NCBI GenBank assembly: GCA_019894815.1
Contig: JAGXNU010000001.1
Coordinates: 1-42,127 of the forward strand
Reading direction: 5' to 3'
Length of the DNA stretch: 42,127 nt
Source of the DNA: Promethearchaeota archaeon
GTDB lineage: Archaea; Asgardarchaeota; Lokiarchaeia; Sigyniarchaeales; SOKP01
A program made the translations under genes and the position numbers. Below the pieces are notes generated by a model. That model was not told the origin of the DNA, ran no database searches, and worked only from the letters and a program-made list of their open reading frames with translations. Positions 1-42,127 of this stretch are shown here, piece by piece (positions within the stretch are counted from its first letter, which is position 1; every line of letters begins with the position of its first letter).

Positions 1-622
1 TGGCAGATCTCATCGCATCAAACAATTCCTCTTTTGTAGAAATTAACATTTTAGGTTGAATGGGCTGAGGTAATGTCTTAGGTATAGATCTTCCATGTCT
101 TTGACGGAATATTTCGAGCTCTTCTTTCTTTTGTATATTCTCTTCATCTCTAATAATGCTTGATATTTTAAAATGATGTAAAAGTGCTGATGTCTTTAAC
201 GCTATCCCAGATATCTTGTAATTAATCAGATCTTCTGATAACATGTTACTAAAAAACTTATCTACTAATGATGATAAATCATAGAACGCTACGTTTGAAT
301 CTTTCGCCAACTCAGGATCCAGAAGGCTTGAATAGGGAGGTTTTTGCCAAAATTTTAATTCTAATTTATCCTTATGTAGTAAAGCAGGGTCAAATTCCTC
401 ACCAGCAACCAATTCTTCCTCCAATTCTTCATCAGGAATCGCATCTTGAGTCCTATCAACAAACTCGGGATGACTCGCTATTGGCTCTAAGATCTTTATG
501 ATATCAGCTTTCTTCGATTTCGTGGGTATCTTTATGTGATTCTTACTCGCAAATTCTCTCAGTTGTTTAACATTCCATTCATTAAATTTATAAACCGTTT
601 TAGATTCTTCTGATTCTGGGAT
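1..622 (-). CDS. scpA: ScpA-like kleisin (condensin subunit) with SAP/HeH-like N-terminal motif; C-terminus cut by window edge; start codon unresolved
   Basis: Not in the ORF track because it runs off the left edge. My translation of the minus frame open from 622 to 1: IPESEESKTVYKFNEWNVKQLREFASKNHIKIPTKSKKADIIKILEP...NVAFYDLSSLVDKFFSNMLSEDLINYKISGIALKTSALLHHFKISSII...IPKTLPQPIQPKMLISTKEELFDAMRSA. The YDLSSLVDKF...ISGIALKTSALLHHFK block fits the conserved N-terminal ScpA helix pattern. The first canonical in-frame start is TTG at 424. Confidence 0.5.
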   Translation of the reverse strand, partial: MPESEESKTVYKFNEWNVKQLREFASKNHIKIPTKSKKADIIKILEPIASHPEFVDRTQDAIPDEELEEELVAGEEFDPALLHKDKLELKFWQKPPYSSLLDPELAKDSNVAFYDLSSLVDKFFSNMLSEDLINYKISGIALKTSALLHHFKISSIIRDEENIQKKEELEIFRQRHGRSIPKTLPQPIQPKMLISTKEELFDAMRSA

Positions 623-844
623 TTATGAACACCTTTATTAACTTCATTAAATGTAAACGTAATGATTATTATTAGCTCTTATATCAATCAATTAAATTAT
701 CAAATTTTAAACTTTATGACTAGACAAAACAAATTGACTAGTTTAATAGATTAGCCTAATAACTGAGATTTCCGAGAAATCTGTGATTTTTCTGAAAATT
801 ATAAAATTAGGGAAAAAATAAAGATTATTACTCTCTCGAGGGCT

Positions 845-1066
845 TCAATCCTTTAACAAACCATCAAGTAATACCTTTAATATTCCCTGTTTTTCCGATC
901 TCGCTAAAATATCCGCTTCATCAAAACACTCTAAATCACTCTTATCAAATTCTAGGCCACAACTCAAGCATCCTATCAACTCATCACGATCTAGAATTTC
1001 CTCCCTTCTCCCACATCTCGGACATCGAAATTTTTTGTCTTTCAATAATAAAACCTCTAGTGCCAT
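845..1066 (-). CDS. 73-aa zinc-ribbon protein (CPRC-x14-CLSC), paralog of 41845..42066
   Basis: Track ORF is 845..1150. The internal Met29 (ATG at 1066..1064) gives MALEVLLLKDKKFRCPRCG..., exactly 73 aa like its paralog. The 28 extra N-terminal residues of the long ORF have no counterpart in the paralog. Confidence 0.6.
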   Translation of the reverse strand: MALEVLLLKDKKFRCPRCGRREEILDRDELIGCLSCGLEFDKSDLECFDEADILARSEKQGILKVLLDGLLKD

Positions 1067-1390
1067 AAGAACATAAGTGACAGAGTGTCGCTTAAAAAGT
1101 TTTTGATGGATTTTTAATTGGAGAGGAGAGCACCCAGAAACAAAGATCATGTTTTGATTTTTTTAGCAAAAATGATCCTTTAAATATGAAAAATGAAACC
1201 GTGATACACCCCCAAAAAAAATTCTCCCGGAGAAGCGATGTTTTCAGGAACTTATAGAAGTTTGATAGAGATTAAAAGAAACGAAGAAGTCTCTACTAAC
1301 ATTTGAACTGATCCTTTCGAGAATTCAGTACAATGCTGGAGTCCAACGAGATTTTAATTCTCGCTATTATAATTTTGTCTAAAACCCAAT

Positions 1391-4300
1391 TTAAACATCT
1401 TTACCATCATATTTAACATTTCGTAAGGGGTGATGTTTTTTGAAAAAATTGGGATCCTCATGGATGTTTTTCACGAGTGTATCTCCATTTACAAAATCCT
1501 TTAAGATAAGATAATGATCAACTTGTAAGTATTCGAAGATCATGTCAAATAATTGCTTAAATTCACTTAACTCGCACTTTGGAAAATAGATTTTCATCAT
1601 TAATCCGTGAGTGAATTCTACCGGTTCATCAAATCCGTAAATGAAATACTTCCCTTCAATTTCATAGATAAAACCATAGTTAAACCAACCAAATATTTTT
1701 ATTATTGTGTTCACGGAATCTTGATTTAAATCTGGGATGATGAGATAAATGCTTTCTTGGAACCCCAAATTCTTTAAAGTTATGTAAGGGAAAATTAATT
1801 CTTTCTTCAATAAGGTTTGGATCCGTTCTACTGTTTTAACCTTCTTAGTTCCGATATAAGATTTGATATCGATAGAGCGATAATCGTAAATCTCGCAAAG
1901 ATCTTGGAATTCTGGAGAACTTAATCCATATTTAGGTTCCTCACCATTATCAGAAAACTGGAAAGTTTTTAGGTTTGGGATATTAAACTTGTACTCTTTA
2001 TTGAAAAGCACGTTTTGAAGGTGCTCTTTAAACATTATGCTATCGTAATCCCACCCCTCAGGAGTAAAATTCATTTCAAAATGAAATAATGCGTGAGTTT
2101 TTTTGATAACAAATCCACAATACTCCCGAATTTTATTTTCTGGAGCTAAAATATTATCTAATATCGGGTTATCAGATTGATTGGAGGAAAGAACATAGTC
2201 TATTAAGAATGGAATAGAATCATCGATACTTGCGGGATATTCTATTTTTAAGAAGTTAGTACCTAATAAGGACTTAAAATTAATTTGGTTTAAATCACTG
2301 GAATAGAAGTAAGTTGTAAATTTACTTAAGTTAAAGCGCTGGAATGCGGGAATGAATTTAATGGCCTTTACATGATTCTGGAAAAACAAATCCTTTTTAC
2401 TTTTAACAAATTCTTCACTTCTTAATATAATTTCTTCCATATTTAGATAAAAAGTTCTAAGTCTATCCAGAAGATCATGATCATAGATTTCATTTTCTCT
2501 AGCCTTACGATTATTCGCTAATTTCACTAATTTAATTATATCACCATCATCTGACCATAAAATCTTTTGATTCTCAAATTTTACCATTTTAAAATCCTGA
2601 TTTAAATCTTGAAAAGAACTTTCGATATACTTACCATATTGTTCATAGAGATCCTTAGTGTAAAAAAAATCTTGATTTTCATAATCATAGAAATTTCGTG
2701 TTGAAAAGCCTGTAATGAAACCGCTCCAAAGATGGTTTTTCCCATAAATCAGATTTTTTTCAAATATATTAAAAATAATTGAAATGAACAGATTTTTTTC
2801 TTTCTTTATTAACGCAGGTACAGAAATCTCTATGTGATAAAGATTTTTTTTAGTTTTTAAATCTCTTAACTTATTTATAAGTATTCTTGGAAAAATATTT
2901 GCTATTTTTGAAATATCTTTCTCAATTTCATTGTAATTTGAAATTAATAGTTGGAAATAGTCTCTTTCAAATTTAGTTGTAATAATGGTATTAATCAAAA
3001 TGGGTGCAATAATTGGAGGTTTATTAACAATATAATTCTCGATAGAGTTATCAAAAATATCAGACGTGATATCTTGAATCTGATATTCTTCATATTTTTC
3101 ACGTAATATCTTATCTTTAGCTTGAAATATATTAAATGCCAGTTTTTCATTAATAAGAATGTCAATTAATATGTTTAAATCAAATAACTTCAAAGAGGAG
3201 CAGATATCTAGTAAATTACTGCAGTATTTGAAAACTTTTACCTTTCTTAAAAAAACGGGTTTAGAATTAAAATAGGATGTGAATAAATTTTTGATGATGA
3301 ATTCAATTTGTTGTTTATTAGTTTTAAAAATCAGGTTATGTTCAATTGTCGTTGAAGGAAAATAATTTGATAAAAAATCATTTATTTCATCACAATTTTG
3401 GATTTCCTTATTTTTGATGATATTTTCTAAGTCTTTTATTACATCTAAATATATTTCAAGAACTGTTTTTAAAAAGAAAAATCCACCTTCTTTATATTTG
3501 TTGATTAAAGTAATTACTTCGGTTCTTATTTCGCTCTCTTTATATAGTTCTTTTAGATTTACTTTTAGATTACTTATCAAAGAGCGTTGAGATATAATCT
3601 CATCAAATAAATCAGATTTCAATATCTTAATACTTTCATCTCTTCTTTCAAATCCTAAACCACTGAATGAAAACCATCTAATCCGATCCAGAATTAAAAA
3701 ATCCAGAATTGATAAGTTTTCATTTACGGATTGTTCTGTGTACTCAAACTCAACCTTAGTTTCATATTTTTGTTCATATTCCTGATAATTTGGATTTGGG
3801 ATGATTTGATTAGTAAATCCCTCTTTAAAATAATTCAAATTTACCCTTTGTTTTTGATATATTCTGGAAAAAAAAGAATATTCAATTAAATAATTATTTT
3901 TTTTTAAATATTCCATTAGTTTAATGATATCATCAAAATATTTCAGAGGAAGAATTAAATATCCAAATATCGTGTTGGAAAAATCCTCCAGCGAAACTTT
4001 TGGAGAATTTATAAACGGAAAACTTTTAATAACTTTATTAATTTTAGTATAATCTAATATTGGATTAAATTTCATTACAAAAACTATTACTTCAATATTG
4101 ATTGCCCTCCAATTAATTAGAAATGAGGGTGATATAAAAGTTTTTTTTATTAATTCCATATTTTCTGTAAATTTCCTAAGACTTAACTCAGTTTTTAATA
4201 ATCCTTGCTCTTTAAAAGATTGAAAATACTTTTTATATTGCAATAAATTTTTATAATTCTTAATTTCCAAGAAGATAGTAATTATAGAGTATAAAGATTC

Positions 4301-4945
4301 AACTAATGGATTACTTGTCATTAAATTTAGTAATTTTTCTTTATATTTTTTAAAAAATATGAAGTTGAAAGAGTTATATTTGCTTCTAACTAAATCCGGG
4401 TGATCAATTAGATATTGAAAGAAAAATTGAATAGGATTTGGGTTAAATTTTAACATTTGTTCATTAAAGAATCTATCTAATCTGTCAAAATTACTTATAA
4501 AATTAAATCCCGCCGCTTCTAAGCTAATCTGCTGAATATTTTTATGTATAATGGACTTCCATTCATTTAGGTAAGGATTTTTTGAAAGAATAGTCATCAT
4601 AATTTGGTTAATAGCTAAATTTAATGATATATTATTTCTCAATTCCTCTTCCAAAAAGCATTTTAAAATTTCTCTCAAAAAAATAAATGGGAGGAATCTC
4701 AGATATTTCTTATTAATTTTAATTTTGAGCAAACCATCTTTCTTTTCTTGAATAGTTCCAAATTTGTAAAAATCAACATTTTTATCTGCTAAATTATCAA
4801 CAAGAAAAAATTGAAATTCTTTTATTTTTGGTTTAATCCCTAAATATTCTTGAAATTTATGAAGTAGATCTAGAAATATAACATTTGCATTTTTAAAATC
4901 CCTAGAAATCACGTCTATGATCTTAAGATCAGGCAGTTGAGACAT
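1391..4945 (-). CDS. 1184-aa hypothetical protein, K/I/N/F-rich, with internal repeat modules; no catalytic motif recognised
   Basis: Long uninterrupted ORF. Recurring module junctions: FISPSFLINWRAINIEVIVFV, IIAPILINTIITTKF, IKFIPAFQRFNLSKFTTYFYSSDLNQ, LIFPYITLKNLGFQESIYLIIPDLNQ. The last two share P-x5-NL-x10/11-DLNQ. A TATA-like tttatattataat lies just upstream of the ATG, suggesting a leaderless-type transcript. Confidence 0.8.
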   Translation of the reverse strand: MSQLPDLKIIDVISRDFKNANVIFLDLLHKFQEYLGIKPKIKEFQFFLVDNLADKNVDFYKFGTIQEKKDGLLKIKINKKYLRFLPFIFLREILKCFLEEELRNNISLNLAINQIMMTILSKNPYLNEWKSIIHKNIQQISLEAAGFNFISNFDRLDRFFNEQMLKFNPNPIQFFFQYLIDHPDLVRSKYNSFNFIFFKKYKEKLLNLMTSNPLVESLYSIITIFLEIKNYKNLLQYKKYFQSFKEQGLLKTELSLRKFTENMELIKKTFISPSFLINWRAINIEVIVFVMKFNPILDYTKINKVIKSFPFINSPKVSLEDFSNTIFGYLILPLKYFDDIIKLMEYLKKNNYLIEYSFFSRIYQKQRVNLNYFKEGFTNQIIPNPNYQEYEQKYETKVEFEYTEQSVNENLSILDFLILDRIRWFSFSGLGFERRDESIKILKSDLFDEIISQRSLISNLKVNLKELYKESEIRTEVITLINKYKEGGFFFLKTVLEIYLDVIKDLENIIKNKEIQNCDEINDFLSNYFPSTTIEHNLIFKTNKQQIEFIIKNLFTSYFNSKPVFLRKVKVFKYCSNLLDICSSLKLFDLNILIDILINEKLAFNIFQAKDKILREKYEEYQIQDITSDIFDNSIENYIVNKPPIIAPILINTIITTKFERDYFQLLISNYNEIEKDISKIANIFPRILINKLRDLKTKKNLYHIEISVPALIKKEKNLFISIIFNIFEKNLIYGKNHLWSGFITGFSTRNFYDYENQDFFYTKDLYEQYGKYIESSFQDLNQDFKMVKFENQKILWSDDGDIIKLVKLANNRKARENEIYDHDLLDRLRTFYLNMEEIILRSEEFVKSKKDLFFQNHVKAIKFIPAFQRFNLSKFTTYFYSSDLNQINFKSLLGTNFLKIEYPASIDDSIPFLIDYVLSSNQSDNPILDNILAPENKIREYCGFVIKKTHALFHFEMNFTPEGWDYDSIMFKEHLQNVLFNKEYKFNIPNLKTFQFSDNGEEPKYGLSSPEFQDLCEIYDYRSIDIKSYIGTKKVKTVERIQTLLKKELIFPYITLKNLGFQESIYLIIPDLNQDSVNTIIKIFGWFNYGFIYEIEGKYFIYGFDEPVEFTHGLMMKIYFPKCELSEFKQLFDMIFEYLQVDHYLILKDFVNGDTLVKNIHEDPNFFKKHHPLRNVKYDGKDV

Positions 4946-4991
4946 TATATATAATTTTTTTATTATAATATAAATTCTTTAAACTTTAGGG

Positions 4992-4999
4992 TTTAAATA
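4992..4999 (+). promoter_or_regulatory. TATA-box-like element (gTTTAAATAc) for mini-gene 1
   Basis: Lies 46-53 nt upstream of ATG 5045. The same 10-mer gtttaaatac recurs upstream of mini-gene 2 and of the orc1/cdc6-like gene. Confidence 0.45.
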
Positions 5000-5044
5000 C
5001 TTTGATAGTAACTCATTTTTACTTTACTCCATCTTGGAGGAGAG

Positions 5045-5170
5045 ATGAAAATGAGAATTGGATATAAAGGATTAACGGTTTTTACGTCATTAATCGCATT
5101 TCTTTCTCTATTACAGATTACAATGTCCTGTTTTGCTGAAACATTCCCAGGCAGCCAAGGGGGACCTTAA
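5045..5170 (+). CDS. Small ORF 1, 41 aa (39 aa if started at ATG 5051): signal-peptide-like precursor MKMRIGYKGLTVFTSLIAFLSLLQITMSCFAETFPGSQGGP
   Basis: Hand-translated; below the ORF-track size cutoff. GGAGGAG at 5036-5042 precedes it. It has a basic n-region, a hydrophobic core, a CFA/E site obeying the -3/-1 rule, a TAA stop and a following 14-T tract. Two paralogs lie downstream. Confidence 0.7.
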   Translation: MKMRIGYKGLTVFTSLIAFLSLLQITMSCFAETFPGSQGGP

Positions 5171-5197
5171 ATAAAAGGAACGCGATTGATTACTTAA

Positions 5198-5211
5198 TTT
5201 TTTTTTTTTTT
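5198..5211 (+). terminator. Oligo-T (T14) archaeal-type terminator after mini-gene 1
   Basis: Uninterrupted run of 14 T starting 28 nt after the stop codon. Confidence 0.5.
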
Positions 5212-5256
5212 GATTATCTTGATTAGTAATAATCTTTTTTTAGAGATTCAAAATAG

Positions 5257-5264
5257 TTTAAATA
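5257..5264 (+). promoter_or_regulatory. TATA-box-like element (gTTTAAATAc) for mini-gene 2
   Basis: Same motif and same spacing to the ATG as in copy 1. Confidence 0.45.
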
Positions 5265-5309
5265 CTTAGATAGTAACTCATTTTTACTTTACTCCATCTT
5301 GGAGGAGAG

Positions 5310-5435
5310 ATGAAAATGAGAATTGGATATAAAGGATTAACGGTTTTTACGTCATTAATCGCACTTCTTTCTCTATTACAGATTACAATGTCCTGTTTTG
5401 CTGAAACATTCCCAGACGGCCAAGGAGGACCTTAA
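5310..5435 (+). CDS. Small ORF 2, 41 aa (39 aa from ATG 5316): MKMRIGYKGLTVFTSLIALLSLLQITMSCFAETFPDGQGGP
   Basis: Hand-translated duplicate of ORF 1 with an intact frame. Differs by F19L, G36D, S37G and one synonymous change. Confidence 0.7.
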   Translation: MKMRIGYKGLTVFTSLIALLSLLQITMSCFAETFPDGQGGP

Positions 5436-5462
5436 ATAAAACGATCGCGATTAATTACATAA

Positions 5463-5478
5463 TTTTTTTCTTTTTTTT
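5463..5478 (+). terminator. Oligo-T terminator (T7-C-T8) after mini-gene 2
   Basis: T-tract starting 28 nt after the stop codon. Confidence 0.45.
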
Positions 5479-5502
5479 ATTTTATTTAGTAAAATTATAG
5501 GA

Positions 5503-5509
5503 GTTTAAA
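5503..5509 (+). promoter_or_regulatory. TATA-box-like element (gTTTAAATg) for mini-gene 3
   Basis: Lies 52-58 nt upstream of ATG 5561. Confidence 0.4.
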
Positions 5510-5560
5510 TGCATTCAAATGAAAATTTAGTGAATGGCTCCGATTTGGAGGTTAAAAAAG

Positions 5561-5680
5561 ATGAAATTAAGTCATAAAATGGTTTTTATTATTACAACTC
5601 TAGTTGCATTTCTTGCTCTTTTACAAGAAGCAACTTTTGGATTTGCTGAGCATTTTCCTGGTGGAGAAGGAGGACCTTAA
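5561..5680 (+). CDS. Small ORF 3, 39 aa: MKLSHKMVFIITTLVAFLALLQEATFGFAEHFPGGEGGP (diverged paralog of ORFs 1 and 2)
   Basis: Hand-translated. GGAGG at 5547-5551 sits 9 nt before the ATG. It aligns without gaps to the 39-aa form of ORF 1 with 19/39 identities, including AFLxLLQ and FAExFPGxxGGP. A T-rich tract follows. Confidence 0.65.
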   Translation: MKLSHKMVFIITTLVAFLALLQEATFGFAEHFPGGEGGP

Positions 5681-5700
5681 GCAAGTTAGGTGTAGTTATC

Positions 5701-5718
5701 TTTTTTATTTTTTTTTTT
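5701..5718 (+). terminator. Oligo-T terminator (T6-A-T11) after mini-gene 3
   Basis: T-tract starting 21 nt after the stop codon. Confidence 0.45.
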
Positions 5719-5844
5719 AATTAATGATATTGATCTGTATATTTCTAAACAATTGATATTGAGATTCTCAAAAAATTTTTTAACTATTTAATATTTATTT
5801 AGCATAATTTTCTGTTTTAAACAAAATAAATCTAACTGGAACTC

Positions 5845-5918
5845 GGGAGAGTGGCTTAGCCTGGTATAGCGCACGGCTGATAACCGTGAGGTCGGGGGTT
5901 CGAAGCCCCCCTTTCCCA
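5845..5918 (+). tRNA. tRNA-Ile (anticodon GAU), 74 nt, CCA not encoded
   Basis: Cloverleaf folded by hand: acceptor GGGAGAG/CUUUCCC, D arm GCUU-AGCCUGGUA-UAGC, anticodon stem CACGG/CCGUG with loop CUGAUAA, T arm GGGGG-UUCGAAG-CCCCC, discriminator A. Confidence 0.9.
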
Positions 5919-6017
5919 TTTATTCTTTATACCACTCTTGATGATAAAAAAATAAATCCCATTTATCCATAATTATGAATTTTAATTTTCAATCAACTGT
6001 TATTATTATCTAGAAAA

Positions 6018-6614
6018 ATGAAAGTTATTGTCATTTCAGGCACTCCTGGTACTGGAAAAACTTTAATCGCAAAAAAATTATCAGAAAAGATTAGTGCTAA
6101 AGTGATTTCATTGAGCGAGTTTGCCGTTAAGAAAGATTTAATTCTCTCATTTGATTCTAAAAGGGATACGTATGTTATTGATGAGCATAAAATTGTTCCT
6201 GAAATCATAAATTTAATCAAAATGGGTAGAAATCAAGATATTTCAAATCTTATTATTGAGGGGCACCTCACTGACATCATACCCGAGGAATTCATTGATT
6301 TAGTTATTGTACTTAGGTGTGAGCCGGATATTCTTAATGAAAGGTTAAAATTGAGAGGATATTCTAGGGAAAAAATCAATGAAAATGTTCAGTCTGAAAT
6401 TTTAGGAAACTGTGCGAACTTCTTTGTTGAAAAAGAAATGAAAAAACCCCTTTTGGAAATAGATACGTCTACGATTAACATTGATAAATTGGTAAATATA
6501 ATCGTTGAAATAATTTCGCGCGATAAAAATATTACAAAATATAGATTAGGATCTATAGATTGGTTAGAAAAACTTTCATCAGAAAATCGCCTTGAAGAAT
6601 ATTTTGACACGTGA
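6018..6614 (+). CDS. Fap7/AK6-type putative adenylate kinase (ribosome-biogenesis NTPase)
   Basis: P-loop ISGTPGTGKT at the N-terminus, EGHL, VLRCEPDILNERLKLRGYSREKINENVQSEIL; size and motif order are typical of archaeal Fap7. Confidence 0.8.
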   Translation: MKVIVISGTPGTGKTLIAKKLSEKISAKVISLSEFAVKKDLILSFDSKRDTYVIDEHKIVPEIINLIKMGRNQDISNLIIEGHLTDIIPEEFIDLVIVLRCEPDILNERLKLRGYSREKINENVQSEILGNCANFFVEKEMKKPLLEIDTSTINIDKLVNIIVEIISRDKNITKYRLGSIDWLEKLSSENRLEEYFDT

Positions 6615-6647
6615 TGCTGATGCTGGGATAATGTGATGTGGATATAG

Positions 6648-8291
6648 ATGAAATTTGAAATTCAGGATGTAGATGCACTTGGACGTATCGGAAAGATTGA
6701 AGTAAATAATAAACAAATGATAACCCCTAATTTATTTCCTGTAATCCATCCTTTTGATAATGTAATCACGGCTTCTGGATTAAAAGATTTAGGAGCTCAG
6801 TGTCTATTCACGAACGCATACATCATGTATAAAAATAAAGAATATAGAGAGGAAATATTAAACAAAGGAATTCATGATTTTCTAAATTACGATGGGATTA
6901 TTGCGACAGATAGCGGAGCTTTTCAGCAGTACATGTATAATGATAACAAAATTGAGATCAGCCCAGAGGAGATTGAAAATTTTCAAGAAAGAATCGAATC
7001 AGACTTTCCCGTGATTTTAGATCTCCCGGTTCAATTGGAAGATACTTTTGAAGTAGCCGAATCAAAAGTTTTAAAGACAATAGAGAGAGCGAAAGAAAAC
7101 ATATCAAGAAGAGAAAACCAAAATTGCTATTGGATTGGCCCAATTCACGGAGGAAAGTTCCCAGATTTACTAAAAAGAAGTAGTATCGAGATGAGTAAGT
7201 TAGATTTTGGTATATATGCTATTGGAGGGTTAGTAAAGGCATTTCTACAATACCAATTTGAATTAACTCTGAACATGTTAATAACAGTGAAAAAAAATAT
7301 CATTCCTAATAAGCCCCTTCATATGTTTGGTTTAGGGTTACCACAATTCTTCTCATTAGCAGTTGCATGCGGATGTGATTTAATGGATTCGGCAGCCTAT
7401 ATCTTATTTGCCAAGCAAAATCGCTATTTCACACTTTCTACGGGTACTAAAAGATTAGATGAATTGATTGAATTTCCGTGTCATTGCCCGATTTGTACTA
7501 AATATACGCCAAGTGAAGTAAAAACTTTTGAACCGGAGTTAATAGTGGAATTGTTAGCAAAACATAATCTCTATCTCTCTTTTTCAGAATTAAGGACAAT
7601 AAGACAAGCAATAAGGGATGGTAATTTATGGGAATTAGTAGAAACTAGAATAAGAAATCATCCAAATTTGGTTAACGCCTATAGAATGATAAAAAACCAC
7701 GATAATTTCTTTGAACTACATGAGAAAGCATATAAAAATCATGGCAGGCTTTATTCCTCGGTCGAAAGTGTAAATAGACCGCTATTCCGGCGTTATAGTA
7801 ATAAATTGGACACAAATTACCGAGTCCCAAAAGAAGTTAAATTTTTAATAATACTGCCAGAACTGGATGTAAAAGGGGTTTATTCACCACAGATCCAAAA
7901 ATGGATAGAAATCATTAACAATAACGCAAATCGAGAGAAGATTCACATCATATTAGCATCATCGTACTATGGGGTAATCCCTAATGAACTGATGGAGAGT
8001 TTTCCGCTTGGTCAACATGAAGGAAGAATGGAATTTAAGCATCAAGACCACGCTTATAATGCGCTAAGCAATACAAAATTATTTTTTGAGAAAAATCACG
8101 ATCATTATGTTAAGATAGCGATATTATTACCGAATGAATATCTAAACGAGTTGAATGAAAAAACAGATATCTCAAAAAATAATGTAATTTTCATCATTAA
8201 AGATTATTTAACTAATAAATTTAAAGAAAAAGGCTCTACTTTTCTTGATATTGAATCCGTATTAGAATATTTCAATGATGGTTTAAAATAA
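6648..8291 (+). CDS. tgtA: tRNA-guanine(15) transglycosylase family protein (archaeosine TGT; an ArcS-like paralog is not excluded)
   Basis: GRIGKIEV..ITPNLFPV, ATDSGAFQ, GLGLP..GCDLMDSAAY, zinc motif CHCPIC...H. No obvious C-terminal PUA domain. Confidence 0.75.
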   Translation: MKFEIQDVDALGRIGKIEVNNKQMITPNLFPVIHPFDNVITASGLKDLGAQCLFTNAYIMYKNKEYREEILNKGIHDFLNYDGIIATDSGAFQQYMYNDNKIEISPEEIENFQERIESDFPVILDLPVQLEDTFEVAESKVLKTIERAKENISRRENQNCYWIGPIHGGKFPDLLKRSSIEMSKLDFGIYAIGGLVKAFLQYQFELTLNMLITVKKNIIPNKPLHMFGLGLPQFFSLAVACGCDLMDSAAYILFAKQNRYFTLSTGTKRLDELIEFPCHCPICTKYTPSEVKTFEPELIVELLAKHNLYLSFSELRTIRQAIRDGNLWELVETRIRNHPNLVNAYRMIKNHDNFFELHEKAYKNHGRLYSSVESVNRPLFRRYSNKLDTNYRVPKEVKFLIILPELDVKGVYSPQIQKWIEIINNNANREKIHIILASSYYGVIPNELMESFPLGQHEGRMEFKHQDHAYNALSNTKLFFEKNHDHYVKIAILLPNEYLNELNEKTDISKNNVIFIIKDYLTNKFKEKGSTFLDIESVLEYFNDGLK

Positions 8292-8713
8292 TGACCAATC
8301 TAGAGAAAATCGTTGCTTTTGGGCATGTAAATGTCTCTTGTATTCATAATTCAACCATCGAAATCACAAAAGAAAATTATTTAACTAGTAAAGGAACTTG
8401 CGTTTTAGGAATCAACTCATCAAAAGCGTGTTCCGATTTAGATTTAAAATTAAAACAAAAAATCTGGGATGGCGCGAGAATCGAAGTGGTAATCCAAGTA
8501 GAAGATTTTAAGGATAATTTTCATGGTTTTGGAAGCAAATTATTACCTCTTTCCCACGAGTCTGATCTAGTTTTCCGTAAAAGTGATTTTATCTGTGATC
8601 GAACTGTTTTAATTAACTGTTCTAAATCATCAAGCGATTTAAATAGAAATTTAGTTAAAAGTTTAACTTCTTCCAATAAAGAAATAAAATTAACATTCAA
8701 AACTACGATATGA
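8291..8713 (+). CDS. Conserved small hypothetical protein (possibly DUF371-like)
   Basis: 1-nt overlap with the tgtA stop and 4-nt overlap with the next gene indicate operon membership. FGHVNVSCIHNSTIEITKENYLTSKGTCVLG resembles my recollection of the DUF371 signature; unverified. Confidence 0.55.
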   Translation: MTNLEKIVAFGHVNVSCIHNSTIEITKENYLTSKGTCVLGINSSKACSDLDLKLKQKIWDGARIEVVIQVEDFKDNFHGFGSKLLPLSHESDLVFRKSDFICDRTVLINCSKSSSDLNRNLVKSLTSSNKEIKLTFKTTI

Positions 8714-9852
8714 CGAGAAAAAACATCCAATTTATTAAGGTTAAAAAGGAAAAGGGAGAAGACCTAATAAAGTCATTAAATACTAATTTTAAAAAGCTTA
8801 GAATTATTCATCCGGATTACCAAATTGAATATGACGGTAATTATATTCTTTTTCCAATAAAAGACCTCACTGATGAACAATTTCATGAATTAAATAAGAC
8901 ACTTAAAAATCAATTTTCAATAGAAATCATGAATAAGAAAGGTACATCAAAACGAAAGATAGATAGACGCACTCTAGAAGATTTTTTAGAAAACACATTA
9001 CCAAATGATGTATTAAACATAATTCCGAGATCCTATGATGTTATTGGTAATATTGCAATTGTTGAGTTTGATCGCTTTTTAGAATTGAGTCAAAAAAAGA
9101 GCATTAAATATAAGAATCAAGTAGCGAGTGCAATTATACATGTCAATAAGGGATTGAAATCGGTTTATGAAAAGAAAAGTGAAATTAAAGGAGAATATCG
9201 ATTAAGGGAATTCTCGATTTTAAAAGGTCCAGACAATCCTGAAACTATTCATAAAGAAAATAAATGCTTGTTTAAACTTGATATAAAAACGACTTATTTT
9301 TCTCCCCGATTGGTGTACGAAAGAAATAGAATAGCTACAAGTCAATTTAATGAAAATGAAAACATTACTGATATGTTTGCAGGTGTAGGTCCTTTTTCAA
9401 TACAAATAGCTAAAAATCACCCGGTGAATATTTATTCTTTTGATATAAATCCCGCTGCTTGTAAATATTTAGAAGATAACGTTAGACTTAATAAAGTAAA
9501 TGACAAAATAACAGTTCATAATTTAGATGTTAAGAATTTAGTAGATACGAATAGCACGCTAGGAGAGACTTTAAAAAATAGCATGGATCGCGTCATAATG
9601 AATTTACCAGAAAAGGCGGTTAATTTTCTTGATGTTGCTTGTTTTCTTCTTAAAGAATCAGGAGGAATTATTCATTATTATCTTTTTAATGAAAAATCTT
9701 CCACTATTGAGCAGACTATTCAAAATTTAGAAAAGAAATTTGATGAGGAAAAATATCATATCGTAAAAATCTTGTCTTCAAGAAAGGTTAAAGGATATTC
9801 ACCAAAGATTGATTTATTATCTTTTGATTTATATTTAAGACTAAAAAAATGA
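8710..9852 (+). CDS. Trm5/Taw2-family tRNA methyltransferase (class I SAM-dependent)
   Basis: YDVIGNIAIVEF, FSPRLVYERNRI, SAM motif DMFAGVGPFSIQIAK, DINPAA, catalytic-loop MNLPE. Confidence 0.8.
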   Translation: MTRKNIQFIKVKKEKGEDLIKSLNTNFKKLRIIHPDYQIEYDGNYILFPIKDLTDEQFHELNKTLKNQFSIEIMNKKGTSKRKIDRRTLEDFLENTLPNDVLNIIPRSYDVIGNIAIVEFDRFLELSQKKSIKYKNQVASAIIHVNKGLKSVYEKKSEIKGEYRLREFSILKGPDNPETIHKENKCLFKLDIKTTYFSPRLVYERNRIATSQFNENENITDMFAGVGPFSIQIAKNHPVNIYSFDINPAACKYLEDNVRLNKVNDKITVHNLDVKNLVDTNSTLGETLKNSMDRVIMNLPEKAVNFLDVACFLLKESGGIIHYYLFNEKSSTIEQTIQNLEKKFDEEKYHIVKILSSRKVKGYSPKIDLLSFDLYLRLKK

Positions 9853-9891
9853 GATTTTAAAACTTCTTTATTAAATATATAAAAAAAAGAA

Positions 9892-9966
9892 TGGACCTGG
9901 CAGGATTCGAACCTGCGATCTTCGGATTAGAAGTCCGACGCCATATCCATGCTTGGCTACAGGTCC
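9892..9966 (-). tRNA. tRNA-Arg (anticodon UCU), 75 nt
   Basis: The reverse complement folds as acceptor GGACCUG/CAGGUCC, anticodon stem UCGGA/UCCGA with loop CUUCUAA, T arm GCAGG-UUCGAAU-CCUGC, discriminator A. Confidence 0.9.
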
Positions 9967-10123
9967 TCACACAAATAGAATCTTGGATTGTCTATAAACT
10001 TTTTTAAAACACTTTATTTCTTCGTGGTAAATTAATAAATCGTTAATACATTTTTTTTAAAAATTCTAACTTATATTATTATATTATATCTCTAATGATA
10101 AAATGTAAATTTCTTCTGTTAAC

Positions 10124-10849
10124 ATGAAGTATAATTTAATAAAAAGAACATTCATGCATCAAAATATTCCTTACTCTTTTAATTGGAATAAGGCACATTA
10201 TTTTCAGAAAATCAATCAAATTAATTCAAATAAAGAGGAATTTGACAGATTAAAAGGTCATTTCGAAGATGTTTATAAAGGAAATATACCAAATAATCTA
10301 TTTAATTCAAGGAACATTCCGAGAATTTCTCAATTCAAATTAAGAGGAATCAAATCTTCATATCTTGAATTCTTCAGAAAAAAACTCATAAGAACAGGTA
10401 AAATAATAGAACTGAATTCTCAATCAAAACTACCAATGAGAGCTCAGAAGGTATACGAGGCATTTGTTGACCGAAATAAGAAACCGGGTCATAATCCTAT
10501 ATTAAAAAATATTTTAATTAAGGATCCAGATTCAATTGCCATAGAAGTTCCAATTTGGAAGGAACATGATAATACTTGCCTTACTGGACATATCGATCTA
10601 ATCCAAATCGAAGGAAATACGTTAAAAGTAATAGATTACAAACCTGAAGGTAAATTTATGATATCCTTGCCCCAAGTTGCGATGTATGGTCTACTTGTAA
10701 AGAATGTATTAGGAATAAATAACTTAAAATGCATATCGTTTAATAAAGATGAAGCTTGGGAGTATGATCCACGGATATTATTAACAGATATAAAAGCCTT
10801 TTTGGATTCAAATAATTTAAAAGAAAGAGAATGGGAACGCTTTATTTAG
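10124..10849 (+). CDS. PD-(D/E)xK nuclease superfamily protein (RecB/Cas4-like core, no Cys cluster)
   Basis: TGHIDLIQIEGNTLKVIDYKPEGK followed by LPQVAMYGLL gives the motif order D...(D/E)xK...QxxxY. The start may be the downstream Met (MHQNIPY). Confidence 0.55.
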   Translation: MKYNLIKRTFMHQNIPYSFNWNKAHYFQKINQINSNKEEFDRLKGHFEDVYKGNIPNNLFNSRNIPRISQFKLRGIKSSYLEFFRKKLIRTGKIIELNSQSKLPMRAQKVYEAFVDRNKKPGHNPILKNILIKDPDSIAIEVPIWKEHDNTCLTGHIDLIQIEGNTLKVIDYKPEGKFMISLPQVAMYGLLVKNVLGINNLKCISFNKDEAWEYDPRILLTDIKAFLDSNNLKEREWERFI

Positions 10850-10850
10850 A

Positions 10851-11114
10851 TTATAGCTTTTTCTTTGTAATCTGATTTGTCTTTTTTTCATCATTTGGTT
10901 TTACATAACCACGAAGTAAAAAATGACATAGAATTATAGCTGCACATTCAACAATAATACTTATAAAAGTAATCATTGTTCCATTCGTTCCTAAAAATCT
11001 TAAAAATATTGCTATCGCTAAACCTGATGATAATAGAATGACTATTAGGAAAGCCTTTAGAATTTGACTCATTGAATCTTTGATATAACCGAGTTCTTTT
11101 TTTAGCCAAGACAT
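10851..11114 (-). CDS. Small membrane protein (2 predicted TM helices)
   Basis: Two hydrophobic stretches (ILKAFLIVILLSSGLAIAIFL and MITFISIIVECAAIILCHFLL) with a basic C-tail. Confidence 0.5.
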   Translation of the reverse strand: MSWLKKELGYIKDSMSQILKAFLIVILLSSGLAIAIFLRFLGTNGTMITFISIIVECAAIILCHFLLRGYVKPNDEKKTNQITKKKL

Positions 11115-11187
11115 GACAAAATCATTTCATTTTAGTTTTTATACTCTATTTTAATAAATTAGGGCAATTTTAATATTTTTTTTTATT

Positions 11188-13599
11188 TTAGCTATTCTTA
11201 CGTTTTTTCTTGAATTTAAAATAGAGAACTTTATCTAAAATCTTTCCAATTTTAATAGCAATTCTTCTCGCGATCTCAAATCTTTCCCCATCTACCATTG
11301 CTTTAATTTCATCAAGAGAAGGATCGTGTTTTAATCTTTCAGTTAAGACATCTTTAATGATTTGAGACACATCATTTTCCATTTGTTCATCACTGGGAAC
11401 TTTAAAATTTGGTTCTAATTTTTTAATTAAATCAATTGATTCTTTGTAAAATTCGAAAAATTTAATCTTGGGATTCGGACCAGATTCACTATGAATTTTA
11501 ATACTTTCAGTTAATATTTTTGTATCTTTCTCTTGCCAATAAAATTGATTCGGGTTGATTCCAGGACGACTAATCCCCATATTTGCTGAGGTAATGCGAC
11601 GTTCGATCCAATTAAAGGTACTCTCTTCCTGTTTTTCACGAATGATTCTCCTCTTCTCTTGTTTTTTTTTTTCTACATTTTCAATGACTTCTATAACTTT
11701 TGATTTCCCTTTTTCATTAAATTTTTCAAATCGTTTGACTAAATCATAAGCTAAGCAGTATGAAACAGGAGAAATAAGGTCGGCTTTCAATGATAATTGA
11801 GTATCATCACCAAAAATATTACTAGGTTGAGTTTTTAACTCTGATATACATTCTTTTAATGATTTGTTTAGTAAGAGTGATAAAATAAATCCATTAACAA
11901 GAAATACTTGATTTCTTGCACTGAATACAATTACTAACTCCTCTTGTCGTTTCATAATTCGATTGATAATCAATTCTTCGAATTTAATATTTACCCATTC
12001 CTCAGATTCTAAAGTACCTTCGATTTTTGTTAAGGCTAGTAGATATAACCCCTTATCATTGGTTACCTTGTTATATAACTCGATAATTCGACTATATTGA
12101 CGGAGGATTTTAGATAAGATGTGTAAATAAATATCTTTAACGATGTTATTAAAAAATTCATCAAAATTAAGAATTAAGATAATTTGTGAATAATTTGAAA
12201 GGTTGAGATCATAAAAAAACACTTTTTCTATAATCTGCTTTTTTCTTACGAATTCTCTTAAATCATTTATGGTAAAACCAAGTCGTTCTTCTAAGAGACT
12301 CCAAAGTTTTTGAAGAGGGATCTCATCTCGATATATTAAATTAATTATGTTAACGTCTGATAAATTATCAATTGATCCTATAATACTTTGAAGATATGGA
12401 TACTTTAGATCACAAAGAAGTTTATTTGTTTGATAAAGTAAATTCCTTTCTGGATCGTTTAAGAGAATTAAATCTTGTTCATGAATATTATAGCGAACCA
12501 TGTTCATTTTTACCTTTTCGATGACGTCTTCATCAATGTTAACAATTTTTAGGATGTCATCAACGCCCCTAGTGTTTAGTAAGAAAATAATCTCATCAAA
12601 ACTAGATTCTTTTAAACTTTGAAGTAAATATATGAAATCATTAGGATTGTTCTTTAGTTGCTCAAATAATTTGGATTTTAAGAATGAAAGGATTTTATTT
12701 TCAAAACTATCATATTCTATTTTTTCTGTTAAGCTTTCATCAATAATATCTACTAAATTTTCTTTTATTGTATTTCCTTCAATAAAAATTCTTAAAGCAT
12801 GAATAGACACGGGAAATTTTTCTGATTCATATTCTATTATTTTGCGTTTAATCATTCTGACTGGCATTGCTTGATTTTGTAGTTCTTTATATGACTTAAA
12901 TTCAAATCTCTTCTTGATTCTCAAAATTAGTCTATCTAATGTAGATAATTCAATGAAATTATCTTCTTTTTCATCCCTTTCTAATTTTTTTTCCAAATCA
13001 ATTGAGAGATCCTTAAATGCAGAGCTTTCTTCTAAAATTTCATATTTGATCTCATCAACTAATCCAATCAAATCTCCAATAAAATCGTAAAAATAAAAAG
13101 GGGGATAATTTGTAACAATTTCTAATAATTTCTGTTCGATTTCTTCATCAAGTTCTTTTTTTTGCCGCACTTTTTCATTTTCTGATAAATCTGAGCTTCT
13201 TTCATTAATCAGCAGATTCAAAAAGGAATTTTCTAATTTTATGATCTTATGAAGTAGGTCGATCTCAAGATTAAAAGAATTTTTTAATAACATTTCGAAC
13301 TCTGACATTAATAGCTTCTTTTGTTGCTCTTCAAAATGGCTCGCAGTTTCATATGCAAATTTATTATATTGTTGTGTTTCAAGCACTCGAATACCCATAT
13401 CATGATAAAGATGTATAGATGCAGTAGCTAATAATAATGATTTAAGTGTACCATTATTTTGAACTAGCTTCGTTATTAAAATCTTGTCTTGTTCACGTTT
13501 AAAATGTGAAAGTATTCTATTAATCGTTTGAAAGTATCTGTAAGTACCTTCTATAGCTGTGGTTTTTCTCTTTATCCCACTTATTTTTCTATCAACCAT
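11188..13599 (-). CDS. 803-aa hypothetical protein, K/E/I/L-rich, predicted largely alpha-helical
   Basis: Long ORF whose start overlaps the stop of the upstream 767-aa ORF by 19 nt. No NTPase, nuclease or metal-binding motif recognised. Confidence 0.75.
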   Translation of the reverse strand: MVDRKISGIKRKTTAIEGTYRYFQTINRILSHFKREQDKILITKLVQNNGTLKSLLLATASIHLYHDMGIRVLETQQYNKFAYETASHFEEQQKKLLMSEFEMLLKNSFNLEIDLLHKIIKLENSFLNLLINERSSDLSENEKVRQKKELDEEIEQKLLEIVTNYPPFYFYDFIGDLIGLVDEIKYEILEESSAFKDLSIDLEKKLERDEKEDNFIELSTLDRLILRIKKRFEFKSYKELQNQAMPVRMIKRKIIEYESEKFPVSIHALRIFIEGNTIKENLVDIIDESLTEKIEYDSFENKILSFLKSKLFEQLKNNPNDFIYLLQSLKESSFDEIIFLLNTRGVDDILKIVNIDEDVIEKVKMNMVRYNIHEQDLILLNDPERNLLYQTNKLLCDLKYPYLQSIIGSIDNLSDVNIINLIYRDEIPLQKLWSLLEERLGFTINDLREFVRKKQIIEKVFFYDLNLSNYSQIILILNFDEFFNNIVKDIYLHILSKILRQYSRIIELYNKVTNDKGLYLLALTKIEGTLESEEWVNIKFEELIINRIMKRQEELVIVFSARNQVFLVNGFILSLLLNKSLKECISELKTQPSNIFGDDTQLSLKADLISPVSYCLAYDLVKRFEKFNEKGKSKVIEVIENVEKKKQEKRRIIREKQEESTFNWIERRITSANMGISRPGINPNQFYWQEKDTKILTESIKIHSESGPNPKIKFFEFYKESIDLIKKLEPNFKVPSDEQMENDVSQIIKDVLTERLKHDPSLDEIKAMVDGERFEIARRIAIKIGKILDKVLYFKFKKKRKNS

Positions 13600-15884
13600 G
13601 CTCTATAAACCTCTTTAAAATTATCTGAAATTTCGAATAATGACTTTTTTCCCCAATATTTGAAATTAAAAACATGAAATAATTCTCTTTTAAACAACTT
13701 TCTTTCATTATCCGTAAATTTATGACTTAATATTATAGATATTGGACGAGGAATCAATTTTGAAAAGTATTTCAAATTCACTTCTTCAATGTAATTATAA
13801 AAAGTATCTTGTTTCTTCAATCTAAGGAACTCAATAGGTATTAACTCCTCTTCTTTCATATTTAATATGCTAAGTTCGGTTTCTATTCTTTTTCGAACGT
13901 ATAATGGGAATTCAGTAGCAATTCCTCTACAATACTCAAACTGTTTATAAAATTCCAGAAATAAATTATGATTTAAGTCATTGGAAACCTTAGCAATATA
14001 TTGATCTAAGAATTTAAAAAAGTGATCAATTTGTTGTTCACGTAATTCTCTTTCTTCTAAATAATTAATAAAATCTGTTACAATTTCATTTAAGGTCCAA
14101 TTTCGCTGTTCCTCTACTTTAAAAAAAAGTTTTGCATAATCCGTTATCCATTCTAAAATATAATATTTCCACGCTAGATTAATTCCGCCAATACGTTTTT
14201 CTAGAAATCGATGGAACTTATTAGAAAATGTAACTGGATCTTTGATTTTATTTTTAGATTCTTCTTTTAAAAAACGATTAATGGTACTATAACGTAAAAT
14301 ATAGCTTAGTAAGTATTCTAATTCAGTTGAATACGTTTTAAAATTATCAATATGTTCCTTTATTGAGTCTGGTGCATTCGTTTGGATTTCTGCAAAAGAT
14401 ATTATGTCTTTAATGTCTAATTGCGATTTTTCAAAAAATAATGGAATGCTTTGCTTTACAATTTTTTTAAATTCTCTAACTAAAATTTCCTCATCATAAT
14501 GAGATCCCTTAGTAATATGGACTGTACTAAGTTCAATTTGATTAAATAAAAACTCTTGAAATTTAGTTAGAATATTATTACCTATATTTTTGGCGGGTTC
14601 TTGTTCATGAGTAAATTTATCCTTTAATTGAGAAATAAAATTCAATATGAATGTCTTTAATCTTCTTCGAGCTAAATATTGAGGCAGGCTCTCTCTTATG
14701 ATCTCAAAGCTTGCTTTCACAATTTCTGTTAAAATATATACAGAAGAATTTAAATCATTAGCTCGAAGTTTATTGGAATTATGGATTGAATGCGATATTG
14801 AGTTGTTAGCGATTATGTATATTTCATCATAAATTTTATCACTTTTTCCAAGTTCTTTATGAATAAAATCTCCATATAATTTTAACAACTCTTGTAAATT
14901 ACCTGATTCTCCAGAAAGTAGAAATCTATTAGAATTTTCTAAAAATTTGTTGAAATTTGACTCTAAAATTTTCAAATCTTTTTCATATTCATCAATAATC
15001 CACTTTATGGTGTGAAATTCTTTAATTTGTTCAATCCGGGCATTTATTCGATCAATTATGAAAGAAATTACACCTTCTTTTGATTCATCAATCGTTCCTG
15101 CATTAGCCAAATTTATTAAATTTGACCCTAATTGAAGTGTTTTTTCAACAACATAATTTGCACTAGGTTCAGAAATTGCATACTTTAGATGTTCTCTTGA
15201 AGGATGTTCATCAAGGGGATCACTCATTTTTTGAAAAGTAGGGTTTGAAAATTTAATTTCAATCGGTTTTTTATTCCAATAATATTCAACATCTGATTTA
15301 ATTGACGCGAACGTATCTAACATTTCTTTTTCAGTAGGTAAAGATAAGCTTACTCCAATAAGCTTTTTATTCCATTTATCTTCGAGTAAGTCACCAAATA
15401 ATTTTTTGCTAAATCTAGATGCAAAATTTCGGAGTACCAATGCTTTTTGGTCTTTATTTAAATCTGGATGATCTGTGAATTCTTCTACCTCAAAAAATAA
15501 TTTACTTACATTATTAACCGAGTCTCGTGATTTATGGGTGTCTAAATATCCAATCTCTGGTTTTAAGGCAAGGAGCAGGCTTTCGCAATCTTTAAATTTA
15601 CCTGGGATTAATACCATTGATTTTGGGAAGATTTTCAGTAATGCTTCCTTTTCATCATAATTATAAAGTTCAAATTCGATACTAAATAGTTCAGAACCAG
15701 TAAAATCCCTCAAAATTGCATTATACATCCTTAAATATGTGATAACATCTTGAGACAATTGGTTCATTTTACCTTTAGTTAATTTTCCGGGTCCGATAAC
15801 ATCTCCAACAACAATATCATCTGGAGAGGAATAACCAAAAATTAGAGAAAATTGATAGTTAATTGATTCTCGAGTGGTGATCAT
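13581..15884 (-). CDS. 767-aa hypothetical protein, predicted largely alpha-helical
   Basis: Long ORF, first gene of a two-gene unit. No recognisable catalytic motif. Confidence 0.75.
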   Translation of the reverse strand: MITTRESINYQFSLIFGYSSPDDIVVGDVIGPGKLTKGKMNQLSQDVITYLRMYNAILRDFTGSELFSIEFELYNYDEKEALLKIFPKSMVLIPGKFKDCESLLLALKPEIGYLDTHKSRDSVNNVSKLFFEVEEFTDHPDLNKDQKALVLRNFASRFSKKLFGDLLEDKWNKKLIGVSLSLPTEKEMLDTFASIKSDVEYYWNKKPIEIKFSNPTFQKMSDPLDEHPSREHLKYAISEPSANYVVEKTLQLGSNLINLANAGTIDESKEGVISFIIDRINARIEQIKEFHTIKWIIDEYEKDLKILESNFNKFLENSNRFLLSGESGNLQELLKLYGDFIHKELGKSDKIYDEIYIIANNSISHSIHNSNKLRANDLNSSVYILTEIVKASFEIIRESLPQYLARRRLKTFILNFISQLKDKFTHEQEPAKNIGNNILTKFQEFLFNQIELSTVHITKGSHYDEEILVREFKKIVKQSIPLFFEKSQLDIKDIISFAEIQTNAPDSIKEHIDNFKTYSTELEYLLSYILRYSTINRFLKEESKNKIKDPVTFSNKFHRFLEKRIGGINLAWKYYILEWITDYAKLFFKVEEQRNWTLNEIVTDFINYLEERELREQQIDHFFKFLDQYIAKVSNDLNHNLFLEFYKQFEYCRGIATEFPLYVRKRIETELSILNMKEEELIPIEFLRLKKQDTFYNYIEEVNLKYFSKLIPRPISIILSHKFTDNERKLFKRELFHVFNFKYWGKKSLFEISDNFKEVYRAWLIEK

Positions 15885-16157
15885 TATAAAATACTTCTTC
15901 TTACTAATTTAGTTTAATGGTTTTAAGCTTCAACCAATTAAAAAATTTAAATATCTTATAGTTGATAAAGTATTAAAATTTAAGCAGAGCCATAACAGAA
16001 TATATATTTTTTTATCAGTATCTAATCAAAATTTGTTTTTACAAATTATATAATGTATAAAAATAAAAACATAAAAGAGATTATTTTTATAATAAATTAT
16101 ATAAAGCAATTTTCGCATATTTCAAAATTTTAAAACTTTTGCTAAAAGGTGATATAA

Positions 16158-16562
16158 GTGGAATTTGGTTCGGATCTGGGAATCACGAGTAGCGACATTG
16201 AGAAAATTAGCCCTCAAATCACATTTATTACTTCAAATGCAGACATTGAGGCAATTGCACTTGTGTCAAAGGAAGGGTATCAGATAGCATTTTCTGCATT
16301 ACCACAGTACAAAGTTGATGGAGATCAATTCTGTGGGCTGGCCTCAGCTTTATTAATGACAGGGAGTTCAACAATTCAAACTTTATTTCAAGAAGATTTA
16401 AGTGAAATAATAGTAAGAGCAGAAAATGGTTATATAATTGTCAGTAATGCAGGACGTTTAGTAATCGTTTGTGCTGGAACCGTTATCGAAACACTCATGA
16501 AGACAGTTAAAGTAATGCGAATTGCAGCGAAGAATTTGAATAAAATTTTCGAAGGTCGTTAG
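16158..16562 (+). CDS. Roadblock/LC7 (MglB-like) domain protein
   Basis: GTG start preceded by AAGGTGA. IEAIALVSKEGYQIAFS...ASALLMTGSS...SEIIVRAENGYIIVSNAG..LVIVCAG fits the Robl/LC7 alpha-beta-alpha pattern; length 134 aa. Confidence 0.7.
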   Translation: MEFGSDLGITSSDIEKISPQITFITSNADIEAIALVSKEGYQIAFSALPQYKVDGDQFCGLASALLMTGSSTIQTLFQEDLSEIIVRAENGYIIVSNAGRLVIVCAGTVIETLMKTVKVMRIAAKNLNKIFEGR

Positions 16563-16890
16563 TATTTACTAGTTATTTTAACTTCATTTTTATTTCAAAA
16601 AAAAAAATTTAAGTACAATTATCAAAACATTAAATTTATAAGTTAATTTGAGTTTTAAATCTAAATTCTTAATATGGTTTAAAATTGTGCTCACTGAGAA
16701 ATTATTTTGTTGGCAGTGGCAGTTGCGTTCATGAAAACGCTCTCTCATCGGTTTAAATCATATTAATAAAATCGCTTATTTTTCTTTCACTTTAGTTATT
16801 ATTTGCCTTAGCAGTTATGCATTATATTTTTGAATTCCATTAATATAAGGAGACATAAACCTATAATTAATATATGAAGGATATGTAAAA

Positions 16891-18291
16891 ATGAGTAAAA
16901 TAAATGCAAGAATTTTATTAGAACCAAATGAAGTCCCAAAAGAATGGATAAATATTTTACCATATTTACCATTACCCATAACTCCATTAATAAACCCAAT
17001 GGATGGGATGCCAGCACCTCCAGAACTAGCGTTTGCAATATTTCCCAAGGAATGTGTAATACAAGAAGTATCACAAGAAAGAACGATTCCCATTCCGAAA
17101 GAATTAAGAGAATTATATGCACAAACATACCGACCAACACCTCTCCATCGTGCTTACGGATTAGAAAAGGATTTGGGAATAGAAGGCGATGATATCAAAA
17201 TTTTTTACAAAAATGAATCGGTTTCAACAACAGGATCCCATAAACCTAATACTGCTCTGGCTCAAGCATTTTATGCCAAAAAAGAGGGTTTAAAGCAATT
17301 GGTTACTGAAACAGGGGCAGGGCAATGGGGTTCAGCACTCTCTTATGGCTGCAATTTATTTGGATTGACTTGTATTGTTTATATGGTAAGAGCGAGTTAT
17401 ATCCAGAAACCAGGGAGAAAAATACTAATGAAAGCTTATAATGGGGAAGTACATGCAAGTCCCTCGAAACATACGATGTCTGGTAGACTGTTTTATGACA
17501 AGAACCCAGAACACCCGGGAAGCTTAGGAATTGCAATTTCAGAGGCTGTAGAACATAGTTTAAAAAGAGATGATGCAAGATACTCCTTAGGTAGTGTACT
17601 TAATTTTGTATGTTTGCACCAAACAATAATAGGTCAAGAAACAAAAATACAACTAAGTAAAGTTGGAATTTCAGAGCCAGATATAATTATTGGATGCATG
17701 GGTGGTGGTTCAAATTTCAGTGGACTTGCGCTTCCATTTATGAGAGATAAATTGGAAGGAAAACTCCCAAATACTCAATTTATTGGAGTCGAACCTAGAG
17801 CATGTCCGAGTGTGACTAAAGGAGAATATAGATGGGATTACGGAGATACCGCAAAAAAGGCTCCTATTCTTAAAATGCATACTGTAGGACACGGTTTCAT
17901 TCCTCATCCAATACACGCCGGAGGATTAAGATATCATGGAATTGCTCCCATTATCTCAAACCTAGTCAATAACAAGCTAATGACGTCTTCAATGCACTTT
18001 CAAACTGAAGTTATAGAGGCAGGTCTTCAATTCACAAGAACTGAGGGTATTCTTCCTGCTCCTGAAACCTGTCACGCTATAAAAGAAGCTATAGATCAAG
18101 CTATATTAGCAAAAGAAAATAATGAAAAGAAAGTTATTGTTTTTAATTTCAGTGGTCATGGATATTTTGATCTTTTAGCTTATAAGGAATATATGGAGGG
18201 GAATTTAATAGACTTCGAATTGCCTTCTGAAGAAATTTCTGACGCTTTGAATTCTTCAGATATGCCAATAATTGATGAATCAAAATTTTAA
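16891..18291 (+). CDS. trpB2: TrpB2-type tryptophan synthase beta-like PLP enzyme
   Basis: STTGSHKPNTALAQA (PLP lysine), ETGAGQWGSAL, GGGSNFSG; the long N-terminal extension is typical of TrpB2. No trpA nearby. Confidence 0.8.
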   Translation: MSKINARILLEPNEVPKEWINILPYLPLPITPLINPMDGMPAPPELAFAIFPKECVIQEVSQERTIPIPKELRELYAQTYRPTPLHRAYGLEKDLGIEGDDIKIFYKNESVSTTGSHKPNTALAQAFYAKKEGLKQLVTETGAGQWGSALSYGCNLFGLTCIVYMVRASYIQKPGRKILMKAYNGEVHASPSKHTMSGRLFYDKNPEHPGSLGIAISEAVEHSLKRDDARYSLGSVLNFVCLHQTIIGQETKIQLSKVGISEPDIIIGCMGGGSNFSGLALPFMRDKLEGKLPNTQFIGVEPRACPSVTKGEYRWDYGDTAKKAPILKMHTVGHGFIPHPIHAGGLRYHGIAPIISNLVNNKLMTSSMHFQTEVIEAGLQFTRTEGILPAPETCHAIKEAIDQAILAKENNEKKVIVFNFSGHGYFDLLAYKEYMEGNLIDFELPSEEISDALNSSDMPIIDESKF

Positions 18292-18381
18292 TCTTTTTTT
18301 TCTTTTTTTTATTTAATCAGTAAAAATCTTAAAGCTGAAATTATAAATTCTATTTATATAATTGAGTGAGTTAGCTTTTCT

Positions 18382-19464
18382 TTGAATGTTTTGTCTTTGG
18401 TTATAATTTGTATTTTTTATTTTTATGCTACTATTTTATTTTATATAACAGTATTATCAAGAAGAAAAGGAGAAACTAGCGCATTTATTAATAATCTCAG
18501 TAATTCTATAGTCTTAATTATTAGTATTACAATCAGTTTAATTCTTATCCAAGTATTAAAAATATCTAAAACTGATTTTATCATTTTTCCATTTGATATT
18601 TTCACCATTTCTTTCATGATAGGTTATTTTCCCATATTATATTTCTTTATTCACCGGGAAAAAAAAAGAATTAAGAATCAAGATGATTCTTGGAAACGTT
18701 ATTATGCTGTTTACGCTCAAGAATTGCCTTTAAAATATGAAATTTATAGAAAATTAACTCATTTAGTTGTATTAGCTATAGTGTTTTTTTATTTTACACT
18801 TGGGTTTTTGGTTCAGAATGTATTTATTTATATCCTTGATCTCTTACCCCCATTAATCTCTGATTTATTTTTTTCTCTCTATAATTTAGAAGGGGACAAA
18901 ATGATATTTACGCAATATTTAGTAGTTTTTTTAGTTGGAATTTCTCTCATAGGTTTAATTTCGGTAGATTTAATACGAATTATCAGACCGGATTACTATC
19001 CTTTAAAACCTGTAAATTTAATACTCCGAGAAAAAGAGATCCAATCGAGAATTGGGCCTCATATCTCAATGGGAGTTGGTTGTTTTTCAATTATAATTAT
19101 ATATGGTATATTTCAACCAATTGGGCCACTAGTGATATGTACGTCGATGACGATGTCAATATTTGGAGATATGGCTTCAAATTTATTCGGTAGAATGGTA
19201 GGACGTAGATCCATTCGAAAAACAAAAAAAACTTATGAAGGTTTGATTGCTGGAATGATCATTGGTTTTGTATCAGGAATGAGCTGCTTGGTTTTATTGA
19301 ATGATTTGTATCATATATCTTATTTTGGATTGTTTATCCTTCCCTCGGTTGGAGCTCTTATTATCGGGGGATTAGATTTTCTTAATTTAGAAATTGATGA
19401 TAATCTCTCATATAATGTGATTATAACACCAATATTATTCTTTCTTTCAACCATTCTTATATAA
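18382..19464 (+). CDS. Polytopic membrane protein of the CTP-dependent polyprenol (dolichol/phytol) kinase / cytidylyltransferase superfamily
   Basis: About 8 hydrophobic segments. C-terminal motif FGDMASNLFGRMVGRRSIRKTKKTYEGLIAG matches the GD..A..(V)G...G....KT.EG signature. Confidence 0.55.
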   Translation: MNVLSLVIICIFYFYATILFYITVLSRRKGETSAFINNLSNSIVLIISITISLILIQVLKISKTDFIIFPFDIFTISFMIGYFPILYFFIHREKKRIKNQDDSWKRYYAVYAQELPLKYEIYRKLTHLVVLAIVFFYFTLGFLVQNVFIYILDLLPPLISDLFFSLYNLEGDKMIFTQYLVVFLVGISLIGLISVDLIRIIRPDYYPLKPVNLILREKEIQSRIGPHISMGVGCFSIIIIYGIFQPIGPLVICTSMTMSIFGDMASNLFGRMVGRRSIRKTKKTYEGLIAGMIIGFVSGMSCLVLLNDLYHISYFGLFILPSVGALIIGGLDFLNLEIDDNLSYNVIITPILFFLSTILI

Positions 19465-19490
19465 TTATCAATCATGATATCACAAATTTT

Positions 19491-20024
19491 ATGAATAAGG
19501 ATAGTTTAATAAATAGGAATATGTCCGAAGATAAACTAAGGATTGATAAAATAAAGAAAGGAACAGTAATTGATCATATCACAGAGGGGTATGCTCTAAC
19601 AATTTTAAATCTTACTGGATTAGATGAATCACCAAATCTCATGACAATTGGTGTCAATGTCTCTTCAAATCAATTCCAAAAGAAAGATATCATTAAAATA
19701 GAGGGTGTATTTCTAAATGAGACACAAATGCAACAAATATCCATTCTTTCTCCAAACAATTCTATATCATTGATTGAGAATTATAAAGTAATTGAAAAGA
19801 AAAAAGTGAAAATTCCTAAAGTTATCAAACAATTGGTTTTATGCGCTAACACAACTTGTATTTCTAATTCAGATGAACCAATCGACTCGGAATTCAATGT
19901 TTTGGAAGAAAAACCCTTGAAAATCCAATGTGTATACTGTAATCGAATGTATAAATTAGATGAAATAACATTCAGTTCAAAAGGTAAAACGGAAAAGAGA
20001 GTAAAGCAACGAATAATGCTATAG
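19491..20024 (+). CDS. pyrI: Aspartate carbamoyltransferase regulatory chain
   Basis: IDKIKKGTVIDHI, KKDIIKIEG, and zinc domain CANTTC...CVYC. The start may be the internal MSEDKL. Confidence 0.8.
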   Translation: MNKDSLINRNMSEDKLRIDKIKKGTVIDHITEGYALTILNLTGLDESPNLMTIGVNVSSNQFQKKDIIKIEGVFLNETQMQQISILSPNNSISLIENYKVIEKKKVKIPKVIKQLVLCANTTCISNSDEPIDSEFNVLEEKPLKIQCVYCNRMYKLDEITFSSKGKTEKRVKQRIML

Positions 20025-20026
20025 AT

Positions 20027-20449
20027 TTAGAAGAAAGCTAACAAAGTATGTACGATTACAGAGATCATCATAAATAGCAAGAAGAAGATTCCAAGACCTG
20101 GTTTGAGAATTTTCTTCCAATTCCATGTTTCCTTATCATATTTATATTTCAATATCACGAAATTGGTTACAAACGGCATCAAAAACCAAAAACAGAGCAT
20201 CCATATTAAAAATGGCCACCCTATGAAACCAATTAATCGTCCAATTAAACCAGATAATGCCCCAGTCAATGCCCGATACCAATATAGGTTAGTTTCCTTT
20301 TCCAATCGTATGTCTAATTCAGTTGTACTTTTTTTTTCTTTCTGATATTCTTTTTTATCCATCTGTTTCATTTTTTCTTTAATAAGCTTTTGCCTTTCCT
20401 TCTTAATATTAATTTTCTTTGATCGAGAATCTTTTTTTGGCATAATCAC
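20027..20449 (-). CDS. Small membrane protein with Lys-rich N-terminus and 2-3 TM helices; possible EMC6/Rab5ip-like fold
   Basis: YRALTGALSGLIGRLIGFIG resembles the EMC6 block [20 protein letters not shown] as I recall it, followed by a W-x-K loop and a second Gly-containing TM helix. Confidence 0.4.
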   Translation of the reverse strand: MIMPKKDSRSKKINIKKERQKLIKEKMKQMDKKEYQKEKKSTTELDIRLEKETNLYWYRALTGALSGLIGRLIGFIGWPFLIWMLCFWFLMPFVTNFVILKYKYDKETWNWKKILKPGLGIFFLLFMMISVIVHTLLAFF

Positions 20450-20528
20450 TTCTATTAATATTGATTATTATAAAAATGATTTTAAATTATAGGATTATAA
20501 CAATATTACTCTTACAGAATAAATAACA

Positions 20529-22580
20529 ATGAAAATTCAAACCAATTTTTCAAATTTTGAAGTACATACAATCTCAAAGGAATTAGATCAAATTCTTTCA
20601 GAAGGAACAATAGTAAATATTTATGAATTGGAAGATTTATTAATTTTAAAAATCTCGACGAAAACGCGTGAAAAAGTTAATCTAATTATAAAAAATGATT
20701 CGAGAATAAACATAACAGAATATGATTATCCAATTCCTAAATATCCAAGCCAATATATTACGTCACTGAGGAAGTTGCTGAAGAATAGAAGGATTAAATC
20801 TGTTTCTCAATATGAATTTGATAGAATAATCATTATTGAAATTCATTCTTATGAAGAAGGAGATTCAAAATTCATAATTGAACTATTTAATAAAGGTAAT
20901 TATCTATTCATAGATGAAAAAAATATTATAAAAATAGCTAAGTCATACAAAAAGTTTAGGGATAGAGATGTTTTAGCAAATCGAGAATATAAATTTCCAA
21001 GCCAACGAGGCATTGGATTTTTAACTATTAATGAGATGGAGTTTATTGATGTAATAAAAAATTCGGATGACGAAATTGTAAGAATTTTAGCAAGAAATAT
21101 TGGAATTTCGGGGTTAATTAGTGAAGAATTATGTTATAGAGCGAAAATAGAAAAAACAAAAAATGTAAAATCACTTAGCGACATCCAACTAAAAGAATTT
21201 TTTAATGTTTTTAAAAATCTCAGAAATCAACTTCTGTTTGGAGAGATAAATGCCCATATTATCTATGATGAAAAAGAAAGCCAATTCACAGTTCTACCAT
21301 TTGAGTTAGAGATTTTTCTAGATTATAAAAAAATATTTTACACCTCTTTTAATCAAGCTGTGGATGCTTATTATTCTAAATTAGATCTTTCAGCAATTAA
21401 ACCACATCAAAACCAAAAAATTATTGATAAAATAGAGGCTTATAACAGAATCCTGCAAAACCAAGAAGAATACCTTCAGGAATTATATAAAATAAAAGAT
21501 AGATATTACGAATATGGAGATTTCATTTATGCCCATTTTAGTGAATTAGAAAAACTTTTTCATGTCATTTCGGAAGCAAAAGATAAAGGATATAATTGGT
21601 ATGATATAAATAAAAAGCTATTAAATGCAAAAAAGACAGGTATAGAAGGTGTCGAATTATTTGTTAAAATCATTCCTGAAAGTCGAGAATTGTTAGTTAA
21701 TATCTTGAATCAAGAAGTGAATTTAGATATAAGAAAAACTATCGGTGAAAATGCGAATTTAATTTATTCCAAAGGAAAAAAAGCGGAACAAAAAATAAAG
21801 GGAACAATAGAAGCGATTAATAAATCTAGGGAAAAAATGACAAAATTTGTTAAAGAGAAAGAATCTCTTGATGATGAGGTAGTAGGATTAGTAAAGAAAA
21901 GAAAACAAGCTTGGTACGAGAAGTTCAGATGGTTTCATTCTTCAAACGGATTCTTAATAATTGGTGGTAGAGATGCTACTTCAAACGAAGTAATATTTAA
22001 AACACATGTGCAATCTGAAGATCTTGTTTTCCATACAAATATTCCTGGATCCCCTCTAGTAATTATTAAAAATCCGGATAATAAAGAGATACCTGAACTA
22101 ACAATAAATGAAGCGGCAATTTTTGTAGGGAGTTATTCTAATGCATGGAAAGAGGATTGGGGTTATATAGACGTCTGGTATGTCAATCCAAATCAAGTAT
22201 CTAAAACTCCCCCCACTGGTGAATTCTTACCTAAAGGATCTTTTATGATCTCTGGTAAGAAGAATGTTATAAAAAATGCAAAAACAGAATTAGGGATTGG
22301 ATTAGAAATAGAAGAATCAAAAACGGATACTGTTGGAGATGAGCGGGTTATATTCCTCAAAATTCTCTGTGGCCCTTTGAGTGCAATTAAAACTCAGGTT
22401 TCACACATTATCAAAATAAAACCTTCGAAAGATGGATTAACAAAAGGAAAGTTAGCGAAAGAAATTAAATCAATACTTATTAATCAAAGTGATGATCTAT
22501 TTAAAAAATGGATAAAATTACTAAAGGTGGACGAGATAATCCTTTCTCTCCCTTCTGGATCCTCAATAATAATCCCCTAA
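20529..22580 (+). CDS. NFACT-family protein (Rqc2/NEMF/FbpA homolog, ribosome quality control)
   Basis: NFACT-N-like N-terminus, central coiled coil, and NFACT-R/DUF814 block WYEKFRWFHSSNGFLIIGGRDATSNEVIFKTHVQSEDLVFHTNIPGSPLVIIK. Confidence 0.8.
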   Translation: MKIQTNFSNFEVHTISKELDQILSEGTIVNIYELEDLLILKISTKTREKVNLIIKNDSRINITEYDYPIPKYPSQYITSLRKLLKNRRIKSVSQYEFDRIIIIEIHSYEEGDSKFIIELFNKGNYLFIDEKNIIKIAKSYKKFRDRDVLANREYKFPSQRGIGFLTINEMEFIDVIKNSDDEIVRILARNIGISGLISEELCYRAKIEKTKNVKSLSDIQLKEFFNVFKNLRNQLLFGEINAHIIYDEKESQFTVLPFELEIFLDYKKIFYTSFNQAVDAYYSKLDLSAIKPHQNQKIIDKIEAYNRILQNQEEYLQELYKIKDRYYEYGDFIYAHFSELEKLFHVISEAKDKGYNWYDINKKLLNAKKTGIEGVELFVKIIPESRELLVNILNQEVNLDIRKTIGENANLIYSKGKKAEQKIKGTIEAINKSREKMTKFVKEKESLDDEVVGLVKKRKQAWYEKFRWFHSSNGFLIIGGRDATSNEVIFKTHVQSEDLVFHTNIPGSPLVIIKNPDNKEIPELTINEAAIFVGSYSNAWKEDWGYIDVWYVNPNQVSKTPPTGEFLPKGSFMISGKKNVIKNAKTELGIGLEIEESKTDTVGDERVIFLKILCGPLSAIKTQVSHIIKIKPSKDGLTKGKLAKEIKSILINQSDDLFKKWIKLLKVDEIILSLPSGSSIIIP

Positions 22581-22581
22581 T

Positions 22582-23319
22582 TCATCTTTTATTAATCAAA
22601 TTTGCTATATATTCAATATTATTATGATTATCAAATAAAATTCCATCGATATTCATATCAATTAGTTTTTTCATAATCGATTTAGGATTCTCATAATCTA
22701 TGAAATTCCAGGCTAAAGCTAATATTTGATTTTCATGGCATTTATTAATAAATTTTGAGGAAATTCTTTCTGAACTCAAACTTATTAAATCTGGTTTAAT
22801 ACGATTAATTTCTAATGAACTTAAGCCTAAGAAAGTCTCTAAATCTGAGCTTTTGGCCTTAGTTATGTTATAACATATTTGAATATATGGATATTTCTTT
22901 TTTATTCTTAATAATTCTCCCAAATCTCTACTGCTAATTACACATGAGTTAATAAGACGTTTTTGAGATATAATTTTCAAAATCTGTTCACTGATACCAT
23001 TTTCTTTTAATTCAAGCATAAAGTAGATTTTATCAAGAAAAGCATCTAATACTTCTTCTAATAATGGAATTTTTGACTTATTCCTATGGGTATTAGCTTT
23101 ACTAATTTCTATATATATCAAATCTTTTACTTTACCAAAACCATTAGTAGTTCTATTGATAGTTTCATCATGAATGACCACCAGTTTTCCGTCTTTAGAT
23201 GTTCTAATATCAAACTCAATATAATTTGCTCCTTTATTAATGGCGATTTTAAATGCCTCTAAGGTATTCTCATCATATTGATATCTGGTTCCTCTGTGAC
23301 CAATTAATAAGAACTCCAT
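22582..23319 (-). CDS. Glycerophosphodiester phosphodiesterase (GDPD family)
   Basis: IGHRG..ENTLEAF, NYIEFDIRTSKDGKLVVIHDETINRTTNGFGKV. Confidence 0.8.
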   Translation of the reverse strand: MEFLLIGHRGTRYQYDENTLEAFKIAINKGANYIEFDIRTSKDGKLVVIHDETINRTTNGFGKVKDLIYIEISKANTHRNKSKIPLLEEVLDAFLDKIYFMLELKENGISEQILKIISQKRLINSCVISSRDLGELLRIKKKYPYIQICYNITKAKSSDLETFLGLSSLEINRIKPDLISLSSERISSKFINKCHENQILALAWNFIDYENPKSIMKKLIDMNIDGILFDNHNNIEYIANLINKR

Positions 23320-23337
23320 TTTAAAAAAATAAAGGGT

Positions 23338-23742
23338 TTAATTATCTTGCAATAAATACAAGTAGGCTAATAAAATTAACAGCCCTGCTAATGTAAAGAT
23401 AAAGACAATAGGGTTTCTGAAAGCTTGAATAAGTGATAGAACTGAAAGCAATATTATATCCTTGAAATTTAAAGGTTTACCTGTTAATTCTTTATAATTT
23501 CCCATGCTTATTATCATAAAAATGAAGAATAACATTATAAAAACAACCTTTATAATTGAGTCAATGAAATTCCAAAGGAGTATACTTGTATCAAAGATCT
23601 CTAAAATTTCTCCATTAAAAAGTATGGAAACAATGAAAAATATCCCACCTAATACTGTTGAACGGATGACGGATTTGAATGCGAATTTATCATCGTTTAC
23701 TTGATTTTTCTTTAAATGATTCTCTTTTTTAATTTTTGACAT
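23338..23742 (-). CDS. Membrane protein (4 TM helices), unknown function
   Basis: Hydrophobic segments throughout. Starts 2 nt after the stop of the upstream gene. Confidence 0.55.
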   Translation of the reverse strand: MSKIKKENHLKKNQVNDDKFAFKSVIRSTVLGGIFFIVSILFNGEILEIFDTSILLWNFIDSIIKVVFIMLFFIFMIISMGNYKELTGKPLNFKDIILLSVLSLIQAFRNPIVFIFTLAGLLILLAYLYLLQDN

Positions 23743-23743
23743 T

Positions 23744-24541
23744 TTAGCTCCTTAATCGCTTGACTTTATCTCTCATTTTTCTGATTGAATTAACATAATA
23801 AATAAAAACTAAGCCAATTACCCCAAAGATAATCATATTAATTATGAGTTTATCAATTGGAGGGTTTGGGGGTGTAAATATTGGATATTGAATTTCAATT
23901 AAAATATTGTTTTTCAAGATCCCTTCAGGATATGATGGCGTTTTTCCAAAGATAATACTAAAATTATATGTAAATTGAGTCTGAAACCATACATCTTGAG
24001 CACTTTCATCATTAATTTCAATTGGTGTTCCATATTCATATGTTATTTTATTACCGTCTAAGCCTGCTGCTCCTTCTCCATTAGAATCATCATCTAAAAT
24101 AAACACTGAATTATTGATGTAGTAATCTAAATACTGAAATTCTCCTGCACTCATATTTGAAAATTGTATCAATCTTGCATCACTATAATCGCCTAATTCA
24201 TCTTCAGAAATTAGAAAACCTACAAATTCCTCATCATGTTCAATCGGGTCTAGTTCAAACTGAATTGATATGAAAAGTGATGTCTGATCTTGCATTATCC
24301 ATAAATCAATGGGTAGTCCATTTTCAGGCAATGAGAGATTTTGATATAAATAGAGGCTATTCTTGTTAGCACCCCCCCACTCATTATTTTGTTGATCAAT
24401 AACTCCATCGATAGTAGGGGTACTTCCAATGGTTGGTATTAACGTAGTTGAACATTTAACATTTTGAATTAATGTGATTGAACTTAAAGAAATAAGGATA
24501 ATAATCGTAAATATCAAAATTTTATTGGTTGGACGTTTCAC
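23744..24541 (-). CDS. Secreted, C-terminally membrane-anchored protein with a possible DOMON/CBM9-like beta-sandwich
   Basis: N-terminal signal-like ILIFTIIILISLSSITLIQNVKC, TIDGVIDQQNNEWGGA motif, and C-terminal TM IINMIIFGVIGLVFIYYV followed by a basic tail. Confidence 0.45.
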   Translation of the reverse strand: MKRPTNKILIFTIIILISLSSITLIQNVKCSTTLIPTIGSTPTIDGVIDQQNNEWGGANKNSLYLYQNLSLPENGLPIDLWIMQDQTSLFISIQFELDPIEHDEEFVGFLISEDELGDYSDARLIQFSNMSAGEFQYLDYYINNSVFILDDDSNGEGAAGLDGNKITYEYGTPIEINDESAQDVWFQTQFTYNFSIIFGKTPSYPEGILKNNILIEIQYPIFTPPNPPIDKLIINMIIFGVIGLVFIYYVNSIRKMRDKVKRLRS

Positions 24542-24839
24542 GTTTTTAAGCCACTTTTATAAATATTATGCTATTAAACATTTTAAGAAATGATAAATAA
24601 AATAAAAAATAGTCCAATTTTAAATTTTTGAATATTATTCTTATCTTTCTTGATTTTAAAAAATATTCAACATTAATCATTAAATAAAGGGATGATTAAA
24701 TAGTGGGTCGCGCATCACCATTGGATATTTATTCAAATGATTCCTTTAACGGATAGAATCAGCAAACTGAGAAATATTGAAGATATCATTTTGCATTGGC
24801 TAATTGTTATGCATTCAATTGGTTGAGTTAAAGGTCTTT

Positions 24840-25301
24840 TCATTGAGATAAGAATTTTGGTATGAATACTATACAATTAAACTTGTTTAGGTATGATACG
24901 ATAAAATTAATAATTCTTTTTATATCTCGTTTTGCATCACTAAAATTTTGACTATTAAATTCAGCAAAGGATTTAGGACCTATAGCCACTAATAATCCTG
25001 ACAAATCTAATTCTCTTTTAATAAGGAACCAAAAGGGCATTTCTTTTTCAATATCTTTTACAATCAACAATAACCAAGGATTTAAAGCCCAATCTTCCTT
25101 ATCAGGACTTAAAACTTCTTCAATTGCGTGTTTCATTGCATAATTTTTCGTGATTTTAATTGCTTTAATTAAACGATTAAAATAACTCCTTTTAATTTTC
25201 AGATATCCTTCAAAGTATACTTTTGCATCGTATAATTCAAACTCTTCATATTTTCCATTTTCTAATTTTAATGTAATTTTCCAAGTATTCATTTCTATCA
25301 C
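24840..25301 (-). CDS. 153-aa hypothetical protein, last gene of the RNase P protein operon
   Basis: 6-nt gap to the upstream ORF on the same strand. No recognised motif. Confidence 0.55.
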   Translation of the reverse strand: MIEMNTWKITLKLENGKYEEFELYDAKVYFEGYLKIKRSYFNRLIKAIKITKNYAMKHAIEEVLSPDKEDWALNPWLLLIVKDIEKEMPFWFLIKRELDLSGLLVAIGPKSFAEFNSQNFSDAKRDIKRIINFIVSYLNKFNCIVFIPKFLSQ

Positions 25302-25307
25302 TAGTAT

Positions 25308-25742
25308 TCAGATATTCAAGCTAATCTCTTCAATATCTATATCTATATGCTTATTTTTAATCTTATCTAAAGAAGTTTTTAAATCTTTATATTTTGAATT
25401 GGAGAATCTTAGTTTTAGATATAATTCAACAATGAAAATATTATCTCTTACTGTAAGACCAGAATTATGAATAATCTTAAAATTTTTTAATAGGGAGGAA
25501 ATTTGCTCAAGATCTTCTACAATTTCTCTAAAGCAGGATACAGTAATTTTTAAAATCTTGTTTACATTAATCGGATAAATCATAAATCTACTAAAATCTT
25601 TCGTATTTGCTTGAATTATAAGTAAAAATTGATCTTTTTGAAATAAATTATTTTTTGAAAGATTTAACCTTAAAGTTCCATCATATTTCTCAATATATCC
25701 AATTGTTAAATTTTTTTCTGTCATTTTAACTTGTGTTAACAC
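25308..25742 (-). CDS. 144-aa hypothetical protein (possible ACT-like C-terminal half)
   Basis: 2-nt gap after pop5. ILKITVSCFREIVEDLEQISSLLKNFKIIHNSGLTVRDNIFIVELYLKL has a beta-alpha-beta-beta pattern. Confidence 0.55.
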   Translation of the reverse strand: MLTQVKMTEKNLTIGYIEKYDGTLRLNLSKNNLFQKDQFLLIIQANTKDFSRFMIYPINVNKILKITVSCFREIVEDLEQISSLLKNFKIIHNSGLTVRDNIFIVELYLKLRFSNSKYKDLKTSLDKIKNKHIDIDIEEISLNI

Positions 25743-25744
25743 GT

Positions 25745-26092
25745 TTAATCTCTGGTTTTCTTAGAAATCATATGATTTTTTATTGATTTTATCGTTCCCG
25801 AAGTTTTAACAGGAGATAAAATTATTTTATTTCCGTTTATCTCAGTGATAAAAGATAAGGCAGTAATTATGATTTCTTTTGTCTGGTGAGCGCATCTAAT
25901 TATCCCAAACTCGTTTTCCAAATCAATCTCAATCACCCATAATCCAATTTTATTCGCCTCTTTCATTCCAAAAAAGCGCCATATTGATTTCCAAATTGAT
26001 TTTAATATATCTGAATGTTCTATTGAAAGAAATCCTTCATTTATTATCTTAAATAGAATATATCTATTACGTTCGTTTCTAACGATATTCAC
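25745..26092 (-). CDS. rnp2: RNase P protein component 2 (Pop5/Rnp2)
   Basis: NRYILFKI, FGIIRCAHQTKEIIITALSFI, VKTSGTIKSIK; 4-nt overlap with the rpp30 stop. Confidence 0.75.
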   Translation of the reverse strand: MNIVRNERNRYILFKIINEGFLSIEHSDILKSIWKSIWRFFGMKEANKIGLWVIEIDLENEFGIIRCAHQTKEIIITALSFITEINGNKIILSPVKTSGTIKSIKNHMISKKTRD

Positions 26093-26811
26093 TCACCTCC
26101 TTTAATGAATTTTATTCCATATTCTATAAAATTCGTATCATATCGATCGTATACTCTCTCTATCAATTTTTTAACATTTTCATTAAATGCTTTTTTTGCT
26201 TCAAGAATTGAGAGCCCTAGCAATGTATGACAAATACTAATTAGAGATCTTGGATGTCTTAAATGAAATGAATCTTCAAAATTTCCACTAATTATGAGAT
26301 TTCCCTTTAAAGACTTAACCAAATGAATTATTCGATATAATTCTCGAAAATTTTTTGATTGTTGAGCTTTATTCACTACCATCATTGATGATAGTGAAAT
26401 TTCAATAAAGGAATTATTTTGTTTTGACAAGGATATTACTCCAGGGGTTAGTGTTTTCATTGTTTTAGGATCTGTAAATGAAATTACATCAACTCTGGAG
26501 TCTTTAGCCGCTTGAATTTGAATTTCTTTATTTGGAGTTTCAATCGAAAGAATGGTTGGTAATTTTTTATTTGTACTTAACTTGTTTTTTAAATCATCAA
26601 CATTTCTAGGTCGTAAAGATATCCGATAATAGATTTGCATCTTTGTCAACGATTTTATTTTTTCTCTTAACTCAACCCCGAGGTTTTTAAAATTTCCAAC
26701 AGGTTCTACAATTACATTTTTTATTCCTAATTTCTCACAAATTGCAAATTTATTTTTAATTTTCTCAAAATTTTCCACATTTAATCTCAGTCTTGATTCA
26801 AAGTAAGACAA
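26089..26811 (-). CDS. rnp3: RNase P protein component 3 (Rpp30/Rnp3)
   Basis: Pattern VDVISF...FIEISLSSMM...LIISGNFEDSFHLRHPRSLISICHTLLGLS, plus conserved adjacency to pop5. Confidence 0.7.
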   Translation of the reverse strand: MSYFESRLRLNVENFEKIKNKFAICEKLGIKNVIVEPVGNFKNLGVELREKIKSLTKMQIYYRISLRPRNVDDLKNKLSTNKKLPTILSIETPNKEIQIQAAKDSRVDVISFTDPKTMKTLTPGVISLSKQNNSFIEISLSSMMVVNKAQQSKNFRELYRIIHLVKSLKGNLIISGNFEDSFHLRHPRSLISICHTLLGLSILEAKKAFNENVKKLIERVYDRYDTNFIEYGIKFIKGGE

Positions 26812-26926
26812 TCGTGAAGGACCTCTTAAAATTCAATAACTTCTTATTAATTCTACAAGATTTGTAAGTGATGTTTTAATAAAAAAATTTTATTATAACT
26901 TAATATTTTAGAAGGTATAGACTTTA

Positions 26927-28234
26927 ATGAAAGTAGTGGTTAAAGGAGTGAAAAATAGAACTTTATCCGAAATTATAAAAAAAATTGAACATGGCACGAG
27001 TAATGTAATTACAGTTCAAGATTTTATAGAACGCATAGAAAATGGAGAAGAAATAAAGTTTGAAGATGTTGATGTAATAACAACGGCCACGAAAGGTTTA
27101 ATGAGTGGGATATTGGGTGTTTTATCTTTTCGGATTACACCTCCTAAAACATTAAGAAAGTTTACTGAAGTTTCCATTAATGGGATTCCTACCTTTCCAG
27201 GACCGTGCCCAAATGAATATTTAGGTATAATTGATCTAATAATTTATGGAACTGCTCAAAGTCAGACTAAAAAAAATTATTGTGGGGGATCTCTATTTAG
27301 GGAACTAGTAGAAGGGAAAGAGGTCTCAATAGTCGCAAAAAGTAGTGAAGGTGAGATATTAGAAAAAGAGATGCGATTAGAAGATATGCAGTTCGCTAAA
27401 TTAATGGGTACGAGACAATCTATCAAAAATTATAATGCCATGATCAATTGTGAATCATATGAAGTTAATACTATTTTTTCTAGCTTACCATTTAAACCAA
27501 ACAAATCAGAAATCACTTTTTCTGGATGTGGTGCGTTAAATCCATTTCAAAATGATCCTGATTTTGAATCCTTTGGTGTAGGGACCCCTTTATTGGTAAA
27601 TGGAAGCATGGGATACCTTATAGGTCCGGGAACGCGTAATAATATCGCAAAACCAAATATGATGACAATTGCTCCGTTCGCAAATATGAAACCAGAATAT
27701 ATGGGTGCTTTCAAGACATCTTATGGTCTTGAACCAATATGTAGTATAGCCGTTCCAATTCCCATTCTCAATGAGAGGATTTTGGAAAATATAATTAGAT
27801 CTGATAAAGATGTAAAATTGAGTATCTTGAGTTTAGTCGGTCGAGAGAAAGTAGCTGAAATTACTTATGGGGATGTATGGGATAAAAATTATCTGGTGAT
27901 CTTTGATTCTTCAGCATGTAAGAATTGTAAGGAATGTAATGTAGCAGAAACTTGTCCAACTGATGCATTCATGATGAAAAAAGGAGTAATTACAGGAATT
28001 GATCGATCTCGATGTTTTAATTGTGGAACTTGTTCAATGTTATGTCCTGATGCCTTTAAATTAGACCTCAAAACAATAAAATTTGAGGGAAAAGACGTAC
28101 CTATAGTTCTTAGACAATCTGACAGAAATGGGGCAATACTACTAGCAAAAGATTTAAAAAAAATGATTTTAAATGGGGATTTTCCGTTAAGAAATCCTAC
28201 TGGAACTTTAGATTTCGCAGATAGTGTAAAGTAG
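26927..28234 (+). CDS. COG1900/DUF39 homocysteine-biosynthesis-type protein fused to a 2x[4Fe-4S] ferredoxin domain
   Basis: VDVITTATKGLMSG, INGIPTFPGPCPNEYLG, YCGGSLFRELVEGKEV; C-terminal CKNCKECNVAETCP and CFNCGTCSMLCP. Confidence 0.7.
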   Translation: MKVVVKGVKNRTLSEIIKKIEHGTSNVITVQDFIERIENGEEIKFEDVDVITTATKGLMSGILGVLSFRITPPKTLRKFTEVSINGIPTFPGPCPNEYLGIIDLIIYGTAQSQTKKNYCGGSLFRELVEGKEVSIVAKSSEGEILEKEMRLEDMQFAKLMGTRQSIKNYNAMINCESYEVNTIFSSLPFKPNKSEITFSGCGALNPFQNDPDFESFGVGTPLLVNGSMGYLIGPGTRNNIAKPNMMTIAPFANMKPEYMGAFKTSYGLEPICSIAVPIPILNERILENIIRSDKDVKLSILSLVGREKVAEITYGDVWDKNYLVIFDSSACKNCKECNVAETCPTDAFMMKKGVITGIDRSRCFNCGTCSMLCPDAFKLDLKTIKFEGKDVPIVLRQSDRNGAILLAKDLKKMILNGDFPLRNPTGTLDFADSVK

Positions 28235-28250
28235 AAGAGGTGCCTTTTTA

Positions 28251-28694
28251 TTGAGTGAATTAAAACTAGAAAAATTTGATCAAATCGGTATTGTTGTAAA
28301 AGACATTGAAAAAACAAAGCCATACTTGGGAGGTCTCTTCAAATTTCAGTCAAAATTAAACATTGTAGAACAAAATTCAACAGTAAAGTATAAGGGAAAA
28401 GAAGTCGTATTTAAAATGAAAAAAATGATGCAAAATTTCGCGGGAAAGCAATTTGAAATAGTAGAAGTAATAGAATCTAGTGGCGATCATTTATATTTAG
28501 ATTTTATTAAAGAAGGAAATGAAGGTTTGCATCATTTAGGAGTGTACACTAAAAATGCTGAAGAACTCATTACAGAATTTAAATCAAAATATAATTTAGA
28601 CGTCGTTCAAACTGGAAAAGCGGGAAAAGTCAATTTTTTTTATTTAGATACCAGAAAACTAATTGGATTTTACCTCGAATTGATTTCTTTTTAA
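28251..28694 (+). CDS. VOC/glyoxalase-family protein (methylmalonyl-CoA epimerase-like)
   Basis: FDQIGIVVKDIEKT and GLHHLGVYTKNAEE paired beta-alpha-beta-beta-beta modules; TTG start. Confidence 0.65.
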   Translation: MSELKLEKFDQIGIVVKDIEKTKPYLGGLFKFQSKLNIVEQNSTVKYKGKEVVFKMKKMMQNFAGKQFEIVEVIESSGDHLYLDFIKEGNEGLHHLGVYTKNAEELITEFKSKYNLDVVQTGKAGKVNFFYLDTRKLIGFYLELISF

Positions 28695-28762
28695 ATCATA
28701 TCATTTTCAATCTAGATCTGAATTTAAGAAACTTTAATTTTTAATTTTAATAAGTTGCATAT

Positions 28763-30505
28763 ATGTCTAAACAAGTATCGAATGGTGGAGATTTACTAGT
28801 TAAATGTCTCCTAAATGAAGGAATTACCAAAATGTTTGGAATTATTGGTGGAGAACTAACTAGAATTTATGATGCTGTTGAAAGGTTTGGTCGTGAAGAA
28901 GGCATCGATACAGTAATGGTACGTCATGAACAAGCAGGGGGTCACATGGCGGATGCGTGGGCACGAGCCACGGGTGAAATAGGAGTTTGTCTCGGTACGG
29001 CTGGACCAGGTGTAACTCATCTTGTTCCTGCAATCGCTGCTGCTCAAGCAGATTCCATCCCGTTGTTAGTGATCGGTGCTCAAATCGCCAGAATGTTTGA
29101 TGATACCGGAATATTGCAAGGAGGAGTAAACCAAATGGAATTAATGAAACCTATCACCAAACTATCGATCTCAGTAGAAGAACCCTATGAGATTCCTTTT
29201 GCCGTACAGAGATGTATTAAAGCGGCTTTATCAGGGAGGAGAGGTCCTGTTTTTCTCGAATTAAGAGAGACAGCATTAGTAAGAGAAGCTACTGAGAAAG
29301 ATTTTAAAAAAATCATACCTCCTGAAAGGTATCGCCCTTTTTATCGCCCGAGTGGGAATTATGAAGTGATAAAACAAGCTATTGAGCTTTTAAAAACAGC
29401 CGAAAAACCCATCATTATTTCAGGAGGGGGAACAATTGCTTCTGAAGGGTCAAATGAATTAAAAAAAATATCAAGAACATACAAAATCCCAGCTTTGACA
29501 ACTATTAATGGATTAGGTGCTATCTCAATAGATGAGAAGACCTATGCGGGGTCATATCCCTTATCAAGTACATTCCGAAGGGCTGCTTCTGAAGCAGATG
29601 TGGTTCTTTCATTAGGTTGTCGCTGGGATTATACCACATTGTATGGGATGGGTCCATTATGGAATCAAGACCAAAAAATTATTCAAGTAGATATCGATCC
29701 TAAGGAAATTGGAAAAAATCGACCAGCTGAAATCGCTATCATAGGGGATGTTAAAGCTGTAATCAATCAATTGTTAAATAGTATGGAAAAAAATCTACCA
29801 AAAGATATGATCGGTAAATGGTCTCAATGGAACGATTATCTGCAAGAAGCTCGTGGAATCGATAAATCCATAATTGATAAAATCTTGAAATCTGACAAAA
29901 CACCAATGAAACCAGAACGAATGATTATTGAAATATTAGACTTTGTCCCTCCTGATACACTTATATCTGTAGATGGGGGAGATATTGCGGTATTTACGTT
30001 TGGGCTAATATCCAACTTTCACAGAAATCCAAGGAGTACTTATTGCTCGATAGGAATGGGACATCTAGGTGTAGGTTCAAGTTATGCTATCGCTGCGAAG
30101 CTTGCTAAAAAAGATAAACCTGTAGTATGTATTAACGGCGACGGTTCTTTTATGTTTAATGTTCAAGAACTTGAAACAGCAGTCCGATTAAACTTGCCAA
30201 TCATTATCTGCATAGCAAATAACTGTGCTTGGGGAATGTTAAAGACTTACCAAAAAAATAGCATGAAACGAAGATATTGTGATGTTGACCTTCCAGCAAT
30301 CGACTATTCCAAAATCGCCAAGGCATTTGGATGTTATGGCGAAAAGATAGAGAAGCCTGAAGACATCAAACCCGCGTTACAACGAGCCCTTGATTCAGGA
30401 AAGCCAAGTGTTCTTGATATTTCAATAGCTTTTGAATCACCGCCTGCAGGAAAGTTTTTAGGCACTTACAAACAAAGCAAGGGTCTTTTTGGAGCGGGAT
30501 ATTAA
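28763..30505 (+). CDS. Thiamine-diphosphate-dependent enzyme, acetolactate synthase large-subunit-like
   Basis: VRHEQAGGHMADAWARATGEIGVCLGTAGPGVTHL and ThDP motif GDGSFMFNVQELETAVRLNLPIIICIANN. Confidence 0.8.
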   Translation: MSKQVSNGGDLLVKCLLNEGITKMFGIIGGELTRIYDAVERFGREEGIDTVMVRHEQAGGHMADAWARATGEIGVCLGTAGPGVTHLVPAIAAAQADSIPLLVIGAQIARMFDDTGILQGGVNQMELMKPITKLSISVEEPYEIPFAVQRCIKAALSGRRGPVFLELRETALVREATEKDFKKIIPPERYRPFYRPSGNYEVIKQAIELLKTAEKPIIISGGGTIASEGSNELKKISRTYKIPALTTINGLGAISIDEKTYAGSYPLSSTFRRAASEADVVLSLGCRWDYTTLYGMGPLWNQDQKIIQVDIDPKEIGKNRPAEIAIIGDVKAVINQLLNSMEKNLPKDMIGKWSQWNDYLQEARGIDKSIIDKILKSDKTPMKPERMIIEILDFVPPDTLISVDGGDIAVFTFGLISNFHRNPRSTYCSIGMGHLGVGSSYAIAAKLAKKDKPVVCINGDGSFMFNVQELETAVRLNLPIIICIANNCAWGMLKTYQKNSMKRRYCDVDLPAIDYSKIAKAFGCYGEKIEKPEDIKPALQRALDSGKPSVLDISIAFESPPAGKFLGTYKQSKGLFGAGY

Positions 30506-30549
30506 CTTTTAAAATATTTTTAATTTTATTAATTGGAAGTGAATAAAGA

Positions 30550-31353
30550 ATGGATAATGAAAGATTTTTAGAAGGAAAGGTAGCACTTATTACTGGTGCG
30601 GGTAGTGGGTTTGGACAAAAGATGGCAATCACTTTCGCGTCTAAAGGAGCGGATTTGGTATTAAACGATGTAAATATGGAAGGTCTTGAAGAGACGAGAG
30701 ATTTAGTTTTAAAATCTAATAATTCTAAAATTCTTCTAATTAAGGCCGATGTTTCAGATTCAAAGCAAGTCGATGATATGGCTAGACAAACGTTCGATAC
30801 TTTTGATAACGTGTTTCTATTGGTTAACAATGCGGGGATTGATGGAGGTCTTTACACAGCATTAAAAGCTAAAGAAGAAGTATACGATAAAGTTTTTGGT
30901 GTTAATGTAAAAGGACCTTTAAATGTAACTAAAGCTTTTTTTAGGAGAATGAAACGCCAGAAGCAATTCGAACCAGTTCGAGGGAAAATTATAAACATTG
31001 CATCTACAGCAGGTACTCAGAATGGACATAATCCCATGCTCGGAATTTATAGCGCTAGCAAGGCAGCTCTTATTGCGTTCACGAGAATCTGGGCACTGGA
31101 ACTTGGTTCGAGCAATATCACTGTAAATTCAATCTCACCAGGTGTCTTTTTAACACCTATCTATAACAATGACCCAAAACTCATTCGACAATTTCTTGAT
31201 TCACGTAATGTAAAGCTTCCAATAGATAAAATTGGGGAAGCGCAATGGGTTGCTGATTTAGCGCTATTCTTAGCATCGTCTACGGCGGATTATATTACTG
31301 GTCAGAATCTGATTATTGACGGTGGACTTACTCTAAGCGTTAACAAACTATGA
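30550..31353 (+). CDS. Short-chain dehydrogenase/reductase (classical SDR)
   Basis: TGAGSGFG cofactor motif, NNAG, catalytic YSASKAA. Confidence 0.85.
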   Translation: MDNERFLEGKVALITGAGSGFGQKMAITFASKGADLVLNDVNMEGLEETRDLVLKSNNSKILLIKADVSDSKQVDDMARQTFDTFDNVFLLVNNAGIDGGLYTALKAKEEVYDKVFGVNVKGPLNVTKAFFRRMKRQKQFEPVRGKIINIASTAGTQNGHNPMLGIYSASKAALIAFTRIWALELGSSNITVNSISPGVFLTPIYNNDPKLIRQFLDSRNVKLPIDKIGEAQWVADLALFLASSTADYITGQNLIIDGGLTLSVNKL

Positions 31354-31414
31354 TCTTAAATGAATAAAGCCAATTTAAGTATAAAAAGCTCTTAAAAATT
31401 AGGATTATAAAATT

Positions 31415-31999
31415 TTATTTCCCACGACCTTGATTTGCTCCTATACTAGGTCGAGTTTTTTCTGAACCCCATCCTTTCTTATGCAAACCACGGGCTCTTT
31501 TTCCAGCTGAAGTTAAACCCCTAGTGACCCTCTTATGATGTGGTGCTTCACAGATCCAATTAATTTTTGGATCAGATTTTATTACTGGATGATTGGGGTC
31601 TACAAGGATTACTTCATAATACCAACTCCTACCATCAGCATAAATTTTATAACTATTTAGCACTTCCATATTAGGATGTTTTCTTTGAACTCGTTCTTCA
31701 GCAACCCACTGCAAGTTCTTTCCAGTGGTGTACTTGGAAACACCCATTGCTCGAGGTTTTCTTCCCCGTTTTGGTCGTACTTTATGAGCACCGCCTTTTC
31801 TGATGCGTGCTCTTACAACAACATAACCTTGTTTAGCTTTATATCCTAGAGTTCGTGCACGATATAGTTTTGTAGGTTTATCGACGCGTTGTATTGATCT
31901 ACCTTTTCTATATTCGATTCCTCTTTCCCAATGAGGCGTTTGATATCCTGTTTCATGCTTCTCAAAGGTTTCTTTTACATAACTATATCCAGACTTCAT
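31415..31999 (-). CDS. rpl15e: 50S ribosomal protein eL15 (L15e)
   Basis: YKAKQGYVVVRARIRKGG, strongly basic, 194 aa. Confidence 0.9.
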   Translation of the reverse strand: MKSGYSYVKETFEKHETGYQTPHWERGIEYRKGRSIQRVDKPTKLYRARTLGYKAKQGYVVVRARIRKGGAHKVRPKRGRKPRAMGVSKYTTGKNLQWVAEERVQRKHPNMEVLNSYKIYADGRSWYYEVILVDPNHPVIKSDPKINWICEAPHHKRVTRGLTSAGKRARGLHKKGWGSEKTRPSIGANQGRGK

Positions 32000-32171
32000 T
32001 TTATTACTACTTCCAAAATATTATAAATATTGAAATTGTGTAAAATTAATTAATTTTTTCATTTTAGAATATATTTTTTTACTTTAAGATCTCACATTTT
32101 AGATCTTCAAGAGTTAATTTATAAATTAACTTAAATTAATTTAGTTAAGAATAAAATTTGCAGCTGTTTTA

Positions 32172-32633
32172 TTGATGGACCAAAAAGAAACCAAAGAAAA
32201 GGAAAAACTCATAGAACTACAAGTTAATGAAGACGATAGATTAAATATTTTGTATGCTAAGAGTGAATTAGAGGAATATTTTCCTAATTTAGCTTCTGAA
32301 ATAAATGAAGGAAAAAAATCCATAAAGATCTCATCAATTGAAGAAGAAGAATCAGCAAAAAATGAATCTGGTAATTTTGAAATTAAATATGAAGAAAATC
32401 TCTCAAATCCAGGAGTTATAGATTTTCTACGAAGATGTTCAACTTCTGAAGAAGCGATGGAAATTTTGGAATATATGAATGCAAAAAAGGAACTAACTAA
32501 AGATTTATTCAATTATTTAAAAGAAAGAATTTCTCAAGATGATGGATTAATAAAATTAATTGATGAATGCGGCGGTCCAAAAAAGAAAGGGTATTATATT
32601 TACAAATTTTATAATACAGACGATAATATTTAG
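32172..32633 (+). CDS. Acidic small hypothetical protein with conserved-looking C-terminal helical module (NPGVIDFLRRC...GGPKKKGYY)
   Basis: The ORF has plausible composition, whereas the antisense ORF is S/F-rich. The true start is probably ATG at 32175. Confidence 0.55.
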   Translation: MMDQKETKEKEKLIELQVNEDDRLNILYAKSELEEYFPNLASEINEGKKSIKISSIEEEESAKNESGNFEIKYEENLSNPGVIDFLRRCSTSEEAMEILEYMNAKKELTKDLFNYLKERISQDDGLIKLIDECGGPKKKGYYIYKFYNTDDNI

Positions 32634-32649
32634 ACTTAAATTTAGATTA

Positions 32650-32710
32650 ATGATGATCTTATGACAATTAGAGCTATGCTCATAGCGATGATTCTGTCGC
32701 CCCAATCTGA
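32650..32710 (+). ncRNA. Candidate C/D box sRNA (2'-O-methylation guide)
   Basis: C box ATGATGA (32650-32656), 12-nt guide tcttatgacaat, degenerate D' taga, 15-nt hairpin spacer gctatgctcatagcg, degenerate C' atgattc, 12-nt guide tgtcgccccaat, D box CTGA (32707-32710). Lies in an intergenic gap between convergent genes. Confidence 0.4.
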
Positions 32711-32724
32711 AATTTAAATTTAGT

Positions 32725-32991
32725 TTATGATTTTTTTTCTAAACTTTTAATGAAATTAATACCATATTGTGTTATAATATATCCAGAAGATTCTTTTTTT
32801 GCGAGCTTAAAGTCTATTAGTACGGGGATTCTCCCTTTAATGCACGCAAGTGGAACGCCGGATATTATCTCAATTGTTTCAAAATTGCTTGCTCCCTTTT
32901 CAATTGCGAGTAGAATATCTATTCCCATATTTCCTAAAAGATATTTTAAATGGTCAAAAGAATTCTTTTCATCAACCATGTTTAGCCTCAA
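32725..32991 (-). CDS. Small winged-helix (wHTH) DNA-binding-type protein
   Basis: GIDILLAIEKGASNFETIEIISGVPLACIKGRIPVLIDFKLAKK..GYIITQYG has a helix-turn-helix plus wing pattern. 4-nt overlap with the upstream gene. Confidence 0.5.
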   Translation of the reverse strand: MRLNMVDEKNSFDHLKYLLGNMGIDILLAIEKGASNFETIEIISGVPLACIKGRIPVLIDFKLAKKESSGYIITQYGINFIKSLEKKS

Positions 32992-34148
32992 GTATGTTTT
33001 GGTTCGTATTTTTCTGCAACAACGGGTTTTGATTCCTTGAGTAGTAGTTTTCTTAGATATTCTGGAAAAGCTGTTGTAATTTGTATATTAGTTTTTAATG
33101 TGGTATATCTTTCATTTTTATATTTAATTTCTTCTATAACATCATGCTTCTTTAAAAAATCCAAGGATGCTGTTAAATATTCTAATGTACGTTTTGATAC
33201 TAATCTTGGTAATTTGTCTTTAGGTATTAAACCATTTCTTAACTCTGATAACACGTTGTACTTTTTCGAATCGGATACAATTTGAAATAAAATGAATGAA
33301 TCCTCCTCTAATTCTTCTTTTGTCTTATTTTCATAATTACTGAAATAATCTTGAACCTTTGGAAGCAAAATATCAATAATATCGCTCTCCATATCTTCAG
33401 GAGATTCTTCTAAATATTCAATGACGCTATCGGGGGGGATTCTTTCAGCATTAACTTCTTTTAATAAAAGAACATACTTTTCTACAAATCCAATTTGATT
33501 AATAAATATTAATTGTCTTTCTTCTAGAAGATTTATTATTTGATAAAAATTTAGTTTCGAGAACTGTTCGTTAAACCATTCGTTCAATTCCTCAAGAGAT
33601 ATTGGCCCTTTTGATAATTTCTTTAGTGTAAAAAAAATATGTTTCTTATTTAGCAAAGTAGCGATCTTCTCTTCTTCACTTTTCTCTCTGGTATCTTCAA
33701 CAGTTGCCCAATATAGCTCTTTTACCCACAATTTAACAAGAGAATTATTTTTATATATTATCTCTCTTTCTTGTTCTTCCATGTTATTGATATCATTGAT
33801 GTAAAACGCCGTATATATTTCTTCATTTGATTGGAGTTTTTCAGAGAATTCAGTTAATAAATTTATAACGTTTTGTTCTAGTTCAGGTGTTAATTGACGG
33901 TAAAACACACTTGAAACCATCAACATTTCTTTATTTCCCCTAGCCCAATCAGAATGAACTTCAAAGTAATAATTCATGGAGATTTTATTTTCAAATGAAT
34001 GAGTAAAAAACCCTTCACTAACCGTTTGATCCATGATATTTGCGATTCGAGTAGACAATTGATCATCTAATTCATGGTCTGGATACGAATAGAACACGAT
34101 TGGTCCTATTTTTCGATGAAAGTATGATAAAGCTACAATAGTCTTCAA
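32988..34148 (-). CDS. 386-aa protein: N-terminal longin/roadblock-like domain plus C-terminal winged-helix-like repeats
   Basis: MKTIVALSYFHRKIGPIVFYSYPD...GFFTHSFENKISMNYYFEV...EMLMVSSVFY...LEQNVINLLTEFSEKL shows beta-beta-alpha-beta-beta-beta-alpha order. wH-like segments follow later (LKKLSKGPISLEEL, IINLLEERQLIFI, YNVLSELRNGLI, LKKHDVIEEI). Confidence 0.45.
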   Translation of the reverse strand: MKTIVALSYFHRKIGPIVFYSYPDHELDDQLSTRIANIMDQTVSEGFFTHSFENKISMNYYFEVHSDWARGNKEMLMVSSVFYRQLTPELEQNVINLLTEFSEKLQSNEEIYTAFYINDINNMEEQEREIIYKNNSLVKLWVKELYWATVEDTREKSEEEKIATLLNKKHIFFTLKKLSKGPISLEELNEWFNEQFSKLNFYQIINLLEERQLIFINQIGFVEKYVLLLKEVNAERIPPDSVIEYLEESPEDMESDIIDILLPKVQDYFSNYENKTKEELEEDSFILFQIVSDSKKYNVLSELRNGLIPKDKLPRLVSKRTLEYLTASLDFLKKHDVIEEIKYKNERYTTLKTNIQITTAFPEYLRKLLLKESKPVVAEKYEPKHT

Positions 34149-34310
34149 GGATGATATCTCCGAGGAATACTCTAAATAAGGGAATACGTGATTTTTTGAC
34201 GGTTACAATGTAAAATTACATTAAAAATTATATATATTCAAATATAAATAAATTTAACTTAACAAGTCTTCTATCTTGTGTAAACGGTTAATTAAATTAT
34301 TGAAAAAATT

Positions 34311-35045
34311 ATGACTTCGATAAAATTAATTGGATTTGACCTTGATGATTGCCTTTTTGATTCAACAGGTTTATCAGAAGGTGCTAGAATTATGGGAATA
34401 GATGCAATGATTGATTTGGGACTAGACATTGATAGAGATGTGGCTATTACTCTCATCCATGAAATTGTAAATGAATATGGTTCAAATTCATCCCAACATT
34501 ATAATTATTTTATTAGAAGACTAAATGAGCTAGATATCCTTTCAATATCTTTGAATAAACAATTTATGTATATCGCTGCGGCAGTTATGGCATATCATAA
34601 AGAAAAAATAGATTCAATTACTCTTTATGATGACGTGGAACCTTGTCTAAAAAAATTAAAAGAAATTGGAATTAAATCCATAATAATTAGTGATGGATTA
34701 CCAATTAAACAATATGAAAAGATTTTAAGATTGAAAATTGACAAACTTGTGGATTCAATTGTTATTTCAGATGAAATAGGAATAAGAAAACCAAACCCAA
34801 AACTTTTCTCTTATTATTTAAAAAAATTTGATGTTAAGGGTGCTGAAACAATTTATGTTGGTGATAATATTCATAAGGATATTGTTCCTGCAAAAAAAAA
34901 TAATATCCATAGTGTTTTCATCCATCGTGGCGGAAAGTATGATACTTTTAATACTGGACTTAAAATAACTGATAATTTAAAACCGGATTATGAAATCTAT
35001 AATCTAAATGAAATTTTTCCTATAATTGAAAGAATTAATAAATAA
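34311..35045 (+). CDS. HAD-superfamily hydrolase
   Basis: Motif I FDLDDCLF, motif II IISDG, motif III/IV K....GDNIHKDI. Confidence 0.8.
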   Translation: MTSIKLIGFDLDDCLFDSTGLSEGARIMGIDAMIDLGLDIDRDVAITLIHEIVNEYGSNSSQHYNYFIRRLNELDILSISLNKQFMYIAAAVMAYHKEKIDSITLYDDVEPCLKKLKEIGIKSIIISDGLPIKQYEKILRLKIDKLVDSIVISDEIGIRKPNPKLFSYYLKKFDVKGAETIYVGDNIHKDIVPAKKNNIHSVFIHRGGKYDTFNTGLKITDNLKPDYEIYNLNEIFPIIERINK

Positions 35046-35063
35046 TATTTATTCGTATGAAAA

Positions 35064-35882
35064 ATGTTGAAAATTAGTTGTCTCCAACCTGAAGTTCTGC
35101 AAAACCGGACCGATTGTCATAAAGAAATCGAAGATATCTTGAAAATAATAGTTCAAAATCATAATAATTGTGATTTAATTTGTTTGCCAGAGAGATGGCT
35201 TCCCTTTTCTAAAAATATATCGAAAGCGATACAAACTGAAAGAGGAGATGATTATTATTTTATAAAAAATTTAGCGAAAGATTACAATGTAAATATAATT
35301 GCTGGAGCGATCTGGGAAAAAAGAAAAAATTTACATAAACCTTTCATAACCAGTTATTATTTTAATAATCGAGGAGAAGAGATTGGCAGACAAGATAAAA
35401 TTCATTTGTATGCTTATGAGAGAGAAATATTCGATCCTGGCAATGAGTTAGTTATTTTTCAAGAGAATAAATTTTCTTTTGCTATTTTGATTTGTTTTGA
35501 CATTGCATTTTTTGAGACCCCCCGATTAGCAGCTGAAAATGGAGCACAAATCCTCTTTTCTCCTACTCAAATCAGAGAGGAAGGAATGGAGAATTGGGAA
35601 ATTTACTTAAAAGCTAGAGCATTAGAAAATCGAATTCCTATTGTCGCGTGTAATACTCTTGGAAAATTGTTTAAGCGTAAATTTATGGGTAAGAGTAAAA
35701 TTATCTCTTTTAATGAGGGTTATATTAGTCCAGCTCAGCTCAGAGTTATTGAAGGTCCAATTAACTCTAATGGATATGCCTATGATGAATTAGATTTAAA
35801 ATTTACAAATAAACTCAGAAAATTAAGATTAAATCAAGTAATTAAGAAGAATACAATTAAAGTCAGGCTATTACCTTACTAA
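35064..35882 (+). CDS. Carbon-nitrogen hydrolase (nitrilase superfamily)
   Basis: LPERW (Glu), DKIHLY (Lys), ILICFDIAFFE (Cys) catalytic triad context. Confidence 0.8.
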   Translation: MLKISCLQPEVLQNRTDCHKEIEDILKIIVQNHNNCDLICLPERWLPFSKNISKAIQTERGDDYYFIKNLAKDYNVNIIAGAIWEKRKNLHKPFITSYYFNNRGEEIGRQDKIHLYAYEREIFDPGNELVIFQENKFSFAILICFDIAFFETPRLAAENGAQILFSPTQIREEGMENWEIYLKARALENRIPIVACNTLGKLFKRKFMGKSKIISFNEGYISPAQLRVIEGPINSNGYAYDELDLKFTNKLRKLRLNQVIKKNTIKVRLLPY

Positions 35883-35911
35883 TTTTTTATATTTTATTTT
35901 TACTTCCAATG

Positions 35912-35936
35912 AACCCCCTCCCTCTGCATGGGGGTT
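35912..35936. other. G+C-rich hairpin (AACCCCC-n11-GGGGGTT) in an AT-rich spacer; terminator of the upstream gene and/or protein-binding site
   Basis: Perfect 7-bp stem with an 11-nt loop, 30 nt after the hydrolase stop and abutting the orc1-like TATA box. Confidence 0.5.
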
Positions 35937-35943
35937 TAAATAC
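35934..35943 (+). promoter_or_regulatory. TATA-box-like element gTTTAAATAc for the orc1/cdc6-like gene
   Basis: Identical 10-mer to the mini-gene promoters; 44-53 nt upstream of ATG 35987. Confidence 0.4.
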
Positions 35944-35986
35944 CTTGATCAAAATTAAATATAAACTACAAAAAAATTGAATAAAA

Positions 35987-37147
35987 ATGATGGCTAAAGC
36001 AAAATCTTATGGAAATTATATAGGACCAAGGGCAATCTTCGATCAAAACTTTATTCCTCCACAAATTTTACACCGACAAAAAGAGGAGCATTCACTTTTT
36101 TCGGTAATGAATGATGCTATCACCGATGATTTTGGTATTAACATTCTTTATCAGGGAATAGACGGTATCGGAAAGAAAGTAATAGTCAATAAAGTCTTTA
36201 ATGATTTACTAAATCAAGATCATTTAACTTCATATAACTATAAAATTAAAGTTGATTGTAAAGAAAAAAAACTCGAAGATCTTATTATTTCACTATTAGG
36301 TGAAATGAATATAGTGTATAATTTTAAATTAGATTTTCAACAAGTCTTAAATTCTAATTTAACAGATTTGTGGAACCTCTTCAAACTTGCTTGTCAAAAA
36401 GTCAACTACAATCTTCTCATAGCTTTCTATAATGTTGAACATTTAAATCCTGAAATTTTTAAGAAATTCCTTCATTTTGGAAAGGAAAAAAACATGGTTT
36501 TAATCTCTACTATCAATAAAGTTCTAAAACCTGCTGCTTATGACTTGCTCGGTTGTTTTGACTTGAAAATTAACCTGAATTATTTTTCTTATAATCAATT
36601 ATGTGAAATTCTCCATCAAAGGATAGCCTTAGCATATACAGTAAATTTAGAAACAGATTTAGTAGAATTCATTACAGATTTAATCTTCGAACATTACGTA
36701 CCCGTACCTGGAAAAGGAGTTGATATCTTAAGAGAATTATATCTCTTATTAAACTCAAAAAAGGATCATAAAGAGGATGGATTATATGAGATCATTCAAA
36801 ATCAATTTGATCCATTACAAATGTCTGACGAATACAGCTTACTAACATATATTTCTGAAGAAAATTTTCTCACAATAATCTTTTTAGATAATTTGTCAAA
36901 TTTCTTTTTAAAAAATACGAGGTATTACATAAGTTCTCAAGAATTAAAAGAATTGTATCAAATATCTTGTGAATCGCTTGATTATGATATTTCTCTGGAA
37001 GAACTTGAAAGTTTAATAAATATGTTTCAAAATATTGGAATTTTAAGCACCTCTAAGAAAAATTTATTCAATAACTCTCGCTATTTCATAATAATTCCCC
37101 CAAAACAGCTGAAAGCAATCGTGGATGCCTTATTTACTAAATTTTAA
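35987..37147 (+). CDS. Orc1/Cdc6-like AAA+ protein with degenerate Walker A and B motifs
   Basis: N-terminal IFDQNFIPPQILHRQKEE matches the Orc1/Cdc6 signature. Walker A reads GIDGIGKK and the Walker B position reads AFYNVE. A C-terminal wH-like region is present. Confidence 0.65.
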   Translation: MMAKAKSYGNYIGPRAIFDQNFIPPQILHRQKEEHSLFSVMNDAITDDFGINILYQGIDGIGKKVIVNKVFNDLLNQDHLTSYNYKIKVDCKEKKLEDLIISLLGEMNIVYNFKLDFQQVLNSNLTDLWNLFKLACQKVNYNLLIAFYNVEHLNPEIFKKFLHFGKEKNMVLISTINKVLKPAAYDLLGCFDLKINLNYFSYNQLCEILHQRIALAYTVNLETDLVEFITDLIFEHYVPVPGKGVDILRELYLLLNSKKDHKEDGLYEIIQNQFDPLQMSDEYSLLTYISEENFLTIIFLDNLSNFFLKNTRYYISSQELKELYQISCESLDYDISLEELESLINMFQNIGILSTSKKNLFNNSRYFIIIPPKQLKAIVDALFTKF

Positions 37148-37274
37148 TTTTTTTTTTCCCTATTTTTAATAATTCTATATAACACAATTTTAACTTTTTG
37201 GTTGTAATGTATATATATATAGATGGAATTACTCATTATTTTAAGAAAGAGTTAATTTATGAGGAGATTGTTCT

Positions 37275-40200
37275 TTGACCTATATTAAAAAAATTTCAAT
37301 GACAGGCTTTAAATCTTTTGGTGAAAGAACAGTAACCATTAGACTTTCAAGCGGATTCACGTGTATTGTGGGTCCAAATGGTGCGGGTAAATCTAATATA
37401 ATCGATGCATTATGTTTTGCTCTTGGACGATTAAGCAAGAAAACAATGAGAGCTAAAAATTTAGAAGATTTAATTTTTGCGGGGTCTAGAGGGAAAAATC
37501 CTTCGCAAAGAGCTTCTGTAACCTTATATTTTGATAATTCCGATAATATCTTTCCAGGAGGCGGTGACACGTTTGACATAACTCGAACAATTAAAAAGGG
37601 TGGCGGAGGAGGCTATAAAATGAATCAAAAGAAAGTCACACGGCAACAAATCCTTAACGCCCTCGCAGCAGCTAATATCGATCCAGACGGAAGTAATCAG
37701 TTTGTACTCCAAGGTAAGATTGTAGAATTAACTCATATGAATACTGAAGATCGACGGTTGTTTATCGAAGAACTCGTTGGACTGCAAAAGTATGATGAGA
37801 TGAAAGATTCTACAATGAAAGAACTAGAAAAAGCTGAAAGAGATCTAGGTCAATTTGAAGCAATTTTTAAAGAAGTATCCGCACAACTGAAAAAAGTAGA
37901 GAAAGAAAAGAACGACGCTCTTACCTGGAAGGAATTTGATGAAAAAATCAAGTTATATAATGCTCAGCTCATTGCGTTAAAAATATCAAAATTACGTGAA
38001 GAAGAGGCTCAATTAGAATTAAAGATAGAAGAAACCAATAAAATCATTGAGGAAGTCAATGAAAAAATTATAATACAAGAGGACGTTTTAAAACAGGAAT
38101 CTCTTGTAATGGACAATATTCAAAAAACCATTATTGAGAAAGAAAATGAAAGAGAAGCAATGAATGAAGCAATTACTCAATTAAAAACTAAATTATCTTC
38201 AAATCAAACTTCTCTAGACATTGCACAAAAGTCCATAGAGAAATTACATCAAGAAATTAAAACATTAGAAAATAAGCAAATGGAGTTGCAAGAAGGTCAG
38301 ACTTTTGATTCATTAATCGAAGAAGCATCTGCTGAAATTTTAGAAAAGGAAAACAATATTGAAGATTTAAAGAAAGAGATCGAAGAAAAACAGCAAAGTC
38401 AAGCAGAATTTGATGGAAAGATAAAGGATAAAAATGAGGAAAAATCCTCTCATGAAGCTGAAATTTCAAAAATTAAACAAAAAATCTCTTCAAACAATAC
38501 TCAAATAACTCTGCTTAAGGAAACCATACAGAAAAACAAGGATAAAAAAGAAAAATTAGTATCAGAACTAAATCGCATTAAAGGAGACGCTGAAAATATA
38601 GATGATGCGATGAAATTAATAAAAAAGCAAGAGACTGAAATAAGAAGTAATATCAATGGAATGAGAGCTAAAATAAATGAGGAAAAAAATAAGCAAATAG
38701 ATTTAGAGAGTCAAATCACTCAAATTCAAGAAGAAAAAAACAAATTAAATACGAAACTAGCTGAAATGCAATCTTTCCTCTCCTCCGTGAACACTGAAAT
38801 TAAAATGAATATGGATAGAATTGAGAAATTAAACTCACAAAAAGTTTCTGTTGAAAAGAAGATCCAAGAACTAAGTAAAGGGAAGGATTCTGAAGAAGCT
38901 CTAAAAGAGTTATTAAAAGAAAAAGATTCTATACTAAAAGATTTAACTGAGTTAAAAGCGAAAGCAAAAGAGCAAGATTCTACTTTCAGAAAGAATGAGC
39001 AAGATTTAGAATTAATGGTCATGAAGCAAAACTCTATTGAGTCCAAGATTTTTGATAATAAGGCAAAAATTGAAAATTTAAACACCCGATTAAAAATAAA
39101 TAATAAAGAACTCACTAGCCTAGAGCGAGAAAAACGGGATATTGAGCTAAAAGTCTCCTCACTTGATGCTAATCTAACTAAAAGTGATAAAGAACTTGAA
39201 AATTATAATATAAAGAAAGAAAATGTTCAAAGAAGGATAGGAGAACTAAGTAAAGAAAAAGAAATTCTTCTGAAAAAGATTGTGATCACAGAAAAAGAAT
39301 ATGAAAGCAACACTGAAGATATCTCAGGAATTCTCCAAATTTTAAGCATGCTAACCCAAAATATTAACATCTCAGTGGAATCAATAAAAAGCAATATACA
39401 ACAATCAAGTGCAGAGGCTATTGATACATCAGCCGAAGATTTTAGAAAATTCGTTTTGGATATTATTGATATCATAAAGACTATGGATTATCTTGAAGAT
39501 GAAGGGGAAAAGGAGTCTAAAGCTACATCCACTACACTCCATTCAATTCTTCAAACACTTAATTTATTCACCAATAATGTTGATTTAACCATTGATCAAC
39601 TAATTAGTAGGGTAAAAGAATCCGCCGATGTTGAAATACAACAATCTACCTCAACTATTGATACACTCATCCAAGATTTAATGGAAATCCTTGAAAACGT
39701 CCATTTATCTTTGAGAAAACTCACGATGTCAAAAAGTCAAGAATTATATAAGCAATTAGAAGAAATTTCTGAAAACATTAATGTTCAGACGGATGATTTA
39801 AACGAGATTGAGATGAAAGTCACAGAATTAACTATTCAAAATAAACACGATTCCGAATCAAATGCAATTTCTCGTCAAAGATTAGAAGTGGTTAATAAAC
39901 GCATACAAGAATTAAATGATAATTTAAATGGATTTAACGAGGAAATTAAACAAAGAACTGAACAGATTAATAAAAAACAAGAAGATAATTTGAAGGAATC
40001 AATAAATTCTTTAAAAACTTCCCGAGAGAGTTATTGGGAAAAAAATGCGATTTTACAATCTGAGATCGAGGAAAAACAAAAAGAATTAGATGATCTTAAA
40101 AATAAATTGCAGGAACTTAAGGGAATCGAAAATCTGATTGATTCAATGATGGAAATCGAAAAAAATGTGCTAGACTTAAATACTAAAAACGCAGAAAAGA

Positions 40201-41726
40201 AAGATGTAATATTAAATACTGAAAAAGGAATTGCAGCAAAACAAGAAGAAAGAAAAGCTTTCGATTCAAATATGGAGCAATTCACAAAATCTAAAGATAA
40301 ATTTTGGGAGAATACTGAAGAACTTAATGCCCAAATTGATGAAGAAAATAAAAAACTCGAAGAAACAATCGATAGACTGAGATCTTTGGAAAATATTATG
40401 ATGATCATCAATTCTATTGAAGAACTGACTAAAGAAAATGAAGATTCTGAAAATACCATCAAAAATTGCTTAGCAACCATTGAAGAAGCTAATACTGGAG
40501 TCGAAGCTATTCAAAAAATCGTCGATAAAATACAACAGGAAATTAACGCATTTAGAGAAGAAAAAACCAAAGAACTTGAGGTACAAAAGAAAGCTCAAAC
40601 CTCACTTAACATACTTAACAAGGATCTACAAAAAACCCAAAAGAAATTAAATGAACTTAATAAAAATAAAGAACGCGAACAACAAATTGTAATTGTTAAC
40701 CAAGATATCGAAGATACTGAAAAACAAGTCCAAAGTACTTTAAGCGAGATTGAGGGAATCAATAAGGACCTCGAAAGTGAAAATAAAAAGAAAATCCTAA
40801 AACAGCAAGACTTAGATGCACACATCAAAGAAAAAGATGAATCATGGAAAAAACAAAAAGGATACCAAAAAGCATTGAATGAACTCAAATCTGATCTATC
40901 AATGGAACGGTCTAAATTAAACAATTTTGAATCTAAAAAAATCATAACTACTGATCAAATTGAAACGTTCTATCATAGATCTAAAGATTATGGTGCTTTG
41001 CCACCAGTTACAGACGAACTCTCCGAAGCGGGACTCCAATCGGATATAATGGAAACTAACAAGAAAAAACAAGTGCTTGAACCTGTCAACTTAAAGGCTA
41101 TCGAACAATATGACACAGTAAAAGAACGTTTTGATGAAATTGATATGAGGAGACAGACTATTCAGCGCGAGCGCAAGTCAATTCTAGATGCGATTGATAA
41201 GATTGAACTCGAAAAGACACGAACCTTCATGAAAGCATACCATGAGATCAACCGTGAATTCAGCCGGATATTCCAACAACTTAGCCCTGGCGGATCATCT
41301 AAGATGATATTAGATCGGCCTGACAACCCTTTTGAAGGAGGTGTGTCCATCGAAGCTCGACCACGAGGTAAAAAAATCAGCAGCCTTGAAATTCTCAGTG
41401 GAGGTGAAAAAACACTTGTCGCACTCGCATTCATATTTGCAGTGCAAGAATTTTACCCTGCACCATTTTACGTATTGGATGAGATTGATGCGGCTCTTGA
41501 TGGTCCTAATGTCCATCGCGTCTCAACAGTCATAAAGGAGTTTGCAAGTCAAGCTCAATTCATGGTCATCAGTCATAGAGAAGAAAATATTGTCAATGCT
41601 GATCGCATTTATGGCGTATCCATGCAACAATCAGGGATCACTGATATATTCAATGTAGATTTGGAAGAGGAGGCAAAACGCATCCTTGAACTTCCAGATT
41701 TTCCTAAAGAGGTAATAGATAACTAA
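37275..41726 (+). CDS. smc: SMC-family chromosome segregation ATPase, unusually long (1483 aa), no recognisable hinge
   Basis: TTG start with GAGGAG 9 nt upstream. N-head GFKSFG...IVGPNGAGKSNIIDALCFALG...MRAKNLEDLIFAG...QFVLQGKI. C-head LSGGEKTLVALAFIFAVQEFYPAPFYVLDEIDAALD...QFMVISHRE. Confidence 0.85.
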   Translation: MTYIKKISMTGFKSFGERTVTIRLSSGFTCIVGPNGAGKSNIIDALCFALGRLSKKTMRAKNLEDLIFAGSRGKNPSQRASVTLYFDNSDNIFPGGGDTFDITRTIKKGGGGGYKMNQKKVTRQQILNALAAANIDPDGSNQFVLQGKIVELTHMNTEDRRLFIEELVGLQKYDEMKDSTMKELEKAERDLGQFEAIFKEVSAQLKKVEKEKNDALTWKEFDEKIKLYNAQLIALKISKLREEEAQLELKIEETNKIIEEVNEKIIIQEDVLKQESLVMDNIQKTIIEKENEREAMNEAITQLKTKLSSNQTSLDIAQKSIEKLHQEIKTLENKQMELQEGQTFDSLIEEASAEILEKENNIEDLKKEIEEKQQSQAEFDGKIKDKNEEKSSHEAEISKIKQKISSNNTQITLLKETIQKNKDKKEKLVSELNRIKGDAENIDDAMKLIKKQETEIRSNINGMRAKINEEKNKQIDLESQITQIQEEKNKLNTKLAEMQSFLSSVNTEIKMNMDRIEKLNSQKVSVEKKIQELSKGKDSEEALKELLKEKDSILKDLTELKAKAKEQDSTFRKNEQDLELMVMKQNSIESKIFDNKAKIENLNTRLKINNKELTSLEREKRDIELKVSSLDANLTKSDKELENYNIKKENVQRRIGELSKEKEILLKKIVITEKEYESNTEDISGILQILSMLTQNINISVESIKSNIQQSSAEAIDTSAEDFRKFVLDIIDIIKTMDYLEDEGEKESKATSTTLHSILQTLNLFTNNVDLTIDQLISRVKESADVEIQQSTSTIDTLIQDLMEILENVHLSLRKLTMSKSQELYKQLEEISENINVQTDDLNEIEMKVTELTIQNKHDSESNAISRQRLEVVNKRIQELNDNLNGFNEEIKQRTEQINKKQEDNLKESINSLKTSRESYWEKNAILQSEIEEKQKELDDLKNKLQELKGIENLIDSMMEIEKNVLDLNTKNAEKKDVILNTEKGIAAKQEERKAFDSNMEQFTKSKDKFWENTEELNAQIDEENKKLEETIDRLRSLENIMMIINSIEELTKENEDSENTIKNCLATIEEANTGVEAIQKIVDKIQQEINAFREEKTKELEVQKKAQTSLNILNKDLQKTQKKLNELNKNKEREQQIVIVNQDIEDTEKQVQSTLSEIEGINKDLESENKKKILKQQDLDAHIKEKDESWKKQKGYQKALNELKSDLSMERSKLNNFESKKIITTDQIETFYHRSKDYGALPPVTDELSEAGLQSDIMETNKKKQVLEPVNLKAIEQYDTVKERFDEIDMRRQTIQRERKSILDAIDKIELEKTRTFMKAYHEINREFSRIFQQLSPGGSSKMILDRPDNPFEGGVSIEARPRGKKISSLEILSGGEKTLVALAFIFAVQEFYPAPFYVLDEIDAALDGPNVHRVSTVIKEFASQAQFMVISHREENIVNADRIYGVSMQQSGITDIFNVDLEEEAKRILELPDFPKEVIDN

Positions 41727-41798
41727 CAATACCTATTTCTTTACTAAACTGAACTATTATTAATACACGGTTTTTTACATTATTTCAATATTACATTA

Positions 41799-41808
41799 GT
41801 TTAAATAG
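41799..41808 (+). promoter_or_regulatory. TATA-box-like element gTTTAAATAg for the downstream zinc-ribbon gene
   Basis: Lies 37-46 nt upstream of ATG 41845; same core as the other promoters in the window. Confidence 0.4.
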
Positions 41809-41844
41809 TCCCTTTAAGAAGGATCTAAAAGAGATGTTTAAATA

Positions 41845-42066
41845 ATGAATGATATCAGTAAAAGTATTCTTCATTGTCCTCGATGTAAAGGATTTAAGGT
41901 CTGGGAACTTGACTCAAATATTTATTGCCCATATTGTGAACTCACATTTAATAAGACTGTTTTAAAATGTTTGAGTGATGATCTCATCTTAGCTATTGAG
42001 GAATTGGAAGGAATTCTCCGCCCTTTTGAAGAAAATGGATTTGATCTTAAACTACTCATGGGATGA
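41845..42066 (+). CDS. 73-aa zinc-ribbon protein (CPRC-x13-CPYC), paralog of 845..1066
   Basis: The post-ribbon segment aligns to the left-end paralog: ELTFNKTVLKCLSDDLILAIEELEGIL versus GLEFDKSDLECFDEADILARSEKQGIL, 12/27 identical. Confidence 0.65.
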   Translation: MNDISKSILHCPRCKGFKVWELDSNIYCPYCELTFNKTVLKCLSDDLILAIEELEGILRPFEENGFDLKLLMG

Positions 42067-42127
42067 TTTTTGTCTTCCTTACTATCTTTAATTCTTATTG
42101 ACCAACTATTATTTTATAGAATTAGAG

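What the first reader, a model, noticed from the sequence alone, without database searches (positions are those of the whole stretch)
4991..5718. Three tandem unannotated mini-genes encoding signal-peptide-like precursors with a conserved C-terminal FAExFPGxxGGP tail (possible secreted decapeptides)
The 0.9-kb gap between the 1184-aa gene and tRNA-Ile has no ORF in the track. It contains three same-strand cassettes, each built as TATA-like tttaaat(a), a 40-50 nt leader, GGAGG, a 39-41 codon ORF, TAA and an oligo-T tract. Products: (MK)MRIGYKGLTVFTSLIAFLSLLQITMSCFAETFPGSQGGP, the same with F19L and ...ETFPDGQGGP, and MKLSHKMVFIITTLVAFLALLQEATFGFAEHFPGGEGGP. From the second ATG all three are 39 aa and align without gaps (19/39 identical between copies 1 and 3). 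Each has a basic n-region, a roughly 20-residue hydrophobic core and a small-x-Ala site (CFA/E, GFA/E) compatible with signal peptidase I. Cleavage there would release 10-residue peptides E-x-F-P-x-x-x-G-G-P. Amino-acid conservation between nucleotide-diverged copies argues for real coding genes. Inference: a multi-copy secreted-peptide locus (signalling or RiPP-like peptide). Alternatively, because AFLxLLQ in the hydrophobic core is also conserved, these could be single-pass micro-membrane proteins or type I toxin-like peptides. I know of no described archaeal family with this tail.
Basis: partly seen in the sequence, partly recalled or inferred. Interest (0 to 1): 0.85.

Follow-up and report, generated by a model that had tools for sequence, protein, structure and literature searches.

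The report
Asgard mini-genes for signal-peptide-like micropeptides
Three unannotated 39-41-codon genes in an Asgard archaeon are real, conserved genes that look like export signals fused to a tiny Gly/Pro-ended peptide, and they always sit beside one large Lrp-like protein gene, so they may be a first archaeal secreted-peptide system, though secretion is untested.

Summary
Three same-strand mini-ORFs (5045/5051-5170, 5310/5316-5435, 5561-5680) each have a GTTTAAAT(A/G) TATA box, a GGAGG, a TAA stop and an oligo-T tract.

They are real protein-coding genes. About 30 distinct homologues in Promethearchaeota and Hermodarchaeota MAGs keep frame, length (36-43 aa) and stop position. dN/dS is 0.08-0.6.

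The family matches no Pfam, NCBIfam, PADLOC or PDB entry. It is rare: 8 clusters among 1.84 billion representative proteins.

New result: every member found lies next to a homologue of the 1184-aa neighbour, usually divergently transcribed about 100-250 nt away. That neighbour is a soluble Asgard-specific protein whose model shows Lrp/AsnC-like modules.

The peptide design is a basic N-terminus, a 14-15-residue hydrophobic core ended by Q or N, a polar 7-residue stretch, a small-x-small site, and an 8-11-residue tail (aromatic, Pro, Gly-rich, C-terminal Pro). This fits a cleavable Sec signal peptide better than a transmembrane helix.

Best reading: exported and processed micropeptides whose expression or perception is tied to the Lrp-like neighbour. 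Cleavage, secretion and signalling are inferred, not shown. An uncleaved membrane microprotein is the main rival.

The parts
4991..4999 (+). TATA-box-like promoter element (GTTTAAATA) of mini-gene 1
   Evidence: The same element sits 45-60 nt upstream of the start codon of homologous mini-genes in other genomes.
5000..5035 (+). Conserved promoter-proximal / 5'-leader element (CTTTGATAGTAACTCATTTTTACTTTACTCCATCTT)
   Evidence: The TATA-to-SD stretch that includes this element is 85% identical to the L003 and L020 orthologues. The CDS is 72-74% identical and third codon positions only 62%. This suggests a cis-regulatory site.
5036..5040 (+). GGAGG Shine-Dalgarno-like motif of mini-gene 1
   Evidence: It lies 4 nt before ATG 5045 and 10 nt before ATG 5051.
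5045..5170 (+). Mini-gene 1 CDS, (MK)MRIGYKGLTVFTSLIAFLSLLQITMSCFA|ETFPGSQGGP (alternative start 5051)
5198..5211 (+). Oligo-T tract (T14), archaeal-type terminator of mini-gene 1
   Evidence: The run length differs by one T in strain variants L001 and L002.
5256..5264 (+). TATA-box-like element of mini-gene 2
5301..5305 (+). GGAGG of mini-gene 2
5310..5435 (+). Mini-gene 2 CDS, (MK)MRIGYKGLTVFTSLIALLSLLQITMSCFA|ETFPDGQGGP (alternative start 5316). A recent duplicate of gene 1.
   Evidence: Three nonsynonymous and one synonymous change separate it from gene 1; two of the nonsynonymous changes are in the variable tail positions.
5463..5478 (+). Oligo-T tract after mini-gene 2
5503..5511 (+). 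TATA-box-like element (GTTTAAATG) of mini-gene 3
5547..5551 (+). GGAGG of mini-gene 3
   Evidence: It lies 9 nt before ATG 5561.
5561..5680 (+). Mini-gene 3 CDS, MKLSHKMVFIITTLVAFLALLQEATFGFA|EHFPGGEGGP
   Evidence: (called as a gene, P0001, on ENA contigs).
5701..5718 (+). Oligo-T tracts after mini-gene 3
1391..4945 (-). Divergently transcribed 1184-aa partner gene: a soluble, Asgard-specific protein with repeated Lrp/AsnC-like (winged-helix + RAM) modules
   Evidence: homologues in Promethearchaeota and in Hermod-, Thor-, Hod- and Odinarchaeota MAGs; structure model and fold matches; no TM segment; linkage census.

Best explanation
The three ORFs are independent, real genes. Each has its own TATA box, ribosome-binding site and oligo-T terminator.

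They belong to an undescribed Asgard family of 36-43-residue precursors. Each precursor has four parts:
- a basic N-terminus;
- a 14-15-residue hydrophobic core that ends at a conserved Gln or Asn;
- a polar stretch of about 7 residues ending in a small-x-small site;
- an 8-11-residue tail, here E-x-F-P-x-x-x-G-G-P.

Proposed mechanism (inferred). The peptide inserts into the membrane after translation, with the N-terminus inside. Signal peptidase I cuts after the small-x-small site. A Gly/Pro-rich peptide of about 10 residues with a C-terminal Pro is released outside the cell. Paralogues within one genome then give a small repertoire of different tails.

The genes form a conserved module with a divergently transcribed, about 1180-aa, soluble protein built from Lrp/AsnC-like modules. 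The most likely role of that protein is regulator, and possibly ligand sensor, of the shared promoter region. The layout resembles bacterial regulator/peptide cassettes.

Shown: coding status, purifying selection, the family-wide architecture, the gene linkage, and the neighbour's fold resemblance.

Inferred: membrane targeting, cleavage, release, and any signalling or regulatory loop.
For: **Coding status**
- Nine distinct syntenic homologues keep frame, length and stop. dN/dS is 0.08-0.6, and few changes fall at codon position 2.
- Further members came from profile searches and from six-frame HMM scans.

**Transcription signals**
- The TATA box, leader and T-tract are conserved around homologues.
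- The leader is more conserved than the CDS.

**Signal-peptide design**
- Position -1 is always A, G or C, and position -3 is G, A, C, S or V, in every subfamily.
- The hydrophobic core is only 14-15 residues long.
- The next 7 residues can carry Glu (copy 3, QEATFGFA) or Arg (P0054, NVVRVSLA). That is hard to fit into a 22-residue TM helix.
- Column entropy is lowest at the -1 Ala, the +1 Glu, the Pro and the GGP end.

**Linkage to the big gene**
- Peptide-first searches returned members on 8 contigs of 5.5 kb or more. Six were inspected and lie beside a homologue of the big gene. For the other two (P0051, P0055) this is inferred only from matching contig lengths.
- The only 2 genuine hits among 17 in the metagenome DNA scan also lie beside it.
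- Big-gene-first census: about 22 of 71 distinct loci are positive, in at least 8 clades that are 28-45% identical to the window protein.
- In L016 the other flank differs from the window, but the pair is kept.

**The neighbour**
- No TM segment.
- AlphaFold model with pLDDT 85.8.
- Best fold matches are NirDL/AhbAB and Lrp/AsnC proteins.
Against: - No signal-peptide predictor, transcript, ribosome-profiling or peptide data were available.
- The hydrophobic region shows more sequence conservation (LT..TS, AFL, LQ; ALLTAIS in distant clades) than a mere export signal needs. That could mean it functions in the membrane.
- A 39-aa precursor cannot use co-translational SRP targeting, and archaea lack SecA, so the export route is unclear.
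- Most big-gene paralogue clades (about two thirds of loci) have no detectable mini-gene.
- The Lrp/AsnC resemblance is at fold level only (E about 3e-4 to 6e-4, TM 0.4). Pfam and hhalign give no significant sequence match.
- No peptide transporter or peptidase gene is linked.
Confidence: 0.45

Rival explanations
1. Uncleaved single-pass membrane microproteins (N-terminus inside, short Gly/Pro tail outside). They would act within the membrane, for example as modulators or subunits of a membrane complex. The conserved small-x-small and Gln positions would then serve helix packing rather than cleavage.
For: The 19-21-residue windows have Kyte-Doolittle means of 1.85-2.0, above the usual TM threshold. 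The hydrophobic region carries conserved positions across clades.
Against: A Glu or Arg sits inside the would-be helix in several members. The strongest conservation is at the putative cut site and in the tail, not in the core. Copy number varies from 1 to 5 with divergent tails and decayed copies, which is unusual for a stoichiometric complex subunit. No membrane protein gene is linked; the constant partner is soluble.
Confidence: 0.3
2. RiPP-like precursors. The hydrophobic N-terminal part would be a leader bound by winged-helix modules of the 1184-aa protein. That protein would modify, chaperone or export the C-terminal core peptide.
For: There are tandem multi-copy precursors with variable cores next to one large conserved protein. 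The partner contains winged-helix-type modules by fold. From general knowledge, RiPP recognition elements are winged-helix domains.
Against: No recognisable RiPP enzyme domain (radical SAM, YcaO, LanB/M, peptidase or ABC exporter) was found in the partner or within the window. The leader is a textbook basic-plus-hydrophobic export signal rather than a soluble leader. The tail has few modifiable residues.
Confidence: 0.1
3. Type I toxin-like small hydrophobic peptides that damage the membrane when expressed, held in check by an antisense RNA or by the neighbour.
For: They are small and hydrophobic, multi-copy, and show gene turnover with decayed copies.
Against: No TTTAAAT-type promoter lies on the antisense strand. 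There is no significant RNA structure (z = -1.6). A strongly conserved Gly/Pro tail and cut-site-like motif are not expected for pore-forming toxins. The chromosomal position among housekeeping genes is stable. There are no PADLOC hits.
Confidence: 0.05
4. Not protein-coding: conserved small RNAs or promoter/terminator debris whose ORFs are incidental.
For: Some nucleotide stretches (the leader; the GGAGGACCTTAA end) are highly conserved.
Against: Open frames of constant length recur in about 30 distinct sequences. Differences fall mostly at codon positions 3 and 1, and dN/dS is as low as 0.08. Distant members share protein features but little DNA. There is no Rfam hit and no significant fold.
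Confidence: 0.02

Closest known systems
Bacterial Rgg/SHP and other RRNPP peptide-regulator cassettes (SHP, Phr, PapR, PrgQ). Described from general knowledge, not tested here.
   Same: A tiny precursor gene (about 20-50 codons) lies next to, and often divergent from, a cytoplasmic helix-turn-helix regulator. The precursor has a Lys-rich N-terminus and a hydrophobic stretch, and the active peptide is the C-terminal 5-10 residues, often starting with Asp or Glu. Paralogous cassettes carry different peptides.
   Different: The partner here is about 1180 aa with Lrp/AsnC-like winged-helix + RAM modules, not an XRE-HTH + TPR receptor. No Opp/Ami importer, Eep or PptAB genes are linked. The host is an archaeon. 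No signalling has been shown.
Sec-type (signal peptidase I) signal peptides
   Same: A basic n-region, a 14-15-residue h-region, a polar c-region of about 7 residues, small residues at -3 and -1, and no Pro at +1.
   Different: The 'mature protein' is only 8-11 residues, so the precursor must be exported after translation. Cleavage is unproven.
Lrp/AsnC (FFRP) transcription regulators and the related sirohaem decarboxylases AhbA/B and NirDL. These are compared with the neighbour, not with the peptides.
   Same: Fold-level match of winged-helix + RAM (beta-alpha-beta-beta-alpha-beta) units. The arrangement is a divergent gene pair with a compact shared promoter region.
   Different: The neighbour is a single chain of about 1180 aa with several such units plus long helical regions. 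No Pfam HTH_AsnC or AsnC_trans_reg match was found. DNA and ligand binding are unknown.
Small single-pass membrane microproteins (for example OST4, CydX, KdpF, AcrZ)
   Same: Their size is about 30-50 aa, with one hydrophobic segment.
   Different: Those are single-copy subunits encoded with their membrane complex. Here copies are tandem and variable, the partner is soluble, and the conserved part is an extracytoplasmic Gly/Pro tail.

Membership tests
Sec/SPase I signal peptide | Positively charged n-region | tested here: met
   There are 2-3 Lys/Arg in the first 6-8 residues of all members.
Sec/SPase I signal peptide | h-region of about 7-15 apolar residues followed by a polar c-region of 3-7 residues | tested here: met
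   A run of 14-15 apolar residues lies between Lys and Gln/Asn in most core-family members; P0047 and P0048 have longer unbroken apolar runs. It is followed by 7 residues that may include Glu or Arg.
Sec/SPase I signal peptide | Small uncharged residues at -3 and -1, and no Pro at +1 | tested here: met
   Position -1 is A, G or C and position -3 is G, A, C, S or V in all subfamilies. Position +1 is E, D, S, N or an aromatic/aliphatic residue.
Sec/SPase I signal peptide | A dedicated predictor call, or demonstrated cleavage | not testable with these tools
   SignalP and DeepTMHMM are not available, and there are no proteomic data.
RRNPP / Rgg-SHP peptide signalling cassette | Small peptide gene adjacent to its cytoplasmic receptor/regulator gene | tested here: inconclusive
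   Adjacency to one conserved soluble protein family is strict. A receptor or regulator role for that protein is not shown.
RRNPP / Rgg-SHP peptide signalling cassette | Receptor with an HTH + TPR-like repeat domain | tested here: not met
   Fold matches are to Lrp/AsnC-like proteins, not TPR proteins. No Pfam hit was found.
RRNPP / Rgg-SHP peptide signalling cassette | Oligopeptide permease-dependent re-import | not tested
   No Opp-like gene was seen among the window ORFs scanned. The rest of the genome is unknown.
Class III (prepilin/archaellin) signal peptide | [KR]-G/A cleavage site directly before the hydrophobic stretch | tested here: not met
   Gly after the Lys occurs only in copies 1 and 2 and in P0053. 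Other members have I, M, L, F or V there.
Lipoprotein signal peptide | Lipobox with an invariant Cys at +1 | tested here: not met
   No conserved Cys is present. Position +1 is Glu in most core-family members.
RiPP precursor | Co-located recognisable modifying enzyme or leader peptidase/exporter | tested here: not met
   No such domain was found in the partner or in the window ORFs scanned.
Type I toxin-antitoxin | Overlapping antisense RNA gene | tested here: inconclusive
   No TTTAAAT promoter motif lies on the opposite strand. There are no transcript data.
Archaeosortase/exosortase sorting signals (PGF-CTERM and similar) | Motif, then a C-terminal TM helix, then a basic tail at the end of a larger protein | tested here: not met
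   The order is reversed here (basic, hydrophobic, then motif), and the whole protein is only about 40 aa.
Lrp/AsnC family (for the neighbour) | Winged HTH followed by a RAM domain | tested here: inconclusive
   Foldseek top hits are NirDL (E 6e-4) for the full model, and PH1519, 1ri7, PH0061, AhbA/B and Mtb LrpA (E 3e-4 to 4e-3) for the C-terminal 200 aa. However, the domain model has pLDDT 60 and TM about 0.4. Sequence profiles do not match.

The most novel reading that the evidence does not exclude
This would be the first ribosomally encoded secreted-peptide communication system in Archaea, found in the lineage closest to eukaryotes. Mini-precursors would be exported and cut to peptides of about 10 residues ending in Pro. 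These would be sensed, directly or after uptake, by a giant multi-module Lrp/AsnC-like protein that controls the shared divergent promoter. Paralogous peptide/receptor pairs would provide separate channels.
Probability: 0.2. Interest if true: 0.9.

Novelty: new variant of a known kind. Interest (0 to 1): 0.74.

Why it matters
[quoted passage not shown] The one archaeal signal named in the paper I read (PMC11760428) is a small molecule, a carboxylated AHL. I found no report of a secreted peptide signal in Asgard archaea.

This family is missed by most annotation. In the same-strain ENA contigs only copy 3 had a called gene.

It gives a concrete and cheap test: synthetic decapeptides, peptidomics and promoter-binding assays can show whether Asgard archaea export tiny processed peptides and whether a new class of giant Lrp-like proteins responds to them.

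Even if the peptides stay in the membrane, this is a conserved two-gene module of unknown function, found in Promethearchaeota and Hermodarchaeota MAGs. It also assigns a first genomic partner to a large, multi-paralogue Asgard protein family.

Tried and rejected
- Rfam scan of the window found only the two tRNAs.
- RNA folding of transcripts 1 and 3 gave z = -1.6, not significant, so I dropped the sRNA reading.
- The sigma-70 promoter and hairpin-terminator scan is uninformative for an archaeon.
- The first word-indexed protein search with the three window peptides found only copy 3 itself.
- The first genome-contig scan with the tool's own patterns found nothing. The window's species therefore seems absent from the GTDB representative genomes.
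A hand-made DNA pattern for the 10-residue tail then gave 2 true hits and 15 chance hits.
- Pfam, NCBIfam, PADLOC and PDB sequence searches of the peptides and of the neighbour gave nothing.
- The isolated C-terminal domain model had low confidence (pLDDT 60), so I treat its Lrp/AsnC hits as supportive only.
- I rejected class III signal peptide, lipobox and archaeosortase-signal readings on sequence grounds.
- I looked for mini-genes near the other big-gene paralogue clades (about 45 loci) and recognised none.
Full report
**1. Observation**

- Copies 1 and 2 lie inside a 221-nt direct repeat that is 95% identical.
- Copy 3 shares 19 of 39 residues with copy 1.
- Each cassette has TTTAAAT (4992, 5257, 5504), GGAGG (5036, 5301, 5547), a TAA stop and a T-run (5198-5211, 5463-5478, 5701-5718).
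- The ...GGP-stop tail occurs nowhere else in the six-frame translation of the window.
- For copy 3, the GGAGG-supported start is 5561, not the upstream ATG at 5534.

The window is about 28% G+C. It encodes archaeal and Asgard-type proteins: L15e, RNase P Rpp14 and p30, Roadblock/LC7, NFACT, archaeosine TGT and Trm5/TYW2. Homologues of the big neighbour carry names of Promethearchaeota, Lokiarchaeota and Thorarchaeota MAGs.

**2. Are they genes?**

Two ENA contigs carry the same locus at 99.9% identity. There are no coding changes in the mini-genes, so these contigs are not an independent test.

I therefore fetched loci through homologues of the 1184-aa protein. In genomes where that protein is 77, 62, 60, 48 and 47% identical, the same position just upstream on the opposite strand holds one or two ORFs of 38-41 codons. 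They have the same architecture and the same stop position.

Among nine distinct sequences, Nei-Gojobori dN/dS is 0.08-0.6. Differences concentrate at codon positions 3 and 1. TATA box, leader and T-tract are conserved around them. RNA folding is unremarkable and Rfam has no match. These are protein-coding genes under purifying selection.

**3. Size and shape of the family**

A profile of the three window peptides, run against 1.84 billion representative proteins, found only 8 clusters. A 16-sequence profile against the 5.8-billion-protein set found 16 proteins.

Examples (the bar marks the putative cut site):
- ...SQMAAA|EFFPSGGQGGP
- ...SSAAMA|EFYPSGQGGP
- ...RVSLA|SWYPADGQGGP
- ...RVGLA|WFPADGQGGP

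A six-frame HMM and a simple heuristic run over 98 fetched loci (1.59 Mb) revealed more distant members. Many of them start with TTG. Examples:
- MKIRTKISILLALLTAISAWLQKSIIGFG|FSGGEGTP
- MKKLNKFTIILALIVTLSIWFQFSASGLA|FGAGEGNP
- (M)KIFKVYRILLFVLANIAFILPMMSIVLG|WKGDGGGP
- MKIGTKVSLILALLTAISTFLGFAATGLA|ISVPGGGGIP (Hermodarchaeota)

The shared design has four parts:
- 2-3 basic residues at the N-terminus;
- 14-15 apolar residues ending at Gln or Asn;
- about 7 more polar residues ending in small-x-small;
- an 8-11-residue tail with aromatic or hydrophobic residues, usually Pro, a Gly-rich run and a C-terminal Pro.

Column entropy is lowest at the -1 Ala, the +1 Glu, the Pro and the GGP end. No Pfam, NCBIfam, PADLOC or PDB sequence matches exist. 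Literature searches found no description.

**4.

Starting from the peptides:
- The peptide searches returned members on 8 contigs of 5.5 kb or more. Six were inspected, and each lies beside a homologue of the 1184-aa gene.
- For P0051 and P0055 this is inferred only from matching contig lengths.
- In L016 the opposite flank is an SMC-like gene instead of the tRNA and kinase genes, yet the pair is retained.
- A DNA pattern for the 10-residue tail, scanned over 241 million metagenome records, gave 17 stretches. Fifteen are chance hits on unrelated contigs of 39-71% G+C. The two genuine hits both lie beside the big gene.

Starting from the big gene:
- 78 loci from species-representative genomes, together with the loci fetched earlier, gave 71 distinct full-length big proteins.
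- Mini-genes were detected at about 22 of them.
- They occur in at least eight clades that are 28-45% identical to the window protein, including all loci of the window's own clade.
- They usually lie 35-250 nt upstream on the opposite strand. In some clades they lie just downstream instead (L056, L068, L018).
- About two thirds of the paralogue loci have none that I could recognise.

Copy number per locus is 1-5. Different subtypes sit side by side, and decayed copies occur (L008, L020), so there is birth-and-death turnover.

**5. The neighbour**

- It has no Pfam, NCBIfam or PADLOC match.
- It has no transmembrane segment; the highest 19-residue Kyte-Doolittle mean is 1.44.
- An AlphaFold model built from 34 homologues is confident (pLDDT 85.8, pTM 0.84). 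It shows four beta-alpha-beta-beta-alpha-beta units, each preceded by helices, plus long helical regions.
- Foldseek's only hits with E <= 0.001 are the Lrp/AsnC-like sirohaem decarboxylase NirDL. The Lrp/AsnC protein PH0061 and ACT/RAM/PII-type folds follow.
- A separate, low-confidence model of the last 200 residues (pLDDT 60) has Lrp/AsnC-family proteins as eight of its nine top hits, over about 150 columns.

I therefore call the neighbour Lrp/AsnC-like by fold, not a member of that family.

**6. Mechanism**

The n/h/c layout and the strictly kept small residues at -3 and -1 are the defining features of a signal peptidase I substrate.

A 22-23-residue membrane helix from the Lys to the -1 Ala would have to bury Gln-Glu (copy 3) or Asn-x-x-Arg (P0054, P0055, L022). 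A 14-15-residue core alone is short for a stable span. This favours a cleavable signal over a membrane anchor, but it does not prove it.

Cleavage would release ETFPGSQGGP, ETFPDGQGGP and EHFPGGEGGP. The N-terminal Glu and C-terminal Pro would both slow exopeptidases; that point is from general knowledge and is an inference.

The compact divergent promoter region lies between the big gene's start and the first TATA box, which are 46 nt apart. The stretch from the TATA box to the GGAGG is 85% identical between genomes, while third codon positions are 62% identical. Both features point to regulated expression. A winged-helix protein encoded divergently is the obvious candidate regulator.

The layout resembles Rgg/SHP and other RRNPP cassettes of Firmicutes (general knowledge). 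However, the partner's fold differs and no transporter is linked. This is therefore a 'works like' analogy, not membership.

**7. Rivals**

- An uncleaved microprotein is the main rival. The hydrophobic part is more conserved than export alone requires.
- A RiPP-like precursor handled by the big protein is possible, but no enzyme domain is recognisable.
- A type I toxin reading lacks an antisense promoter and does not explain the tail.
- A non-coding reading is essentially excluded.

**8. Verdict**

The genes are real and form an undescribed family. The family is tied to an undescribed large Asgard protein family. The signal-peptide/secreted-decapeptide reading is the best-supported one, but it remains unproven.

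Noticed in passing
window 1391-4945 (-); loci L021-L098: The 1184-aa neighbour belongs to an Asgard-specific family found in Promethearchaeota and in Hermod-, Thor-, Hod- and Odinarchaeota MAGs. A genome can carry several paralogues, for example three on contig CAZALK010000001.1. The family has no Pfam or NCBIfam model. The confident AlphaFold model shows about four Lrp/AsnC-like winged-helix + RAM units in one chain.
   Followed up: partly
window 5000-5035 (and 5265-5300): The roughly 36-nt stretch between the TATA box and the GGAGG (CTTTGATAGTAACTCATTTTTACTTTACTCCATCTT) is more conserved across genomes than the coding sequence. The TATA-to-SD stretch is 85% identical, against 72-74% for the CDS and 62% at third codon positions. 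It is a likely operator or 5'-UTR element.
   Followed up: partly
window 845-1066 (-) and 41845-42066 (+): Two paralogous 73-aa zinc-ribbon proteins (CPRC...CxxC; 39% identity, E 9e-10). One lies just downstream of the 1184-aa gene and is conserved there in relatives. The other lies just downstream of the 1483-aa SMC_N-like gene. In locus L016 the SMC-like gene sits directly beside the mini-genes.
   Followed up: partly
L008 about 9550-9670 (-); L020 8937-9420 (+): There are decayed family copies. The L008 'MRVLKNFRF...' copy has lost its SVAYG-W-PGGQGGP tail to a T-rich replacement. L020 carries a copy interrupted by a stop codon. This indicates birth-and-death turnover of the mini-genes.
   Followed up: yes
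L041, L047, L067, L071, L024, L095, L098 (upstream of the big gene): Distant family members appear to start at TTG rather than ATG, which helps explain why gene callers miss them. L018 has a member that ends in ...GGQGGV instead of Pro, and L043 has one that ends in ...SGGGG.
   Followed up: partly
window 5197-5211: The oligo-T terminator tract after mini-gene 1 differs by one T between the window and the near-identical ENA contigs L001 and L002. It is the only difference within the mini-gene region.
   Followed up: yes
window 35934-35942, 41799-41807, 41836-41844: The same GTTTAAATA motif precedes other ORFs by about 40-55 nt, for example the ORF starting at 35987. This is consistent with it being this organism's TATA-box consensus.
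   Followed up: no
L014 5089-5232 (-) (= L091): In the 40%-identity relative without a recognisable mini-gene, the equivalent upstream slot holds an ATG-less frame ending in ...NGDGGIP-stop. It may be a remnant or a very divergent member.
   Followed up: no
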